Shown here piece by piece: positions 1-64,000 of a stretch of DNA of 64,000 nucleotides; positions within the stretch are counted from its first letter, which is position 1, and each line of letters starts with the position of its first letter. The notes under the pieces are model-generated. The model was given only the letters and a program-made list of their open reading frames with translations, did no database searches and was not told where the DNA came from. This stretch comes from a bacterium (GTDB lineage Bacteria > Zixibacteria > MSB-5A5 > GN15 > FEB-12): the NCBI GenBank assembly GCA_043819515.1, contig JBDRES010000003.1, positions 2,522 to 66,521 of the forward strand, given 5' to 3'. A program made the translations under genes and the position numbers.

Positions 1-585
1 CTGCAGGCAGGGGAGTTCATCGCTCGAAGCATCGATTGCGAGCCCTTCGACAAGTCGAAGTTCATCGATGCCCTTAAGGAAGCAAGGAAGTTAACAGTAA
101 CTTCGCCTGAGGTATTTGTTGCAGAACTTCAGAGGATATGCGCGTCCGCAGGCGTGGCAGTCGCATTTGTGCCAGAACTGCCGAAGACTGCTAGCGGCGC
201 AACACGATGGCTGTCGCAGTACAAGGCCTTGCTGCAGTTGAGTTTGCGCTACAAGACGGACGATCAATTGTGGTTCACGTTCTTTCACGAGGCTGCCCAC
301 ATTCTCCATCATCAAAAAAAGAGAATATTCATAGAAGATGGGGCGTCTGAGAATGAGCAAGAGTTGGAAGCCAATCGATTTGCCGCCGATTGCCTGATTC
401 CACCCGTTGAATACAAGCGATTTCTGTCAAGGCGCAGGTCCAATAACATCAGCAAGGATTCCATTAGGCAATTCAGTACCGATATAGGCATCGCCCCGGG
501 AATCGTGGTTGGAAGACTCCAGTATGACAAGCGACTGATGCCCTCTCACTGCAATGATTTAAAGCGCAGACTTCGATGGGTGTGA
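1..585 (+). CDS. ImmA/IrrE-family (peptidase M78, COG2856) zinc metallopeptidase domain protein, 5' end cut by window edge
   Basis: Frame 1 is open from nt 1 (LQAGEFIARS...), so the listed 154..585 ORF is only the tail of a longer CDS. It has an HEXXH motif in FFHEAAHILHH followed by ELEANRFAADCLIP, the usual ImmA/IrrE core. Confidence 0.75.
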   Translation: MQAGEFIARSIDCEPFDKSKFIDALKEARKLTVTSPEVFVAELQRICASAGVAVAFVPELPKTASGATRWLSQYKALLQLSLRYKTDDQLWFTFFHEAAHILHHQKKRIFIEDGASENEQELEANRFAADCLIPPVEYKRFLSRRRSNNISKDSIRQFSTDIGIAPGIVVGRLQYDKRLMPSHCNDLKRRLRWV

Positions 586-624
586 CGCTGGGACAAGCCG
601 ATCCTACAGGCACATAAACCGACA

Positions 625-1893
625 TCAATCGTTTTTCCACTCCTCCTCCCCCTCCTCCTCCGTCCTCATCTTCCCGCTCACGCGGCCGGTTTGCTCCGTG
701 ATCACAAACTCCCGCAGCTTCGCCATTTGGTCATCGGGTAAGCGGCGTTTGGCGTAGAGCTCTTTCATTAGAGCATTAGTGTCGACTGTCAGGTAGTCGT
801 CGAGGCCCAACTCGCGGACCAGGAAATTGAGATTGGCAAAGGCGGCCTGATCGCGCGTTTTAGTGATGAACTTTTCGACCGTGCTCAGCTTGACCGTCAC
901 ATCACCTTTGGATCCGGCAATGCGCTCAAAGCCGTGAGTTGCGGCGGCTTCTTTGAGGTCGGTCTTGAGCGCTTCAACCTCAGCGGACAGGGCTTTGAGT
1001 TCGTTGTTTTTGACCAGGTATTCATCAGCCAAATCGCGCAGTCGTTCGGCCTCAGTGCGTTGATCAGACTCCTCCTGTTCGAGCTGCTGCGTATGGCGTT
1101 TGGCGGGGCAGGCATTGATCCAATCGCAGAAGGGGCACAGCCCGCTTTCTTTGGTCGGGAAACATCCCAGTCGCTGCGCCTCTTTGACAGCCACCACCTG
1201 ATTGCGCAATTCTTCGATCACCAAATCACGTTCCTCGGTGGACATGCGGTGCCGGACGACTTCATCCTGGCGAAGGAAATACACCGCCAGCTCAATCTGG
1301 TCAAAGTCAGGGTATTTGTCCTGTACGGCCAGCAGGTAGGTCCCCATTTGCGCTATGAAACTGCGATCGCGCGGTTGCATCATCGATTGACCGGTCTTGT
1401 AATCGCAGATCTCAATCACGCCGTCATCCCGCCTCCACAGGCGGTCGATCTTGGCTTGAAAGCTGAATCCATAACCGGGCAGGGCAAAGTGAAGATTCAA
1501 CTCCGTCCCGAAAAGCCTGCCATACCGGAACGGCTGGTAACGTTCGTAATGGGTCAGGAGCATCTCCTGACCCATGCGGATGTAATCGTCGACAGTATGA
1601 AAGTCACTGTGCACCGCCAGATGCTCGCGGTTGATCCGTCCCCATTCGGCGAGGTACAGCTCTGTGGCTTTGTCGGGCGGGATCAGAACGCCATCAGCGC
1701 CGCATTTGTAGAGCTTGTCGAGAACTGCGTGAACGGCTGTGCCCAGAAATGTCGCAGCCGGCACCCGCTTGGGAACTGTCACTTTTTCGATGTACTGGAA
1801 TTGGTATTTCTTTGGGCATTGCTCAAACGTCTGCAGGCGGCTATGTGAATATGTAGTACCCATTGTCGACTCCTCCCGTACAGGTGCTGTCAC
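625..1893 (-). CDS. PD-(D/E)XK nuclease family protein (Cas4/AddB-like, 4-Cys cluster) with C-terminal coiled-coil/acidic extension
   Basis: N-terminal YSHSRLQTFEQCPKKYQF. Catalytic IDRLW...EICDYKTG (D...E-x-K) and QMGTYLLA (QxxxY) motifs. Cys in EQCP plus CPFCDWINAC give the Cas4-type Cys set. The last ~150 aa are helical and charged, ending EEEGEEEWKND. Confidence 0.75.
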   Translation of the reverse strand: MTAPVREESTMGTTYSHSRLQTFEQCPKKYQFQYIEKVTVPKRVPAATFLGTAVHAVLDKLYKCGADGVLIPPDKATELYLAEWGRINREHLAVHSDFHTVDDYIRMGQEMLLTHYERYQPFRYGRLFGTELNLHFALPGYGFSFQAKIDRLWRRDDGVIEICDYKTGQSMMQPRDRSFIAQMGTYLLAVQDKYPDFDQIELAVYFLRQDEVVRHRMSTEERDLVIEELRNQVVAVKEAQRLGCFPTKESGLCPFCDWINACPAKRHTQQLEQEESDQRTEAERLRDLADEYLVKNNELKALSAEVEALKTDLKEAAATHGFERIAGSKGDVTVKLSTVEKFITKTRDQAAFANLNFLVRELGLDDYLTVDTNALMKELYAKRRLPDDQMAKLREFVITEQTGRVSGKMRTEEEGEEEWKND

Positions 1894-2049
1894 GCGACTC
1901 GCGTGACAGCGGCCAAATTTCCGTTATTCCGCCGGGCAAGTCGCCCGGCGGAACCTGCATTTCGAAGTTGCTCACCTGCGAAGTAGAGGACTTTTTCAAC
2001 ATGCCCGTTACAGGTGGGCATCCATAGCCCACAAATCACGCTGTGCGTG

Positions 2050-3096
2050 CTACCACAACCGCAGGTCCATCTTTGGCGGTCGCTGCGGTTTACTGACGAA
2101 CTTATCAAAGACCCCGGTCAAGAATCCCCAGCCGAGGCCAAAGTGAATAACCGGGAAAATCAACGGACCCAGCAAAAACGTCCCCAAGTGGCTCTTGCGG
2201 TGACCAACAAAGGCTGAAAAGCCAATCGCTACCAATAGATACACGCCGAACAGCGTGGTCAGAAGCGACCAGGCTGAGCTTGAAACAAGCGACAGGACCG
2301 CCAGGATGCCAAGACCGGCCACACCGGCCGCAGCCAGGGTCTGCATGGGAGCGATCTTGGAATGCTTCTGCGAGAAATGAAAGCGGCCTTTGCCGTAGCG
2401 CATCATCTGTCTCCAGAGACCGGCCAGAGATTGACGCGGGTAATAAAACACTCGCACCTTGGGCGAGATGATCGCTTTCAACCCCGCGCGCTGCACCCGA
2501 TAGTTGAAGTCGACATCCTCGCAAGCGTCGAACTCCTCATCAAAGTAACCGACCTTGTCGAATACCGACCGCTTGTACATCGCCCCGGACGAAGTCGGAT
2601 CGACGACCCCTTCAAAATCCGAATATATGTCGGAGCCGGGGTTATGCCCCAGAAGTGACTCCCGGCAGTGCGCCACGGCTCTTTCGAATTCGCCGATATC
2701 AGGCGGAGTCAGCGGTTGGGGACGGCAAAGGCAATCGGCCTCATATGTATCAAACAGCTCCAGCATATCGGTCAGGATTGTCTTTCTCGGCAGGTAAGTG
2801 TGGCCGTCCAGGATCAGGATACATGGTGCGATGCTGTTCTTGACCCCGAGATTGCGGCCCGATGACGCCAGTCGCCGAGGGTTGTCCAGGATCTTGAGCG
2901 ACCCAAACCTGCTTCTGAAACCCTCGACGATTTCCCGCGTACGGTCGGTGGAGCCACCGTCGGCGACAACTATCTCAACCCGATCCATAGGGAAGTCCTG
3001 CATGTAGATCTGATCGAGAGTCTGTCCGATGAAGGTCTCTTCGTTAAGAACAGGCATTAAAATCGCTATGCGATACTTGGGTTCATCGGAGCTCAT
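2050..3096 (-). CDS. Family 2 glycosyltransferase with C-terminal transmembrane segments
   Basis: RIAILMPVLNEETFIGQTLDQI...VEIVVADGGSTDRT is a typical GT2 N-terminus with a DxD-like ACEDVD. The hydrophobic C-terminal third suggests membrane spans. Confidence 0.8.
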   Translation of the reverse strand: MSSDEPKYRIAILMPVLNEETFIGQTLDQIYMQDFPMDRVEIVVADGGSTDRTREIVEGFRSRFGSLKILDNPRRLASSGRNLGVKNSIAPCILILDGHTYLPRKTILTDMLELFDTYEADCLCRPQPLTPPDIGEFERAVAHCRESLLGHNPGSDIYSDFEGVVDPTSSGAMYKRSVFDKVGYFDEEFDACEDVDFNYRVQRAGLKAIISPKVRVFYYPRQSLAGLWRQMMRYGKGRFHFSQKHSKIAPMQTLAAAGVAGLGILAVLSLVSSSAWSLLTTLFGVYLLVAIGFSAFVGHRKSHLGTFLLGPLIFPVIHFGLGWGFLTGVFDKFVSKPQRPPKMDLRLW

Positions 3097-3253
3097 CGGG
3101 AGGGTATCTCCTTCCTGGTTCTACTTCAGTAACAGCCTCGGGAGTATCCTATCGAGCCGCCTCGATTTACTCAACAACAATTTGGCGGCGCAAGTCGCCG
3201 CAGGATGGTTGCTATTTGGCGGCTGTAATCTGCCCCGGTGGCCGGGGGAGACG

Positions 3254-4351
3254 CTATTCGGGTAGATCGTGGGATCCGGGTCGGTTAGACCCGGTCACGG
3301 TGGCGCCGGCTTGTTGGCGCATTGACGCGACCGATTCAGGATGCTCGATCAGATGTATGACGGCGTTAGCCATTGTCTCCGGGCGGCTCAGGCTCACCAG
3401 TCGGCCGTTGCGTCCGTCGTCAATGAGGCTGGGAATCGAACCGATAGCGGTCGAGACAACAACCAACTCATGTTGCATGGCTGTCAGGACCGGCTGCACC
3501 GGGTTGCCGACTGCCAGAGCGTTTACAAAAACATCCGCCTGGTCCAGGTAATCCGACATCGGAGTCCGCTCGTCGGCTGCAACAATCTTCAGGCCGGGCG
3601 GCCAATTGTGCCGGTTTAATAACCGGACAGTGTGACTGTCGGCGAGAACCGTCATCAGTGTTCGCGGGTACTTCATTTTTACCAGGCTAAAGGCCTTGTG
3701 CAGGTAGGTCAGACTATGATCCAGGACGTCGGTGTTGGCGGCTGTCGGTAGCAGGGCCAGCAAATGCGGTTGCAATCGCGTCGCCTTCGGCCCGGTGACA
3801 CCTTCGCCGGCCACCTTTGGACATACAGTGATCGCTCTGACGTGCTGTCGCTCCAGACGAGCGGCCAGCGGTTCAAAATCTACCAGTACATGATGACAGC
3901 GTCGGAGTACGGACAGCAGGCCGGTTGGCAGATCTTCCAGGACAAGCTCGGCCATACTATGTCTGAGATCCACCGTGATCCGGCATCCAAAAAAGCGCCC
4001 GGCCAGGACCAACAGCCACCAGTATCGGATCGCCGCCGCCCAGGGAGGAATCACCAGATGCACCCGGCCGAACCGGGGAAGCTCCCTCACCAACTGCCGT
4101 AACCGCTGCATTTGGCTACCGCCAACCTGCTGATCGAGGAACTGCCGCCTGCAGACCACCATCCCCAGGCTCTGGTAGTAGAGAACGGTTCCGGCGTTGA
4201 CCTGGTCGATTTCCCAATCGCTTTTTCCCAGCGCAGCCAGGAGTACCCGGCTGCTCGCACCAGCCAGGTCAGCAGTTCCGGATCTTTCGGTTTCGGCCGA
4301 AGCGAAGGTTGTTGTTACAGATCTACCGGTCATAGTTGGTTTCCTGGACAC
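3254..4351 (-). CDS. GT-B (group 1 / GT4-like) glycosyltransferase
   Basis: The C-terminal half (DVFVNALAVGNPVQPVLTAMQHELVVVSTAIGSIPSLIDDGRNGRLV) matches the Glycos_transf_1 E-x7-E region pattern. The N-terminal half is divergent and the start is uncertain. Confidence 0.55.
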   Translation of the reverse strand: MSRKPTMTGRSVTTTFASAETERSGTADLAGASSRVLLAALGKSDWEIDQVNAGTVLYYQSLGMVVCRRQFLDQQVGGSQMQRLRQLVRELPRFGRVHLVIPPWAAAIRYWWLLVLAGRFFGCRITVDLRHSMAELVLEDLPTGLLSVLRRCHHVLVDFEPLAARLERQHVRAITVCPKVAGEGVTGPKATRLQPHLLALLPTAANTDVLDHSLTYLHKAFSLVKMKYPRTLMTVLADSHTVRLLNRHNWPPGLKIVAADERTPMSDYLDQADVFVNALAVGNPVQPVLTAMQHELVVVSTAIGSIPSLIDDGRNGRLVSLSRPETMANAVIHLIEHPESVASMRQQAGATVTGSNRPGSHDLPE

Positions 4352-4533
4352 CGCCCGACCAATACGGGGCGCGCCCAGCCTTTTTACATCAGAGCGCCCA
4401 TATCGTTGGCTATTTTCTTCTATTCGGTGGCAGACGCCGTCCCGGGCAGCACAATCTGTTCAATTTCCTTGCCTTTTGAGATCGTTCAGGGCTTCTTAGC
4501 GGTCGAATTAGAAACCGTAGCACGTATGACCAG

Positions 4534-7041
4534 ATGAGAGCTCGCCTCGACAAGCAGTTTTTCCCGTTCGTCATCAAGCCGGGCCGCTATGCCGGCGGCG
4601 AACCAGGACAGATCGTCAAGGACCCACAGGGGCGCCTGAAGTATCTTCATGCCTTCCCCGACAAGTACGAACTGGGTCAATCTTACCTCGGCCTTCAGAC
4701 TATTTACCATATTGTCAATCAAGACGATCGCTTTCTTTGCGAGCGCGTTTTTGCCGTTGATCAGGATGCCGAAACGCTCATGCGGGACAAGCAGGTTCCC
4801 CTTTTCTCATTGGAAACGTCACGTCCCGCGGTCGATTTTGATGTTATTGGTTTCACCCTTCCCTATGAACTGATCTTCACCAATGTCCTGGCCATGCTGG
4901 ATCTGGCCGGCATACCGCTGAAGGCCTCGGACCGCAGCGATGAGCACCCTATCATTATGGCCGGCGGTCCGGCTGTCTACAATCCAGAACCGATGGCGTC
5001 GTTTGTGGATTTGTTTTTTATCGGCGATGCCGAGCAGGGTTTGCCGCAGATGCTGGCCATCCTCCACCAGATGCCCCAGGCTTCCCGTGAGGAGAAACTG
5101 CTGCGGCTGGCACATGAAGTGGAATCCGTGTATGTCCCGCGCTTTTACAGCGATGATCGGCAGCCGGTAACTGCGGGCGTGCCGCAGGAGATCCGGGCGC
5201 GAGTGGTGCCCAGGCTGAAGCCGGAGTATTTCCCGACCCAACCGTTGGTGCCGCTGGTCGAGACAGTGCACGATCATCTGGGTGTCGAGGTTATGCGAGG
5301 CTGTCCACAAGGCTGCCGTTTTTGTCAAGCGGGACCGATGTATCGTCCGGTGCGGGTGCGCCCGGCCGGCGAGATAAGCGACCAGATTCTGCGGCAATTA
5401 GCCGCCACCGGTTACCATGAGATTACCCTGGTGTCGCTGTCGACTTCGGACTATCCCGAGATCGAGCCCTTGATCAAGAGCCTGGCGCGGAAACTCCAGG
5501 ATCAGCAGGTGTCGATCGCCCTGCCGTCGCTTCGCCCCGGCTCGCTGAGCCGGGATTTACTGTCTGCCGCCAAATTGGTGCGCAAGTCCGGCCTGACGCT
5601 GGCCCCGGAGGCGGGCACGGAGCGGCTGAGGATGTTTATTCGCAAAAATATCCCGGACGAGGCCTTGTTTGAATCGGTGCGCCTGGCCTTTGATATGGGA
5701 TGGAGTACGATCAAGCTCTACTTCATGATCGGACTGCCGACCGAAACTGATGAGGATCTTGACGGTATCATAGATTTGGTGGCCAAGTGTTATGGCATCG
5801 CCCGCCACCATCCGGGCAAAAGCAATATCAATGTCACCCTCTCGCCCTTTGTACCCAAACCGCATACGCCCTTCCAGTGGGATGCCATGATCTCGATCGA
5901 AGAGACCATCAGGCGGATCCAGTATGTGCGTCAGGACAGGCGCGTGCGTGGAGTCAATTTCAAACATCACCGGGCCGAGATGTCGTTGCTGGCCGGACTC
6001 TTGGGGCGCGGTGGACGCGAGTTTGGTCCGGCTATCGAAGCTGCCTATGAGCGGGGATGCCGCTTTGATGGTTGGAGCGAGAGTTTCCAGCCGGATATCT
6101 GGTTTGATATCTTCAAAGGGGGTGGGATCGATATCGAACAACTAACGCAGGCCATCCCCTTCGACCGGCCTTTGCCTTGGTCCCACATTCGCAAAGGGAT
6201 CTCGACGGAGCGCCTTCAGGTCGAACGCCGGCGGACCTCGACCCAGCTCAAGTCGTTACCGGCCCGGTCAAGCTCGCCGGCAGGCGTTGAATCGGCGCCG
6301 GAACCGGGTCTGGCGTACGGACGCAAAAAACGCAAACTGACGACTCGCAACACCAGTAGCGCGCCGACCAAGAACCGACTGCGTATTCAGTGGGGGAAAA
6401 CCGCTCGCTGTCGTTACATGTCCCATCTGGAAAACATGAGGCTGATCGAACGGTCACTGCGACGGGCTCGTCTGCCGGTTGCATACAGTCAGGGGTTCAA
6501 CCCAACCATGAAGCTGTCCTTTGGTCCGCCCCTGCCGCTGGGATTCACGTCCGAGGCGGAGTTTGTCGATATTACATTGGATACTGTGCTCTTGCCCTAT
6601 ATGATTGATGATCTGCGCCGCTGCCTGCCGGAAGGAGTCAGTCTGATTGACGCCCGGGCGGTGATCGACAAAGGTAAATCGCTTTCGGCAGCCTTGAACA
6701 GGGTTGTCTATACGGTGCCCCTCGATTCATTCGAGGCGGCGCCGGACTTGGAAGAGGGATTGAAAATGCTGCTCGATTCGGAGCAGCTTCCCCTCGAACG
6801 TCAGGGCAAAGGGACAGTGAAAGTAGTGGATGTGCGACCGGCGATTCATGATTTGCGTTTTGACCAGGAGAATTTGATAATGGTTCTGGGTGTTGGTGAA
6901 GGCGGCTACGCCCGCCCCACCGAAGTGGCCGGGCTGCTCATGGGAGCGGCCGCCGAGGCGGTGACGGTCGTGCCGTGTCACCGTCAGAGCATGTACCGCC
7001 AGGATGAATTTGGCCGCGCCATCGCGGCCATGGACCTGTAG
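4534..7041 (+). CDS. B12-binding-domain radical SAM protein (TIGR03960-like) fused to a radical-SAM-associated DUF2344/TIGR03936-like domain
   Basis: N-terminal FVIKPGRYAGGEPGQ. Radical SAM cluster motif MRGCPQGCRFCQAG. A basic low-complexity linker (GRKKRKLTTRNTS) is followed by RIQWGKTARCRYMSHLENMRLIERSLRRARLPVAYSQGFNP, typical of the DUF2344 partner. Confidence 0.85.
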   Translation: MRARLDKQFFPFVIKPGRYAGGEPGQIVKDPQGRLKYLHAFPDKYELGQSYLGLQTIYHIVNQDDRFLCERVFAVDQDAETLMRDKQVPLFSLETSRPAVDFDVIGFTLPYELIFTNVLAMLDLAGIPLKASDRSDEHPIIMAGGPAVYNPEPMASFVDLFFIGDAEQGLPQMLAILHQMPQASREEKLLRLAHEVESVYVPRFYSDDRQPVTAGVPQEIRARVVPRLKPEYFPTQPLVPLVETVHDHLGVEVMRGCPQGCRFCQAGPMYRPVRVRPAGEISDQILRQLAATGYHEITLVSLSTSDYPEIEPLIKSLARKLQDQQVSIALPSLRPGSLSRDLLSAAKLVRKSGLTLAPEAGTERLRMFIRKNIPDEALFESVRLAFDMGWSTIKLYFMIGLPTETDEDLDGIIDLVAKCYGIARHHPGKSNINVTLSPFVPKPHTPFQWDAMISIEETIRRIQYVRQDRRVRGVNFKHHRAEMSLLAGLLGRGGREFGPAIEAAYERGCRFDGWSESFQPDIWFDIFKGGGIDIEQLTQAIPFDRPLPWSHIRKGISTERLQVERRRTSTQLKSLPARSSSPAGVESAPEPGLAYGRKKRKLTTRNTSSAPTKNRLRIQWGKTARCRYMSHLENMRLIERSLRRARLPVAYSQGFNPTMKLSFGPPLPLGFTSEAEFVDITLDTVLLPYMIDDLRRCLPEGVSLIDARAVIDKGKSLSAALNRVVYTVPLDSFEAAPDLEEGLKMLLDSEQLPLERQGKGTVKVVDVRPAIHDLRFDQENLIMVLGVGEGGYARPTEVAGLLMGAAAEAVTVVPCHRQSMYRQDEFGRAIAAMDL

Positions 7042-7044
7042 GCT

Positions 7045-8409
7045 ATGGACAGCAAACTCATATCAAAGGCGCCCGGCAATGTCGACGCTCCCCGGTTTGC
7101 CGCTTTGCAGGCGCTGATCCTGATCGAGCAGGGAGAGCAGTCCGACAAGGCTATCCGGACGGTGCTGGATCAGGGTAATTATCGCCGTCTGGATATTCGC
7201 TTCATTCAGCAGTTGGTCAACGGCACCACCAAAATGCGGCGCCGTCTGGATCATGAATTGAAGTTCTACCTGTCGCGGCCGGCGGCGCAGTTGTCATTGC
7301 GAATGTCCAATATCCTGCGGATGGGTCTGTATCAGTTGCGATTCACCGATCGCATTCCGGCCTCGGCCGCGGTCAATGAATCCGTCAACCTGGCCCGCCA
7401 CCTTGTCGATCGACCCCGCGCCAATCTGGTCAACGCTGTCTTGCGGGCCTCACTGCGTGAACCGACCAAGGTTCGTTTCATTTCCATGCAAAAAAACCCG
7501 GTCAAACACCTGGCCGATTCACTTAGCTACCCCGAGTACTTCGTCGAGTACTGCCTCAACGAGTTTGGGCTGGAGCAAACCCAATCGCTTCTGACAACCT
7601 ACAACCAGCCGCCCCACGTAACCTATCGAGTCAACTACATCAAGTCCAAGCCTGACGAAGTTGCTCGCATTCTGCAGGACAACGGCATCGAGTTTACCTA
7701 TGGTAAGTATCTGCCTGAGTTTATTCATCTGCACACCGGCGGACTGCCGCTCGAGGAGGAACTGGTCCACACCGGCAAAGTGGCCGTTCAGGATGAGTCG
7801 TCCGGTACCGCCGTCCGTTTGCTCAATCCTCGGCCCGGCAACAAGGTTGTCGATCTAACGGCCGCCCCCGGCGGCAAGGCCACCTACGCGGCCATTCGCA
7901 TGCGCAACAAGGGCCGCGTGACGGCCATCGACAAATCCCATGCCCGGCTGGAAGTGCTGGTGGCCAACGCGGCCAGTTTGGGCATCAAGATAATTTCACC
8001 TGTTGCCTGCGATATGATCGACTTCGAAAGCGAACCGTTCGATCGGGTGCTTCTGGATCCGCCTTGCAGCGGCTGGGGCACGGCCGGGAAAAACTCCGAT
8101 CTGCGCTGGTCAAAGACGGCCGAGGATATCACCAACCTGGCCCGTATGCAAGCCCGTATGATCGACAAGGCGGCCACTCTGGTGCGACCGGGAGGTTTGC
8201 TGGTATATTCAACCTGCACCATTATTCGCGATGAAAACGACCAGATAATCGAGGAATTCCTGCTTCGCCATCCGGATTTCGAGCTCGAAACGGGCGCCGA
8301 GTATTTCCCGCCCGAACTGGTCAGCGAGCGGGGTTTCGTCAAGACCTACCCGAGCATCGAAGGATTGACCGGGGCTTTTTGTGCTCGTATGACTCGTCGA
8401 ATTCACTAG
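7045..8409 (+). CDS. rsmB: 16S rRNA (cytosine967-C5)-methyltransferase RsmB/Sun
   Basis: NusB-like N-terminal domain. SAM-binding VVDLTAAPGGKATY. Catalytic Cys motifs DPPCSGWGT and YSTCTI. Confidence 0.8.
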   Translation: MDSKLISKAPGNVDAPRFAALQALILIEQGEQSDKAIRTVLDQGNYRRLDIRFIQQLVNGTTKMRRRLDHELKFYLSRPAAQLSLRMSNILRMGLYQLRFTDRIPASAAVNESVNLARHLVDRPRANLVNAVLRASLREPTKVRFISMQKNPVKHLADSLSYPEYFVEYCLNEFGLEQTQSLLTTYNQPPHVTYRVNYIKSKPDEVARILQDNGIEFTYGKYLPEFIHLHTGGLPLEEELVHTGKVAVQDESSGTAVRLLNPRPGNKVVDLTAAPGGKATYAAIRMRNKGRVTAIDKSHARLEVLVANAASLGIKIISPVACDMIDFESEPFDRVLLDPPCSGWGTAGKNSDLRWSKTAEDITNLARMQARMIDKAATLVRPGGLLVYSTCTIIRDENDQIIEEFLLRHPDFELETGAEYFPPELVSERGFVKTYPSIEGLTGAFCARMTRRIH

Positions 8410-8461
8410 ACATTAGTTAATACTTGTCAGGTATTCCAGCGGTCCTTATACTCGACCGTAT

Positions 8462-9271
8462 ATGCCACCATTGCAAGCATCAAGACTGGGCAAGAAACAC
8501 TCCACCCGTTCGGGATTTCTGACCGGATACCTCCCGGAAGGTTCCCTGTTGCGGTATGTGGTGCTCTGGGCTCTGGTGCCGCTGGCGGCGCTTTTGGTGC
8601 TCTACCTGATCACCGACAGTATCATCATGCCCTCAATCACCAGGCATGGTACGGAATTCCCCCTGCCCGGCTTCACCGGTCAGCGTTTGATTGAAGCTCG
8701 CCTGACGCTGGAAGAACTCAATTTGAACCTCGAGGTAGCTTCCGAAGAATTTTCGCCGGGGAAGGAGCGGGGTACTATTCTGGACCAGTTCCCCATCGCG
8801 GGAACCAAAGTCAAAGCCGGGCGGACCATCAAGTTCGTGGTTTCGGCCGGGAAAAAGATGATCGTTTTGCCGGATGTGGCCGGCCTGTCGGTCAGGCAGG
8901 CTATGCTTGATATTGAAACCGCCGGTTTGGTCCTGGGCGATATCACCTGGGCCTTTTCCGACACTCTGCCCGAACGCATGGTGGTCGTATCCTACCCGCC
9001 CGCCGGCAGCGACATAGCGGCCGGCGCGCCGGTGACACTTATGGTCAACCGCGGACGAACGGCCGACTTTACGTATGTCCCCAAGGTCATCGGCCTCACC
9101 TTGGAACAGGCGACGGCGCTTCTGGAACAAAAACAGCTTAGTACCGGTCTCATCACCCGTCGCCAGGACGATAAGTACCTGCCCGAGACGGTCTTGGACC
9201 AATCCGAGAGCGAGGGCTCCGAACTCGAAGTCGGCACTAAAATCGATTTGGTAATCAGCGCCTCTGAGTAG
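8462..9271 (+). CDS. Membrane-anchored PASTA-domain protein (three PASTA repeats, no kinase or PBP domain)
   Basis: One N-terminal TM helix (VVLWALVPLAALLVLYLI), then three ~65-aa repeats of the pattern P(D/K)V.G......A...L...GL. Confidence 0.7.
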   Translation: MPPLQASRLGKKHSTRSGFLTGYLPEGSLLRYVVLWALVPLAALLVLYLITDSIIMPSITRHGTEFPLPGFTGQRLIEARLTLEELNLNLEVASEEFSPGKERGTILDQFPIAGTKVKAGRTIKFVVSAGKKMIVLPDVAGLSVRQAMLDIETAGLVLGDITWAFSDTLPERMVVVSYPPAGSDIAAGAPVTLMVNRGRTADFTYVPKVIGLTLEQATALLEQKQLSTGLITRRQDDKYLPETVLDQSESEGSELEVGTKIDLVISASE

Positions 9272-9328
9272 GCCTGCAATCGCAACAGCTTGGCAACAAT
9301 CCCTCTTACCATACTGCTGTAGCCAGTC

Positions 9329-10186
9329 ATGAATGACGGTGAACTCCTGAGCCGATCCGAGGTGCATCTGAACCCGGCCATGGCGGCCGTGGTCGAGAAA
9401 ATGCACTCACGCGACACTATCGATCAGGTGCGGGTTCAGAAGATCACTTACGTCTCCGACGGCCTCCGAGTCATGGGCTATGTGGCCGGGCCGCGCCAGG
9501 CCGGGCTCTACCCGGTGCTCTTGTGGAATCGGGGCGGCACCGGCGACCGTGGCGCCCTTGATGAACTGCGTGCCTTCCTCATTCTGGCCGCCACCGCTCA
9601 GTGGGGCTATGTCGTCCTGGCCACCCAGTATCGCGGTAACATGGGGGGAGAGGGCCGGGAGGAATGGGGCTGCGCCGACGTCAACGACACTCTCAACCTC
9701 CTACCGGTAGCGCAGCAGATTCCCGATTGCAACAACGGCCGAGTCGGCATCGAAGGGGCCAGCCGGGGCGGGATGAGCGTTTATTGTGCCCTCAAAAAAG
9801 ATGACCGTTTCCGCTGCGCCACAGTCCATGCCGGCATCACCGACCTGTTTGAACTGAGCGATAGCTCAGAGCACTTCGCGGAGGTTGTCCAGCAGCGCTG
9901 GGGTGATCTGACTATCGACGAACAACGTCGCGAACTGGCCGAACGATCGGCCGTCTACTTCGCCGACCAACTGCCCCGCCACACTCCCATTTTACTCATG
10001 CATGGCACCGCTGACAAAGTGGTGCCGATGAGTCAGTCCGAGGCGATGGCTCGGCAGCTCAGTCGACTTGGCCTTGAGCACGAACTTATTAAGCTCGAAG
10101 GGGGCGGTCATCACGCCCACAAGGACGGCAGCTATAGTGAGATGGATCGTCACCGCCGCCGCTGGCTGGACAAGTGGCTGGGGTGA
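9329..10186 (+). CDS. Alpha/beta hydrolase, prolyl-oligopeptidase (S9) / dienelactone-hydrolase-like
   Basis: Nucleophile elbow GASRGG (GxSxG). LLMHGTADKVVP is the typical S9 acid-residue block. A distal His lies in GGGHHAH. Confidence 0.7.
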   Translation: MNDGELLSRSEVHLNPAMAAVVEKMHSRDTIDQVRVQKITYVSDGLRVMGYVAGPRQAGLYPVLLWNRGGTGDRGALDELRAFLILAATAQWGYVVLATQYRGNMGGEGREEWGCADVNDTLNLLPVAQQIPDCNNGRVGIEGASRGGMSVYCALKKDDRFRCATVHAGITDLFELSDSSEHFAEVVQQRWGDLTIDEQRRELAERSAVYFADQLPRHTPILLMHGTADKVVPMSQSEAMARQLSRLGLEHELIKLEGGGHHAHKDGSYSEMDRHRRRWLDKWLG

Positions 10187-10372
10187 AGGCCGGGCTTGGT
10201 CGGGATGGTCTTTCCACGACCGAGACTCAGCGGTCTGAGAGTGCGCCGCGAGCGGGTGTTCCAGCCTGTTCTGGCTTCGGTCCCACGCCTTGCCTGCCCA
10301 CATCCTCAATCCCCCCTACCTCGCCAATTATCTTGACAAAACAGGCCCCCAGCACCGATATTCCCTTTCAAT

Positions 10373-11620
10373 TTGAATCCCATGGAAGGAGCCGGTTTGC
10401 ACGATAAGGATACGGCCGCCACGACCTACGCCAGTCTTTTTGAGAAGTGCTACCGCTACACCGATCCTGATAAGGTGATGGCGGCAGGCGTCTACCCCTA
10501 TTTCCATCCCATTCAGGGCGCTCCCGGCAACGAGGTAATCGTCGACGGGAAAAAATGTATCATGATCGGCTCCAACAACTACCTGGGCCTGGTCGATGAT
10601 CCCCGTGTCAAGGAGGCGGCCGCGGCGGCATCCCGCAAATATGGCTCCGGTTGTACCGGCTCCCGATTTCTGAACGGTACCTTGGATTTGCATATTGAGC
10701 TTGAGGGTCGCCTGGCCCGATTTATGCATAAGGACGGTGCGATAGTCTTTTCCACCGGCTTTCAAACCAATCTGGGGACCATTTCGTCGCTGGTGGGCAA
10801 GAATGATGCCTGCATAATCGATCGCCAGGATCATGCCTGCATCGTTGACGGCACCCGGCTGTCGTATGGCAAAATCTACAAATTTGCTCATAACGATATG
10901 GCCGACTACGAACGAGTAGCGGCCAATGTGCGCGAAATTACGCGCGGCGGCGTTCTGGTGGTAGTTGACGGCGTCTTTTCGATGGAAGGGGACGTTATCA
11001 ACCTGCCGCGCCTGGTGGAGATATCAGAGAGGTACAATATCCAGGTGATGGTGGATGATGCTCATGCTATCGGAGTCATGGGGCCCACCGGCGCCGGCAC
11101 CGCCGAGCACTTCGGCCTGACCGACCGGGTCGACATAACCATGGGCACGTTCTCCAAGTCGTTTGCCTCGCTGGGCGGCTTTGTGGTCGGCGACAAGGAC
11201 GTTATCAAGTGGATCAAGCACACCGCCCGCTCGCTGATTTTCTCGGCTTCCATCCCGCCCGGCAACGCGGCCGCAGCTCTGGCGGCTTTGGATATAGTCG
11301 AAAGCGAACCGGAGCGTCGGGAGAACCTCTGGAAAAACGCTCGCCGGATCCAGAAGGAGTTTAGGAATCTAGGCTTCAATATCGGTGCCACCGAGACGCC
11401 GGTAGTGAGTGTTGTGGTCGGCGAGGATATGGAAGCCTTCGCTTTCTGGAAGGCCCTGTTTGACAACGGAATTTTCTCCAATCCGGTCATTTCACCGGCC
11501 GTACCGCCGGGACATGCCATGATACGGACCTCGTATACAGCAACACATACCGACGAACAACTGGACCGCGTGGTTGAAGTGTTTGCCAAAGTCGGCCGGG
11601 AAAAGGGACTGATCCCCTGA
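10373..11620 (+). CDS. PLP-dependent alpha-oxoamine synthase, serine-palmitoyltransferase-like
   Basis: IMIGSNNYLGL, GSRFLNGT, AIVFSTGFQTNLG, VDDAHAIG and the PLP-lysine block GTFSKSFASLGGF. The LNGT and TFSKS variants are the ones I recall from bacterial SPT rather than KBL (ICGT / TLGKA) or BioF. Confidence 0.8.
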   Translation: MNPMEGAGLHDKDTAATTYASLFEKCYRYTDPDKVMAAGVYPYFHPIQGAPGNEVIVDGKKCIMIGSNNYLGLVDDPRVKEAAAAASRKYGSGCTGSRFLNGTLDLHIELEGRLARFMHKDGAIVFSTGFQTNLGTISSLVGKNDACIIDRQDHACIVDGTRLSYGKIYKFAHNDMADYERVAANVREITRGGVLVVVDGVFSMEGDVINLPRLVEISERYNIQVMVDDAHAIGVMGPTGAGTAEHFGLTDRVDITMGTFSKSFASLGGFVVGDKDVIKWIKHTARSLIFSASIPPGNAAAALAALDIVESEPERRENLWKNARRIQKEFRNLGFNIGATETPVVSVVVGEDMEAFAFWKALFDNGIFSNPVISPAVPPGHAMIRTSYTATHTDEQLDRVVEVFAKVGREKGLIP

Positions 11621-11627
11621 TCGCACC

Positions 11628-12755
11628 ATGTCGCAGATAGACATCGTTCAGGTTGAGTCGCGCTCGCAACTGAACCAATTCATAGCCTATCCCAACCGCC
11701 TGTACAAGGGCGATCCGCATTACGTCGCGCCCCTGACTATGGAGCGCAAAGCCTTCTTTGGTTTTGACAAAAATCCGTTTTACAAAACCGCCCGGGTGAA
11801 ACTCTTCCTGGCGTTTGAAAACCGGCGGATTGCCGGCCGCATTGCCACTTGTGTCAACTTCACCCACAATGAGTGTCACAGCGAGAAAACCGGCTTTTTT
11901 GGCTTTTTCGACTGCGAGGACAACTACGACGTAGCTTCAAAGTTGCTCAAAGTAGCCATGATCGAACTGAAGCGGGAGGGGATGGAGAAAATGCGCGGCC
12001 CGGCGAACTTCTCCACCAATCATGAATGCGGGTTTTTGGTCGATGGATTTGATATGCCGCCGATGGTCATGATGACCTACAACCGACCCTACCTGCCGCG
12101 GCTGGCCGAAAAATTCGGCCTCAAGAAAGGCATGGACCTGCTGGCCTACCGGATGACCAGCAAGCAGTCATTCCCCGAGCGTATCACCAAAATGGTCGAC
12201 CGTGTACGGACTCGTTCCGGAGTCACCATACGCCCGATTAACATGCGCAATTTCCGGTCTGAGGTGGCTGAAATCCGCCAGATCTACAACCAGGCCTGGG
12301 AGAACAACTGGGGCTTTGTGCCGATGACCGAAGAAGAGTTCAAGCACATGGCCAAGGATCTCAAGCAGGTTGTCGATCCGGAGCTGGTGCTGATAGCTGA
12401 GCACGAAGGCAAGCCGGTGGCTTTTGCCATGGCCATCCCCGACATAAATCAGGCGCTGATCAAACTCAACGGTAAACTCCTCCCCTTCGGCATGCTCAAG
12501 CTTCTGTGGCATACCAAAATCCGCAACAAAGTCAACAGCTTCCGCGTTGTCACCCTGGGTGTGATACCTGAATATCAGAAGCGCGGCATCGACGCCTGGC
12601 TGTATTGGACTCTCTATCATCGCGGCACCGAAATAGGCTACACCTGGGCCGAATTCTCGTGGATCTTAGAATCCAATGAACTGATGCGTCGCGGTCTCGA
12701 ACAGCTCGGCTCCGAAATCTACAAGCGCTACCGCCTGGTCGAAATGCCGATCTGA
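11628..12755 (+). CDS. GNAT-fold acyltransferase-like protein (375 aa), function unknown
   Basis: The C-terminal region has a GNAT motif-A-like VTLGVIPEYQKRGIDAWLY. The conserved N-terminus YPNRLYKGDPHYVAPL resembles a family usually annotated as N-acetyltransferase. It starts 8 nt after the upstream stop. Confidence 0.55.
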   Translation: MSQIDIVQVESRSQLNQFIAYPNRLYKGDPHYVAPLTMERKAFFGFDKNPFYKTARVKLFLAFENRRIAGRIATCVNFTHNECHSEKTGFFGFFDCEDNYDVASKLLKVAMIELKREGMEKMRGPANFSTNHECGFLVDGFDMPPMVMMTYNRPYLPRLAEKFGLKKGMDLLAYRMTSKQSFPERITKMVDRVRTRSGVTIRPINMRNFRSEVAEIRQIYNQAWENNWGFVPMTEEEFKHMAKDLKQVVDPELVLIAEHEGKPVAFAMAIPDINQALIKLNGKLLPFGMLKLLWHTKIRNKVNSFRVVTLGVIPEYQKRGIDAWLYWTLYHRGTEIGYTWAEFSWILESNELMRRGLEQLGSEIYKRYRLVEMPI

Positions 12756-12961
12756 TTCTCCGCATCGTTCACGAGGCGCACTTGTGTGTCGGGTTTGTCT
12801 TTGCGGTCGGGGGCCGATTCACTCGGACTGATCATACTGGTAAGCGAAATGACCGTTTGCCAATTCGAAGACTTCTATGTTCTTTGGATGTTGAAAGGGA
12901 CAGATTCTGTCCCAAGGAATCTTGTCCGGGAAATCTCGGGGATTACAGAGGAGGCCAAGGC

Positions 12962-15079
12962 ATGAGCAGTTCCATAATTATCGGCGTGACGCTAGTTGCA
13001 ATCGTGGTGGTCGCAGGCTGCGGTCAACACCAACAGTCGACGGATGTGCCGGCCGTCACCGCGATTGTCAATACTAATGTTATACCCATGGACAAAGACA
13101 CCGTGCTTGAAAACCATACTGTGGTAGTGCTCGATCAAGAAATAGTCTCCGTGGGGCCGGCCGATGAGATCGGAGTTCCCGCTGGTGCGATTGAGATCAA
13201 CGGGTCCGGCAAATACCTGATGCCAGGACTCGCCGACATGCATGCTCATGTCGAGCATGAGGACGCCCTGATGCTTTTCCTGGCCAACGGTGTGACCACA
13301 GTGCGTAACATGTGGGGAACAACTTCCCATTTAGTATGGAGGGAGAGAGTTCAGAAGGGCGAAACTGCAGGGCCGACAATCTACACCGCCGGTGCTCTGA
13401 TCGATGGTCCGCCTGGGGTCTGGGACGGTTCTCTAATCTTGGATGACCCTGACCAAGCTGAACAACTTGTGATTGATCACCTGGAACAAGGCTACGACTT
13501 CCTCAAAGTCTACTACTTGAAGAAGGAAGCATTCAATGCGCTGATTGCTGGGGCCAAGAAGTATGACATTCCGGTTGCCGGCCATTCCTCCGACGACGTC
13601 GGAATGGAGGGAGTGTTAATCTCAGGACAACACACAATCGAACATCTCGATGGCTATTGGAAAATGCTGGAGGGCGACGATTCCCCCTTCCGACGTGACG
13701 ACTTCGATGCTCACTCCTACTTGATGACTTGGAATCACATAGATGAAGACAAGATGCCAGAAGCCGCCGACCTGACAGAAGCTTCGGGCGTATGGAATTG
13801 TCCGACTTTGGTCGTTTATCAGAGGGATGCTTCACCAAATCTGGCAGATTCATTGTATGCTCTTCCGGAGATGAAGTATATGGACCCCGTCTCATTAGCA
13901 TCCTGGGACCCATCAACATACTTCATTACAATGAATCGAACCGCAGAGGAATGGGATGCGAGTCGCAACGAGTACCCGGTGCTGACAAGATTCACGGGTT
14001 ATTTGCATAGGGCTGGCGCTAGACTCTTATTGGGGACTGATTGTCCCAATCCATTCGTGGTGCCAGGTTTCTCCATTCATACTGAGTTACAGAATTTCAT
14101 TAAAGCCGGCATGTCACCATTTGAGGCTATCAAGACCGGCACGTACAATGCCGCTGAATGTCTAGGTGATCTGGACGAGTTTGGTACTATTTCGGAAGGT
14201 AAACGTGCTGATCTGATATTGTTGGATGCTAATCCTCTTGAGGATGTTGGAAACATTGTGAAGCGAGTTGGTGTGATGGCTCGTGGTCGGTGGTTCCCTG
14301 AAGAGGGACTGCAACACAGACTATCGGAAATTGCTACCTCCTATGCCTCACAGGACGACCGCTTCGATAATGTGGCGGACATAGAATCAGCCGGTGATCT
14401 GATTCAGGGTGCTCGGTATTTGTTGAAATACAACAATATTCCTTTTGGTGAGGAACGATATGGGCTGTTTGCCACGGACGGTGACAGATTCGAACTGATT
14501 TCTCAGACTATCACGGACAGACCCTTCAATACACAGACTGTTGTTACCATGTCACTGGACAGCGCATTCAAATGCGATAAGCTGAGGTATCATAATCAGA
14601 CCACTACCGGTAATAACTCGCTGCTGTTCGTCAGATCACACGACTCATTACGCGTGAGTGGAAACCTGAAGAGCGGAGAGATAGTCGACAGGGGTCGGCC
14701 GGTATCACCCGAAGATCTGATCAACCCGCCGCGGGCAGGAGTCTGTGTTTCTGACGTGCCGGTAATGATCTCCTATTTGCAGATTGGCAGACTCCTACTT
14801 GACCTGGATGTGGGTGATTCTATTGCAATACGAAACACATCTCTTCAGCTCGTTCTTCCATTTGAGCTTGTGGAAGAGACCATCTCGGCAAAAAGGCATC
14901 CTGATTCCGAGAAGCGCAGCGGTGATAAATCGGTCCCCGTGCGGACGTTTTCATGCGACATCATTTTACCTCACGCGCGAATTAGTTCTACACTTACAAC
15001 TGATCTTGGGGGTAATATTGCCTCGATTGATATTGAACAGCAAGTGGGAGTTCTTAGTATCGAGCTGGTTAGCGAGTAG
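12962..15079 (+). CDS. Amidohydrolase-family lipoprotein with ~270-aa C-terminal domain of unknown function
   Basis: I place the start at ATG 12962, preceded by GAGGAGG. Lipobox VVVAGCGQ. Metal-binding MPGLADMHAHVEH and later GTDCPNP / DLILLDANPLED are typical of the amidohydrolase superfamily. The last ~270 aa have no motif I recognise. Confidence 0.7.
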   Translation: MSSSIIIGVTLVAIVVVAGCGQHQQSTDVPAVTAIVNTNVIPMDKDTVLENHTVVVLDQEIVSVGPADEIGVPAGAIEINGSGKYLMPGLADMHAHVEHEDALMLFLANGVTTVRNMWGTTSHLVWRERVQKGETAGPTIYTAGALIDGPPGVWDGSLILDDPDQAEQLVIDHLEQGYDFLKVYYLKKEAFNALIAGAKKYDIPVAGHSSDDVGMEGVLISGQHTIEHLDGYWKMLEGDDSPFRRDDFDAHSYLMTWNHIDEDKMPEAADLTEASGVWNCPTLVVYQRDASPNLADSLYALPEMKYMDPVSLASWDPSTYFITMNRTAEEWDASRNEYPVLTRFTGYLHRAGARLLLGTDCPNPFVVPGFSIHTELQNFIKAGMSPFEAIKTGTYNAAECLGDLDEFGTISEGKRADLILLDANPLEDVGNIVKRVGVMARGRWFPEEGLQHRLSEIATSYASQDDRFDNVADIESAGDLIQGARYLLKYNNIPFGEERYGLFATDGDRFELISQTITDRPFNTQTVVTMSLDSAFKCDKLRYHNQTTTGNNSLLFVRSHDSLRVSGNLKSGEIVDRGRPVSPEDLINPPRAGVCVSDVPVMISYLQIGRLLLDLDVGDSIAIRNTSLQLVLPFELVEETISAKRHPDSEKRSGDKSVPVRTFSCDIILPHARISSTLTTDLGGNIASIDIEQQVGVLSIELVSE

Positions 15080-15269
15080 CAATCCGGAATGGAATAAGGA
15101 TGCTGAATCCCAGGTGAAAGACGGTCGCGGTTCGCCCACCATACGGTGCAATAGGACTGCCGCAATTCTGCTCTATGCTGTTTCCCCGTCCACCGATGTG
15201 AACCCTGCAATGCGATGACCGCCGCCGCCCGCGATCCCGGCCCCCCCTCCTGTCCCCATCCTATCTCCG

Positions 15270-15773
15270 CTATTCTTCAACAGCCTTTTTGAACGCCTGA
15301 TAGCCCAGCGCATCAAATAGACAAAACTGCACTCTCTTCAAATTCTTGGCCAGGCCCTGGTAGCCTTTAACAGTGGTCGTCATAATATTCGCACAGGCCG
15401 CCATCGGAAAGCCACCAACGCCGGTGCCGAATGCAGGAAAGGCGATTGATTTGAGCTTGAGTTTCTCAGCGAGATTCATAGTGGCAACAGTAGACTGTCG
15501 GATCAAACGGGCATTGGTTCGCAGATCCTGACCCATCACCGCCGCATGTAGGACATACTTGTACGGTAGTGTCCCGGCCGGTCCCGCCACCGCCCCGCCC
15601 GGCATGATCGGACCTTTTCTCATCGCTTCTTCTTCGATCACCTGGCCACCGGCAGCTTTGATGGCTCCCGCCACGCCGCCGCCCATCCAGAATTCGTTGT
15701 TGGCGGCGTTGACAATCGCCTCGACCGAGGCCGTGACGATGTCGCCCTTGACCACTTCAATCTCAAACGCCAT
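15270..15773 (-). CDS. Macro-domain protein (ADP-ribose / O-acetyl-ADP-ribose binding or hydrolase)
   Basis: MAFEIEVVKGDIVTASVEAIVNAANNEFWMGGGVAGAIKAAGG...SIAFPAFGTGVGGFP is a textbook macro-domain pattern. The start is trimmed to ATG 15773, because the upstream 106 codons of the listed ORF overlap the PAP2 gene out of frame. Confidence 0.85.
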   Translation of the reverse strand: MAFEIEVVKGDIVTASVEAIVNAANNEFWMGGGVAGAIKAAGGQVIEEEAMRKGPIMPGGAVAGPAGTLPYKYVLHAAVMGQDLRTNARLIRQSTVATMNLAEKLKLKSIAFPAFGTGVGGFPMAACANIMTTTVKGYQGLAKNLKRVQFCLFDALGYQAFKKAVEE

Positions 15774-16338
15774 GTTTTTGATTCTCTCTTCGAGGATGCA
15801 TCTTTGAAAGCCACACCGTGGCCAACGCAAACACCATCCACCCGGTCCCGATCCCGAGGGCAGCGCCGGCCAGGACATCTCCCGGATAGTGCACACCCAC
15901 AAACACGCGGCTGATCGCGACCACCGAGGCGAAGACCCACAGGTACCATCGCCACTGCCTGTAGCTAAGCGCGAAGAGCGTCGCCTGCCCGAAGGCGTTG
16001 GCAGCATGAGATGACGGCATGGCATAACCGCCGCCACAGTTGACCAGCAAATTGATCTCTTCCATAATGTGGCAGGGGCGAGGGCGTTCAAAAAACGGTT
16101 TGAGCAAGTGAGCCGACACCTGATCGGTGATCAGCAAAGCCACCGCCGAAAACAGCACCAGCCGGCGCATCCGTCGATCACCTTTCCACAGGAGCAGCAG
16201 CATAGCAACAGCATAGCCCAGGCGCAGCAGGTTGTCAGAGGTGACCACCGGCATGATCAGGTCCGTGACCGGATTGGCCAGCGTCACATTCAGAAATGCG
16301 AAAATCGCCTGGTCCCACTGACTCAACACATCAAGCAT
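15763..16338 (-). CDS. PAP2-family membrane phosphatase
   Basis: The three PAP2 motifs are KPFFERPRP, PSSHAANAF and SRVFVGVHYPGDVLAGA. There are several TM helices. Confidence 0.8.
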   Translation of the reverse strand: MLDVLSQWDQAIFAFLNVTLANPVTDLIMPVVTSDNLLRLGYAVAMLLLLWKGDRRMRRLVLFSAVALLITDQVSAHLLKPFFERPRPCHIMEEINLLVNCGGGYAMPSSHAANAFGQATLFALSYRQWRWYLWVFASVVAISRVFVGVHYPGDVLAGAALGIGTGWMVFALATVWLSKMHPRRENQKHGV

Positions 16339-17215
16339 ACATCCTCGGACTGTTTTTCAAGAACTTCCGAACTGCAGCCCTGGTCGGCGCTCCGGTCCGA
16401 GCGCCTGGCCTAGTGCACTTCAGTGCCGCCGTGGCGCAACCCCATAGCAGTCGCTCCGGCAGGCTGAAACCTGACAACAGCCCAAACAGATAGCCGGCAT
16501 GAAAACTGTCACCCGCCCCGGTCGTATCCACCGCCGCTACTTGGAAGGCGCGTTGTCGACATGTTTGCCCGGATTCATGACCGACCGCGCCGCGCGTCCC
16601 TTCCGTAATGACGATAGTCCCACGGCATATCTTCGCTAGTGCTTGCAGCGCCGCCCTCGCCGAACGACTGCCGGTGAACGGCAAGGCGAAGGCATCGGCT
16701 ACGACCAGTTGATCGACCAGCGGAAAGAGCGCCGACACGTCGTTTCTAATCGAACCGACGTCGAGCGAGACTTGCGCCCCCACCCGCCGCCCCCAGCGGG
16801 CCAGCTTGATGCAGGCGGGTAGGTCTCGTCCGTCAATATGCACCACCTGCGCCGAAGGGAGGGAACTCAAGCGCAAATCTCCCGGCGTGATAAATAGATC
16901 GCGGTGCAGAGCGATAGTGCGCCGTCCGCTGCCGCTTTCGATCAAACCGACCGCCGTCGCCGATGGTTTTTTCTTACGGATCACCCAATCGTTCGCGACC
17001 TTCTCCCTCTTCAACTCATCTATCGAGAAGTCTCCGGCCCAATCGTGACCTACCGCCGCAATCATGGCTGTCGTCATTCCCAGTCGGGACAGCCCCACCA
17101 AGGTGTTTGGCACCGGACCGCCTCCCTGAACAATCAAGGCCGTCGCGTTTGTTTTTTCGCCAGGTTCTGGCAGTGCCGGCACCGTATACAAAAAATCGAC
17201 CGGCATTATCCCCAT
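16331..17215 (-). CDS. PfkB-family carbohydrate/nucleoside kinase
   Basis: GGGPVPNT near the N-terminus and the PfkB signature-2 block DTTGAGDSFHAGYLFG. I chose the start at ATG 17215 (MGIMPVDF) to avoid a 38-nt overlap with the upstream gene. Confidence 0.75.
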   Translation of the reverse strand: MGIMPVDFLYTVPALPEPGEKTNATALIVQGGGPVPNTLVGLSRLGMTTAMIAAVGHDWAGDFSIDELKREKVANDWVIRKKKPSATAVGLIESGSGRRTIALHRDLFITPGDLRLSSLPSAQVVHIDGRDLPACIKLARWGRRVGAQVSLDVGSIRNDVSALFPLVDQLVVADAFALPFTGSRSARAALQALAKICRGTIVITEGTRGAVGHESGQTCRQRAFQVAAVDTTGAGDSFHAGYLFGLLSGFSLPERLLWGCATAALKCTRPGARTGAPTRAAVRKFLKNSPRMYA

Positions 17216-17234
17216 GCCCAGACAAGCTACGCCT

Positions 17235-17849
17235 TTATCTCTTGAGGATTTCAATCTGTGCCTTTCCTGCACTCAACTGCGTGATCTCATCGATAGTGCG
17301 CTGCACCAACGATCGGCGAGCCACAATGGTCAAACAGACCCGGTCGGAAAACTCCACACTCTCCTGGCGCACTCCCAGGCGACCAGTCAGGCGTACCAGT
17401 TGATCATACAGACCCAATTCGATCGTCACTTTGATGTTGCTGGTCAGGAAATGCTGCTGTCTACCGGAGGTGTCAAGGACTGTCTGAGCCGCTTCAGCGT
17501 AGGCCCGCATCAAACCGCCCGTGCCCAGTTTTACTCCCCCGTAGTAGCGGGTCACAACCACTAGTCCGTTAGTCAGTTCACGTCCCATCATGGCGTCATA
17601 GATGGGTCGTCCGGCGGTGCCGTTTGGTTCGCCGTCGTCGGAGTACTTTGATTGGGCCTTGGCGCCGACTCCTGCAATCCATGCGAAGCAATGATGGCTA
17701 GCGGCATGCTCGCGTTTGCGCACCGCTTCGAGCTGATCGTTGGCGGCGGCCAGCGAGTGGATCAAAAACGACTCACCCAAAAACCGCGATTTCTTGATCT
17801 TGATTTCGCACCTGGCGTCGTTCGTGATCGTATAGTAGACATCGTCCAC
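17235..17849 (-). CDS. YigZ/IMPACT-family (UPF0029) protein
   Basis: IKKSRFLGE...ASHHCFAW...SDDGEPNGTAGRPI...VVVTRYYGGVKLGTGGL matches the IMPACT/YigZ N-terminal domain pattern. Confidence 0.75.
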   Translation of the reverse strand: MDDVYYTITNDARCEIKIKKSRFLGESFLIHSLAAANDQLEAVRKREHAASHHCFAWIAGVGAKAQSKYSDDGEPNGTAGRPIYDAMMGRELTNGLVVVTRYYGGVKLGTGGLMRAYAEAAQTVLDTSGRQQHFLTSNIKVTIELGLYDQLVRLTGRLGVRQESVEFSDRVCLTIVARRSLVQRTIDEITQLSAGKAQIEILKR

Positions 17850-17853
17850 GACA

Positions 17854-18783
17854 TCAAACCAAAACGTTGAATATGTCTTTGATTTTGTCCAGCCCGACCA
17901 TCGGCACCGCCCCGCACTCGATGGCTTGGCGCAGGCTGGGTTCGTCGGCCAGGCTACCCCAGCGGGGATCGACGAGAAAAAACAGCATCGACCCGATTTG
18001 GCGGCCGCATTCCAGCAGATCCCGGGTCCGAGCGGCGTTTTGATCCAATTCGGTAATCACCGTTGCCTGAGCCATCCCTGCCACCAGGCGGTTGGAGGAC
18101 ACAAAGGCCGTGCCCTCAGATTCAATATCCGGCGCCCACTCGCTCAGGACACCACCGTGGCCGACAATATCGATTGCCACCGGCATGTGTTCAGCCATGG
18201 CCGGATCATCAAAGCCGCTATCGAGAATGGCATAGGAAGATCCGTCGCCGGAGCGGGCGCCCAGATGGGCGGCCACGTCGATGCCTCCACGTAGCGTCGA
18301 AATGACTTGCACTCCGGCCATGGCGGCTTCCCGGGCCAGATGGGTGGTCAGTTCGATTCCTTCATTGGATGGCTGGATGGTCCCGGCGATAGCAAGCAGC
18401 TTCCCCTCGGGTCGGGGTAGATTGCCACGGCAAAACAGAAGCGGTGGCGGGTCGTTCAGTTCATTTAGCCGCTGTGGGTAATCCTCTCCAAAACGTGTTA
18501 CAACCCTGATATCGCGGTCACGCAAGTGCTCCAGGTATTCATCGGCCACCTCCAATTGAGTAGTCACTCCGGCGATCCGAGCCGCCTGATCAGGACTAAG
18601 CCCTTCGATGGCCGTCAAAGAACTGGCGTCGGCTTCGAGAATGTCTTCGAGCCTTCCGAAGTGACGCAGGAGAGCTTCCATGAGTCGCGGGTTGACTTCG
18701 GCATAGCGCGTCAGAGCCAGCACCGCCGCCGGGATGTCGTACTGTTCGTTGGTGTTCATAAAAGCAATTACGATATCGGGCAT
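17854..18783 (-). CDS. dprA: DprA/Smf-like DNA-processing protein (divergent)
   Basis: The N-terminal helical region is followed by a Rossmann-like core (LLAIAGTIQPSNEG...ISTLRGGIDVAAHLGA...NRLVAGMAQATVITE), which follows DprA block order. Several canonical residues are substituted. Confidence 0.6.
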   Translation of the reverse strand: MPDIVIAFMNTNEQYDIPAAVLALTRYAEVNPRLMEALLRHFGRLEDILEADASSLTAIEGLSPDQAARIAGVTTQLEVADEYLEHLRDRDIRVVTRFGEDYPQRLNELNDPPPLLFCRGNLPRPEGKLLAIAGTIQPSNEGIELTTHLAREAAMAGVQVISTLRGGIDVAAHLGARSGDGSSYAILDSGFDDPAMAEHMPVAIDIVGHGGVLSEWAPDIESEGTAFVSSNRLVAGMAQATVITELDQNAARTRDLLECGRQIGSMLFFLVDPRWGSLADEPSLRQAIECGAVPMVGLDKIKDIFNVLV

Positions 18784-18925
18784 TGGCTTGTCAACCAGGT
18801 TAACCGCGCCTTACGATCAGGAATGGCAGTGGCTACCGTCTCCGGCCAACCGCCTCAGGAAGCTGCTTGTAAAAGAGCCAGCCCGTTACTATTTTATTGG
18901 CAAACTCTGCTTCTCCGAGGTGTTG

Positions 18926-19804
18926 ATGAAACGATTTGTTGTTTTGCTTTTGTTGATTGGCATCATCGCCGGTTGCAGCCGGGAACCCCAGACGACCGAG
19001 GAGTTCTTGGCCGCCGGTCAGCGTGCCTTTGTTGACCATGACTACTTCCGAGCGCGCGTGTGTTTGAACGAGGTCGTCCGTGAACGCCCATCCGATCGTC
19101 TGCCGCTGTTTTTGTTGGGTTTGGCTTACTTCGAAGACAACATGCCTGACTCGGCCGAGTTCTTCCTGGCCAGGGTCAACATGTTGTTTCCAAAGGATAT
19201 CGAAATCATGGAGAAACTGTACCAGGCCCAAAGCCAGAGTGGGCATTGGGATGAGGCCCGCCGGACCATGCAGGAGCTATTCCTGCTGGGAGTGCCCGAG
19301 GCGGATCATCTGGATGAGATATTCGAACTCAGCATGAATGCAAAGCGCTTCGATCACGCCTATCATTGGTCCCGCAAACTTCTGCAAGTAAATCCTGATG
19401 AGCCGCAGCGGTGGCTGAACACCGCCAATCTGGCGGCGGAGGTCGGGTCAATATATGTAGCTATCGATGTCATCGATTCAGCCATCGACCGTTTTGGCCC
19501 CCGGGAGGAGCTTCTCAACAACAAGGGGTTGTTTTTGGTGTCCACCGACGATGGCGCTCGGGCCGAGAAGATCTTCCGTGAGCTGGTCGACCTGGATACA
19601 ACCAAGATTGAATATCGGTTGAACCTGGCCAATGCTCTGTCTGTCCAGAGCGATAAAAAAAAGAAACGGGAAGCCTACCGGCGCTATAACGATCTCGCCG
19701 ATCAGATACCGAACAGAGTCTGGATTGATTCCACGCTCACTCAGCTGGCCGAGGAGTTGGGCCTTCCGCTACCTGTCCGTGATTCCTCCAAGGGGAAACC
19801 GTAG
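18926..19804 (+). CDS. TPR-repeat lipoprotein
   Basis: I place the start at ATG 18926 (MKRFVVLLLLIGIIAGCSRE gives a signal peptide plus lipobox). The rest is helical with repeated A..YF.A / L..A TPR-like periodicity. Confidence 0.6.
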   Translation: MKRFVVLLLLIGIIAGCSREPQTTEEFLAAGQRAFVDHDYFRARVCLNEVVRERPSDRLPLFLLGLAYFEDNMPDSAEFFLARVNMLFPKDIEIMEKLYQAQSQSGHWDEARRTMQELFLLGVPEADHLDEIFELSMNAKRFDHAYHWSRKLLQVNPDEPQRWLNTANLAAEVGSIYVAIDVIDSAIDRFGPREELLNNKGLFLVSTDDGARAEKIFRELVDLDTTKIEYRLNLANALSVQSDKKKKREAYRRYNDLADQIPNRVWIDSTLTQLAEELGLPLPVRDSSKGKP

Positions 19805-19820
19805 CCCCCAAATTAATGAA

Positions 19821-19884
19821 GGGCAGGATACAAGTATCCTGCCCAACGCAGGGCTGTCTCTAGGAGAGACAGAGGGGGGTTTTT
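19821..19884. terminator. Two adjacent stem-loops between convergent genes (bidirectional terminator candidate)
   Basis: GGGCAGGATA-caag-TATCCTGCCC (19821..19844, 10-bp stem) has TTCATTAATTT after it on the minus strand. CTGTCTC-tagga-GAGACAG (19854..19872) is followed by AGGGGGGTTTTT on the plus strand. Confidence 0.35.
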
Positions 19885-19998
19885 CCAGGTCTTTCTACCC
19901 TATTTAACGAAGACAGCACCCATTTTGTTCGGCCTGCGTCGCAGGAAAGTTGATATTGCGCCGGTTTTGTGACGCCTGGTTGTATTCTCGGACCGCCA

Positions 19999-20029
19999 GG
20001 GGCCGATTCGCGCTCGACGAATCGGCCCC
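19999..20029 (-). other. GC-rich 11-bp stem-loop 40 nt downstream of the 20069 stop (no U-tract)
   Basis: GGGGCCGATTC-gcgctcgac-GAATCGGCCCC is a perfect inverted repeat. Its function (terminator or mRNA 3' stabiliser) is not established. Confidence 0.3.
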
Positions 20030-20068
20030 TGGGAAGTAATCAACGAAGCGGATACAGGGTGTAGTAGG

Positions 20069-21157
20069 CTAGAGCCCATCCGAGCCATCGGCCACGCCTG
20101 GATCATCGGCGCCGCAAGTTAGCTTCCAGCGACCGTCCAGGAATCCGCGACGGAAGGCCGGGTGCGAGCGATAGCGACCCCTCAGGACACCGATTTCGAC
20201 TTCATCAGCATCAAAGATGCTTCCGGCAAACCAACCTCCGGCTCGGCGGAAGGCGTTACCGTTGGCATGGTGATCCGGCCGAGGCCCGTAGGTCCCGCGA
20301 AGCAATCCCTGACACTCACCGCTCTGAGTAATCCACTTGCCGAAGAAGACCCGGAGGCCGTCATCATTGAGGCCGTAATGGCCGTTCAAATAGCCCGTCA
20401 CCCAGCCGGACCGCGTCAGCCAGACGCCCCGGAAGACCCCTTCACCATCCTCATTGAAGCCCCAGTGACCACTCAGAAAGCCGCGCGGGCAGCGTGCCCC
20501 GGTAATCCGGAAGCCGTTGAAGGCGATGGCATTCGAGTCGGCATCATCCAGGTAGACAATGGTATCCAACGATGCGATATCATCCAGTCGGAATTCACGT
20601 GTGTAAGGACCGGTGGCATAAGTGACGACGACTTCTTCTTCGTTTTCGGTAGGTGGAATATAGATGTCGACAGCGATACCATCATTGTGGACGGTTGTAA
20701 ACGAGACCCAGTCGACAACGCTGGAATCGGTTCGAGTGGGGATATAATCCTGGCCCAGTTCGAAATGAATGATCCGTCTGATACGTTGGACACCGGCGGA
20801 CACCGTCAGCGATCCGGACCAATCAGTGACGTTGGTCACCGTAGAATCACATCGCAATTGTCCCCACAGGGCGCGGAAATGGTAGAAAGTGCCGATCGAA
20901 TCGGCCATGAGCGAGTCGACGACGGGTGAGAGAAAGAGCGGATCATCATAGACTTCGCCCTCATTGGCTTCGGCCTCGGCAATCAGCTCATCGTCGCCGA
21001 AAGCCGCTTTTTCTGCATCAGCGGTGTACCCTCCAAACGAGCTCTCCAGGTCCAGGCCGGTCGGATCGGTCTGGGTCTTAGATGGATTCTCCGAGCAACC
21101 GCCGGCAAGTATGACCGTCGCTATCAGAAGCAGGGCCGCCATAGAGTGTCGATACAT
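20069..21157 (-). CDS. Hypothetical lipoprotein with C-terminal Gly/aromatic-rich internal repeats
   Basis: I place the start at ATG 21157, preceded by AAGGAG. Lipobox ILAGGCSEN. The C-terminal third repeats G(H/.)(W/Y)G.N.DG..VF.G.W.T.SG...G.L.G.YG. Confidence 0.6.
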   Translation of the reverse strand: MYRHSMAALLLIATVILAGGCSENPSKTQTDPTGLDLESSFGGYTADAEKAAFGDDELIAEAEANEGEVYDDPLFLSPVVDSLMADSIGTFYHFRALWGQLRCDSTVTNVTDWSGSLTVSAGVQRIRRIIHFELGQDYIPTRTDSSVVDWVSFTTVHNDGIAVDIYIPPTENEEEVVVTYATGPYTREFRLDDIASLDTIVYLDDADSNAIAFNGFRITGARCPRGFLSGHWGFNEDGEGVFRGVWLTRSGWVTGYLNGHYGLNDDGLRVFFGKWITQSGECQGLLRGTYGPRPDHHANGNAFRRAGGWFAGSIFDADEVEIGVLRGRYRSHPAFRRGFLDGRWKLTCGADDPGVADGSDGL

Positions 21158-21409
21158 GTCTTGTCTCCTTGTATAAGAGTCCCTGATGAGTTTTTGCTTC
21201 GAACTTCCTACGATCCTTATAACAAGGCGCATGCCAAGAGTTCAAACGTCCCGCCAAGATCTTGTTAATGAGCAACATAGCTAGACTAGTGGAGGGCGGA
21301 TCCCATACGCCAATAGTACCTGTCGGTACACGTGCTCCGTATTGCGGACGCAGGAGTACATGCCAGGGAGGGCGCAAACGGACTTGAGAGTGTCCGGAGT
21401 GGCGGGGGA

Positions 21410-22330
21410 TTAGATTTTTCCAATACACCGGCGGACGAAGCCATCAGCCTCGGCCAGTCGCCGCTGGGCTGTCGGTTGGTCGCAACTGAGCTTGTGCATA
21501 ACAATTGCTGTCTTGACCGAGCCCTCAGCGTCAGCCAGCAGTTGACCGGCTTTTGCCTCATCGATCCCAAGCAAATCGATCAGAATCTTGCGGGAGCGGG
21601 CCGCCAGCTTGTCCGATCTTGCCTGCAGGTCAATCATAAGGTTGCCGTAGGTTTTGCCCAGAAGTACCATAGCCGTAGTCGAGATCAGATTGAGCGTCAT
21701 TTTTTGGGCGGTACCGGATTTCATTCGGGTCGAACCGGTGATGGCCTCCGGTCCGACGTCGATAGCAATGATATGGTCGACCTTGATCGGCAGGTTGATG
21801 GCCTTATTGCAAACAATGAAGGCCGTATTGGCGCCGACCTGAGCCGCGTATTCCAGCCCGGCCAGCGTGTACGGCGTGCGTACCGATGCCGCCAAGCCGA
21901 TCACCAAGTCAGCGCCGGACAGGTTGCGCTCGGTCAGGGCCCGAATAGCATCGTCACGATTGTCCTCCGCCCCTTCTTTGGAGAGCACCAGAGTTTCATG
22001 CCCCCCGGCGATGAGGCCCACGATCTGATTGGGGTCGGTCCCAAAAGTCGGCGGGCACTCGGCGGCATCGAGGACACCCAGGCGTCCTGAAGTCCCGGCT
22101 CCGACATAAAAAACGCGACCACTACGGCGCAGAGTGTCGGCGTACACTTCGGCCACCCGGGCGATGCTGTCCAGCTCACGCTCAACCGCAAAGGCCACGG
22201 ACTTGTCCTCCTGGTTGATCTTGTGGACAATCTCCAGAGCGTCGAGTTGGTCCAGGTCAGCCGTAAACGGGTTGACCCGCTCGGTTGCCAGGGAGTCCAA
22301 ATGCCTGATGATTTCAGAATACTTGCTCAT
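21410..22330 (-). CDS. murQ: N-acetylmuramic acid 6-phosphate etherase
   Basis: SIS-domain pattern GRVFYVGAGTSGRLGVLDAAECPPTFG...GLAASVRTPY...TGSTRMKSGTAQK is typical of MurQ. Confidence 0.85.
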   Translation of the reverse strand: MSKYSEIIRHLDSLATERVNPFTADLDQLDALEIVHKINQEDKSVAFAVERELDSIARVAEVYADTLRRSGRVFYVGAGTSGRLGVLDAAECPPTFGTDPNQIVGLIAGGHETLVLSKEGAEDNRDDAIRALTERNLSGADLVIGLAASVRTPYTLAGLEYAAQVGANTAFIVCNKAINLPIKVDHIIAIDVGPEAITGSTRMKSGTAQKMTLNLISTTAMVLLGKTYGNLMIDLQARSDKLAARSRKILIDLLGIDEAKAGQLLADAEGSVKTAIVMHKLSCDQPTAQRRLAEADGFVRRCIGKI

Positions 22331-22358
22331 ACCATACGAAGCACATTGGGGCGGCTAT

Positions 22359-22548
22359 GTCACCCATAAAATTTGCGATTGGGCATAGATAAGGAGTGCT
22401 CCTGGCGCCATCCCCGGGCACTTCGGATCGTTGCCAAAAAAGGTGACGGTGTCACCCATAAAATTCGCGATAGGGCATAGATAAGGAGTGCTCCTGGCGC
22501 CATCCCCGGGCACTTCGGATCGTTGCCAAAAAAGGTGACGGTGTCACC
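22359..22548. repeat. 92-bp direct tandem duplication (2 copies plus a 6-nt third start) in the murQ upstream intergenic region
   Basis: Copy 1 is 22359..22450 and copy 2 is 22451..22542. I see three mismatches (TTTGCGATTGGG versus TTCGCGATAGGG). Each copy contains the perfect palindrome GGTGAC-GGT-GTCACC. Confidence 0.9.
22528..22548 (-). terminator. Rho-independent terminator abutting the stop codon of the 22549..23337 gene (second copy at 22436..22456)
   Basis: The minus strand reads GGTGAC-ACC-GTCACC followed by TTTTTT. The stem is short (6 bp). The same element recurs 92 nt downstream within the tandem repeat. Confidence 0.5.
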
Positions 22549-23337
22549 TCACTGGATAGCGACGCGCACAGAATCTCTCAAGGCAACGCTGATGCCGCCA
22601 AAACGACCGACGAAGTTGTGCTGATCGATGTCGTCGGGTAGTTGGCCCGGCAGCGGGCAGGGGAGAGTCATTGCCGAAAGAGCACTGTCAGGGGCATCGG
22701 AAAAGGCGTAGACATAGATGTAGTACCAACCGGTATCCGGGTTGATGCCGTCCTTCCAGCGGAAGGCATCGGGCGGGATAGTGCCCCCGGTGCCCTGATT
22801 ACCGATCCACAAGGAGTAGCCTTGACCGGTATAGGCGCTGTCGGCCGCTACGGTGGCCAAAACGTAGCCGTCAGCCTGGCTGGCGCCGCTCCAATCGATC
22901 GATACTTGATCGCCGCCGTTATTGATACGGTTGGCTGGATCCGAGACCGCAATGTTGAATCCGCTCGGCAGAGGAGCCGCGACGGAAACGTCGAGCCCGG
23001 TCGAGTCTTCCAGGCTCAGTAGATAGACTCCCGGAAGCACCGCCGTGGCCGGCGAGACCTCAAATCCGTACCGTCCCGTTTCGAGAAGGAGAGTGTCATC
23101 ATTCAAGGTAATCGTAGCCCCGGCCACACTGCTATCGGAACCCACGGCCAGACGGCCGCTTGCCTCGAAGCGGTTGAGATTGTAGTCCTTGACCATGAAG
23201 CCGGTCCAACGGTAGTCGTCATCTCCGTTCGGTCCATCGACCGTTCGGGTGTTACAGCCCACTAGTGTCAATATTGTCACAAGCAGGCCTAGCCCGAAAA
23301 GCCGGGCTGGTCGAGTAGTGTCGTAATTTCTCATCAT
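22549..23337 (-). CDS. Hypothetical lipoprotein
   Basis: Signal peptide plus lipobox (LLVTILTLVGCNTR). The composition is beta-rich and I recognise no catalytic motif. Confidence 0.55.
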   Translation of the reverse strand: MMRNYDTTRPARLFGLGLLVTILTLVGCNTRTVDGPNGDDDYRWTGFMVKDYNLNRFEASGRLAVGSDSSVAGATITLNDDTLLLETGRYGFEVSPATAVLPGVYLLSLEDSTGLDVSVAAPLPSGFNIAVSDPANRINNGGDQVSIDWSGASQADGYVLATVAADSAYTGQGYSLWIGNQGTGGTIPPDAFRWKDGINPDTGWYYIYVYAFSDAPDSALSAMTLPCPLPGQLPDDIDQHNFVGRFGGISVALRDSVRVAIQ

Positions 23338-23640
23338 TCACTATTTCGGCAGGCTGGGCACAGTTGTTTAGCGCTTTGCCGGCCGATCCTGGACGGCCAT
23401 CGCCCCGATACTCACTCTGATGGCTCCAGACGCATGCTCATCATGAGTTTCACCCAGAAACTGCCCCAAAATCGACCATTTGGCCATAGATATTGCGCAA
23501 TTTTATCAAAAAAACCTGGATTTGCGGCCTTAGGAAACTATATTGGACAATGGTTGGTTAGACTAGTACAAGATACTTAGTCAGCAAAATTTGACGACTG
23601 GATCACTGAGCACATGATCTGACAACAAAGTCGTCAAACA

Positions 23641-23684
23641 GATCCCGCGTTGTTCCCCTCCCCCAACGCGGGATCGTCCTTTTT
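23641..23684 (+). terminator. Plus-strand terminator-like hairpin in a gene-free 440-bp intergenic region
   Basis: GATCCCGCGTTG-ttcccctcccc-CAACGCGGGATC is a 12-bp perfect stem, followed by GTCC and TTTTT (23680..23684). No plus-strand CDS from the track lies upstream. Confidence 0.35.
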
Positions 23685-23722
23685 GGGGCATTTTCACAAT
23701 AGCTTTTGGAACTTGTCCCAAC

Positions 23723-23754
23723 AAAAAAACGCCCCCGGATCTGATTCCGGGGGC
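23723..23754 (-). terminator. Rho-independent terminator of asnS
   Basis: The minus strand reads GCCCCCGGA-atcaga-TCCGGGGGC followed by GTTTTTTTG, 26 nt after the asnS stop. Confidence 0.7.
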
Positions 23755-23780
23755 ATGCACATACCATGTCTGTCGACTAA

Positions 23781-25178
23781 TTAGAACTTCGCCCAGCGCG
23801 GTACACGGGGGAAGGGTTGGACATCTCGAATATTGGCCATGCCGGTGACATACATCACCAACCGGTCAAATCCCAGACCAAACCCGGAGTGAGGCATAGT
23901 CCCCCAACGGCGTATATCCAGATACCATTGGTAGGCCTCACGGTTGGTCATGCCCTTTTTCTTGACTCTCTCTTCGAGTATATCAAGGCGTTCCTCGCGC
24001 TGTGAGCCGCCGATTATTTCACCCACTCGCGGTACCAGGACATCCATGCCGCGCACGGTTTTGCCGTCGTCATTCACGCGCATGTAAAACGATTTGATCT
24101 CTTCGGGGTAATCATAAACAATCACCGGTTTTTTGAAAGCCTTCTCGGTCAGGTACCGCTCGTGCTCGGTCTGAAGATCAACGCCCCATTTGACCGGGTA
24201 TTCAAAATCATGCCTCGCCTTCAGTAAGACGTCGATCGCCTCAGTGTAGGAGATCCGCTCAAACTGAGCCTTGATCACACTCTCGAGAGTCTGCCGTACT
24301 TCTTTGTCGATCCAATTGCCGAAGAAATCCATTTCATCCTGACACTTGTCCAGCGAGAACGAGAACAGGTGCTTCAAAAAATCCTCAGCCAGATCCATGT
24401 TGTCATCAAGCTCGGCCCAGGCCATCTCCGGCTCAATCATCCAGAATTCCGAGGCATGGCGAGCGGTGTTGGAATTCTCAGCCCGGAAGGTGGGGCCAAA
24501 ATTGTAGACATCACCGAGGGCCGTGGCGGCCAGTTCCGCTTCAAGTTGCCCTGAGACCGTCAGGAAGGCCTGGGTGGCAAAAAAATCCGAACTCCAGTCA
24601 ATCTGCCCATCCTTTATAGGGATGCTGGTCAGATCCATGGTAGTGACAGCAAACAGATCGCCGGCCCCTTCACAATCCGAAGTCGAGATAATCGGCGTAT
24701 GGATATAGTAAAAGCCGCGTTCCTGATAGTACTGGTGAATGGCATAGGAGAGCTTTGAGCGAATCCTGTTGACCGCTCCGAAGGTGTTGGTACGCATCCG
24801 CAGATGAGCGATCTCGCGCAGGAACTCAAAGCTGTGGCGTTTTTTTTGCAGAGGGTATTCGGCATCGACCGGTCCCACTACTTCCAGCACGGTTACCGCC
24901 ACTTCGTATTTCTGGCCTTTGCCCTGAGATTCGACAAGCGTACCCTTCATCCTGACGGCGGCACCACTATTGAGTTTGTCAAAATCAGCCAGTTCGTCGG
25001 GATTACTAACCACACCCTGGATATTACCCATACATGAACCGTCGTTGACCTCAACAAAAGCGACCTCCTTTGAGCGTCGTACCGACCGGACCAGGCCGAG
25101 GATGATTACCTCGTCTCCCGCCGGAACCTGGTCCTCGATCAGGATCGCGGCGATCTTGGTTCTGGTTTTGTAATCCAT
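23781..25178 (-). CDS. asnS: Asparagine--tRNA ligase
   Basis: OB-fold N-terminus. Class IIb motifs FRAENSNTARHASEFWMIEPEMAW and GSQREER...GTMPHSGFGLGFDRLV are diagnostic for AsnRS. Confidence 0.9.
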   Translation of the reverse strand: MDYKTRTKIAAILIEDQVPAGDEVIILGLVRSVRRSKEVAFVEVNDGSCMGNIQGVVSNPDELADFDKLNSGAAVRMKGTLVESQGKGQKYEVAVTVLEVVGPVDAEYPLQKKRHSFEFLREIAHLRMRTNTFGAVNRIRSKLSYAIHQYYQERGFYYIHTPIISTSDCEGAGDLFAVTTMDLTSIPIKDGQIDWSSDFFATQAFLTVSGQLEAELAATALGDVYNFGPTFRAENSNTARHASEFWMIEPEMAWAELDDNMDLAEDFLKHLFSFSLDKCQDEMDFFGNWIDKEVRQTLESVIKAQFERISYTEAIDVLLKARHDFEYPVKWGVDLQTEHERYLTEKAFKKPVIVYDYPEEIKSFYMRVNDDGKTVRGMDVLVPRVGEIIGGSQREERLDILEERVKKKGMTNREAYQWYLDIRRWGTMPHSGFGLGFDRLVMYVTGMANIRDVQPFPRVPRWAKF

Positions 25179-25506
25179 AAGTCAATCTCCATAAAGGGTG
25201 TGGTATGGTGATTACGATACTACGGTAGTCGGCAATAAAAGGTTCTCTCTGTTCCGGCGCAAGGGGCACGTCGGCCTGGAAATCAAAAAAAACTCCGGGA
25301 TTTGAAACCGGAAGTCGGGCCGACCGTATAAACCAGCAGAAGCGACGTAGAGTAAGATTGGACTAGCTTCTAAATAGATTGTGTTCCCAACCCATGATGT
25401 TACCTTTGGAAGCCCGGCTGTGTGGAGTCGGGTTTTCTCTTTGGTGGCGAAGCCACCCTTTTCGGCGTTCCCGGTCCTCAATCGATCTTCACAAAAAAAG
25501 CGGGCA

Positions 25507-25578
25507 TGAGGGTGGATGGATTCGAACCATCGACAGCCTGCTTAAAAGGCAGGAGCTCTACCCCTGAGCTACACCCCC
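25507..25578 (-). tRNA. tRNA-Lys (anticodon UUU), 72 nt, no encoded CCA
   Basis: The minus strand reads GGGGGTG-TA-GCTC-AGGGGTA-GAGC-T-CCTGC-CTTTTAA-GCAGG-CTGTC-GATGG-TTCGAAT-CCATC-CACCCTC-A. The cloverleaf folds with one G-U in the acceptor stem, and the anticodon loop CU-UUU-AA is seen directly. Confidence 0.9.
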
Positions 25579-25843
25579 ATGCCCGCTTCTCTAAGCCGGG
25601 CAAAGAGATTCTATAATAGCACCCGTCCCCTTCAAGTCAAACCATTTTTGGCCGCGATGCGGCTTCTATTGGCAACGATCACTCATGCTTAGCACGATAG
25701 AGGATGAATTCCGGACGGCTATTTTCAGTTTTCCCCGGGCAACATTGATCCAACAGGCGAGAGCTGTGTATAAAGACTGCGGGCGACAGAAAGACAACAA
25801 GCCCGCAATCTGTCTGCATTCCTCTCTGTGTTTGGTTGCGAAG

Positions 25844-25877
25844 AAGGGCGCGCCGTGAAAGCGCGCCCTTGCTTTTT
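25844..25877. terminator. GC-rich hairpin downstream of the FKBP gene
   Basis: AAGGGCGCGC-cgtgaaa-GCGCGCCCTT is a 10-bp stem. The T-tract (GCTTTTT) is on the plus strand, and the minus strand has only CTTCTTC, so orientation is ambiguous. Confidence 0.4.
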
Positions 25878-25896
25878 GACAGAATGTGTCGCTCGA

Positions 25897-26409
25897 TTAC
25901 TGACCGGCGACGCCGAGAAACTCGACATCAAAGATAAGATCGGCGTTCGGCGGAATGACACCACCGGCACCGCGCTCGCCATAAGCCAGTTTGGAGGGAA
26001 TAATCAGTTGGCGCTGGCCGCCGACTTTCATGCCGGCCACACCCTCATCCCAGCCCGGGATGACCTGACCAACACCCAATTTGAATGAGAAGGGCTGTCC
26101 GCGGTCGTGGGAGCTGTCGAACTTGGTTCCCTTTTCACCTTCCGGAGTCTTCAGCCAACCGGTATAGTGCATTTCGACTGTCTGACCGGCCACGGCTTCC
26201 GCGCCTTCGCCAACGACCATATCAATGTACTGCAGTCCCGATTCAGTAGTAATAACTTCCATGCTTCCTTCCGTTTCAGTGGCAGCCGGCTGTTGAGCTT
26301 CGACTTGGGTCTGGGGCTCAGCCTGGGCTTCGTGCTCGTCCGTCTTGTTGCAGCCGACGGCCAGAGTGGCCAAAATCAGCAGTCCCAAAATAACCGTCGT
26401 GATACGCAT
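25897..26409 (-). CDS. FKBP-type peptidyl-prolyl cis-trans isomerase (lipoprotein)
   Basis: Lipobox LAVGCNK. FKBP core VEMHYTGWL...GTKFDSSHDRGQPFSFKLGVGQVIPGWDEGVAGMKVGGQRQLIIPSKLAYG. Confidence 0.85.
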   Translation of the reverse strand: MRITTVILGLLILATLAVGCNKTDEHEAQAEPQTQVEAQQPAATETEGSMEVITTESGLQYIDMVVGEGAEAVAGQTVEMHYTGWLKTPEGEKGTKFDSSHDRGQPFSFKLGVGQVIPGWDEGVAGMKVGGQRQLIIPSKLAYGERGAGGVIPPNADLIFDVEFLGVAGQ

Positions 26410-26436
26410 CTCTCTCCTCTGTCTCTTGAGTGAACG

Positions 26437-28273
<1,837 letters not shown>

Positions 28274-28346
28274 CTCGAAAAACGAACCTACAAACTTACA
28301 ATCTATTGCCTTGGTGGCGATGTTTTTATCCTTTGCTCGAGCGTCA

Positions 28347-30746
28347 TCAGTGAGGTGCTGCCGTTCCTCGGGCGGTGGGCGGCGCCTTCCGGGGCCGCCG
28401 GGTCGGCATCTGGGTCAGGACCAGCCCGAGAGCCTCGCTGACCTGGCGTACGAAGTGCAGCTCCAGCCCATCCACCAGCTCCTTTTGCAGCTCTACTATG
28501 TCCTTGCGGTTTCGCTCGGGGAGCACTATGCGCGTGATGCCTTGCCGATTGGCGGCCAGGAGTTTCTCGTTCAGGCCGCCGACCGGGAGCACATCACCGC
28601 CGAGGGTGATCTCCCCGGTCATGGCCGTGTCGGTTCGCACGCCGATTTTGGTGAGGGTCGAGACCAATGCTGCCAGCAAGGTAATCCCTGCCGAAGGACC
28701 ATCCTTGGGTACGGCTCCCTCGGGAATATGAATATGAAGCTCCATCTCGTCGTAGAAGTTGGTAGCCAGGCCCAGCTCCACGGCATGCCGGCGCACATAG
28801 GACAAAGCAGCCGTGGCCGATTCCTGCATGACATCACCCAGTGATCCCGTCAGGGTCAGTTGGGCTTTACCTTTCATAGGTACCACCTCGACCGGCAATA
28901 CTTCGCCGCCCATAGATGTCCAGGCCAGTCCCACGGCGTAGCCGATAGTCGGCCTCTTCTTAATGTCGGTCTCGGTATACTTGCGCTGCCCCAGGGCTTT
29001 GGTGACCTGCGGGCGTCCGTACGTGATACGGCGTCGCTTCTGACCTTCTGAGATCTCGACCGCCGTCTTGCGCAACATCGACATCATCTGCCGTTCCAGT
29101 TCACGGACACCTGCTTCGCGAGTGTAATACCGGATGATTTCTTCCAGAGCGCCCTCCCGAAATGCGGTATCGACACTGTGCAGACCGGATTGTTTTTTGA
29201 GTTTAGGGACCAGATAGTCGCGGGCGATGGCTACTTTCTCGAAGTCCAAATATCCGGGCAAACGGATAACTTCCATGCGGTCTTTCAGGGCGGGGGGTAT
29301 CGACTCGGTTGTATTGGCCGTGGTGATAAAGAGAACGTTGGAAAGGTCGAACTCAACCTCGAGGTAGTTGTCGGCAAAGGTGCAATTCTGCTCCGGATCC
29401 AGAACCTCCAGAAGGGCGGAGGCCGGATCGCCACGGAAATCACTGCCGATCTTGTCGATCTCGTCAAGCAACAGCAGGGGATTGTTGGATCCGGCTTTTT
29501 TGATCAGCTGAATGATCTTGCCCGGCATGGCTCCGATATAGGTTCGACGATGTCCCCTTATCTCCGCCTCATCATGGACACCGCCCAGCGACATCCGAAC
29601 AAAATTACGGCCCAGAGCACGGGCGATCGAGCGCCCTACCGAAGTTTTGCCCACTCCCGGCGGTCCGACCAGACACAAGATCGGTCCCCTGACCTTGCCC
29701 GCCAGGCTCATTACGGCCAAATGCTCGATAATCCGCTCTTTGGCTTTCTGGAGCCCATAATGGTCGCCGTCGAGAATCGCTTTTACTTCCTTGAAGTTAT
29801 CCCGGTCGGACGATGACCGGCGCCACGGAATTGCCAGCAGCCATTCCAGATAGGAGCGGACCACTCCGGACTCAGCCGAGTAGGGGTGCATTTTTGATAA
29901 GCGCTTGATTTCGTCGTCGGCCTTGGAGCGAACCTCCTCAGGGAAATCGCCTGCTTCCAGTTTGGCGAAGAGGTCGTCGACTTCCGCCCCTGGTTCGTCA
30001 AACTGACCGAGTTCATCTTTGATCGCCTTCAACTGCTGCTGCAGATAGTATTCGCGCTGACTCCGTGACATCGATTCACGCACGTTGCCGTCGATCTTGC
30101 GTTCGATCTTCAGTATCTCGATTTCCTCTTCGAGTACGTCGGTCAGAACCCGCAGACGATCACTGACGTTGACCGCTTCCAATATCTTCTGCTTAGTATC
30201 GATTCTGTGCAGCAGATGGGCGGCGATCGTATCGGTGCGTTGATTTAGATCATCTACGGACGATACCGTCAAAACGACTTCGTCCGGTATGCGGCGATTC
30301 AGACGCACGTATTCGGCAAAGCGCTCACTCACGTTGCGAGCCAGGGCCACCGTTTCCTTGCGGTCGCCGTCATCGGCCTGAAGAATCTCTACCTGAGCTT
30401 GGAGATATCGCTCGCGCCGCGAAAACGACGCTAGGCGAACGCGGGCCAAGCCCTCGACCAGGACTTTGAGGGTACCGTTGGGCATCTTCATAACCTGCAA
30501 AATGCGAGCTACGACGCCGACGTCATAGAGGTCTTCACGTTTCGGAGATTCAATATCGGCCCGCTTCTGAGCCACCAGAAGAACCTGCTTGCCTCGGACC
30601 ATGGCCCGCTGCAGAGCGTTGACGGTAAACTCACGCCCGATCAAGAGCGGGTACATCATGTAGGGGAACACGACCACATCCCGGAGGGGAATGATCGGTA
30701 GCCGCAACGGTACGTCAATCGATTCGGTGTTGTATTGTAGCTTCAT
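28347..30746 (-). CDS. lon: ATP-dependent endopeptidase La (Lon)
   Basis: LON N-domain, Walker A GPPGVGKTS, Walker B LLLLDEIDK, and protease Ser motif PKDGPSAGITLLAAL. Confidence 0.9.
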   Translation of the reverse strand: MKLQYNTESIDVPLRLPIIPLRDVVVFPYMMYPLLIGREFTVNALQRAMVRGKQVLLVAQKRADIESPKREDLYDVGVVARILQVMKMPNGTLKVLVEGLARVRLASFSRRERYLQAQVEILQADDGDRKETVALARNVSERFAEYVRLNRRIPDEVVLTVSSVDDLNQRTDTIAAHLLHRIDTKQKILEAVNVSDRLRVLTDVLEEEIEILKIERKIDGNVRESMSRSQREYYLQQQLKAIKDELGQFDEPGAEVDDLFAKLEAGDFPEEVRSKADDEIKRLSKMHPYSAESGVVRSYLEWLLAIPWRRSSSDRDNFKEVKAILDGDHYGLQKAKERIIEHLAVMSLAGKVRGPILCLVGPPGVGKTSVGRSIARALGRNFVRMSLGGVHDEAEIRGHRRTYIGAMPGKIIQLIKKAGSNNPLLLLDEIDKIGSDFRGDPASALLEVLDPEQNCTFADNYLEVEFDLSNVLFITTANTTESIPPALKDRMEVIRLPGYLDFEKVAIARDYLVPKLKKQSGLHSVDTAFREGALEEIIRYYTREAGVRELERQMMSMLRKTAVEISEGQKRRRITYGRPQVTKALGQRKYTETDIKKRPTIGYAVGLAWTSMGGEVLPVEVVPMKGKAQLTLTGSLGDVMQESATAALSYVRRHAVELGLATNFYDEMELHIHIPEGAVPKDGPSAGITLLAALVSTLTKIGVRTDTAMTGEITLGGDVLPVGGLNEKLLAANRQGITRIVLPERNRKDIVELQKELVDGLELHFVRQVSEALGLVLTQMPTRRPRKAPPTARGTAAPH

Positions 30747-30926
30747 ACTTCCTTTTCTATGGTCTCCGCGTTACCGGGCAACCCCAACATTATAGGCATT
30801 TTCGCCGATGGGGTAAACGACAAAATCGCCGGCCCTGCCGGCGTTCCAAGCGACTGGGAACGATATTGCGGCCCGGCCCCGGCTGCGACAGCCGATCCTG
30901 ATCGTTAAGTTGTTGTGGTGAAACGG

Positions 30927-31871
30927 TTAACGGATAGTCGTCAGGGTTATCCAGATGATAAAAAGAACGACGGCGATACCGGACAGGATCAGATAAGAGC
31001 GCGAGGAGTGACTTTTATGTAGCGGCTGCGGGATATCGACCTGTTCGCGCTCGAACTCGTCGATCGACTTAAGCGTGACCAGGAGTTCGTCAAAGTTGCT
31101 ACAGCGACCTGATTTGGCGCCGGCGAGGAGCTGCTCCACGAGAAGGACGATATCGCCGGGAAAACCCTGCGCCCGCAAGACGTCATAGTCAGGCTGCTCC
31201 CGGCGTATCAACTCCAGGAGCCCCTCGCGATCAGGAGCATCGTAGAGCCGGAGGCCGGTCAAGGTTTCATAAAACAGGACACCGGCAGAGTAGAAGTCGC
31301 CCAGCTGCCCCGGCCTTTGGCCATCAAGACACTCTGGTGGGACGTAGGCCAGCTCGGCTGTCGGCACATCGTCGATGCTTTCGCTTCGTTCCGGGACAAG
31401 CAATGGCAGGCCGCAATCCAGTATGCGGAGGATGCCGTCCGGGCCGATGATGACATTCGACGGCTTGAGATTGCCGTGCGTCAGTTGGTGACGATGGATA
31501 TGGTTCAGTCCGCGGGCCAGTTGCACGGCCAGCTCCAAGAATCGGTGCAGCGACACGGCCTGTTTTCTGACATACTGCTCGAGATTCAGCCCCTCCTGAT
31601 ATTCGCTCACAATCAGTATTGCCCGCCGGTACTCCCGGGCGTCGAAGATGGTTCCCAGATTGGGATGGGACAATTGGCGGGCCGATTCCAGCATAGGCAG
31701 GTAGCGCCAGGCGAAGGCATGTGCCTCTTCCTCCGGACGTCCAAACAGCTTCAGCACGACGACCCGTTGCAGGCCGGTGTCGTAGGCGCGCCATGTAACA
31801 CCATGACGGCTGCGGCCGAGCTCTTCGATGAGGTCGTAGTGCAGGATTTTGGGCAGGGATTGAGTCTCCAT
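30927..31871 (-). CDS. Hanks-type Ser/Thr kinase-like protein, predicted pseudokinase, C-terminal TM anchor
   Basis: The kinase fold is recognisable (VVVLKL, LSHPNL, ILDCG, YVPPE, DFYSAGVLFYE). The catalytic loop reads HGNLKPSN instead of HRDLKPxN and the Gly-rich loop is degenerate (LGRSRHG). It ends in the TM helix LILSGIAVVLFIIWITL. Confidence 0.7.
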   Translation of the reverse strand: METQSLPKILHYDLIEELGRSRHGVTWRAYDTGLQRVVVLKLFGRPEEEAHAFAWRYLPMLESARQLSHPNLGTIFDAREYRRAILIVSEYQEGLNLEQYVRKQAVSLHRFLELAVQLARGLNHIHRHQLTHGNLKPSNVIIGPDGILRILDCGLPLLVPERSESIDDVPTAELAYVPPECLDGQRPGQLGDFYSAGVLFYETLTGLRLYDAPDREGLLELIRREQPDYDVLRAQGFPGDIVLLVEQLLAGAKSGRCSNFDELLVTLKSIDEFEREQVDIPQPLHKSHSSRSYLILSGIAVVLFIIWITLTTIR

Positions 31872-32038
31872 GTATATAATAACGGCCGATTCGGCCGATC
31901 CCTTGAGATCGGTCTACTATCTCGGTTGGCTGACTACTGCCGGGGCTACGACAAACTCTCGATTGACAGACCTGTTTCGACATGGTACTGTAGGACCGGG
32001 CCGGACAAGAACGGCAACAATAAGGACACGATAAATTT

Positions 32039-33463
32039 ATGACCGACAGAAAACCAGCCGTGGCCGGGCTTTTTTATCCGGCCAATCCCGGCGAGCTAGC
32101 CAAAACGATTGCCGGTTTTTTTAGCGAAGTTGACAAGCTGCCGATTGACGGGCATCCCCTGGCGCTTATCGCCCCCCATGCCGGCTACCCGTATTCGGGA
32201 CGGGTGGCGGCCAAAGCTTATAAGCTGCTTGAGGGTTTGGAATACGACACGGTGGTGGTAGTGAGCCCGTCTCACACCGTTTTTTTTAGGGGGGCCTCGA
32301 TTTACCCCGGCGATGCCTATGTGACTCCGTTGGGGAGAATCGAGGTTGACCGGCAACTGGTTCGCGAAATGGTCGGCATAAACCCGGCCGTGCATGTTTC
32401 GGACAAAGGCCACGCCACCGGCGCCACTCGTGGTGAACATGCCTTGGAAGTACAATTGCCGTTTCTGCAAATCGTGCTGGGACAGTTCAAGCTTATCCCG
32501 ATCGTAATGGGTGACCAGGAGGAGGACACCATTGCCGGTCTGGCCGGAGTTCTCTCCACGACGCTGGCCGGAAGGCGAGCCCTCATGGTAGCCTCGACAG
32601 ATCTGTCGCACTTTCATTCGGAGAAATCAGCCAGGCAGCTGGATGCATCTGTCCAGAGGGCGATCGAACGATTTGACCCGGATCTGCTTATGGAAACGCT
32701 GGAGGCGGGCAGTGGCGAGGCCTGTGGCGGTGGACCGGTGGCCGCTGTGATGACAGCCGCTCGACGACTGGGGGCGAACTCGGTGCAGTTTGTTGATTAC
32801 ACTACCTCGGCTCAGACCACGGAGGATCTGGACAGTGTCGTCGGCTATCTGTCTGCGGTCGTGTTGCGACCCAGGACGGCAAAACGCAAGGCGGCGACCA
32901 TAGGCAGCCCGGCGGCTTCATCCAAGAAGAGTGAGCATCTGACGACCGCCGGTCGGGAGAAGCTGATCGGCATCGCCCGCCAGGCCATCTCGCATAAGAT
33001 TCAGGGGATGGCCTATCAACCGCCCCGCGATGAGTCGCTTGATATGCGGCGCGGCATCTTCGTGACGGTGACAATCGGCGAGCAATTACGCGGTTGTATC
33101 GGACAGGTACGGGCTCGTCAACCTCTGTGGCAGGCGGTAGCCGATATGGCCGTGGCAGCCGCCTTTGAGGACCCCCGCTTTGCCCCTCTGACTGAGGCCG
33201 AGTATGGCGACATTGAGATTGAGATCTCCGTGCTGACGCCGCTTGAACGGGTACACAATTTTGACGAGATCGAAGTCGGCCGCGACGGACTAATGGTCAA
33301 ACTCGATTTTCACTCGGGGCTGTTGTTGCCGCAGGTGGCCACGGAAAACCAGTGGGACCGCACGACCTTTCTGGAGCAAACCTGTCTCAAGGCCGGCCTG
33401 CCAAAAAACCGCTACCTCGACAAGCACGCCGAAGTCTACAAATTCCAGACGCAGGTATTCTAG
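32039..33463 (+). CDS. AmmeMemoRadiSam system protein B (MEMO-like) fused to protein A (AMMECR1), copy 1, no leader
   Basis: The N-terminal half has AGLFYPANPGEL...LIAPHAGYPYSGRVAA...STDLSHF (MEMO / TIGR04336-like). After a basic linker, the C-terminal half has GIFVTVTIGEQLRGCIGQV...AAFEDPRFAPL...EISVLTP...LLPQVA (AMMECR1 / TIGR04335-like). Confidence 0.85.
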   Translation: MTDRKPAVAGLFYPANPGELAKTIAGFFSEVDKLPIDGHPLALIAPHAGYPYSGRVAAKAYKLLEGLEYDTVVVVSPSHTVFFRGASIYPGDAYVTPLGRIEVDRQLVREMVGINPAVHVSDKGHATGATRGEHALEVQLPFLQIVLGQFKLIPIVMGDQEEDTIAGLAGVLSTTLAGRRALMVASTDLSHFHSEKSARQLDASVQRAIERFDPDLLMETLEAGSGEACGGGPVAAVMTAARRLGANSVQFVDYTTSAQTTEDLDSVVGYLSAVVLRPRTAKRKAATIGSPAASSKKSEHLTTAGREKLIGIARQAISHKIQGMAYQPPRDESLDMRRGIFVTVTIGEQLRGCIGQVRARQPLWQAVADMAVAAAFEDPRFAPLTEAEYGDIEIEISVLTPLERVHNFDEIEVGRDGLMVKLDFHSGLLLPQVATENQWDRTTFLEQTCLKAGLPKNRYLDKHAEVYKFQTQVF

Positions 33464-33565
33464 CCCGGACCAGTATCCAACGCCGGCGAAAATTGACCGG
33501 CGCCGACTGGTCGGGGCGGCGCTATTGACTTGTTCGGCGACGCGGCAGGACGTAAATTACCCGCT

Positions 33566-34558
33566 ATGAATTTGTCGCTACCATCAGTCCTGATCACCGG
33601 GGCCAACGGTTTTGTCGGCACTCGCTTGTGCCTGAGACTCCTAGGCGAGGGTTACCGGGTGACGGCCGGTGTGCGGCGTACGTCCGATTTGACCTCCCTG
33701 GCCCGGATGGACCTGGAATATCGCTACGGGGATATCAATGATCCGAACAGCCTGGGGGAAATGGTCACCGGTGTGGACTACATCGTACACAATGCCGGTC
33801 TGACCAAAGCCAGGCACCCCGATGATTTCACGCGGGTCAATGTCGAGGGTACCAAGTCGCTCATGGCCGCCGTCAAGGCGCACAATCCGCAACTCAAGCG
33901 CCTGGTGTATGTTTCTTCGGTCGCCGCCACCGGGCCGTCCGAACCGCATCAGGCCAGGTCCGAGGCCGATCAGCCGCAGCCTATTACCCAATACGGTCGG
34001 TCCAAGCTGGCCGGTGAGCAGGCGGCGCTGGCTTACAGCCGTGACTTTCCTGTCACGGCTATTCGTCCGCCGGGAGTTTATGGCCCCGGTGATCGGGAGA
34101 TATTCAGTTTTTTCCAGACCGTCTATCGCGGCTTAAAACCGCTAATCGGTGATCCCAACCGACGTCTCAATCTGGTCCATGTCGACGACCTCTGTCGTGG
34201 TTTGGCCCTGGCGTTGGCCGACAAGGAGACCTCCGGCGAGGTGTTTCACATTGCCGAGGATCGCGCCTACAGCATGATCGAACTTGTCACTCTTCTCCAA
34301 CAGGGATGTGGACGAAGAGCCTTCAATCTCAAGCTACCCGGTGGTCTGTTTCGGTTGATAGCGGCTGTTTCCGAGGGTGTCTTTAAGTTGTTTGGCCGGA
34401 CCCCCATGCTGACCCGCGAGAAAGCCGATGAACTGCTAGCATCATGGGAGGTTTCGGTTGAAAAAGCTCACGAACTGCTTGGCTATCGGTCGCGAATTCC
34501 GTTTGCCCAAGGTGCGGTCGAGACCTATCAATGGTATCTCAAAAATGGTTGGTTATGA
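33566..34558 (+). CDS. NAD-dependent epimerase/dehydratase (extended SDR)
   Basis: I place the start at ATG 33566. Rossmann motif VLITGANGFVGTRL. Catalytic YGRSK (YxxxK). Confidence 0.8.
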   Translation: MNLSLPSVLITGANGFVGTRLCLRLLGEGYRVTAGVRRTSDLTSLARMDLEYRYGDINDPNSLGEMVTGVDYIVHNAGLTKARHPDDFTRVNVEGTKSLMAAVKAHNPQLKRLVYVSSVAATGPSEPHQARSEADQPQPITQYGRSKLAGEQAALAYSRDFPVTAIRPPGVYGPGDREIFSFFQTVYRGLKPLIGDPNRRLNLVHVDDLCRGLALALADKETSGEVFHIAEDRAYSMIELVTLLQQGCGRRAFNLKLPGGLFRLIAAVSEGVFKLFGRTPMLTREKADELLASWEVSVEKAHELLGYRSRIPFAQGAVETYQWYLKNGWL

Positions 34559-34977
34559 TCGTCTCGATTGAATTACTACTGTACAGCCTGGCGTCGGGAG
34601 CACTGTGGTTAGTGCTGGTTGCTTTGGTGCACCGTAAGGTTGCCCGTTGGGCGCGGATCGATAGGGAAGTGCCGCGCGAGCTGATCGATGACTCCGGCAT
34701 GGCTGGGATGGCGGTTCAGTTTTTCATGGAGTTGGTTTTCTTGGTGGTAATCCCGACTATGGCCTATGCCCTGTTTTCGATGATTTTGCCTCTGACCGGG
34801 TTGCGAACCGGCCTGGCCGTCGGGCTGATTGCCTTCACCCTGGGAGCCGCACCATGCATCATCGGACTGGCCATGCAATTGCGTTTTTCGCTATTGTATC
34901 TGACCTACTTCCTGGCCGGGATGCTACTGAAGATACTGGGGACTCTGGGGATAATTGCATACCTGTATTCACTATGA
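34555..34977 (+). CDS. Small integral membrane protein (about 4 TM helices)
   Basis: ATGA start/stop overlap with the upstream SDR at 34555..34558. There are four hydrophobic segments and no recognisable motif. Confidence 0.5.
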   Translation: MIVSIELLLYSLASGALWLVLVALVHRKVARWARIDREVPRELIDDSGMAGMAVQFFMELVFLVVIPTMAYALFSMILPLTGLRTGLAVGLIAFTLGAAPCIIGLAMQLRFSLLYLTYFLAGMLLKILGTLGIIAYLYSL

Positions 34978-34988
34978 GGTGAAACGAA

Positions 34989-36155
34989 ATGGCGACGCGA
35001 CCGGATTTCTCTAAAGCGCGGCGGCTTTTTCCACATGCTCCCAAGACAGTCTATTTCAATTCGGCTTCATATGGACCGTTTTGCCGGCCGGTGGCGGCCG
35101 CCATTGAGCGCAATGTTGCTGTCCGTCTGGCCGCCAACCGCGATGACTCCCACGACGCTTTTGCCGCCTCCGACCATCTGCGTACAGTATACGCCGGCAT
35201 GATCGGCGCTCACAAACGCGAGGTCGGCATCGGCCTCAACACCACCTTCGGACTAAACATCGCCGCCTTCGGTCTGTCTTTGAAGCCGGGTGATGAAGTC
35301 CTCATTCCTGATATCGAGTTTCCGGCCATAGCATATACCTGGCGGGCGGCGGCCGAAGCGGCCGGATTCAAAGTCAAATTTGTCAAGACGGTCGATCGCT
35401 GCTTTGACCTGAACCGCCTTGAGGATGCTATCACCACCCGTACGCGAGTGGCCAGCCTGTCCTGGGTGCAGTTTTTCAACGGTTACAAAGTCGATCTGTC
35501 ACCCCTGGCCAAGTTGTGTCGTGATCGCGATATCCTGCTGGTTGTGGACGGTATCCAGGGCATGGGGGTCGAGCCGATCAACGTCCGCCAACTGGGCGTA
35601 GACGTTTTCACCTCCGGCTGTCAGAAGTGGATGTTGTCGCCGCAGGGTGGTGGCTTTTTCTATCTCTCTGATCGCATCCGGGACAAACTCAAACATCCCT
35701 TCATGAGCTGGCTGGGCGTCGACTGGAAAGTGCAGTTCACCGATCTGTTCCGCTACGACCTACCCTGGTTTGACTCGGCCAGGCGTTTCGAGATGGGCTA
35801 CTATGCCGTCCTGAATCTGCTCGGCATGGAAGCGGCGGCCGGAGTCTTCACCGATTTGGGAATACGCAATATCCAGGGTCACAACTATGATCTGATCGAC
35901 CGGCTGGCCGACTTCATCAAAAAGCACCCCTTCTATCGGGCCACCTCGTCATTGGATCGGCGCCATCGCTCGTCGATCTTTACTTTCACCTGTCGCGACT
36001 ATCAAAAGCTGCACAAGAAAATACTCAAAGCCGGCATCGTGCTGGTGCAACGGGAGGGCTCGATACGGGTGTCGGTGCACCTGTTCAACAACCAGCGGGA
36101 TATTGACCGTCTGAAGTCGGTTCTTGAGGATTTCGCACGCGAACATCGTCCGTGA
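34989..36155 (+). CDS. Class V aminotransferase / cysteine-desulfurase-like PLP enzyme
   Basis: Fold-type I blocks, including DVFTSGCQKWMLSPQGGG (PLP-lysine motif SxxK...P.G.G) and LLVVDGIQGMG. Confidence 0.75.
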   Translation: MATRPDFSKARRLFPHAPKTVYFNSASYGPFCRPVAAAIERNVAVRLAANRDDSHDAFAASDHLRTVYAGMIGAHKREVGIGLNTTFGLNIAAFGLSLKPGDEVLIPDIEFPAIAYTWRAAAEAAGFKVKFVKTVDRCFDLNRLEDAITTRTRVASLSWVQFFNGYKVDLSPLAKLCRDRDILLVVDGIQGMGVEPINVRQLGVDVFTSGCQKWMLSPQGGGFFYLSDRIRDKLKHPFMSWLGVDWKVQFTDLFRYDLPWFDSARRFEMGYYAVLNLLGMEAAAGVFTDLGIRNIQGHNYDLIDRLADFIKKHPFYRATSSLDRRHRSSIFTFTCRDYQKLHKKILKAGIVLVQREGSIRVSVHLFNNQRDIDRLKSVLEDFAREHRP

Positions 36156-36185
36156 GGGTGAGGGCCGTCTCAAAGTCCATCCGGC

Positions 36186-37226
36186 TTACTCGCCGTCCCT
36201 GGTCAGCTCGGCGGCTATGAGATCGGCCAGAAGCTGATGGCCGCCCGCATTGAAGTGAATGAAGTCGCGGCGGGGATCGTCGTAAAGATCGCTGCGCGTA
36301 TCGAACGCGGCCGCGGCGTCGATCAATACAACCCCGAGTTTCTGAGCCACCTCACGGACCACGACGTTATACCGCTGATGGTTTCTGACGGCCGGGTGGT
36401 TGACTACGGCCGCCCCATAGGCGAGGTGCGACGGCTGCGGTTCGGTGACCAAAAAGACTCTGGCGCCCATAGCCCGGGCCATTTTGATGATATCGGTGAG
36501 TGTTTGCCGGTAGCTCACCAGGTCTACCCTGTACACCGGCGCGGCGCGGTCAAAGAGCGAGTCAAGGGGTGGCTCTACGTGGCTCAGCAGGAGCTTCTTC
36601 AGCAGCCGGTAAATCTGCAACCGCCCCAGACTGTTTTGTAAATCGATAAGTAATTCGGATCCAAGATCCTGGTCGATATCTGAGGTCTGGTTGGCCGCCG
36701 CCCATTGGTCATTCCACCCAAACATGACAACTATCACATCCGGGTTCAGACCTGAGGCGACTCGCTCAAGCGATCGCAACCCCTGCAGCGAGCTGTAACC
36801 TGGCACGGCAGCATTGACCACCTCGTAGTCTTTGCCCAGTTGTCGCTGCAACTGGCCCGCAGTCGATTCCTCCCATCCGACCCCCCAGCCAAACAAGCAG
36901 GAATTGCCCAATAGCATGATCCGCTCGTGATCATCGTCAACCTGAATCTCCGGTCCCCGGAAACCAGAGGCGTTTATGGTGTAGGTTTTCCCTTCAAAAA
37001 ACTGCGAGGTGATAGTCTGCGACGGTCGTAATCGCCAAAACAGGTCCCGGTCGCGTTCGAAGACTTCGGGATAATCAAGGGCTCGGTTGAGGACAAACAA
37101 CCGATTTTGAAAGCGGGCGTCGATATCAAGCAGGCGCAGGCCCCCTTCGCACAATGCCAAGAACGACAACAGCACGAGCACTGCTGCCGCGATCTTGAAG
37201 CGGGGAGAGGACGACAAACGTGCCAT
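36186..37226 (-). CDS. SGNH/GDSL-family hydrolase with N-terminal membrane anchor
   Basis: Block I IMLLGNSCLFGWG, block III WNDQW-region and block V DFIHFNAGGH (DxxH). N-terminal hydrophobic helix AAAVLVLLSFLAL. Confidence 0.65.
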   Translation of the reverse strand: MARLSSSPRFKIAAAVLVLLSFLALCEGGLRLLDIDARFQNRLFVLNRALDYPEVFERDRDLFWRLRPSQTITSQFFEGKTYTINASGFRGPEIQVDDDHERIMLLGNSCLFGWGVGWEESTAGQLQRQLGKDYEVVNAAVPGYSSLQGLRSLERVASGLNPDVIVVMFGWNDQWAAANQTSDIDQDLGSELLIDLQNSLGRLQIYRLLKKLLLSHVEPPLDSLFDRAAPVYRVDLVSYRQTLTDIIKMARAMGARVFLVTEPQPSHLAYGAAVVNHPAVRNHQRYNVVVREVAQKLGVVLIDAAAAFDTRSDLYDDPRRDFIHFNAGGHQLLADLIAAELTRDGE

Positions 37227-37287
37227 GCGGCAATATAGATCGGTGGGCGGACAACTGTCAGCAATTTATAATCGGATCCGATATGGC

Positions 37288-37446
37288 TCAGAAGAGGGAG
37301 TATATAAACGGGGCCAGAACCGATGACTCGGTCAGGACAATCAGCAATGACAGCATCAGCAAAACCACTACGATGGGCGTAAGCCACCATTTCTTTGAGT
37401 ATCGCAGAAACTGCCAGAACTCAGCCAGTATGCCCAGTTTGCTCAT
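37288..37446 (-). CDS. DUF5989-like small membrane protein (52 aa)
   Basis: MSKLGILAEFWQFLRYSKKWWLTPIVVVLLMLSLLIVLTESSVLAPFIYSLF closely matches my memory of the DUF5989 consensus (...EFW.FL...KKWWL.PI...L.L..L......S...PFIY.LF). The start is trimmed to ATG 37446. Confidence 0.6.
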   Translation of the reverse strand: MSKLGILAEFWQFLRYSKKWWLTPIVVVLLMLSLLIVLTESSVLAPFIYSLF

Positions 37447-37635
37447 ACGTGGACGATAACCACTGAGCACCGTCGTTGTCAACAGCTGTTCATCGATTGG
37501 CCGCAGCCAAGGTCCGCGAATCTTCCTGCACATAGAGACGTTTTCTATTTAGAAAGCCGTTGTCAAGGCACCGAAAATTCCTTATATGAGCAGCATCACC
37601 GGGCGTGGTGATGACCAGAAGGCGCGATAGGGTTT

Positions 37636-38682
37636 ATGGAGCTACCGTTCGACAAGATCCTCATTACCGGAGCCAGCGGCTCACTGGGCAGGCAGCTGGT
37701 GCACGATTTCACCCGGCTAGGTGTCCAGCCGATCGCGCAGGTTCGGGCCACCTCCAACATCACTTACCTTGAGCAGCATAAGTTGGAGCTGCGTCAGGCC
37801 GACTTTGGCCAGGACGCCGATCTGAGCCGATTGGTCGATGGGGTCGACGCCATTATTCACACGGCGGCCTGGGTCAATTTCCGTCGCGACCGGCTGACTC
37901 AGTTCACGCAGATCAACGCCCTGGCGGCCACCAACCTCTTTCGGTCGGCCCAGAAAGCGGGTGTCAAGCGGTTTGTGCACGTTTCCACAGTCGCTGCCGT
38001 GGGTGCGATGGAGCGGCGTCTGCTGATTGATAAGCAAGTCGTAGGTGACGCCTTCATTGCTGACGAGGACACCCCCTTCAACCTCGGCGGCCTGCGGATT
38101 CCTTACATAATGACCAAGCATGCGGCAGAATTGGAACTGCTCGAACTGGCCGACGAAGGTCGGACCGAGTTGGTGATAGTGAACCCATCGATAATCGTGG
38201 CCCCGTCGCGTTCCGGCGATGATCGCAGCAAAGCGCGCCGGCGACTGGGACGATGGATACTGCCGGATCTTGCCAATCGTGTCAATCTGGTCGACATCAG
38301 AGATGTTTCGAGCGGCATTGTGGCCGCTTTGGCAAAAGGCCGTCATCGACAGCGGTACATCCTGGGTGGCGACAACATTTCCGGCCGCGATCTCTTTTTG
38401 GCCATATCATCTCACCTGGACAAGACTCCGCATCTGGTAGGCATCCCGCGTCCCCTGCTGAATCTGGCGGCTCGGGCGGCGGTCTTTCTGAGCAAACTTA
38501 GAGGCCGGGCCAAGGTGTCGTTCTATCCCGATATTGTCCGTATGCTGGACTACGACTGGGCCTACTCATCGCTCAAGGCGCGGCGGGAGCTGGGCTATCG
38601 CAGCCGCTCGGTCCATGCATCACTGCAGGATCTTCTGACAAACAGCTTTTCGGGCACGTACATGAAACCGTCCCAGCCATAA
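37636..38682 (+). CDS. NAD-dependent epimerase/dehydratase (extended SDR), second copy
   Basis: ILITGASGSLGRQLV Rossmann motif and YIMTKHAAE (YxxxK). Confidence 0.75.
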   Translation: MELPFDKILITGASGSLGRQLVHDFTRLGVQPIAQVRATSNITYLEQHKLELRQADFGQDADLSRLVDGVDAIIHTAAWVNFRRDRLTQFTQINALAATNLFRSAQKAGVKRFVHVSTVAAVGAMERRLLIDKQVVGDAFIADEDTPFNLGGLRIPYIMTKHAAELELLELADEGRTELVIVNPSIIVAPSRSGDDRSKARRRLGRWILPDLANRVNLVDIRDVSSGIVAALAKGRHRQRYILGGDNISGRDLFLAISSHLDKTPHLVGIPRPLLNLAARAAVFLSKLRGRAKVSFYPDIVRMLDYDWAYSSLKARRELGYRSRSVHASLQDLLTNSFSGTYMKPSQP

Positions 38683-38763
38683 CTGGCCGGTTGCGTCGGG
38701 AAGGCGCCCACTCTATATTCTCCTGTCCACTGGATCCAACAACTCTATTACAAGGAGACTGCT

Positions 38764-39177
38764 ATGCGCAAGCTTGTTCTGCTGGTATGCATCGCGGCGA
38801 TTTTGCAATCTGGTCCGGGAGTGACCACGGCTTACTCCGGAATGATCCCATCCTGGGAAGCGTCATCAGGGAAGCTCGGTTTCTGGCCGATTTCCAATGA
38901 GGTTTCGGTGTATCACAACATCGATGATGCTGGTGACGATCGTGGCCAGACTTTGCAGATTGTCTCAATAAACTCGTTCCGACTTCTGACTTCGTTTAAC
39001 TTCGAGTTTACCGCCGACTACAACTTCGATCTAACGCCGGGGCTCAACCGAGATCATTATATCGAGCTATCACTGGTCAAGCCGGTGACACCGCTTCTTA
39101 GTGTCAATGTGCAGCGGGTCATCTCAACCTTCGAGGAACAGTCGATCAATCAGCTTGGCTTTCGTTTGGTGTTTTAG
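38764..39177 (+). CDS. Small secreted beta-rich protein ending in aromatic residue (possible outer-membrane beta-barrel-like)
   Basis: Signal peptide MRKLVLLVCIAAILQSG. Alternating hydrophobic pattern (FEFTADYNFDL, YIELSLV). The C-terminus GFRLVF ends in Phe, as in many OM proteins. I recognise no family. Confidence 0.45.
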   Translation: MRKLVLLVCIAAILQSGPGVTTAYSGMIPSWEASSGKLGFWPISNEVSVYHNIDDAGDDRGQTLQIVSINSFRLLTSFNFEFTADYNFDLTPGLNRDHYIELSLVKPVTPLLSVNVQRVISTFEEQSINQLGFRLVF

Positions 39178-39253
39178 CCGCTGCTCGTTTGATCGACAAT
39201 GTAAAGAACTGTCCGACAACCGACACCTGGTCGCCCCGCCAAAGGCATCTTGC

Positions 39254-39282
39254 TTGCTAAGGCGGGGCGGCCGTCTTATAAT
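39254..39282 (+). promoter_or_regulatory. Sigma-70-like promoter candidate upstream of DUF362 gene
   Basis: TTGCTA (39254..39259), 17-nt spacer, TATAAT (39277..39282). The -10 box ends only 9 nt before ATG 39292, so the mRNA would be almost leaderless. Confidence 0.3.
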
Positions 39283-39291
39283 ACGTCAGCT

Positions 39292-40245
39292 ATGCAGCGC
39301 CGCGACTTTATCAAAAAAACAACCTCGGCCATCGCTCTGGCCGCCACCACCGGTGGCGTGGGGTGGGTATTTCACAATCGCGAGCCGGCGGCCTACGAGA
39401 CCCCGCTGGCGGCCAGCCTGTCCTTTGGTGTCGCTGACGATCCCCGGCTGCCGCGCCTCACACTGGCCCACAACGAAAATCCCGCGTCAGCCCTCAACGC
39501 TGCTCTGGATGCTATCGGCGGCATTCGTCGCTTTGTCCGGCCGGGAGAACGAGTGGTGATAAAGCCGAACGTCGGATGGGATCGCACGGCGGCGCAGGCG
39601 GCCAATACCAATCCTGATCTGGTCGGGCAGGTGGTGCGGCTATGTCTGGATGCCGGAGCGCGCGAAGTTGTTGTGACCGATGTCACCTGCAACGACCCGC
39701 GACGGTGTTTTTTGCGATCGGGCATCAGCGAGGCCGCCGAGGCAGCGGGCGGGCTGGTCAGACTGCCGACCGATGAGGACTATGAAACAGTTGATCTGGG
39801 CGGCGAGTTGCTGACCGGTTGGCCGGTGCTGAAGCATTTCCTGCATGCCGATCGCATGATCAACATGCCGGTGGTGAAACACCATTCGCTGACCGGCGGC
39901 ACTATCGGCCTGAAGAATCTATATGGCATCATCGGTGGTCATCGCAACCAGTTACACCAGCAGATCGATCAATCAATAGTGGATCTGGCGAATTTCTGTC
40001 GACCGACTTTGACTATTGTCGACGCTACCCGCGTCTTGCTTCGAGGCGGACCGCAGGGCGGCTCGCTCGATGATGTCGAGATCAAGAATACCGTTATGTG
40101 TGCTACCGATCCGGTTGCGGCCGATTCGCGCGCGGCCGAGTTCCTGGGCCGTCAGGGCGACACCATCGGGCATGTCGTTTTGGCCCAGAGGGCCGGACTG
40201 GGAAATCTTGACTACCGCCAGGCAGGCTACCAAGAGGTAGGCTGA
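39292..40245 (+). CDS. DUF362-domain protein with twin-arginine-type leader
   Basis: I place the start at ATG 39292. MQRRDFIKKTTSAIALAATTGGVGW has an RR-x-F-(I/L)-K motif plus an h-region. DUF362 blocks are RVVIKPNVGW...TNPDLV..VV and VVKHHSLTGGTIGLKNLYG...LTIVDA. Confidence 0.75.
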   Translation: MQRRDFIKKTTSAIALAATTGGVGWVFHNREPAAYETPLAASLSFGVADDPRLPRLTLAHNENPASALNAALDAIGGIRRFVRPGERVVIKPNVGWDRTAAQAANTNPDLVGQVVRLCLDAGAREVVVTDVTCNDPRRCFLRSGISEAAEAAGGLVRLPTDEDYETVDLGGELLTGWPVLKHFLHADRMINMPVVKHHSLTGGTIGLKNLYGIIGGHRNQLHQQIDQSIVDLANFCRPTLTIVDATRVLLRGGPQGGSLDDVEIKNTVMCATDPVAADSRAAEFLGRQGDTIGHVVLAQRAGLGNLDYRQAGYQEVG

Positions 40246-41930
40246 TGAGCATTCGCACGGTCAGGACTCTCAGACGTGTCTCCCAGGTTTTGTTTTTTGC
40301 GATTTTCTTCTGGCTAATACTCAAGACCAACTTCGACCCCGGGGCAAGCCTTAAGGAAGGGGCTGAAATCGCGTTGCCTTACCCGGTGAGTATCGGGCTG
40401 GAGTTTGATCCACTGGTGGCGCTGACGACCCTTCTGGCCAACGGGACGCTGTACAAGGGTTTGTTTTGGTCATTGGTGATATTGATTCCGACAATATTCC
40501 TGGGCCGGTTTTTCTGCGGCTGGGTGTGCCCGATGGGATCACTAAACCACTGGCTGTCGGAGATCCGCTCGGAGCGGATTGTTTATCGCGGCAAGGGGAA
40601 GATGGCCAGGAACCGCTATCACTGGTACCAGCGGATAAAATACTATGTTTTCTTTTTTGTCGTGGCGGCGGCTTTGACCGGAAGTCTGCTATCTGGTCTG
40701 TTGGACCCGCTGCCGCTCCTGGCTCGGTCCCTGGGCACGGTAGTACTGCCGACTCTGCACTCGACCTCGGTGGGTATTCTGGGGTGGATCAAATCACTGG
40801 GCTGGCCGCCGCTTTCAGGATTCGCTCAAGCGGCATACGACATGATCGCGCCGCTGATTTTGAACTTCCGCCTGGTGCACTTCCATACCGTCATCACGAT
40901 CGGCACTTTCTTTGTTCTGATATTGCTGGCCAACCGCATCTTCACCAGGTTTTGGTGCCGGGCGTTGTGTCCGTTGGGAGCCATGTTGGGGCTGTTCTCC
41001 CGGTTTGCAATACTCGGCCTGAAAAAAGATGAAGCGACCTGCGACCATTGCAATCTCTGCCTGCTGCACTGCCAGGGGGCCGACAATCCCGATGTGGGTA
41101 CCAAGTGGCGCCAGGCGGAGTGTCATCTTTGTTTGAACTGTCAGGCTGTTTGTCCTCGCAATTCGCTCAGCTTTGAGTTCTTTCCAGATCATCAGTCCAG
41201 TCGCGTCAATCCGCTGCCGCTGAACACTATCGATGTCTCGCGACGTAAAGCTGCAGCCTCGATTGCGGCCGGGCTGGTGGCGGTGCCATTTTTGCGTTCG
41301 GGGGATGCCTTCGAAGCCAATCCCAGCCCCTTCTTGATACGGCCGCCGGGAGCGGTGATCGAGGCGGATTTCCTGGCCCGCTGCATTCGCTGCGGTCAAT
41401 GTATGCGGGTTTGCCCCAACAATGCCCTTCATCCGACTTTGCTGCAATCCGGCGCGGAGGGAATCTGGACGCCGCTTCTCATCCCTCGCATCGGGTATTG
41501 CGAACCGACTTGTACCCTCTGCGGCGAGGTCTGCCCGACCGGAGCCATCCTGCCGCTCACGATCAAGCAGAAGGTTGGCGATGAGGACCAACCCCCCAAC
41601 CGGATCGGCACCGCCTTTTTTGATCGCGGTCGCTGTCTGCCCTGGGCGATGGCCAAACCCTGCATTGTCTGCGAGGAGTGGTGCCCGACTTCGCCCAAGG
41701 CCATCTATATCAAAGAAGAATCCGTCACCGATCGCACCGGCCGATCGGTGGTCGTCAAGCGACCGCAAGTGGATCCGGACTTGTGTACCGGCTGCGGCGC
41801 TTGTGAATTCGCCTGTCCCGTGATTGATCGGCCGGCGGTCTACGTCACGAGTGTTGGCGAGTCCCGATCACCCCAGAGGCAGCTCCTGTTGGAGCGCTCG
41901 CGCCAGCCGGCCCCGGACCGTAGTCTCTAA
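40245..41930 (+). CDS. Integral-membrane polyferredoxin (NapH/MauN-like 4Fe-4S binding protein)
   Basis: Start overlaps the upstream stop (TGATG). Several TM helices carry FFCGWVCPMGS and FWCRALCPLGA motifs. Ferredoxin motifs are CDHCNLCLLHC, CHLCLNCQAVCP, CIRCGQCMRVCP, CTLCGEVCP, CIVCEEWCP and CTGCGACEFACP. Confidence 0.8.
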   Translation: MSIRTVRTLRRVSQVLFFAIFFWLILKTNFDPGASLKEGAEIALPYPVSIGLEFDPLVALTTLLANGTLYKGLFWSLVILIPTIFLGRFFCGWVCPMGSLNHWLSEIRSERIVYRGKGKMARNRYHWYQRIKYYVFFFVVAAALTGSLLSGLLDPLPLLARSLGTVVLPTLHSTSVGILGWIKSLGWPPLSGFAQAAYDMIAPLILNFRLVHFHTVITIGTFFVLILLANRIFTRFWCRALCPLGAMLGLFSRFAILGLKKDEATCDHCNLCLLHCQGADNPDVGTKWRQAECHLCLNCQAVCPRNSLSFEFFPDHQSSRVNPLPLNTIDVSRRKAAASIAAGLVAVPFLRSGDAFEANPSPFLIRPPGAVIEADFLARCIRCGQCMRVCPNNALHPTLLQSGAEGIWTPLLIPRIGYCEPTCTLCGEVCPTGAILPLTIKQKVGDEDQPPNRIGTAFFDRGRCLPWAMAKPCIVCEEWCPTSPKAIYIKEESVTDRTGRSVVVKRPQVDPDLCTGCGACEFACPVIDRPAVYVTSVGESRSPQRQLLLERSRQPAPDRSL

Positions 41931-41970
41931 GAGTAATCAAATTCCGGCGGCAATACACAGGCTTCCAGAC

Positions 41971-44148
41971 TCAGCCCTGGCGACGACCTACAAATGTTAC
42001 CACCGCAACTATAACACCCAATCCGGCCAGGATGCCGGTGACACCTACTTGCGGCAGCAATATCGTCAAAGTAAACAGGGCGCCTGCGGCCGAGCCGACC
42101 AGATCCCAGGCGTAACTGACGCCGCGGTTGGCGTCAAACCTGTCACCGTACATCAGGCTACTCCCCACAACAAAGAGGGAGCCGGTGGCCAGCCCCAGAG
42201 TTACCAGCGTCAGCGAGTAATAGACCAGGGCGGTGTCAGCCGTGATCAGGTGCCAGGTGGTGGCCAGAAGGACTATCACCAACAACAACAGACCAACTCC
42301 CCACGCAGGTCTTGAGCGGAGGGGGTACGTGATCGAAGTATAGGTGCCCAGGGCCAGACCCAGCATGAAGGCACCAAACAGGACACCCAGGTCGGTATGT
42401 AAGGCGCCGGCGGTACTCTGGTACAGGTAGACTACTACCAGCTCGACAGCGATTGATCCAAACCCGGCCAGAAGCAGCAATGATCGGCCCATTGAGTTGG
42501 TCGGTATTCGTGCACGGCACAGAGGGCCGAGCACAACCAAGGCCAGCAATGCGATCAGGATCGGCCCGAGCCAGGTCTTCGACAGCGGACTGACCAAAGC
42601 CTGTGCCAGTGGTTTGGTCTGTGCCTGGTGTTGCAGATGAATCGACATGAGTGTCGGGCGTTCCCGACTGTTGGTCCGGGTCGGTTTTGATATCGCCGCC
42701 AGGAGTCGCTCGCTGGGCATCGGACTCAACTGATCGATCAGGTAGTCGTCCCTCACGTAGCGCGGTTGGTATGGCATAGCTGCCAGGCGGGCCGTGAGAG
42801 TATCGACCGGGATGCTCAACTCGCGATCGGTGCTCGCCCAAATGATCGTCGACGTGCCCGGCCAGCAGCCGACCCCAGGGAAAACATCAGCAACCGTATG
42901 GTAAACGGTGGCCACCGCCGCCTGGGTAGCCTGCGACAGATAGCGTTCGGTGTCATAGGGCAGGATGATCGACAGCAGTCCGTCCGCCGCCAGCTGTCCC
43001 TTAATTTGTTGCAACGCCGATCGGTTCAGGAGGCGTCCTCCGGTGTAGGTATCCAGCGGACCGGGTCGCAAAATGATGATGTCATAAGTTTCACGACCCT
43101 GTTGACGACCCAAGTATGACAGTGGATCATCGCTGATCCGCGTGAGCCGGGTGCCGGCTGGAGCGAGATCCTGCCAGAAACGTTGGACTTTGCGCCGTGG
43201 ATCACAGATCACCAGCTCTCGGCGATTATGCCCTTTGGTTATCGCCGCCACCAAACCATCGACGCTGCCATCGATGAATATCCGCTCGGCCTCAGGATGC
43301 ATCAGCAGCGATGGCAGGATAATGGTTTCAGCCTGGTTGGTGTCGGATACGATCGCCTCGGTCCGATTATTGGTGACGACAAAGACCTGTTCATCCCGCC
43401 GGGCTATGATCTGATGCGAGTATGGCGTATCAAACGACTCCAGGACTTCAAACGGGCGACAGCAGGCGGAATCCAGAGATTCGACCATCTCTGGTGCCTG
43501 GGCTGCCCACGCAAAGGCCAGGAGAGCAAACATGGCTGCGCCGATCGCGGTAGACAAACTGAGCAGGGGCGAGGTCCAACGGATTCCAAACATGGTCACG
43601 GTACAAACCATGAGGACGCTGTACCAATCATTGACCAGGCCGGTCAGTATTGTAACGGTCAATCCGGCAACAAAGGCTCCCAGGCCCTCCCACAGATAAA
43701 CCTGCGCGACTCCTGTGGCTGGACGCCAAGCCATTCTGGCCGCCTCGGCAAACATCCAGCCGCACAAAGAACCGACTGGAAGCATAGCCACAAATGCGGT
43801 AGCGGCGGCGGTGGCCAAGTCAATCTCCTCAAAGACAATACTTGATATGAGGCGTGGCGACATCCGTACCAGAGTGAAGCAGAATACTAAAATAACCCCG
43901 GCCGCGCTGGTCAGGATCGGCATTGATCGGGCCTTGCGGGCCATGCCGCCTATTGCCGCCCCGACCGCGACAGCGAGCAACCAGCCGGTCAGGCCGAAAC
44001 CGATCAGGATCTCGCTGCCACCGAAGGTGGCTGTTGTTTGGCGCAGCAGAATGACCTGCGCTCCGAGCGAAAACCAGCCAATCAAGAAGGCATACTGTCT
44101 AAGCGGGGCTTTCATTTGGTCACCACGTTGCCCAAAACCGACTCTCAT
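41971..44148 (-). CDS. Fused MFS-like polytopic membrane domain / spermidine-synthase-like (class I MTase fold) protein
   Basis: About 7 N-terminal and about 6 C-terminal TM helices flank a soluble domain with SpeE-like blocks (YSHQII, RIFIDGSVDGLV, YDIIILRPGPLDTYTGGRLL). The GxGxG motif is degenerate. An alternative start exists at ATG 44115. Confidence 0.6.
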   Translation of the reverse strand: MRVGFGQRGDQMKAPLRQYAFLIGWFSLGAQVILLRQTTATFGGSEILIGFGLTGWLLAVAVGAAIGGMARKARSMPILTSAAGVILVFCFTLVRMSPRLISSIVFEEIDLATAAATAFVAMLPVGSLCGWMFAEAARMAWRPATGVAQVYLWEGLGAFVAGLTVTILTGLVNDWYSVLMVCTVTMFGIRWTSPLLSLSTAIGAAMFALLAFAWAAQAPEMVESLDSACCRPFEVLESFDTPYSHQIIARRDEQVFVVTNNRTEAIVSDTNQAETIILPSLLMHPEAERIFIDGSVDGLVAAITKGHNRRELVICDPRRKVQRFWQDLAPAGTRLTRISDDPLSYLGRQQGRETYDIIILRPGPLDTYTGGRLLNRSALQQIKGQLAADGLLSIILPYDTERYLSQATQAAVATVYHTVADVFPGVGCWPGTSTIIWASTDRELSIPVDTLTARLAAMPYQPRYVRDDYLIDQLSPMPSERLLAAISKPTRTNSRERPTLMSIHLQHQAQTKPLAQALVSPLSKTWLGPILIALLALVVLGPLCRARIPTNSMGRSLLLLAGFGSIAVELVVVYLYQSTAGALHTDLGVLFGAFMLGLALGTYTSITYPLRSRPAWGVGLLLLVIVLLATTWHLITADTALVYYSLTLVTLGLATGSLFVVGSSLMYGDRFDANRGVSYAWDLVGSAAGALFTLTILLPQVGVTGILAGLGVIVAVVTFVGRRQG

Positions 44149-44157
44149 CCATCACTA

Positions 44158-45303
44158 TCAAAACCGGCCGACAATCTTGTGTCCGCACTGGCGACAATGG
44201 CCGGCATCGATGCCGACCAATCTGGTTTTGTAGCCGCGGCGTTCGACAATCATCTGGCCGCACCTGGGACAATAAGTCGACTCGGCCCGATGCTCAGGGA
44301 CGTTCCCCAAATAGACATATTCCAGTCCCTCGGATCGGCAGGCATCGTAGGCCCGTTCCAAGGTTGCCAGGGGAGTCTTGGGCAAATCCCGCAGAAGATA
44401 CTGGGGATGGAAGCGGCTGAAGTGAAGGGGTGTGTCAGTGCCCAGATGGCGCTTGATCCAGCGGGCCAACTCGGTGAACTCGGCCTCCGAATCATTCAGC
44501 GTCGGCACTACCAGGTAGACTATTTCCAACCACACCCCGGCCGCTTTGATTTGCTCCAGCGCCTTGAGCACCGGATCTAGTTCGCCGTGGACCACGTCAC
44601 GGTAATACTTCTGACGAATCGCCTTGAGATCGACCTTGATGGCATCAACTACCAGCAGTAGTTCGGCCAGCGGCTTGGTCTCAATATAACCACCGGTGAT
44701 GACTGCCGACCTGATCCCGGCGGTTCGAGCCAGCACCGCAATATCAAACATATACTCGTAAAAAACCACCGGCTCCGAATAGGTATAAGCGATGTTTGGA
44801 ATCTGCCGTTGCCGACAAGTTTCTACTATCTGCTGAGGCGTCAGGCGGTAGTTCTGCGTCTGTTCCGGTCGCGACTGTGAAATCTCCCAGTTCTGGCAGA
44901 ATTTGCAGTTGACATTGCACCCGGCGGTGGCCAGTGAGAAGGCTGTCGTGCCCGGATAAAAGTGATACAGCGGTTTCTTCTCAATAGGATCGATGTTTAC
45001 CGCGCAGGGCAAACCGTAGACCAACGTAAAATACTCATCGTTGCGGTTTTCACGAACACCGCAAAAGCCGCGCTCGACGTCGGTCACATAGCAGTGGCGA
45101 GGGCAGAGACCGCATTCGATGCCACCCTCGTCCAATTTCTTGTAATGCCGGGCAGGTACGGATGAGAGCTCATTCCCCAGATCAAAGGCACACGCGTTTT
45201 CAATGCCGCCCAGCATCTCCGGCCACATATCCGTCTGAGCGGCGGCTGTCACCGCCGCCGTACACCCCATGCATTTCAGGAATTGCCGCCGCCGCATCAC
45301 CAC
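44158..45303 (-). CDS. AmmeMemoRadiSam system radical SAM enzyme with twin-arginine-type N-terminus
   Basis: ECGLCPRHCYV...GFCGVREN...DPIEKKPLYHFYPG...GCNVNCKFCQNWEISQ is the TIGR04337-like pattern with a CxxxCxxC cluster. The N-terminus is MVMRRRQFLKCMGCTAAVTAAAQ. There is a C-terminal CPRCGQ...CRQCGH pair. The start overlaps the upstream DUF362 stop by 7 nt. Confidence 0.85.
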   Translation of the reverse strand: MVMRRRQFLKCMGCTAAVTAAAQTDMWPEMLGGIENACAFDLGNELSSVPARHYKKLDEGGIECGLCPRHCYVTDVERGFCGVRENRNDEYFTLVYGLPCAVNIDPIEKKPLYHFYPGTTAFSLATAGCNVNCKFCQNWEISQSRPEQTQNYRLTPQQIVETCRQRQIPNIAYTYSEPVVFYEYMFDIAVLARTAGIRSAVITGGYIETKPLAELLLVVDAIKVDLKAIRQKYYRDVVHGELDPVLKALEQIKAAGVWLEIVYLVVPTLNDSEAEFTELARWIKRHLGTDTPLHFSRFHPQYLLRDLPKTPLATLERAYDACRSEGLEYVYLGNVPEHRAESTYCPRCGQMIVERRGYKTRLVGIDAGHCRQCGHKIVGRF

Positions 45304-46217
45304 AACTCCCCGGCGACAAGTCGCCCGTCATCACGAAGTACTCTCACTTCCAGGTCGATTTGATCCATCTGAGCAGTGCCCAGCCCCAGAAACTCGGCCG
45401 AGCTTAGGTATTTTGCCGGACGACCGCTTGCCTCCAACGTGGGCAGGCCGTGACTTGTCCGCAGATGTTCTAAGATCGTCAGCCCAACTATATCGGCGGC
45501 GACAGGATCCTTAGACAGAACAATCCCGCCATACCAGGCCACATGCTTGGGGCTGTAACCCGGACCGCGATGGTATTGCACACTGACTGCGTCGACAACC
45601 GTCAGCCGCTGAGTCTTCTTGATCGGGGCCAGGTTATTGACATGGGCGACATGCGGGTCGCAGTTGTTGTCGTGGTATTTGTTGGGGTTGTTGATGGCGC
45701 CGTACATGTTTTTCAGACCGCACGACAATCCCGCCAGCGAATGATCCTTTAGGATCGGCAGGTTGATATTGGAGTTCACCGTTTCTGTCAAAATGCTGCT
45801 AACCAGACTGTTCACTTCACCCGAGGTATAGAAGTAGTGTGAATAGCCGGTCGGATGAGCATCGGTGCCCAGGCAGCGACGGCCAAATGAAGCCGCATTG
45901 AGTTTGAAGCCTGCCTGGCGCAATTCCTGGCTGGTCCGTTCCCAAACAATCAGATCGTTGGCGGCCCAGCCTGATTCCTCCAGGAGATCACTCAGCGCAT
46001 CTGCCAGCGCGACCGAAGTAGAGTTCTTGTCGTGGGCGACGCAGTTGGGTTTCATACCGACCGGCCCCCCGGGCAACAGCTCGTGCAAAGCGGTCGAGAC
46101 ATCGGCCGCGCTGCACAACAGCTTCAGTCCCGACTCAAGGAGCTGACGGTAATCGTTTCGGGCGAAAGGGATCGGTTCTCCCGATACCGCCCGGCGAATG
46201 ACTACGACGCGACTCAT
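45297..46217 (-). CDS. DUF362-domain protein (no leader)
   Basis: VGMKPNCVAHD...ILKDHSLAGLSCGLKNMYGAINNP...LTVVDAVSVQYHRGPG follows the same block order as the 39292 paralogue. Confidence 0.7.
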   Translation of the reverse strand: MSRVVVIRRAVSGEPIPFARNDYRQLLESGLKLLCSAADVSTALHELLPGGPVGMKPNCVAHDKNSTSVALADALSDLLEESGWAANDLIVWERTSQELRQAGFKLNAASFGRRCLGTDAHPTGYSHYFYTSGEVNSLVSSILTETVNSNINLPILKDHSLAGLSCGLKNMYGAINNPNKYHDNNCDPHVAHVNNLAPIKKTQRLTVVDAVSVQYHRGPGYSPKHVAWYGGIVLSKDPVAADIVGLTILEHLRTSHGLPTLEASGRPAKYLSSAEFLGLGTAQMDQIDLEVRVLRDDGRLVAGELW

Positions 46218-46265
46218 ACTACCAAACTACACCATGAGCTCCGCCCAGGCAAAAACCTTTTTGGC

Positions 46266-46294
46266 TTGACCGCCGCCGATGAGATGTCTATTGT
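46266..46294 (+). promoter_or_regulatory. Sigma-70-like promoter candidate for the second MEMO-AMMECR1 fusion
   Basis: TTGACC (46266..46271), 17-nt spacer, TATTGT (46289..46294), then TGATAAT immediately downstream. It lies in the 107-bp divergent intergenic region. Confidence 0.35.
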
Positions 46295-46324
46295 GATAAT
46301 AAGCGAATCCCAAGCGAGTACCCA

Positions 46325-47809
46325 ATGATAGTTGTGTTGGCACTGGTTTTGTCTTTGGCCGCGGCGACGGCGTCCAAGCAGCCGAGTGTGCGCCCGCCGG
46401 CGGTGGCGGGTCAGTTCTACCCGGCCGATGCGGGCGAGTTGTCGCGACTGGTGCAGACCCATCTTGATGCCGTTGATTTGCAGGCCCCGAGCCAGGGAGA
46501 TTTGCTGGCCCTTATCGTCCCGCACGCCGGATTGGTCTATTCCGGCTCGGTGGCAGCTTACGGATACGGCTTGCTTGCAGACACAGATTTCAAGCGCGTG
46601 GTACTCTGTGGCCCGTCGCATCGCTTTGGTTTCCAGGGAGCCGCTGTGGCTTTTCCCGGCCAGGTGTGGCGTACGCCCCTGGGCGATGTTATCTGCGATT
46701 CCCAGTGGTGCGCTTTGTCCTCACAACAGCCCGGGATCTCGATCTTGGCCGACGCGCACCGTCAGGAGCATTCCCTGGAAGTTCAGTTACCCTACCTGCA
46801 GACAGTCCTTGCCGATTTTTCGATTGTTCCCATTGCCCTGGGCTATCAGGATTCGCAGGGTATCGACGCTCTGTATCAGGCCTTGCTGGAACTGCCCTGG
46901 GATGATCGCACGCTCTTGGTGGCCTCGACCGACTGGCAACATTACCGGTCGGCCGCCGAAGGTTGGCCCATAGATTCGCTCGGTCTGGACTGTGTCTTGA
47001 ACCTCGACGCTGCTCGGCTGCAGCGCGAATTGCAGAATAAGGCTGTCGAAGCTTGCGGTGGCGGGGCCGTTGCTGCGATTCTAAAAACCGCCGTCGACCG
47101 CGGTGCTAATCGGGCGGTACTCCTAAAATACGGCGACTCCGGCGACAAGACCGGGGACAAAAGCAGCGTTGTTGGTTATGCCGCCCTCGCCGTTTACCGA
47201 GTCCGGGATTTAATGCAAGCCGAAGGGGGTAGCCTCATGGAGAGCGATTTGGCCGCCGAAGATTTCCTGTCGTCCCAGCACAAAGAGCAGCTACTGGAGA
47301 TCGCCCGCCGGAGCATCGAAACCTACCTTCACGGTCAGGCGCCTCCGGATTTCCAGGTCGACGACCTTCTGTCGAGACCAGGGGCGGCCTTTGTTACCTT
47401 GAAGAGGGAGGGGCGGCTGCGCGGCTGTATCGGCTATACCGAAGCCGTCGAGCCGCTTTTCAAAACGGTGTCGCAGTGTGCCGTCTCGGCCGCATTCTCC
47501 GATCACCGTTTCCCGCCCGTGGCTGCCTCGGAACTGGCGCGCATAACGATTGAAATCTCCGCTCTGACGCCATTAAAGCCGGTCGGCTCATTGGATGAGA
47601 TCGAGGTTGGTCGCGACGGCCTGATGATCATTCGCGGCCGAAATCGGGGGTTGTTGCTGCCGCAGGTGGCCGTGGAGCAAGGTTGGGACCGTGAAGCTTT
47701 TCTGGAAAACACGTGTCGCAAGGCCGGCTTGGCCCTTGATTGCTATCGACAGGAAGCGACTCGGATTTTCCGTTTCCAGGCGCTTATTTTCAGCGAGCCG
47801 GAGAAGTAG
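46325..47809 (+). CDS. AmmeMemoRadiSam system protein B (MEMO-like) fused to protein A (AMMECR1), copy 2, with Sec-type leader
   Basis: MIVVLALVLSLAAATASKQP is followed by AGQFYPADAGEL...LIVPHAGLVYSGSVAA...STDWQHY (MEMO-like). Later blocks are AAFVTLKREGRLRGCIGYT...AAFSDHRFPPV...EISALTP...LLPQVA (AMMECR1). Confidence 0.85.
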   Translation: MIVVLALVLSLAAATASKQPSVRPPAVAGQFYPADAGELSRLVQTHLDAVDLQAPSQGDLLALIVPHAGLVYSGSVAAYGYGLLADTDFKRVVLCGPSHRFGFQGAAVAFPGQVWRTPLGDVICDSQWCALSSQQPGISILADAHRQEHSLEVQLPYLQTVLADFSIVPIALGYQDSQGIDALYQALLELPWDDRTLLVASTDWQHYRSAAEGWPIDSLGLDCVLNLDAARLQRELQNKAVEACGGGAVAAILKTAVDRGANRAVLLKYGDSGDKTGDKSSVVGYAALAVYRVRDLMQAEGGSLMESDLAAEDFLSSQHKEQLLEIARRSIETYLHGQAPPDFQVDDLLSRPGAAFVTLKREGRLRGCIGYTEAVEPLFKTVSQCAVSAAFSDHRFPPVAASELARITIEISALTPLKPVGSLDEIEVGRDGLMIIRGRNRGLLLPQVAVEQGWDREAFLENTCRKAGLALDCYRQEATRIFRFQALIFSEPEK

Positions 47810-47853
47810 CACCGACCTGAGGATGCGGGGCCGGGGTAGCCTTCGGCCAACAG

Positions 47854-48378
47854 CTACTCTAAGATCTTGGCGAATTCGTGAAAAACGTCAACGGTTCTAA
47901 CCACTCCGACTACTTTGGAGTCCTTCAGCACCGGCAGCAGACTGAATTTGTTGGCGTTCATCTCATAAACCACTTTGGCAATGTGATCGTCAAAATTGGC
48001 TGTGCCGCGAATAGGAATCATGATTTCGCTGACCGGTCGCTCGGCGCGCTTGGCGATCCCCTTTTGGATGCGGTCAAAAAACACCTCCGAGAGCGCCGGG
48101 TCGGTTTCCGAGTCAAACATCTCGCGCCTTCGGGGTGAAGGGCTCTCCAGCAGGAACTCAGGTTCCAGGCCGCGCAAGATATCTCGGCGGCGAACCATTC
48201 CCAAAAGCTGATATTTCTCGTCAAAAACCAGCACTACCCGTGGCAACGACTTGCGACCGTTGATCTCGATCTCGGAGTGCTCCATCTCCGCTATCGCCTG
48301 ACGCAACGTGAACCAATGGGGTATGTGGGGATACTTGTCAAGGGGGATCATTATGTCCCCGGCCGTTACATTCCTCAT
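47854..48378 (-). CDS. CBS-domain pair protein
   Basis: I place the start at ATG 48378, preceded by GGAG. Two CBS-like repeats are present (DIMIPL...VLVFDEKYQLLGMVRRRDIL and IMIPI...SLLPVLKDSKVVGVVRTVDV). Confidence 0.75.
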   Translation of the reverse strand: MRNVTAGDIMIPLDKYPHIPHWFTLRQAIAEMEHSEIEINGRKSLPRVVLVFDEKYQLLGMVRRRDILRGLEPEFLLESPSPRRREMFDSETDPALSEVFFDRIQKGIAKRAERPVSEIMIPIRGTANFDDHIAKVVYEMNANKFSLLPVLKDSKVVGVVRTVDVFHEFAKILE

Positions 48379-48436
48379 CTGCACAACTCCTGTTCGCGGG
48401 AATATAGCCCGGAAGGCGGGCTGAGGCAATCTACAT

Positions 48437-49006
48437 TTAACCCTTGTCCTGCAGCCGTCTCAAGAATTCCCGGGCCGCCGGCACGCTGATACCGGCGTGG
48501 CGGGCGACACTGTCGGCATCCCAGTTACTGATCGTCGCGACCCGGGTGAAATAGTGCTCTTCAAACAGCTCCCTGGCCTCGGCCAGCGACTGATTGTGAA
48601 AGGTCATCTGCATCTGGTCCAGTTCCTTCTGTCGATCGCGATACAGCAGAGCCCGTTCGATGGCGACCAGCAACTCCTCGCGATGGATCGGCTTCGTGAG
48701 GTAATCGAAGGCCCCGGCCCGCAGAGCCTCGTGGGCTACGTCGGGGCTGCCGAACGCGGTAAGCACGATCACGACCTCGGTGCGGTTGTTGTCTTTGATC
48801 CACTTCAGCAGATCCATTCCCGACAATCCCGGCATGCGCAGATCGGCAATGATCAAGGAATAATGTTGGCGGGACAAAAGCTCCGGGATCTCCAGGGAGT
48901 TGTTGGTGGTGCTCACGCGATGAGGCGTTTTGTCCTGAATCACCTGCCGAAGAAGCTTCAGCATGTGAATTTCGTCGTCGACGGCCAGTATACGCTTACT
49001 CATCAC
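48437..49006 (-). CDS. Response regulator: REC domain plus short Fis-type HTH, no AAA+ domain
   Basis: ILAVDDE, phospho-acceptor region IIADLRMPGLSG, LTAFG, DYLTKP. The C-terminal ARHAGISVPAAREFLRRL resembles the NtrC/Fis HTH. Confidence 0.8.
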   Translation of the reverse strand: MMSKRILAVDDEIHMLKLLRQVIQDKTPHRVSTTNNSLEIPELLSRQHYSLIIADLRMPGLSGMDLLKWIKDNNRTEVVIVLTAFGSPDVAHEALRAGAFDYLTKPIHREELLVAIERALLYRDRQKELDQMQMTFHNQSLAEARELFEEHYFTRVATISNWDADSVARHAGISVPAAREFLRRLQDKG

Positions 49007-51620
49007 CTACCTCCTGGTGGCCGGCCTCGGCCGTGGTCTGGTTGGATGCGTGGTCGGGAACCTCGTCCGGATGCCACTTAAGGCCCAACTGTTTCATGAA
49101 ATCTTTGGCATACCACTCGGTGATGCGGTCCGAGGACAGAGCCATATCGAGCTGTTTGGTCATGATGGTCAATCTTCCCAAAAGATGCAACGTGTGCGAG
49201 ATCTGATGCCGGTCTTTGTACGACATGGTAGCGCTCAGGAAGTCGGCCCGACGTTGACACACAAAGCCCATGGTGCGCAGGATATGAGTGATCAATTTAA
49301 CTCGTCGTTTGCGACGATCCAGGGTCGCACCGCCGTAGCTGAACTGCATGCGGATGTAGTTTTTGCTGAGATCTTCGGAACTCAGTGCTTCCACCGTGGC
49401 CAGATGATAGCCGGTACGCAGACTGACAATCATGTACTCATGGCCCAAAATGGCAAAGCTGTTTTCGGAATAACCAAGGCGCGCGCCGGGGTGCGGCTCC
49501 TTGCCGGCAATAGTCCCGACCGGTTTCATCCCCTTCGGTGCCGCCGCCCGCGGCCAACCCTCCAGCACCACCCCGGACCAGAACTCCTCCATGGGGGTAG
49601 AGCCGATATCATCCGGTGAAACCCAACCGTCGTTTTGGTCCAGATGGTACTCCCGGTCGATATAGATGATATTGACCTGGAGCGGGATCTCGGTCCGCAA
49701 GCGCAACGAGATCTGATCTTTGTCCTCCAGGTCCTTGGCGCCCAAAAACATTTCTTCCGTCGCGCGCTGGTGGGCGAAACGTGTGATATCATGAAAGGTT
49801 ACGCAGTTTTCCGCGACAAAATCATCGTCATCCGGATAAAGCAACCGCAAGGGGGAGATCAAGTCCAGGATGCGGCCGAGCACGTCGTAAATCGTACCCT
49901 CGTCGGCCTGTTCGTATTGGGGCCGACGGGCATTGATGAGGGCCTCCATACGCCCTTCGTATACCACCGCCCCGGTGGCATCAACCGTCACTTCCAGCCC
50001 GGCCGGCAAGTGGGCGGCGTCAGGCACCCCTACCAGCGTCGGAATCCGATACTCGCGAGCGATAGTGGCCATGTGGGAGGCGACGCTGCCGACGCTGGTA
50101 ATGAGGGCGTTGATTTTGCCCATGGCCGTAATCAAGCCGGGAAACGGATGCGGCGCCACCAGTACCGCCCCCTCGGGGACCGAGAATAGATCTGCCGCCG
50201 CCGATACATGGTGGACCTTCCCGGCCCCGGCGCCGTGACAAACAGTGTAGCCGTGGTCGGTCAAACGGATTTGGTTGGTCATGTCCGGGGGCGGATCGCC
50301 GCTGGCCGCCTTCATAACCTGCAGGGGGCGTGTTTGCAGCAGAAGCAGCTGACCGGACTTATCAACGGCCCACTCTATGTCCTGAGGCGAGTTGTAATGC
50401 CGCTCCAGTTGATCGGCGTATCTTGCCAACCGGCACAGGTGCTCTTCGCTTAGTGACGGCTTAGCGCGCAGACTCTCCGGGACCGCCTGCTCCATAGTGC
50501 CGCCATCGGGATTCATTACCAGACAAACCGGTTTGTCCGAGATTATCTCTTGATCGACCTTGAAGTCTTGACGAGAAACCCGAAAGACGTCGGGAGTAAG
50601 GGTCCCGTCGACCAGGTACTTGCCCAGGCCGTAGATCGAACTGATCATGATGCGGTCATCGCTCGGATTGACCGGACAGCGAGTGTAGGCTACGCCGGCC
50701 GCGACGGCATCGACCATAGCCACACAGCCGACGCTCATAGCCAGAGCCGACTCGGACAGATCGTGACTGAGAAAGTAGTAAATCGCCTGCGGCGTGAATT
50801 TATTGGCCAGGACCTCACGATAGTACCTGACCAGATCGTCCGAATGAACATTCAAATAGGACCGATACTGACCGGCGAAGCTAAACAAGGTGTCCTCGCC
50901 GACGGCGCTGGAACGCATACTGAAGCGATCAGTGCCGGAATGCGCCGTCAGGTCGTGGGCGGCTTCCTTGATGGCGGCGACAATGTCATCCGGCACTCCA
51001 GAGCTACTGACCAGCTCACGGATGGCTTTGCTGACGCGGGCCAGATCTTCGTGGCTGCGGATATCGATCAGGCTGATCTCGCGGCTGATACGCTCCTGCA
51101 GGTTGTTGGCCTCGATAAACTGTTTGTAGGCCCAGGCGGTTATGGCAAACCCAGGCGGCACGGGCAGTCCCAGCTTGGATTTCATCTCTCCCAGTTGGGC
51201 GTTCTTGCTGCCGACACTATAAGAGTGCATCCGCTCCAGATGATTGAAGGGTCGGATGTACCTGTCCTTCTGGAGCGGTCGATTGCCAGGCAGGACAACG
51301 TCGATTTGGGTGTCGATCAGGTCATAGCGCTTGCGCAAACCCTCGTAGGCCGGTCCCCCAAGGGCTACCATGCGATCGATTATCTCAATCACCAATGGTC
51401 GTACTTGGGCCAGTTTGTCGCGAATGTAGTTGAGGTCAAACAGGTAATCACCCTGCGACTTCTCTTCCATGTCCCCGATGAGGTATAGGACCAGATTGTT
51501 GGCCTCGAGCAGGGCATAAAAATCTGCAAATTTCTGACGAATAATCTGCAGATCGGCCGACCGTTTTGGCGGCACTTTCTCGTTGGAGCTTAGCCGGGGC
51601 TTTTTTCTAAACCACTTCAT
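48996..51620 (-). CDS. PEP-synthase-like protein (PPDK_N ATP-grasp plus swivel phospho-His domain) with non-canonical C-terminal ~330 aa
   Basis: VGSKNAQLGEM...VPPGFAITAWAY (PpsA N-terminal pattern), SSAVGEDT..SFAGQ, and swivel-domain TSVGSVASHMATIAREYRIPTLVG. The C-terminus lacks the PEP-utilizer TIM-barrel motifs I know. Its stop overlaps the response-regulator start by 11 nt. Confidence 0.75.
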   Translation of the reverse strand: MKWFRKKPRLSSNEKVPPKRSADLQIIRQKFADFYALLEANNLVLYLIGDMEEKSQGDYLFDLNYIRDKLAQVRPLVIEIIDRMVALGGPAYEGLRKRYDLIDTQIDVVLPGNRPLQKDRYIRPFNHLERMHSYSVGSKNAQLGEMKSKLGLPVPPGFAITAWAYKQFIEANNLQERISREISLIDIRSHEDLARVSKAIRELVSSSGVPDDIVAAIKEAAHDLTAHSGTDRFSMRSSAVGEDTLFSFAGQYRSYLNVHSDDLVRYYREVLANKFTPQAIYYFLSHDLSESALAMSVGCVAMVDAVAAGVAYTRCPVNPSDDRIMISSIYGLGKYLVDGTLTPDVFRVSRQDFKVDQEIISDKPVCLVMNPDGGTMEQAVPESLRAKPSLSEEHLCRLARYADQLERHYNSPQDIEWAVDKSGQLLLLQTRPLQVMKAASGDPPPDMTNQIRLTDHGYTVCHGAGAGKVHHVSAAADLFSVPEGAVLVAPHPFPGLITAMGKINALITSVGSVASHMATIAREYRIPTLVGVPDAAHLPAGLEVTVDATGAVVYEGRMEALINARRPQYEQADEGTIYDVLGRILDLISPLRLLYPDDDDFVAENCVTFHDITRFAHQRATEEMFLGAKDLEDKDQISLRLRTEIPLQVNIIYIDREYHLDQNDGWVSPDDIGSTPMEEFWSGVVLEGWPRAAAPKGMKPVGTIAGKEPHPGARLGYSENSFAILGHEYMIVSLRTGYHLATVEALSSEDLSKNYIRMQFSYGGATLDRRKRRVKLITHILRTMGFVCQRRADFLSATMSYKDRHQISHTLHLLGRLTIMTKQLDMALSSDRITEWYAKDFMKQLGLKWHPDEVPDHASNQTTAEAGHQEVGDE

Positions 51621-51788
51621 ATTGCCAATTCAGCAGTCGCCAGGGGCCGGACCATCATAGCCAAAGCCCCGACCACATCATCAGCAAAATGCGGTCAGAG
51701 CCTGACTAAATCAACTCTATTACTTGAAAAGATGTACTACCTGGCAGATTAGCCGGTGGTCGGCTGCCTTAGGTCATCACCACGACGA

Positions 51789-52364
51789 TCAGACGGCTTC
51801 ACCCTGCAACACCAGGCGATCGTTGGTCTTGGGCAGGTCTTCATTGACGTCAACGCCGTCGCGCCTGATTATCTTGGCCGGCGTCCCGACGACAGTGCAG
51901 TTATCAGGAACGTCGCGCATAACGACAAAAGCATTGGCGCCGATCTTGACGTTGTTGCCGATGCTTATCGGTCCCAGCAGCGTCGACCCTGTCCCGACAA
52001 ACACGTCGTGGCCCAGAGTGGGGTGACGTTTGCCGTTATGTTTGCCGGTACCTCCCAGAGTGACGTTATGAAACAGCACACAATTGTCACCTATGATCGA
52101 GGTCTCGCCAATCACCACCCCGGCCCCATGATCCACAAAGAACCCTTTGCCGATGGTGGCCCCGGGGTGGATTTCCAACCCGGTGAGGAAGCGGATTATT
52201 TGTGAGAACAGCCTGGGAATGAACGGTATATGCAGATTCCACAGCAGATGCGTGAAGCGGTGAAACGTAATCGCTTGGAAACCGGGGTAGAGGATGAACT
52301 CGATATTCCTCACGGCCGGGTCGTTGCGATAGATAGCTTTGATGTCTTCAAATATGGCTAGCAT
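51789..52364 (-). CDS. cysE: Serine O-acetyltransferase
   Basis: N-terminal DPAVRN...[13 protein letters not shown] and hexapeptide-repeat core [44 protein letters not shown]. It lies immediately downstream of cysK. Confidence 0.8.
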   Translation of the reverse strand: [191 protein letters not shown]

Positions 52365-52392
52365 AATAGCTCTTATCGGTATTTTGTCCGGT

Positions 52393-53316
52393 CTATTGAG
52401 TCAGGTGTTCGGTGAGCATCGTAGATAGGTAACGCTCGCCGGTGTCGCAGACGATGGTGACCACCGTCTTGCCCGGTCCCAGACGCTTAGCTACCTGCAA
52501 CGCCGCCCAGACGATGGCTCCTGACGAAATACCGGCCAGCATGCCCTCCTTGGCGGCCAGATCACGAGCCGTCTGAACGGCATCTTTGACGGCCACCGTC
52601 AATACTTCGTCGACCACGTCAGCGTGGTAATTGTCCGGAACAAAACCGGCACCAATGCCCTGAATCGGGTGCGGGCCCGGTTTGCCGCCCGAAAGCACCG
52701 GCGAGGCTTCGGGTTCGACGGCAACAATTCGGCAGCCGTATCTGTCCTTGAGGACCCGTCCGGTGCCGCTGATAGTACCGCCGGTGCCGACTCCTGCCAC
52801 AAAAGCGTCGAGTTTGATGTCGCCTAGGTCGGCGATTATTTCAGGGCCGGTGGTAACGGTATGGATTTCCGGGTTTGCTGGATTGGAGAACTGGAGAGGC
52901 TGAAAGAACCCGTCCCGGGCCGCGATCTCTTCAGCCTTGGCGATAGCCCCTTTCATTCCGTCCGGGCCGGGTGTCAGCACAATCTCAGCGCCCAGAAGTC
53001 CCAGGATGGAACGCCTTTCAACACTCATAGTCTCGGGCATGGTCATAACACACTTGTAGCCGCGGCTGGCTGCGACCATAGCCAATCCGATACCGGTATT
53101 GCCCGAGGTCGGCTCAACGATGGTCATCCCCGGTCTCAAGTGCCCGGATTTCTCCGCAGCATCTATCATGGCCACACCGATACGGTCCTTGACCGAACCG
53201 CCGGGGTTGAAGCTTTCCATCTTGGCGTAAACGGTGGCACTGTCGCCTGCCGTCAGGCGGTTCAGTTTGATCAACGGTGTGCGCCCGATGGCGTCGCCGA
53301 TGTTGTCGAATCTCAT
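52393..53316 (-). CDS. cysK: Cysteine synthase A (O-acetylserine sulfhydrylase)
   Basis: [12 protein letters not shown]...[14 protein letters not shown] (PLP lysine)...[10 protein letters not shown]...GTGGTISG. I place the start at ATG 53316 (MRFDNIG), which has a GGAGAA box 5 nt upstream. The ORF-track start at 53355 has none. Confidence 0.85.
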
Positions 53317-53551
53317 GTGTTTCTCCAGTTGGTGCTGTCCGGCGTCAGTGTACATGGATTAATCGGTCGGAAGCGGCCCAGGTTCCACACTTTTAGACAA
53401 AATAGACCTAAATACACTAATGAGCCGGTAAGGAAAGGGTAGCAGCCCTATCCCCGGACCGGCGACCGCCGGACCGACAACAACATGCCGCCGCCCATAA
53501 TCCCGGCCGATCGCCCCCGGAGGTCATCCGTTCGGGGCGGTCGGTACTGCC

Positions 53552-53579
53552 TTGACATATTGGACTACCATGGTATATT
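53552..53579 (+). promoter_or_regulatory. Near-consensus sigma-70-like promoter about 200 nt upstream of the giant repeat protein gene
   Basis: TTGACA (53552..53557), 16-nt spacer, TATATT (53574..53579). Confidence 0.4.
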
Positions 53580-53778
53580 TCCGGTGGAGCTTGGCAAGCA
53601 GCCATCAAGGATTCGTTTTCGGCTGCTCAAACTCCCCAGTACCTACCTGTTTGTTTGAGTGACCCCGGACCTGACAAGGATAGTGAGGACCAGCTAGGCT
53701 GGGTTTTTGGCGTGACCGAAGGGCGGCAGTGTATCTGCGGCCCGGGGAGCGTCTTGGTATCTTTGTGAAAGGAAGGCA

Positions 53779-56700
53779 TTGTTTATTAAGCGGCCAATGT
53801 TCAGATTCCTGGGATTGTTGTTATGGTGTGGACTGATCGCTGGAAATGCACCGGCTCAAGAGTGCGATAGCCTGCCCGACCACTTTCTCTTTTCCTCAAG
53901 CTCCGGATTGAGTCACCTATTTGGTCTGGACTCGACCAGCGGGTGCAATCTGGATACTTGTGATGAATTGGCCATATACGACGGCGGACTTTGTGTGGGG
54001 GCGACGGTCTTTCTGGGGTCGTGGCCGGTTACTATCGAGGCTTATGCCGACGACGATCTGACTCCCGATGTAGACGGCTTCCAGCCCGGTAATATGGCTT
54101 CGCTGAGAATCTGGGATGCCTCGGAGGCCACTGAAATCGATCTGGTAGCCGCCCACTACTCGGCCGGAGGCGGCGCCTTTGCAACCGGAGCAGTCAGTCA
54201 ATTGTGGTGTGAATGCTGTGACAGTATGGCTACTCCTCCGGCTCCGATTCTGCCTGGCGAGCCGTTATGTCCGGGCACAGCGTTCGCGGTTCATTGGCCG
54301 TGGCAAGCAGCCGCAACCGGATACCAGTTGTTCCTGGATGGTGGTCTGATCTATGACGGGGCCGACTCCACGGTTGATATTATCGCCGGCCCCGGCCATC
54401 ACGATCTGCACTTGCTGGCTCTCAACCCCTGCCGGACAACTGATCCCGGTCCGGCCGCAACGGTCATCGTGAGGGACTCCATTGACGCTCCGGCTTCCCC
54501 CAGTGTAGTTCCGGACACCGTCTGCACCGGGGATCTTTATTGCGTTACCTGGTCGTCGGTGACCGGAGCGGTGCGTTATGAATTTCAGGAAGCTGGCGGC
54601 CTCTGGGTCGACGTGGGCAACGCTACGCAGAGGTGCCTGGCCAAGAGTGCGCCCGGCAGTTACGTGTACCAGGTTCGGGCCTGCGATGATTGCGGCTGTG
54701 GCCAGCCCAGTGTTGATGTGTCGGTGGCGGTGATTGAGGCTCCGGGCCGGGTCTCACTGCCTCAAGCCAGCCCCAACCCGGTTTGTCTCGGCGAGCAGTA
54801 CTGCCTGAGTTGGAGTGGCGTGGCCGGTGCTACGCACTATGAGGTGCGCGAGGATTCCGGCTTCTGGACCAATGTCGGCAGCTCCACGCAGATCTGTCTC
54901 ACTAAGAACAGCGTCGACAGCCACTATTACGAAGTGCGCGCTTGCAATGAATGCGGATGCGGGCAACCGAGCGCCACGGAAGTGGTAACCGTACAGGTTG
55001 CACCGGCGACCCCGACCGTCCCCAACACCGGGGCCAATCCGGTTTGCACCGGTCAGAAGTATTGCCTGAGTTGGACTGCAGTACCTACCGCTACCCATTA
55101 TGAACTCAGCGAAAACGGCGCCGCCTGGGTGAGTCTCGGGGATACTACCTCGATCTGCTTCACCCGCGAGGTGGCCGGATATTATAGCTATCGCATTCGC
55201 GCCGGTAATTCTTGTGGCTATAGCGGTGCCAGTCCGGCCAGAACCGTGACGGTGCTGGCCACGCCGCCCTCACCAGGAGCGCCGATCATCAACGTTGATC
55301 CGGCCTGTATCGGCCAGGAGTTCTGTTTAAGCTGGTCCCCGATTGGTACCGCCACTTATTACGAGATAAGCGAAGACGGTGCCGCCTACGACTCGGTCGG
55401 CAATATCACTAGCCTGTGCCTGACCCGCGACAGCGCCGCCATCTATTCCTTCCGCGTGCGCGCCTGCAATAGTTGCGGCTGCGGTGAACCCAGTCTTCCT
55501 CGCAACGTTGACGTCCGGCCCATGATTGAGCCCCCGGCGACGATCGAATCGTCCGTGGAAAGACCATGCGCCGGCGGGGCGTTTTGTATCAGTTGGTCGA
55601 CCGTGCCCGGAGCCACTTCGTACCAGCTCAGGAGCGATAGCGGCAATTGGATCAGCATGGCCTCGGGCACTCAGAGCTGCTACGCCTACGGCTCAGCCGG
55701 CACGCATGTTTTCGAGGTACGGGCCTGCGATGCCTGTGGTTGCGGTGAAGCCGGCCGGCCGGTGGTGGTCCCGGTCATCCAGGCGCCGCTGCCGCCCGAT
55801 AGCCTGGCCGTCTCCAACGACCGCATTTGCCTGGGGCAGAGCATTTGTTTGTCCTGGCCATCAGCTGAAGGTGCCGAGCGTTACGAGATTCGCCAAGATG
55901 CCGGCATCTGGACTGACTTGGGCGACATCAACGAAGTGTGCTATACGCCGACCGCTCCAGGCGGCTATAGTTACGAAATCCGGGGTTGCAATGAGTGTGG
56001 CTGCGGCCAACCGGACACTATGGTGACCATTCTGGTCGAACCCGCGCCCGCCACCCCGGCCTCATTCAGTGCCTCACCCAATCCGGCCTGTATCAACCAG
56101 GAGTACTGTGTCTCGTGGGATCCTGTCACCGGGGCCGACTACTATGAGTTAAGTGTCGACGGAGGCGACTGGACAACTATCGGTCTGGTCAACCAGGTTT
56201 GCTACACCCAGGGCGAAATCAGCCGGCATCATTATCAAGTGCGTGCCTGCGATGAATGTGGTTGCAGCCAACCGACAGGCGAGATGATCGTGGCTGTGGA
56301 TTTGTTAATGGGCTCGCCAGGAGAGATCCAACTCTCCAGCACTGTCATCTGTCCGGAGGGTGAAGTGTGCCTGAGTTGGGATGCCGTCAGCCTCACCAAC
56401 CACTACGAGGTCCGGGTCGACAGTAGCGGATGGATAACCTGCGGCGACAGTACCAACATCTGCCGGGATCTTTCCGAACAGAGAGACTATGTGTTTGAAG
56501 TTCGCGCTTGTGGCGACTGTGGCTGCTCCGATCCGAGTCCACCGGCAGTGGTTTCGGTTCAGACTGCTCCCGGAACCCCGGCCCAACTCACTCTCAGCGT
56601 CGACACGGCCTGTCTTGGCAGCGATTATTGCCTGAGTTGGCCGACAACCCCCGGCGCCACACGATATGAATACCGCCTTGCTGGCGGCAACTGGGCCGCC

Positions 56701-57906
56701 GTCGGCGATACCACCCAGGCCTGCTTAACGGCCACCGTCGTCGGTAATCATACCCTTGAGCTGCGAGCCTGTTCCGACTGCGGCTGTTCCGCACCGACGT
56801 CGGCGCAGTCCATTGCTGTCGTCGCCACCCCGACGGCAACGCCGGTGCTGACGGCGGATTTTGACACCGTCTGTACCGGCCATCAGGTCTGCCTGAGTTG
56901 GACAGCCGTCCCCGACGCCGGGGGCTACCAGCTGCGGCGTGATGACGGGGACTGGGTCGATCTCGGCGACGTATTGCAGTACTGCATTCAGCCGGACACG
57001 GTTGGAACTTATGAGTATCAGCTCCGGGCCTGCAACGGTTGCGGCTGCGGTCCGGTCGGGCCCGGGTACCGCATCACCGTGATCGCCGCCACCGCCACGC
57101 CCACCACATTGGCCGTGTCCAACCCGGCACCATGTGCCGGCGGGCGATTCTGCCTGAGTTGGGATCCGGTGCCGAATGCCATTCGTTACGAGATTCGTGA
57201 GGGCGGGGGCGGGTTCACCAGTATCGGTCTGGTCACCCAGTACTGCTTATCCAAAAGCGATGGTGGCATCTACTCCTACGCCGTGAAGGCCTGTGGCAAT
57301 TGCGGCTGCAGCGGTATCAGCGACAGTGTTTTGGTCACCGTAAAAGCACCTCCGGAGCGGCCGGTTCTGACCGATTGTCAGCCGATTCCGGGCGCGCTGA
57401 GTTTGACCTGGATGGCCGCTGCCGGGGCCGACAGCTATGATGTCTATCGTGACGGTATCAAACTGGGTTCGACGGCGGCCACTGACTACGCCGATGTGCA
57501 ACCCCCTGGCGGCGTACACAAGTATTATGTCGTGGCCGTCAATGCCTGTGGGTCGGCGGCCTCCGAAGACACCTGCGTGACTTCATCACCCACCGATGTT
57601 GCCGGGGAGAGCGACTCCGAATTGCCCGACCGCTTTGAACTGGGGCAGAATTATCCCAATCCCTTCAATCCCGAGACCTGGATCGAGTTTGCCTTGCCCA
57701 GGCAGGCAATGGTGCATCTGGAAATCTATAACATCCTCGGGCGCCGGGTGCGGGTTCTGGTTGACGGGTCAGTAGGTGTCGGCCGAAAGATCGTGCTCTG
57801 GGACGGCACTGATGACGGTGGTAAGGCCGTCTCGTCCGGTGTATATTTCTATCGTCTCCAGGCGGATGATTTCCTGGCCACTCGGAAGATGCTGCTGATG
57901 CGTTAG
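53779..57906 (+). CDS. 1375-aa secreted T9SS cargo protein: unknown N-terminal domain, 11 tandem Cys-rich FN3-like repeats, T9SS type-A C-terminal sorting domain
   Basis: Signal peptide (LLWCGLIAGNAPAQE). TTG start at 53779 behind GGAAGG, with an alternative ATG at 53797. The repeats are described under 54484..57345. The last ~94 aa (FELGQNYPNPFNPETWIEF...GVYFYRLQADDFLATRKMLLMR) form the T9SS CTD. Confidence 0.8.
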   Translation: MFIKRPMFRFLGLLLWCGLIAGNAPAQECDSLPDHFLFSSSSGLSHLFGLDSTSGCNLDTCDELAIYDGGLCVGATVFLGSWPVTIEAYADDDLTPDVDGFQPGNMASLRIWDASEATEIDLVAAHYSAGGGAFATGAVSQLWCECCDSMATPPAPILPGEPLCPGTAFAVHWPWQAAATGYQLFLDGGLIYDGADSTVDIIAGPGHHDLHLLALNPCRTTDPGPAATVIVRDSIDAPASPSVVPDTVCTGDLYCVTWSSVTGAVRYEFQEAGGLWVDVGNATQRCLAKSAPGSYVYQVRACDDCGCGQPSVDVSVAVIEAPGRVSLPQASPNPVCLGEQYCLSWSGVAGATHYEVREDSGFWTNVGSSTQICLTKNSVDSHYYEVRACNECGCGQPSATEVVTVQVAPATPTVPNTGANPVCTGQKYCLSWTAVPTATHYELSENGAAWVSLGDTTSICFTREVAGYYSYRIRAGNSCGYSGASPARTVTVLATPPSPGAPIINVDPACIGQEFCLSWSPIGTATYYEISEDGAAYDSVGNITSLCLTRDSAAIYSFRVRACNSCGCGEPSLPRNVDVRPMIEPPATIESSVERPCAGGAFCISWSTVPGATSYQLRSDSGNWISMASGTQSCYAYGSAGTHVFEVRACDACGCGEAGRPVVVPVIQAPLPPDSLAVSNDRICLGQSICLSWPSAEGAERYEIRQDAGIWTDLGDINEVCYTPTAPGGYSYEIRGCNECGCGQPDTMVTILVEPAPATPASFSASPNPACINQEYCVSWDPVTGADYYELSVDGGDWTTIGLVNQVCYTQGEISRHHYQVRACDECGCSQPTGEMIVAVDLLMGSPGEIQLSSTVICPEGEVCLSWDAVSLTNHYEVRVDSSGWITCGDSTNICRDLSEQRDYVFEVRACGDCGCSDPSPPAVVSVQTAPGTPAQLTLSVDTACLGSDYCLSWPTTPGATRYEYRLAGGNWAAVGDTTQACLTATVVGNHTLELRACSDCGCSAPTSAQSIAVVATPTATPVLTADFDTVCTGHQVCLSWTAVPDAGGYQLRRDDGDWVDLGDVLQYCIQPDTVGTYEYQLRACNGCGCGPVGPGYRITVIAATATPTTLAVSNPAPCAGGRFCLSWDPVPNAIRYEIREGGGGFTSIGLVTQYCLSKSDGGIYSYAVKACGNCGCSGISDSVLVTVKAPPERPVLTDCQPIPGALSLTWMAAAGADSYDVYRDGIKLGSTAATDYADVQPPGGVHKYYVVAVNACGSAASEDTCVTSSPTDVAGESDSELPDRFELGQNYPNPFNPETWIEFALPRQAMVHLEIYNILGRRVRVLVDGSVGVGRKIVLWDGTDDGGKAVSSGVYFYRLQADDFLATRKMLLMR
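54484..57345 (+). repeat. Coding tandem array: 11 x ~87-aa (~261-bp) diverged repeats
   Basis: Consensus by eye: P..(V/A)C.G..(Y/F)C(L/V)SW....GA..YE(V/I)R......W...G..TQ.C........Y.Y.VRAC(N/D).CGC(G/S).P. Each unit has six conserved Cys. Repeat 3 has lost the CxxCGC motif (GNSCGYSG). Degenerate Cys-poor FN3-like units flank the array on both sides. Confidence 0.8.
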
Positions 57907-58169
57907 ATGCAAATATGTCAGATATCCCCTGATCGCCCGGCGCCAGCTCGTCATCTGCTCTTCTTGCTCGTCTTGTTAGAAACATCTTGGCAAGAGGTGT
58001 ATGTTAAAATGGACAGTCGTATCTTCAGCCTCTGACCTTGTTCCCAGCTTATTAGCTGTAATATGTTTGCACTGACCAGTCGATGTTAGGGAATAGGTTC
58101 GCCGGCGGAGTGCTCTGAATCTTGCAACTTGTTTCGGTCACTACGATGCGAAACACTAAGGAAAGTGAG

Positions 58170-59075
58170 ATGTTGATAAGAAGACTGTTGTTGGTGTCGT
58201 TGGTGATGTCTGTAGCCGTACTTGCAGCTACAGGGGATTACAACGATCCTGCCACTGCATCGGGGACGAATTGGACCGATCCCACTAACGTATTTGCTGA
58301 CGATGGCAGTAGAACAATCTATGCTAATACAACACAAGATACTCTCTATGTGACTAATTTCACCGTCGGAGTCCCTTCCAATGCAGTCATTGATTCGATA
58401 TATCTGAGAGTCAATGGTAATGGTGCGGCAGTTCTTGCCGGCGGCCGAGAAATTGATGTTGCGCTGACAAAGAATGGTAGTAGCTATGTCGGAGATCTCA
58501 TGTACGGAGCACTAGCTAAAGATACTGATGCTGATCTAACCGGCACCGGCGCTACAAATCCCCTGTGGGGTGCAACCTGGACACCTGCTGAAATCAACGC
58601 TACGACCTTTGGCGTAATAATATTCAAGAGGAACACAAGCGCTGATGCAATAAACATTGACCACGTGCAATTGAAAGTGTTCTGGACGGTATCGATAAGT
58701 GTCTCAGTTGGCGACCCGACATTTACTTTCGGCACCAATCTACTGAACACTTGGCTGACAGCCCAAACCAGCGTCATCACCAACGATGGAACAGGTGCCG
58801 AGAATTTCATCGGTCAAATCAGCCAGTTCACAGACGGTACCGATAGTTGGACGATCAGCGACGCAGTCAATGGAGCCGATCAGATTCGCGCGCAGTGGTC
58901 AACGACTAGTGATTCAGGACCCTGGACCGATATCTCAGCCTATGCAACAGATTTCACCATTGCCACCGGTGTGGCAGCCTCCGGCACAGTCACCCTGTGG
59001 TTTCGTATTGAAACACCGACCAGCACTGTCTCCCACAATGAGTACTCTTCCACCATGACTGTGACAGCTGAGTAG
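58170..59075 (+). CDS. Secreted hypothetical protein (two beta-rich domains; C-terminal domain paralogous to the next gene)
   Basis: I place the start at ATG 58170, behind AAGGAAAG. Signal peptide LLLVSLVMSVAVLAATG. The C-terminal half (FTFGT...VITNDGTGAENF...LWFRIETPTSTVSHNEYSSTMTVTAE) aligns by eye with 59287..59826. Confidence 0.55.
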   Translation: MLIRRLLLVSLVMSVAVLAATGDYNDPATASGTNWTDPTNVFADDGSRTIYANTTQDTLYVTNFTVGVPSNAVIDSIYLRVNGNGAAVLAGGREIDVALTKNGSSYVGDLMYGALAKDTDADLTGTGATNPLWGATWTPAEINATTFGVIIFKRNTSADAINIDHVQLKVFWTVSISVSVGDPTFTFGTNLLNTWLTAQTSVITNDGTGAENFIGQISQFTDGTDSWTISDAVNGADQIRAQWSTTSDSGPWTDISAYATDFTIATGVAASGTVTLWFRIETPTSTVSHNEYSSTMTVTAE

Positions 59076-59286
59076 CGAAAACATGGTGTTGGACATCGGC
59101 TATATAGTCATAATGTCGGCTTCGACAACTACCTGAGCCGAGCAATGCGATGCGAGGGTCAGATCGCTCCCCCCTCATACACCCTCGGGCCCCCCTCGTC
59201 TTTTCCATCGGTACTTCCGATCTCTTACTACTACTAGTGTGCTGGCAAAGCACATCCCTGGAAACCGTTTTTCGGAAAGGTCCAAC

Positions 59287-59826
59287 ATGAAACGCACGAT
59301 GACTGTGAGTCTGGCTGTCTTGCTGTGCGGTCTCGTCATTACCCTGACGGCCGTGGAGGTATTGGCTGCCAACCCAGCCACGATTAGTGTCACGGTGACC
59401 ATTCAGAGTCTGAGTGTCACTGCTACAGGTCCATTGGCCTTTGGAACTGTACTAGCGTCAAGCGAAACCGTGTCGACTGATTCGTCGCATGTTGTTAACG
59501 CCGGCAACGTTGCTGAAACTTATGCCATCAAGTTGACGAATCCGGGAGGCTGGACTGCAACATCAGGAGCACCCGGATCAGAGACTTATCGTTTGAGTGC
59601 TCAGTTTAACGCCACTAAACCAACAGCGGTCAGCTTTGATGCGGACACCTATCTGACAACTTCTGACCAAACCTCGTCAGCTACGATTTTCGCCGGTGAT
59701 CAAACCGGACTGGCGGTTGCTGCCAGTGCAGCTCGTTACCTATGGATCAAATTTGAGGCGCCGACCAGTACAACTGTAACGACAGAGCAGGATATCACGG
59801 TGACAATTACAGCTTCGGCGGCGTAG
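59287..59826 (+). CDS. Secreted hypothetical beta-sandwich-like protein (179 aa)
   Basis: I place the start at ATG 59287. Signal peptide LAVLLCGLVITLTAVEVLAA. LAFGT...VVNAGNVAETY...LWIKFEAPTSTTVTTEQDITVTITASAA is paralogous to the C-terminal domain of the previous protein. Confidence 0.55.
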   Translation: MKRTMTVSLAVLLCGLVITLTAVEVLAANPATISVTVTIQSLSVTATGPLAFGTVLASSETVSTDSSHVVNAGNVAETYAIKLTNPGGWTATSGAPGSETYRLSAQFNATKPTAVSFDADTYLTTSDQTSSATIFAGDQTGLAVAASAARYLWIKFEAPTSTTVTTEQDITVTITASAA

Positions 59827-59931
59827 TACAGGCTCAAAACGCTTGACGTGGGTCATAAAACAGTGGCTTCATTTAGCCAAGGACAAGTTTGAAATTTTAT
59901 ACGGATTATACTCCGTTCAAGGAGAGGTGTG

Positions 59932-60858
59932 ATGAGAAAAATCGGATTTTTCTTTGCCCTCGGTTTAGCCCTGGCTGCGGTCGTAAACATACCTGACATA
60001 TCGGTGGCCGGTGGCCTGAGCACTCAGCTGGGTGAAGTAGTGATTGAGAACCTTCAGATTGGGCAGACTTACAATCTGAGAGAATTGGCTAATCTGCAGT
60101 TGATCGTTACCAACACCGGAGAAATCTCGGTGGATTTGCAGATGGACGTTCTTGTTCCCGACAGCGGTGAGCTCAAACAGGGAGCAGCCGCCGTTCCAGA
60201 TGTATCATGGATAGCGCTCAGCCGGAATCTATTCGCATTGGAGCCAAATCAGAATGCCACAGCCGATGTAGTAATATCCATTCCGGATGACGATCAATTC
60301 CTCGGCAAGAAATATCAGGTGAATGTCTGGTCACATACGCTTGGCGTCGGTTCCATGAACTTGGCGGTGGGGCTCAAAAGTCGGATTATCTTCACGACTG
60401 ATACGGTCAAAGCAGACGCCCACCAGGTATCAACAAGATCTAGTGCGAGCGTTGACTTCACAATGGCACCAGGAGAGATCTACGTCGACAATGTACCGCT
60501 GGGCAAGAGTCACGATATTGGCAAGGCGGCCGGGAAAGTTCTCACAGTGACGAATAATGGTGAGCGTGAACAGGTCTATAAGATCCAGAGTCGGACTGTG
60601 GCGAATTCCTCTGCAACACTTACGGCTGATTATGTAGATACTCCGGACGCGGCCTTTTTGAGTTTTGACAAGTACGAATTCACCCTTTCGCCCATGGGGA
60701 CAACAACCGTGAACATGTACCTGGAATTCCCGCCAAAAGAGGAGTTCGCCGGCAAGAACTTCATGTTCATAATTCGCGCCTATACAGTGGGCGACGAGGT
60801 GAGCACTGGAGTCTATTCGCGGGTGTACGCGTCAATCCAGAAGAGTATGAGGGAATGA
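59932..60858 (+). CDS. Secreted hypothetical protein with two tandem Ig/CARDB-like domains
   Basis: ATG 59932 lies behind AAGGAGAGG. Signal peptide FFFALGLALAAVVNI. There are two units carrying L.V.N.G motifs (LIVTNTGEISVDL and LTVTNNGEREQVY). Confidence 0.55.
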   Translation: MRKIGFFFALGLALAAVVNIPDISVAGGLSTQLGEVVIENLQIGQTYNLRELANLQLIVTNTGEISVDLQMDVLVPDSGELKQGAAAVPDVSWIALSRNLFALEPNQNATADVVISIPDDDQFLGKKYQVNVWSHTLGVGSMNLAVGLKSRIIFTTDTVKADAHQVSTRSSASVDFTMAPGEIYVDNVPLGKSHDIGKAAGKVLTVTNNGEREQVYKIQSRTVANSSATLTADYVDTPDAAFLSFDKYEFTLSPMGTTTVNMYLEFPPKEEFAGKNFMFIIRAYTVGDEVSTGVYSRVYASIQKSMRE

Positions 60859-61406
60859 AATCCCATTCTCGAAATGTACTTACCCTACTGACAGCGGGGG
60901 CCGTGGGAGTTCTGGTTGGTTTCTCATTGTTGTTAGCGACTGTCATCCCGGCCACGACGGCGCAAAACACTTCAAAAACCGGTATCAAAGACCCGTTTAA
61001 TACAACATATGATCGTGAGGACCGTCCAGGTAACCTCGATCCGGAAACCGCTGCTCGGGGGGCAGGATCTAACATATCTGTAACCGTTACAGTTACTTCG
61101 CTGATCACCGGGAACCCATCGCTACCCGAACGATTCTCCCTGGCTCAGAATTTCCCCAACCCGTTTAACTCAACCACTTCTATCGAATATGATCTGCCGA
61201 TTTCCAGCGATGTTACTATCGATCTCTACAACATGCTCGGGCAGAAGGTTCGGACTCTGGTGGATGGCTACAAGGCTGCAGGGTACTACACAGTCGAGTG
61301 GGATGGCAAGACGAGCAGTGGCCGAGCCGTCGCAACCGGAGTTTATCTATATCGCATCCAGGCCGGCAGCTTTGTCAAAACAAAGAAGATGATTCTGCTG
61401 AAATGA
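60855..61406 (+). CDS. Small T9SS type-A sorting-domain protein with ~55-aa passenger
   Basis: ATGA overlap with the upstream stop. N-terminal hydrophobic leader ending TTAQ. The short passenger is followed by FSLAQNFPNPFNSTTSIEYDLP...GVYLYRIQAGSFVKTKKMILLK, which is the T9SS CTD. Confidence 0.75.
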   Translation: MKSHSRNVLTLLTAGAVGVLVGFSLLLATVIPATTAQNTSKTGIKDPFNTTYDREDRPGNLDPETAARGAGSNISVTVTVTSLITGNPSLPERFSLAQNFPNPFNSTTSIEYDLPISSDVTIDLYNMLGQKVRTLVDGYKAAGYYTVEWDGKTSSGRAVATGVYLYRIQAGSFVKTKKMILLK

Positions 61407-61427
61407 CCAGAGCTTGATACTTCTTTG

Positions 61428-61460
61428 GAAAGGACAGGCATTGGCCTGTTCTTTCTTTTT
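61428..61460 (+). terminator. Rho-independent terminator closing the 58.2-61.4 kb operon
   Basis: GAAAGGACAGGC-attg-GCCTGTTCTTTC is a 12-bp stem with one G-U, followed by TTTTT, 22 nt after the stop. Confidence 0.75.
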
Positions 61461-61632
61461 ATCATAGATTCCGACTTGTAGTCTTCTGTCAGAGAACCAT
61501 TAGGATTTCAGACCAAGGCCAGGACCCTTGTGGTCCTGACGATCCGGCGTCATTGTACGTCTATGTCCACACTCAGTCGTCACGGTCCTGGACGGGGATC
61601 AGATCCCACTGCTGGCTGCCGGCCGAAGCTCC

Positions 61633-63120
61633 CTATCTGCGCCGGGTAGGTCTCGGGCGGGACTTGGCTGGCGGTCGACTCGAGCGCGATGGCTTGCTTC
61701 TGGTCGGCTCCTCCGCCAACGGTAGCTCCGGAGGGCGAGACTGCAGTGATTGCTGGTAGTATTCATCGAGCAGCATCGCCACCAGACCGGATTCCGGCTC
61801 CTGTTGGCTGAGGCTCTGGGCCAACGGCACGAAGCGCTGCATGCGCTCAATCTGCAGTTTGTCGTGTTCACGCAGCCTGGCTTCGAGGAGGGCGATAACC
61901 CGTTGTGAAACTATCGTTGCCACGTCGTCATCGGTAGGCAGGGGGCGTTCCTGAAGATCAATGTCAAAGCGCTGGCCGATAAGAGTCAACTCTCGCTTTT
62001 GCATCCCGCTCACCAGTGAGATGGCTCGGCCGCTGGCCCCGGCCCGGCCGGTGCGACCGATACGGTGGATGTAGGCCTCGGGATCATCCGGCGGTTCGTA
62101 CAGGATAACACAGGAAAGATCGGGGATGTCGATACCGCGGGCAGCCACGTCGGTGGCCACCAGCAGACGCAACTTGCCCTGCCGGGCCCGGGCCATGACC
62201 CGCTCACGGGCCGATTGCGAGAGGTCGGAACTGAGTTCATCGGCATCATAACCAAATCGCTGGAGTACCACCGTCACGAAATGGACCGTAGTCTTGGTGT
62301 TGCAAAAGATGATGGCCGAGGACGGATTCTCCAGCTCGATGATGCGAACCAGACAGCGTTCCTTTTCCATGGCCGGAACCACGTAAAAGACATTCTCAGT
62401 CTCGGCCACATTGATGCGGTCTCGACTGAGGCTCAAAAAGCCCGGGTCGACCAGAAATTGCCGAGCCAAACGCAACACGTGGGTGGGGAAGGTAGCCGAG
62501 AACATATAGGAACTGAGGCGTCGCTTAGGCAGATAACGTTGGATCGCCTTCATGTCCGGGTAAAAGCCCATCGACAGCATCCTGTCCGCTTCATCAAAAA
62601 CCAGAATCTGAAGATCCTCAAGCGACAGCGAGGCGCGCAGCAGATGGTCCAAAAGGCGACCAGGGGTGCCTACCACGAGATGAGCGCCGGCCCGGAAGGC
62701 GTCCAGCTGGGCGCCGTATCCGACGCCACCATAAACCACGGCCGTGCGGATGCCGCGATCTCGGGCCATCAATTCCGCCTCTTGTGCGACCTGACGGGCC
62801 AACTCGCGGGTCGGCACCAGGACCAAGGCCTGGCAGGTGGCCCGGTTCGGATCCACGCGATGCAATATGGGCAGGACGAAGGCGCCGGTTTTGCCGCTGC
62901 CGGTGCGGGCCTGAATCATCAGATCGCGACCCTCAAGCACATACGGGATGGTTTTGGACTGAACCGGCATAAGATCGGTCCAGCCGACTCGTTTCATGGA
63001 GTCTTGCATCGACTCCGGAAGTGTGTCCAGGGTTGCCTCGGCCAACGCGTCGGCAGGTTCGGTGACGTCCTTATCGAAGGATCGGTCGGTGGCGGTAGAA
63101 TTCAGGTCTCTTTTTGTCAC
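61633..63120 (-). CDS. DEAD-box ATP-dependent RNA helicase with basic C-terminal tail
   Basis: Q-motif region (WTDLMPVQ), motif I ARTGSGKTGAF, motif II VFDEADRML, SAT, ARGIDI and HRIGRTGRAG. The tail is rich in R/P/S. The start is uncertain. I favour GTG 63120 (GGAG 13 nt upstream), with ATG 63009 as the alternative. The long ORF-track start at 63279 adds an implausible Cys/Arg-rich extension. Confidence 0.8.
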   Translation of the reverse strand: MTKRDLNSTATDRSFDKDVTEPADALAEATLDTLPESMQDSMKRVGWTDLMPVQSKTIPYVLEGRDLMIQARTGSGKTGAFVLPILHRVDPNRATCQALVLVPTRELARQVAQEAELMARDRGIRTAVVYGGVGYGAQLDAFRAGAHLVVGTPGRLLDHLLRASLSLEDLQILVFDEADRMLSMGFYPDMKAIQRYLPKRRLSSYMFSATFPTHVLRLARQFLVDPGFLSLSRDRINVAETENVFYVVPAMEKERCLVRIIELENPSSAIIFCNTKTTVHFVTVVLQRFGYDADELSSDLSQSARERVMARARQGKLRLLVATDVAARGIDIPDLSCVILYEPPDDPEAYIHRIGRTGRAGASGRAISLVSGMQKRELTLIGQRFDIDLQERPLPTDDDVATIVSQRVIALLEARLREHDKLQIERMQRFVPLAQSLSQQEPESGLVAMLLDEYYQQSLQSRPPELPLAEEPTRSKPSRSSRPPAKSRPRPTRRR

Positions 63121-63286
63121 GGTGCTGATCGTACTCCAAATATGCTGTGTTTCGAGGCGGAAGATACGGCTTAAGATTTGTTTTGTACAGATCAAAAGAA
63201 GTATCCGTCGATTTCGTCGGTTGGGGAAACAAAAGCAGGGGGCTGCGTGTTGGACCCGGTATGGCCTTGACGGTGACAAGAATTAG

Positions 63287-63315
63287 TTGCCTGGCGGTTG
63301 CCATATGGCTATACT
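63287..63315 (+). promoter_or_regulatory. Sigma-70-like promoter candidate for the P-type ATPase gene
   Basis: TTGCCT (63287..63292), 17-nt spacer, TATACT (63310..63315). Confidence 0.3.
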
Positions 63316-63346
63316 TGTACCGTGTCTATGTGGATTTATAAAATCC

Positions 63347-64000
63347 ATGTTGAAGGACGAGAGTGAGTTGAGAAAGTCGCTACCGACCACGCCAAACGAA
63401 CAGAAGGCCACTAAGGCGCCGTGTGTCCATTGCGGACTGGACTGCCCGGACGACAGTGTTGCTCTGGGTCGCCATCTCTTCTGTTGCCGGGGTTGCCGGG
63501 CTGTCTACCGGCTTCTGAACGAGAGCGGCCTGCAAGGATACTATCGCGAAACCGAGACTCCGGGAACACGCCCCCGACTGGAACGTTTGGGTTCCCGTTT
63601 TGGCTTTCTGGACGATCACAACCTGCAGCAGAAATTGATCGACTTTAGCGACGGTCACGTCACCCGTCTGCGCTTGAAACTGCCCCAAATGCACTGCTCA
63701 TCCTGCTTGTGGCTCTTGGAGAATCTATACCGCATCAATCAGGGCATTCTTTCCTCACGAGCCAACTTCGGTCGCAAAGAACTGTCGCTGACCTTCGACC
63801 AGGAGGTGATTTCGTTGCGAGGGGTGGTCGAGCTGCTCACTCGTCTCGGGTACGAACCGGAATTGCGACTGGATGCCACCGACGTGCCCGGCACCAATCC
63901 GCGGCGTCGTCTGTACACGCAATTGGGGGTGGCCGGATTCTGCTTCGCCAATATCATGCTCCTGAGTTTTCCGGAATATCTCGCCGGTCGAGGTATCAGT
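63347..64000 (+). CDS. Heavy-metal (copper) translocating P-type ATPase, CcoI/FixI-like, N-terminal part only (runs off window)
   Basis: This CDS is not in the supplied ORF track because it has no stop in the window. My own translation from ATG 63347 is open for 218 codons. It gives ...APCVHCGLDCPDDSVALGRHLFCCRGCRAVYRLL (FixI/CcoI-type N-terminal Cys motif), an HMA-like LPQMHCSSCLWLLE (CxxC), and the first TM region LGVAGFCFANIMLLSFPEYL. Confidence 0.7.
   Translation, partial: MLKDESELRKSLPTTPNEQKATKAPCVHCGLDCPDDSVALGRHLFCCRGCRAVYRLLNESGLQGYYRETETPGTRPRLERLGSRFGFLDDHNLQQKLIDFSDGHVTRLRLKLPQMHCSSCLWLLENLYRINQGILSSRANFGRKELSLTFDQEVISLRGVVELLTRLGYEPELRLDATDVPGTNPRRRLYTQLGVAGFCFANIMLLSFPEYLAGRGIS

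Follow-up and report, generated by a model that had tools for sequence, protein, structure and literature searches.

A putative Tat-exported, extracytoplasmic variant of the AmmeMemoRadiSam system in a member of the Zixibacteria

Results

The radical SAM enzyme and its start codon

The window, the whole 64,000-nucleotide stretch of DNA that was analysed, carries on the minus strand an open reading frame (44158..45303) whose translation, MVMRRRQFLKCMGCTAAVTAAAQ..., was identical to that given in an earlier sequence-only reading. The product was identified as the AmmeMemoRadiSam system radical SAM enzyme, the name also given by NCBI to a protein that is 100% identical (P0001). TIGR04337 scored 378 bits against a cut-off of 220 (residues 52-381, profile positions 2-333 of 349) and PF04055 also matched in the Pfam profile scan. 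The sequence-only reading supported its start with an ATG overlapping the stop of the upstream DUF362 gene by 7 nt; the codon that gives this overlap, at 45303, is in fact GTG (TGA at 45299-45297). The support for a translationally coupled ATG held nonetheless, with an overlap of 1 nt (TGATG) at 45297. A GGAG lies 8 nt 5' of this ATG and only 2 nt 5' of the GTG at 45303, and the ATG position is the start chosen by the gene callers and found in nearly all of 120 homologues. The likely start is the ATG and not the in-frame upstream GTG, which gives a protein of 379 amino acids encoded at 44158..45297 on the minus strand.

By its motifs the open reading frame is judged to encode a catalytically intact AmmeMemoRadiSam radical SAM enzyme. 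The family alignment located the radical SAM cluster motif CNVNCKFC (C127-x3-C131-x2-C134; 44896..44919, minus strand), a type invariant in 90 of 90 aligned members, and CX3CX2C was 100% retained in both the leader-bearing and the leaderless subsets. An N-terminal four-Cys motif, CGLCPRHC...C (C62, C65, C69 and C79; 45061..45114, minus strand), has two invariant residues (C62 and C79) and two that are at least 90% conserved (C65 and C69) among the 90 diverse family members; retained by leader-bearing members, it is probably an auxiliary Fe-S or metal site that would bind a cluster. The C-terminal CPRC...CRQC pair described previously is real, its four Cys (C343, C346, C368 and C371; 44185..44271, minus strand) forming a zinc-ribbon or rubredoxin-like motif that is nearly invariant in the same 90 members. 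Other family-invariant sites were retained at 80-100% among leader-bearing members. The possibility that the exported copies are pseudo-enzymes was ruled out, the catalytic and family-invariant residues being kept.

The AF2 model of the enzyme core had a pLDDT mostly of 85-98. A search of solved structures returned none of the enzyme's own family, the sole match being the pyruvate formate-lyase activating enzyme PFL-AE at E ~2e-4. By Foldseek the nearest solved fold was likewise that of PFL-AE (3c8f/3cb8), one of the glycyl-radical activases, with E 1e-13, a TM-score of 0.75-0.80 on the target and the CX3CX2C motif at the same position. This likeness is at the level of fold only; TIGR02493 scored 62.4 against a cut-off of 231.75 bits and TIGR02494 55.3 against 174.35. 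The enzyme of the window differs from PFL-AE by the N-terminal four-Cys motif, the C-terminal zinc-ribbon-like motif and an export leader, and no glycyl-radical enzyme was present among the genes examined in the locus.

The N-terminal leader

The enzyme N-terminus is MRRRQFLK-CMGCTAAVTAAA|QT. All elements of the twin-arginine leader claimed in the sequence-only reading were found in residues 1-20 (MRRRQFLKCMGCTAAVTAAA; 45238..45297, minus strand), namely the RR motif, an uncharged stretch and a cleavage-type site. The n-region is a single Met, RRQFL (residues 3-7) fits the TatP default pattern RR.[FGAVML][LITMVF], and 14 uncharged residues follow K8. These include a 12-residue Cys/Ala-rich h-region, CMGCTAAVTAAA, with a putative signal-peptidase site that had been read as an AxA-like AAQ; a small-residue site is indeed there, at a position better given as A18-A19-A20|Q21 (A-A-A|Q-T). 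Among close homologues the -3 residue was acceptable (A/G/T/V/S) in 115 of 119 and the -1 residue was S, T, A, C or G in 96 of 119, the A-x-[SAT] site being retained in about 80% of the clade. In a 66-sequence clade alignment R3 and R4 were invariant, and F6, C9, G11 and C12 were at least 90% conserved. The AF2 model placed residues 1-36 at a pLDDT below 50, unpacked on the confident core.

The description of the leader as "textbook" was too strong in that it scored below the cut-off of both Tat-signal HMMs (TIGR01409 TAT_signal, 14.2 bits against 16.7; PF10518, 11.3 against 22.7). The mean Kyte-Doolittle value of the h-region was 1.5, which is under transmembrane and Sec-signal values and compares with 2.65 for the Sec-type signal of the adjacent Memo-AMMECR1 protein, and no 19-residue window reached the transmembrane threshold. 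A stable uncleaved anchor, an option raised before, is unlikely because the h-region is short (12 residues) and weakly hydrophobic and the A-x-[SAT] site after it is for the most part conserved. The KCxGC segment was also considered as a lipobox and ruled out, as its Cys residues come before the hydrophobic stretch and not after it. On the preferred reading the N-terminal ~20 residues are a functional twin-arginine signal that is probably removed by cleavage. Between leader and core lies a clade-specific conserved segment, QTDMWPEMLGGIENACAF (residues 21-38; 45184..45237, minus strand), which is outside the TIGR04337 profile and of low AF2 confidence. Its residues P26, G30, G31, N34, A37 and F38 were invariant or nearly so in the 66 sequences, and it is a possible docking motif at the mature N-terminus.

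Spread and conservation of the leader

None of the 120 closest homologues lacked the first 25 residues, a loss that the sequence-only reading had named as evidence against a leader; all 120 retain the leader. The family-wide survey that had been proposed was positive, with 29 RR leaders among the 150 top-scoring representatives at 50% identity and a KR or near-motif leader in a few more; the RR leaders were otherwise unrelated in sequence. With the leader in about a fifth of these representatives and in most of the nearest species-level relatives, its characterization as unusual for this family does not stand. Among the 80 loci of related GTDB species, ~55 had an RR or KR leader; these belong to Acidobacteriota, Zixibacteria, KSB1, Desulfobacterota, Planctomycetota, Bacteroidales, Ignavibacteria, Verrucomicrobia, Myxococcales and one archaeon. 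In 82 leaders that otherwise could not be aligned, conservation was confined to two columns, the invariant second Arg and the motif Phe (at least 90%), and 32 of the 82 came up to about the TIGR01409 cut-off, the best with E 6e-7. The earlier alternative that the leader is a remnant was rejected because it is universal in close homologues and because the same design, RR-x-F-L and an uncharged stretch, recurs with divergent sequence in many phyla.

The enzyme has a Sec/SRP-type hydrophobic N-terminus in ~12 loci, with charge flanks that likewise put the domain outside. A truly leaderless enzyme was found in six loci together with the same signal-bearing partners and the membrane protein described below; no frameshifted or split leaders were found upstream of these six enzymes. 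Cys was strongly enriched in the enzyme leaders compared with other Tat-like leaders of the same loci.

Genes adjoining the enzyme

A fusion of the AmmeMemoRadiSam proteins B and A, Memo-AMMECR1, is encoded at 46325..47809 on the plus strand (TIGR04336, 248 bits; TIGR04335, 186 bits). Its gene is divergently transcribed at a distance of 108 bp, an arrangement also found in loci L001 and L002 and in many GTDB loci. The protein begins with a Sec-type hydrophobic N-terminus, MIVVLALVLSLAAATA|SK (46325..46372, plus strand), ahead of a family profile that begins at residue 23, and Sec or lipoprotein signals were also present on the homologues in L001, L002 and ~30 other loci. Among loci in which both N-termini were readable, enzyme leader and partner signal occurred together in 28 (the window included), a leader without a partner signal in none, a partner signal without an enzyme leader in six and neither in three (Fisher p = 0.011, uncorrected for phylogeny).

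Directly downstream of the enzyme is the gene for a polytopic membrane protein of 725 amino acids (41971..44148, minus strand; the NCBI start at 44115 gives 714 amino acids). A scan with Pfam and NCBIfam gave no match to this protein even at E = 10. Its layout in the AF2 model is seven helices, a spermidine-synthase-fold domain of ~300 residues and a further 6-7 helices. The central domain matched the polyamine aminopropyltransferase 1uir by Foldseek (E 5e-9, TM-score 0.62-0.69 on the target), and phmmer matched the protein to 1uir with E 0.008. The nucleotide-binding glycine loop of this SpeE-like domain is degenerate in the clade of the window, which has DGSVDG as opposed to GGGxGG in most distant homologues. 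In a positive-inside analysis of 35 homologues, alternating K/R-rich loops put the SpeE-fold domain outside, and the domain is predicted to face outward. Homologues were recovered by phmmer on the locus proteins, a word-indexed search having given seven relatives. Of the 80 loci, over 40 have the membrane protein as a neighbour of the enzyme, and it is missing from the fully leaderless loci (L051, L071 and L075). The conserved order of the module is DUF362, enzyme and membrane protein, with the Memo-AMMECR1 fusion divergent.

The gene upstream of the enzyme (45297..46217, minus strand), the stop of which overlaps the enzyme start, encodes a DUF362 protein (PF04015) of 306 amino acids without a leader. 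DUF362 orthologues in this position lack a leader in the window, L001, L002, L003 and L010 and bear their own RR leader in 10 other loci; the leaderless protein is a candidate Tat hitchhiker. A second DUF362 protein (39292..40245, plus strand; PF04015, 165 bits) has its own Tat leader, MQRRDFIKKTTSAIALAATTGG, which scored 21.2 bits with TIGR01409, over the cut-off of 16.7.

A polyferredoxin that is a NapH-NapG fusion is encoded at 40245..41930 on the plus strand (both matches below threshold, NapG at 104.6 and NapH at 78.9 bits). It has an RR segment in its interior, SRRKAAASIAAGLVAVPFL (41238..41306, plus strand), at about residue 332-354. It adjoins the module only in the window, L002, L004 and L011; L054 and L064 differ in having a NapH-like part fused to the 14-helix membrane protein described above. 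The polyferredoxin is a candidate trans-membrane electron route for the module. A protein of this class from MLMS-1 was shown experimentally to need Sec plus Tat, by which the NapG-like Fe-S domain is placed outside via Tat (Tooke et al. 2017, PMC5449189). The tested protein and that of the window share a NapH-like membrane part and a NapG-like four-cluster domain, and the RR segment of the former lies at residues 338-359 (PMC5449189). In distinction from that protein, the polyferredoxin of the window is tied to an AmmeMemoRadiSam module, by adjacency in few loci only.

Discussion

The three families of the canonical cytoplasmic AmmeMemoRadiSam system, TIGR04335 (A, AMMECR1), TIGR04336 (B, Memo) and TIGR04337, are all adjacent in the window and above their curated cut-offs, and the enzyme has the same invariant Cys motifs. 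The module of the window departs from the canonical system in the Tat leader on the enzyme, in the fusion of A and B behind a Sec-type signal, and in the addition of the 14-helix protein with its SpeE-fold domain and of DUF362 proteins. On balance, comparison of the sequences favours a Tat-exported, extracytoplasmic variant of the AmmeMemoRadiSam system, a reading held somewhat more probable than otherwise. The earlier suggestion that the enzyme acts outside the cytoplasm gained from the comparison, in that the partner has a signal wherever the enzyme has a leader (28 of 28) and a polyferredoxin and a Tat-tagged DUF362 protein adjoin; export itself is a step that we infer.

In the proposed mechanism the enzyme would fold in the cytoplasm, acquire its Fe-S and metal centres there and then be exported by Tat with presumptive cleavage of the leader; in the clade of the window the leaderless, translationally coupled DUF362 protein may be carried along as a hitchhiker. 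At the outer face of the cytoplasmic membrane the enzyme would act with the Sec-exported Memo-AMMECR1 and with the SpeE-fold domain, outward in the predicted topology, on a substrate proposed to be some envelope molecule. The likeliest electron route, where present, would be the NapH-NapG polyferredoxin with the Tat-tagged DUF362 protein, and SAM would have to reach the enzyme there as well.

Several known systems offer partial parallels. Tat-exported Fe-S proteins, such as NapG and the small subunits of hydrogenases, likewise have an RR-x-F-L-K leader and fold around metal clusters before export (PMC10924467, PMC5449189). They differ in being electron carriers without a soluble cytoplasmic co-substrate, which a SAM-consuming enzyme would need. 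In terms of Tat hitchhiker systems, the possible leaderless passenger here is the DUF362 protein from the overlapping gene. HxsB/C likewise tie radical SAM chemistry to periplasmic products, but there the export signal is on the substrate and here it is on the enzyme itself. Further radical SAM maturases of exported proteins that stay cytoplasmic are anSME and QhpD.

Radical SAM enzymes are regarded as confined to the cytoplasm because their chemistry needs SAM and an electron donor of very low potential. We know of neither SAM nor such a low-potential donor in the periplasm. The NapGH-type module normally operates at quinol potential. Literature searches found no export-tagged radical SAM enzyme; they did not cover the comparative work of Burroughs et al. 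2019 on Memo-AMMECR1-radical SAM contexts. Two observations bear on the proposed location of the chemistry. The leaderless enzymes with exported partners in six loci imply that the enzyme's step need not occur outside. Furthermore, no Fe-S loading route compatible with a Sec/SRP-type N-terminus is known to us, so that the Sec-like enzyme leaders suggest the topology logic may be incomplete.

[quoted passage not shown] The problem of SAM and reductant then disappears, and the same exported partners are served by leaderless enzymes in six loci. The leader is moreover under both Tat-signal HMM cut-offs, its 12-residue h-region holds a conserved C-x2-C pair, and Cys enrichment sets such leaders apart from other Tat-like ones. 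However, RR-x-F-L and the uncharged stretch are conserved while the remaining leader drifts, the Tat HMM level is passed by 32 of 82 diverse leaders, and the A-x-[SAT] cleavage site is mostly retained. Whenever the enzyme has an N-terminal signal, whatever its type, a signal is present on the partner as well, and even for the Sec-like variants the charge flanks put the domain outside.

Less probable still is that the leader is recognized by Tat while the chemistry takes place in the cytoplasm before export, or once after it with preloaded SAM and electron, so that the enzyme, loaded with its cofactors, is mainly a carrier or activase and escorts or modifies partners, the leaderless DUF362 protein for one. 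Both SAM and reductant are established as cytoplasmic, the nearest solved fold is that of an activase, PFL-AE, and it is in the cytoplasm that characterised radical SAM maturases work on exported proteins, as HxsB/C do on the periplasmic effector HxsA. The DUF362 protein is leaderless exactly in the clade with the stop/start overlap, but in most other lineages it has its own Tat leader, which indicates that hitchhiking is not the general reason for the leader on the enzyme. Memo-AMMECR1 leaves on its own in the unfolded state, by way of Sec or lipoprotein signals, which makes a cytoplasmic complex with the enzyme unlikely, and to spend a whole enzyme on a single turnover would be costly.

That the leader is an artefact of a wrong start codon or of a chance RR on an ordinary cytoplasmic enzyme is highly improbable: the TatP pattern alone matches 15% of cytoplasmic proteins with RR near the N-terminus and the profile of the canonical family starts no earlier than residue 52, but translation from the ATG is coupled to the stop of the preceding gene and GGAG is at the right distance, any start between leader and core would delete conserved residues, and the artefact is effectively refuted, on sequence comparison, by the extension and motif common to 120 of 120 homologues and the recurrence of the leader.

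The preferred reading, an exported variant of the system, can be extended to a radical SAM pathway that lies wholly outside the cytoplasm, a proposal that is tentative and in our estimate doubtful. The Tat-exported holo-enzyme would be served by the weakly MFS-like 14-helix partner, which would supply SAM or substrate to the SpeE-fold domain and the enzyme. Low-potential electrons would be passed over the membrane via the NapH-NapG-type polyferredoxin and Tat-exported DUF362 proteins, and the Sec-exported Memo-AMMECR1 would complete the modification of a lipid or isoprenoid-type molecule of the envelope. If true, it would be the first case of radical SAM chemistry outside the cytoplasm.

The conservation of Memo and AMMECR1 extends from bacteria to humans, and they have been linked to human disease. 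To our knowledge neither has a known biochemical function, and the same holds for either version of the AmmeMemoRadiSam system. A module of enzyme, Memo-AMMECR1, 14-helix/SpeE-fold protein and DUF362 would put the function of Memo and AMMECR1 at the cell envelope, and a pathway wholly outside the cytoplasm would, if true, give a tractable bacterial handle on their role. An export-tagged subfamily of this size and phylogenetic breadth would mean either that SAM and strong reductant are supplied outside the membrane in some way not yet recognised, or that Tat leaders have a second use that has likewise gone unrecognised. The enrichment of Cys in the leaders hints at a role beyond targeting.

Identity and start site of the radical SAM enzyme

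The minus-strand open reading frame at 44158..45303 translates exactly as given in the sequence-only reading. The start region contains a GTG at 45303, a second GTG and an ATG at 45297. Since the TGA stop of the upstream DUF362 gene (45297..46217, minus strand) occupies 45299-45297, the 7-nt overlap reported there holds for GTG 45303 but shrinks to 1 nt (TGATG) for the ATG. The sequence GGAG lies 8 nt upstream of the ATG but just 2 nt upstream of GTG 45303, and a start at the ATG position, giving 379 aa, is called in nearly all homologues. The N-terminus is taken here as MRRRQFLK. Coupling is similarly tight in two related contigs, with overlaps of 4 nt and 8 nt.

In a profile search of the window proteins the enzyme (44158..45297, minus strand) scored 378 bits against TIGR04337 (cut-off 220) and also matched PF04055, while glycyl-radical activase models stayed far under their cut-offs; the open reading frame encodes a genuine AmmeMemoRadiSam radical SAM enzyme. 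Because the TIGR04337 match begins only at residue 52, the protein extends ~50 residues beyond the N-terminal end of the canonical family. The identical NCBI protein (P0001) derives from a MAG labelled unclassified 'bacterium', and the nearest named relatives are from MAGs of Zixibacteria and the FCB group. A 90-sequence alignment revealed the CX3CX2C motif in 100% of the 25 leader-bearing members, with the remaining family-invariant positions 80-100% kept, roughly equal to the 61 leaderless members; two further Cys motifs, CPxC...CxxC at the C-terminus and a four-Cys motif at the N-terminus, occur throughout the family. The AF2 model has a confident core, for which PFL-activating enzyme is the closest solved fold, and leaves residues 1-36 unpacked (pLDDT <50). 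With its two or three metal sites the enzyme belongs to the type of cargo that requires Tat, not Sec.

The twin-arginine leader and its conservation

The leader (45238..45297, minus strand) combines an RR motif with a Cys-containing h-region. RRQFL fits the default TatP pattern and is followed, after the Lys, by an uncharged run of 14 residues. The 12-residue h-region CMGCTAAVTAAA has a mean hydropathy of 1.5, too low for a transmembrane segment by any threshold and far short of the 2.65 reached by the Sec-type signal on the adjoining Memo-AMMECR1 fusion. A plausible signal-peptidase site is predicted between A-A-A and Q-T; at the aligned position in close homologues, residue -3 is acceptable in 115/119 and residue -1 in 96/119. 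The leader scored 14.2 bits against TIGR01409 (cut-off 16.7) and 11.3 bits against PF10518 (cut-off 22.7), so the earlier description of it as textbook was too strong.

The pattern xRRxF[LIM][KR]C.GC... was present in 120/120 of the best homologues (65-72% identity), and both Arg residues were invariant in a 66-sequence alignment. Because the leader is kept or recurs in homologues, it survives the homologue comparison that had been named beforehand as its refuting test. At an E-value limit of 1e-30, a HMMER search of 50%-identity cluster representatives returned 1,479 proteins. The 150 best-scoring of these include 29 with an RR leader, a few with a KR or near-motif leader, 8 with a hydrophobic N-terminus lacking RR and 13 with long N-terminal fusions; 95 have no N-terminal extension. 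A GTDB scan with one genome per species yielded 80 enzyme loci from many phyla, with an RR or KR leader in ~55, a very hydrophobic N-terminus without RR in ~12 and no leader in ~14. The RR or KR leaders occur in Acidobacteriota, Zixibacteria, KSB1, Eisenbacteria, Poribacteria, Desulfobacterota, Planctomycetota, Bacteroidales (mostly S-K-R-E-F-I-K), Ignavibacteria, Verrucomicrobia, Myxococcales and one Aenigmatarchaeota. With these counts, the leader cannot be called unusual within the family, as had been suggested.

Past the motif the leaders are unalignable to one another (mean column identity 21%), with the second Arg invariant and the Phe at least 90% conserved. Judged from the alignment, such divergence around a kept motif is the signature of selection on a targeting design, not of shared descent. 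Roughly the TIGR01409 cut-off is reached by 32/82 diverse leaders, the best with E 6e-7.

Within 22 residues downstream of the motif, at least one Cys was found in 59/82 enzyme leaders versus 3/18 other Tat-like N-termini from the same loci (p = 2e-5, Fisher), and at least two in 37/82 versus 2/18 (p = 0.007). In the close clade, 108/120 leaders have at least two (KCxGC pair). The Cys residues in the h-regions (alignment A2; 45238..45297, minus strand, in the window) are often paired, 2-8 residues apart.

Predicted export signals of the Memo-AMMECR1 partner

The window has a module in common with two long related contigs: a Memo-AMMECR1 fusion (46325..47809, plus strand, in the window) diverges from a gene set that runs DUF362, enzyme, polytopic membrane protein of ~715 aa. 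All three fusions start with Sec-type signals. Partners in the 80 GTDB loci were located by phmmer and their N-termini read; many of the Memo-AMMECR1 fusions carry lipoprotein-type signals. Where both N-termini were complete, window included, enzyme leader and partner signal occurred together in 28 loci, the leader without the signal in 0, the signal without the leader in 6 and neither in 3 (p = 0.011 by Fisher test, without phylogenetic correction).

A second Memo-AMMECR1 fusion of 474 aa (32039..33463, plus strand; TIGR04336 267 bits, TIGR04335 176 bits) begins MTDRKPAVAG, without a signal peptide; the organism is therefore predicted to have one exported and one cytoplasmic copy. No radical SAM gene lies beside this fusion within the window, which holds only one radical SAM partner for the two. 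Around it are two HpnA-like (hopanoid-associated sugar epimerase-like) SDR genes and a class V aminotransferase/cysteine desulfurase-like gene (33530..34558, 34989..36155 and 37636..38682, all plus strand).

The membrane protein and candidate electron route

The membrane protein (41971..44148, minus strand) adjoins the enzyme in >40 of the 80 loci, the archaeal locus included, and was missing from the three fully cytoplasmic loci in a phmmer search of the 80. It had no Pfam match in the window or the two related contigs; one distant homologue is annotated PF01564. The fold of the central ~300 residues is that of a polyamine aminopropyltransferase, with 1uir matched at E 5e-9 by Foldseek and at E 0.008 by phmmer; the AF2 model places this domain after seven predicted helices and before six or seven more. 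Since short loops alternate between K/R-rich and K/R-poor in a 35-sequence alignment, a heuristic, as opposed to a dedicated topology prediction, puts both termini inside and the central domain outside. GGGxGG...D..DP..NRFYT motifs are kept in most distant homologues, whereas the glycine loop of the window's clade is degenerate (DGSVDG versus GGGxGG). The start is ambiguous: the longest frame opens at 44148 and gives 725 aa, and NCBI starts the protein at ATG 44115 (MKAPLRQ) for a length of 714 aa. In two Pirellulales loci (L054, L064) this 14-helix protein reaches ~1300 aa with a NapH-like segment fused in, in place of an adjacent NapH-NapG polyferredoxin.

In ten loci (L004, L005, L007, L009, L011, L013, L015, L020, L022, L062) the DUF362 protein encoded immediately upstream of the enzyme bears an RR leader itself; it lacks one in the window (45297..46217), L001, L002, L003 and L010. 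Its leaderless state in the window's clade, with stop-start overlap documented in the window, L001 and L002, suggests that it may hitchhike on the enzyme's leader. A second DUF362 gene (39292..40245, plus strand) encodes a Tat leader, MQRRDFIKKTTSAIALAATTGG, beginning MQRRDFIKK and scoring 21.2 bits against TIGR01409, above the 16.7 cut-off. Its stop overlaps the start of a NapH-NapG fusion polyferredoxin gene (40245..41930, plus strand); the pair recurs in L002, L004 and L011, and the polyferredoxin is adjacent only in these and the window among the 80 loci plus window. The polyferredoxin contains an internal twin-arginine segment, SRRKAAASIAAGLVAVPFL (41238..41306, residues 332-354). For the polyferredoxin of MLMS-1, which was shown to need both Sec and Tat, Tat dependence was demonstrated for the fifth helix (338-359), and the NapG-like domain is predicted on the periplasmic side (PMC5449189). 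The architectures match, as do the positions of the RR segment and that helix, so a candidate trans-membrane Fe-S wire is at hand.

Readings of the leader

The most economical reading, which we hold to be somewhat better than even, is a Tat-exported, extracytoplasmic AmmeMemoRadiSam variant built around the conserved membrane protein. Several points do not fit. Six loci (L037, L044, L054, L057, L064, L080) have a leaderless enzyme with a signal-bearing partner and the membrane protein, and no frameshifted leader was found upstream of these enzymes. Twelve loci, mostly Omnitrophota (L019, L021, L025, L029, L031, L035, L039, L041, L043, L045, L048, L049), have a Sec/SRP-type N-terminus without RR, for example MKKSLLLLILLLSVLFPAIGA followed by DQ, with charge flanks that predict the catalytic domain outside; no pathway is known by which Fe-S clusters could be inserted once Sec has exported the protein. 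The Cys-richness of the leaders also fits poorly, as does the supply of SAM, for which no source outside the membrane is known.

The main rival, in which the N-terminal segment does not direct export and the enzyme remains at the inner face, seems unlikely. More doubtful again is that export is genuine but catalysis cytoplasmic or single-turnover. The leader as an artefact is essentially excluded. A literature search found no paper on an export-tagged radical SAM enzyme; the main comparative study of genomic contexts of Memo, AMMECR1 and radical SAM proteins (Burroughs et al. 2019) lay outside that search.

Elsewhere in the window, the N-terminus MLIRRLLLVSLVMSVAVLAATG of a 318-aa open reading frame (58118..59072, plus strand) passes a loose Tat-like filter and looks more like a Sec-type signal with an incidental RR.
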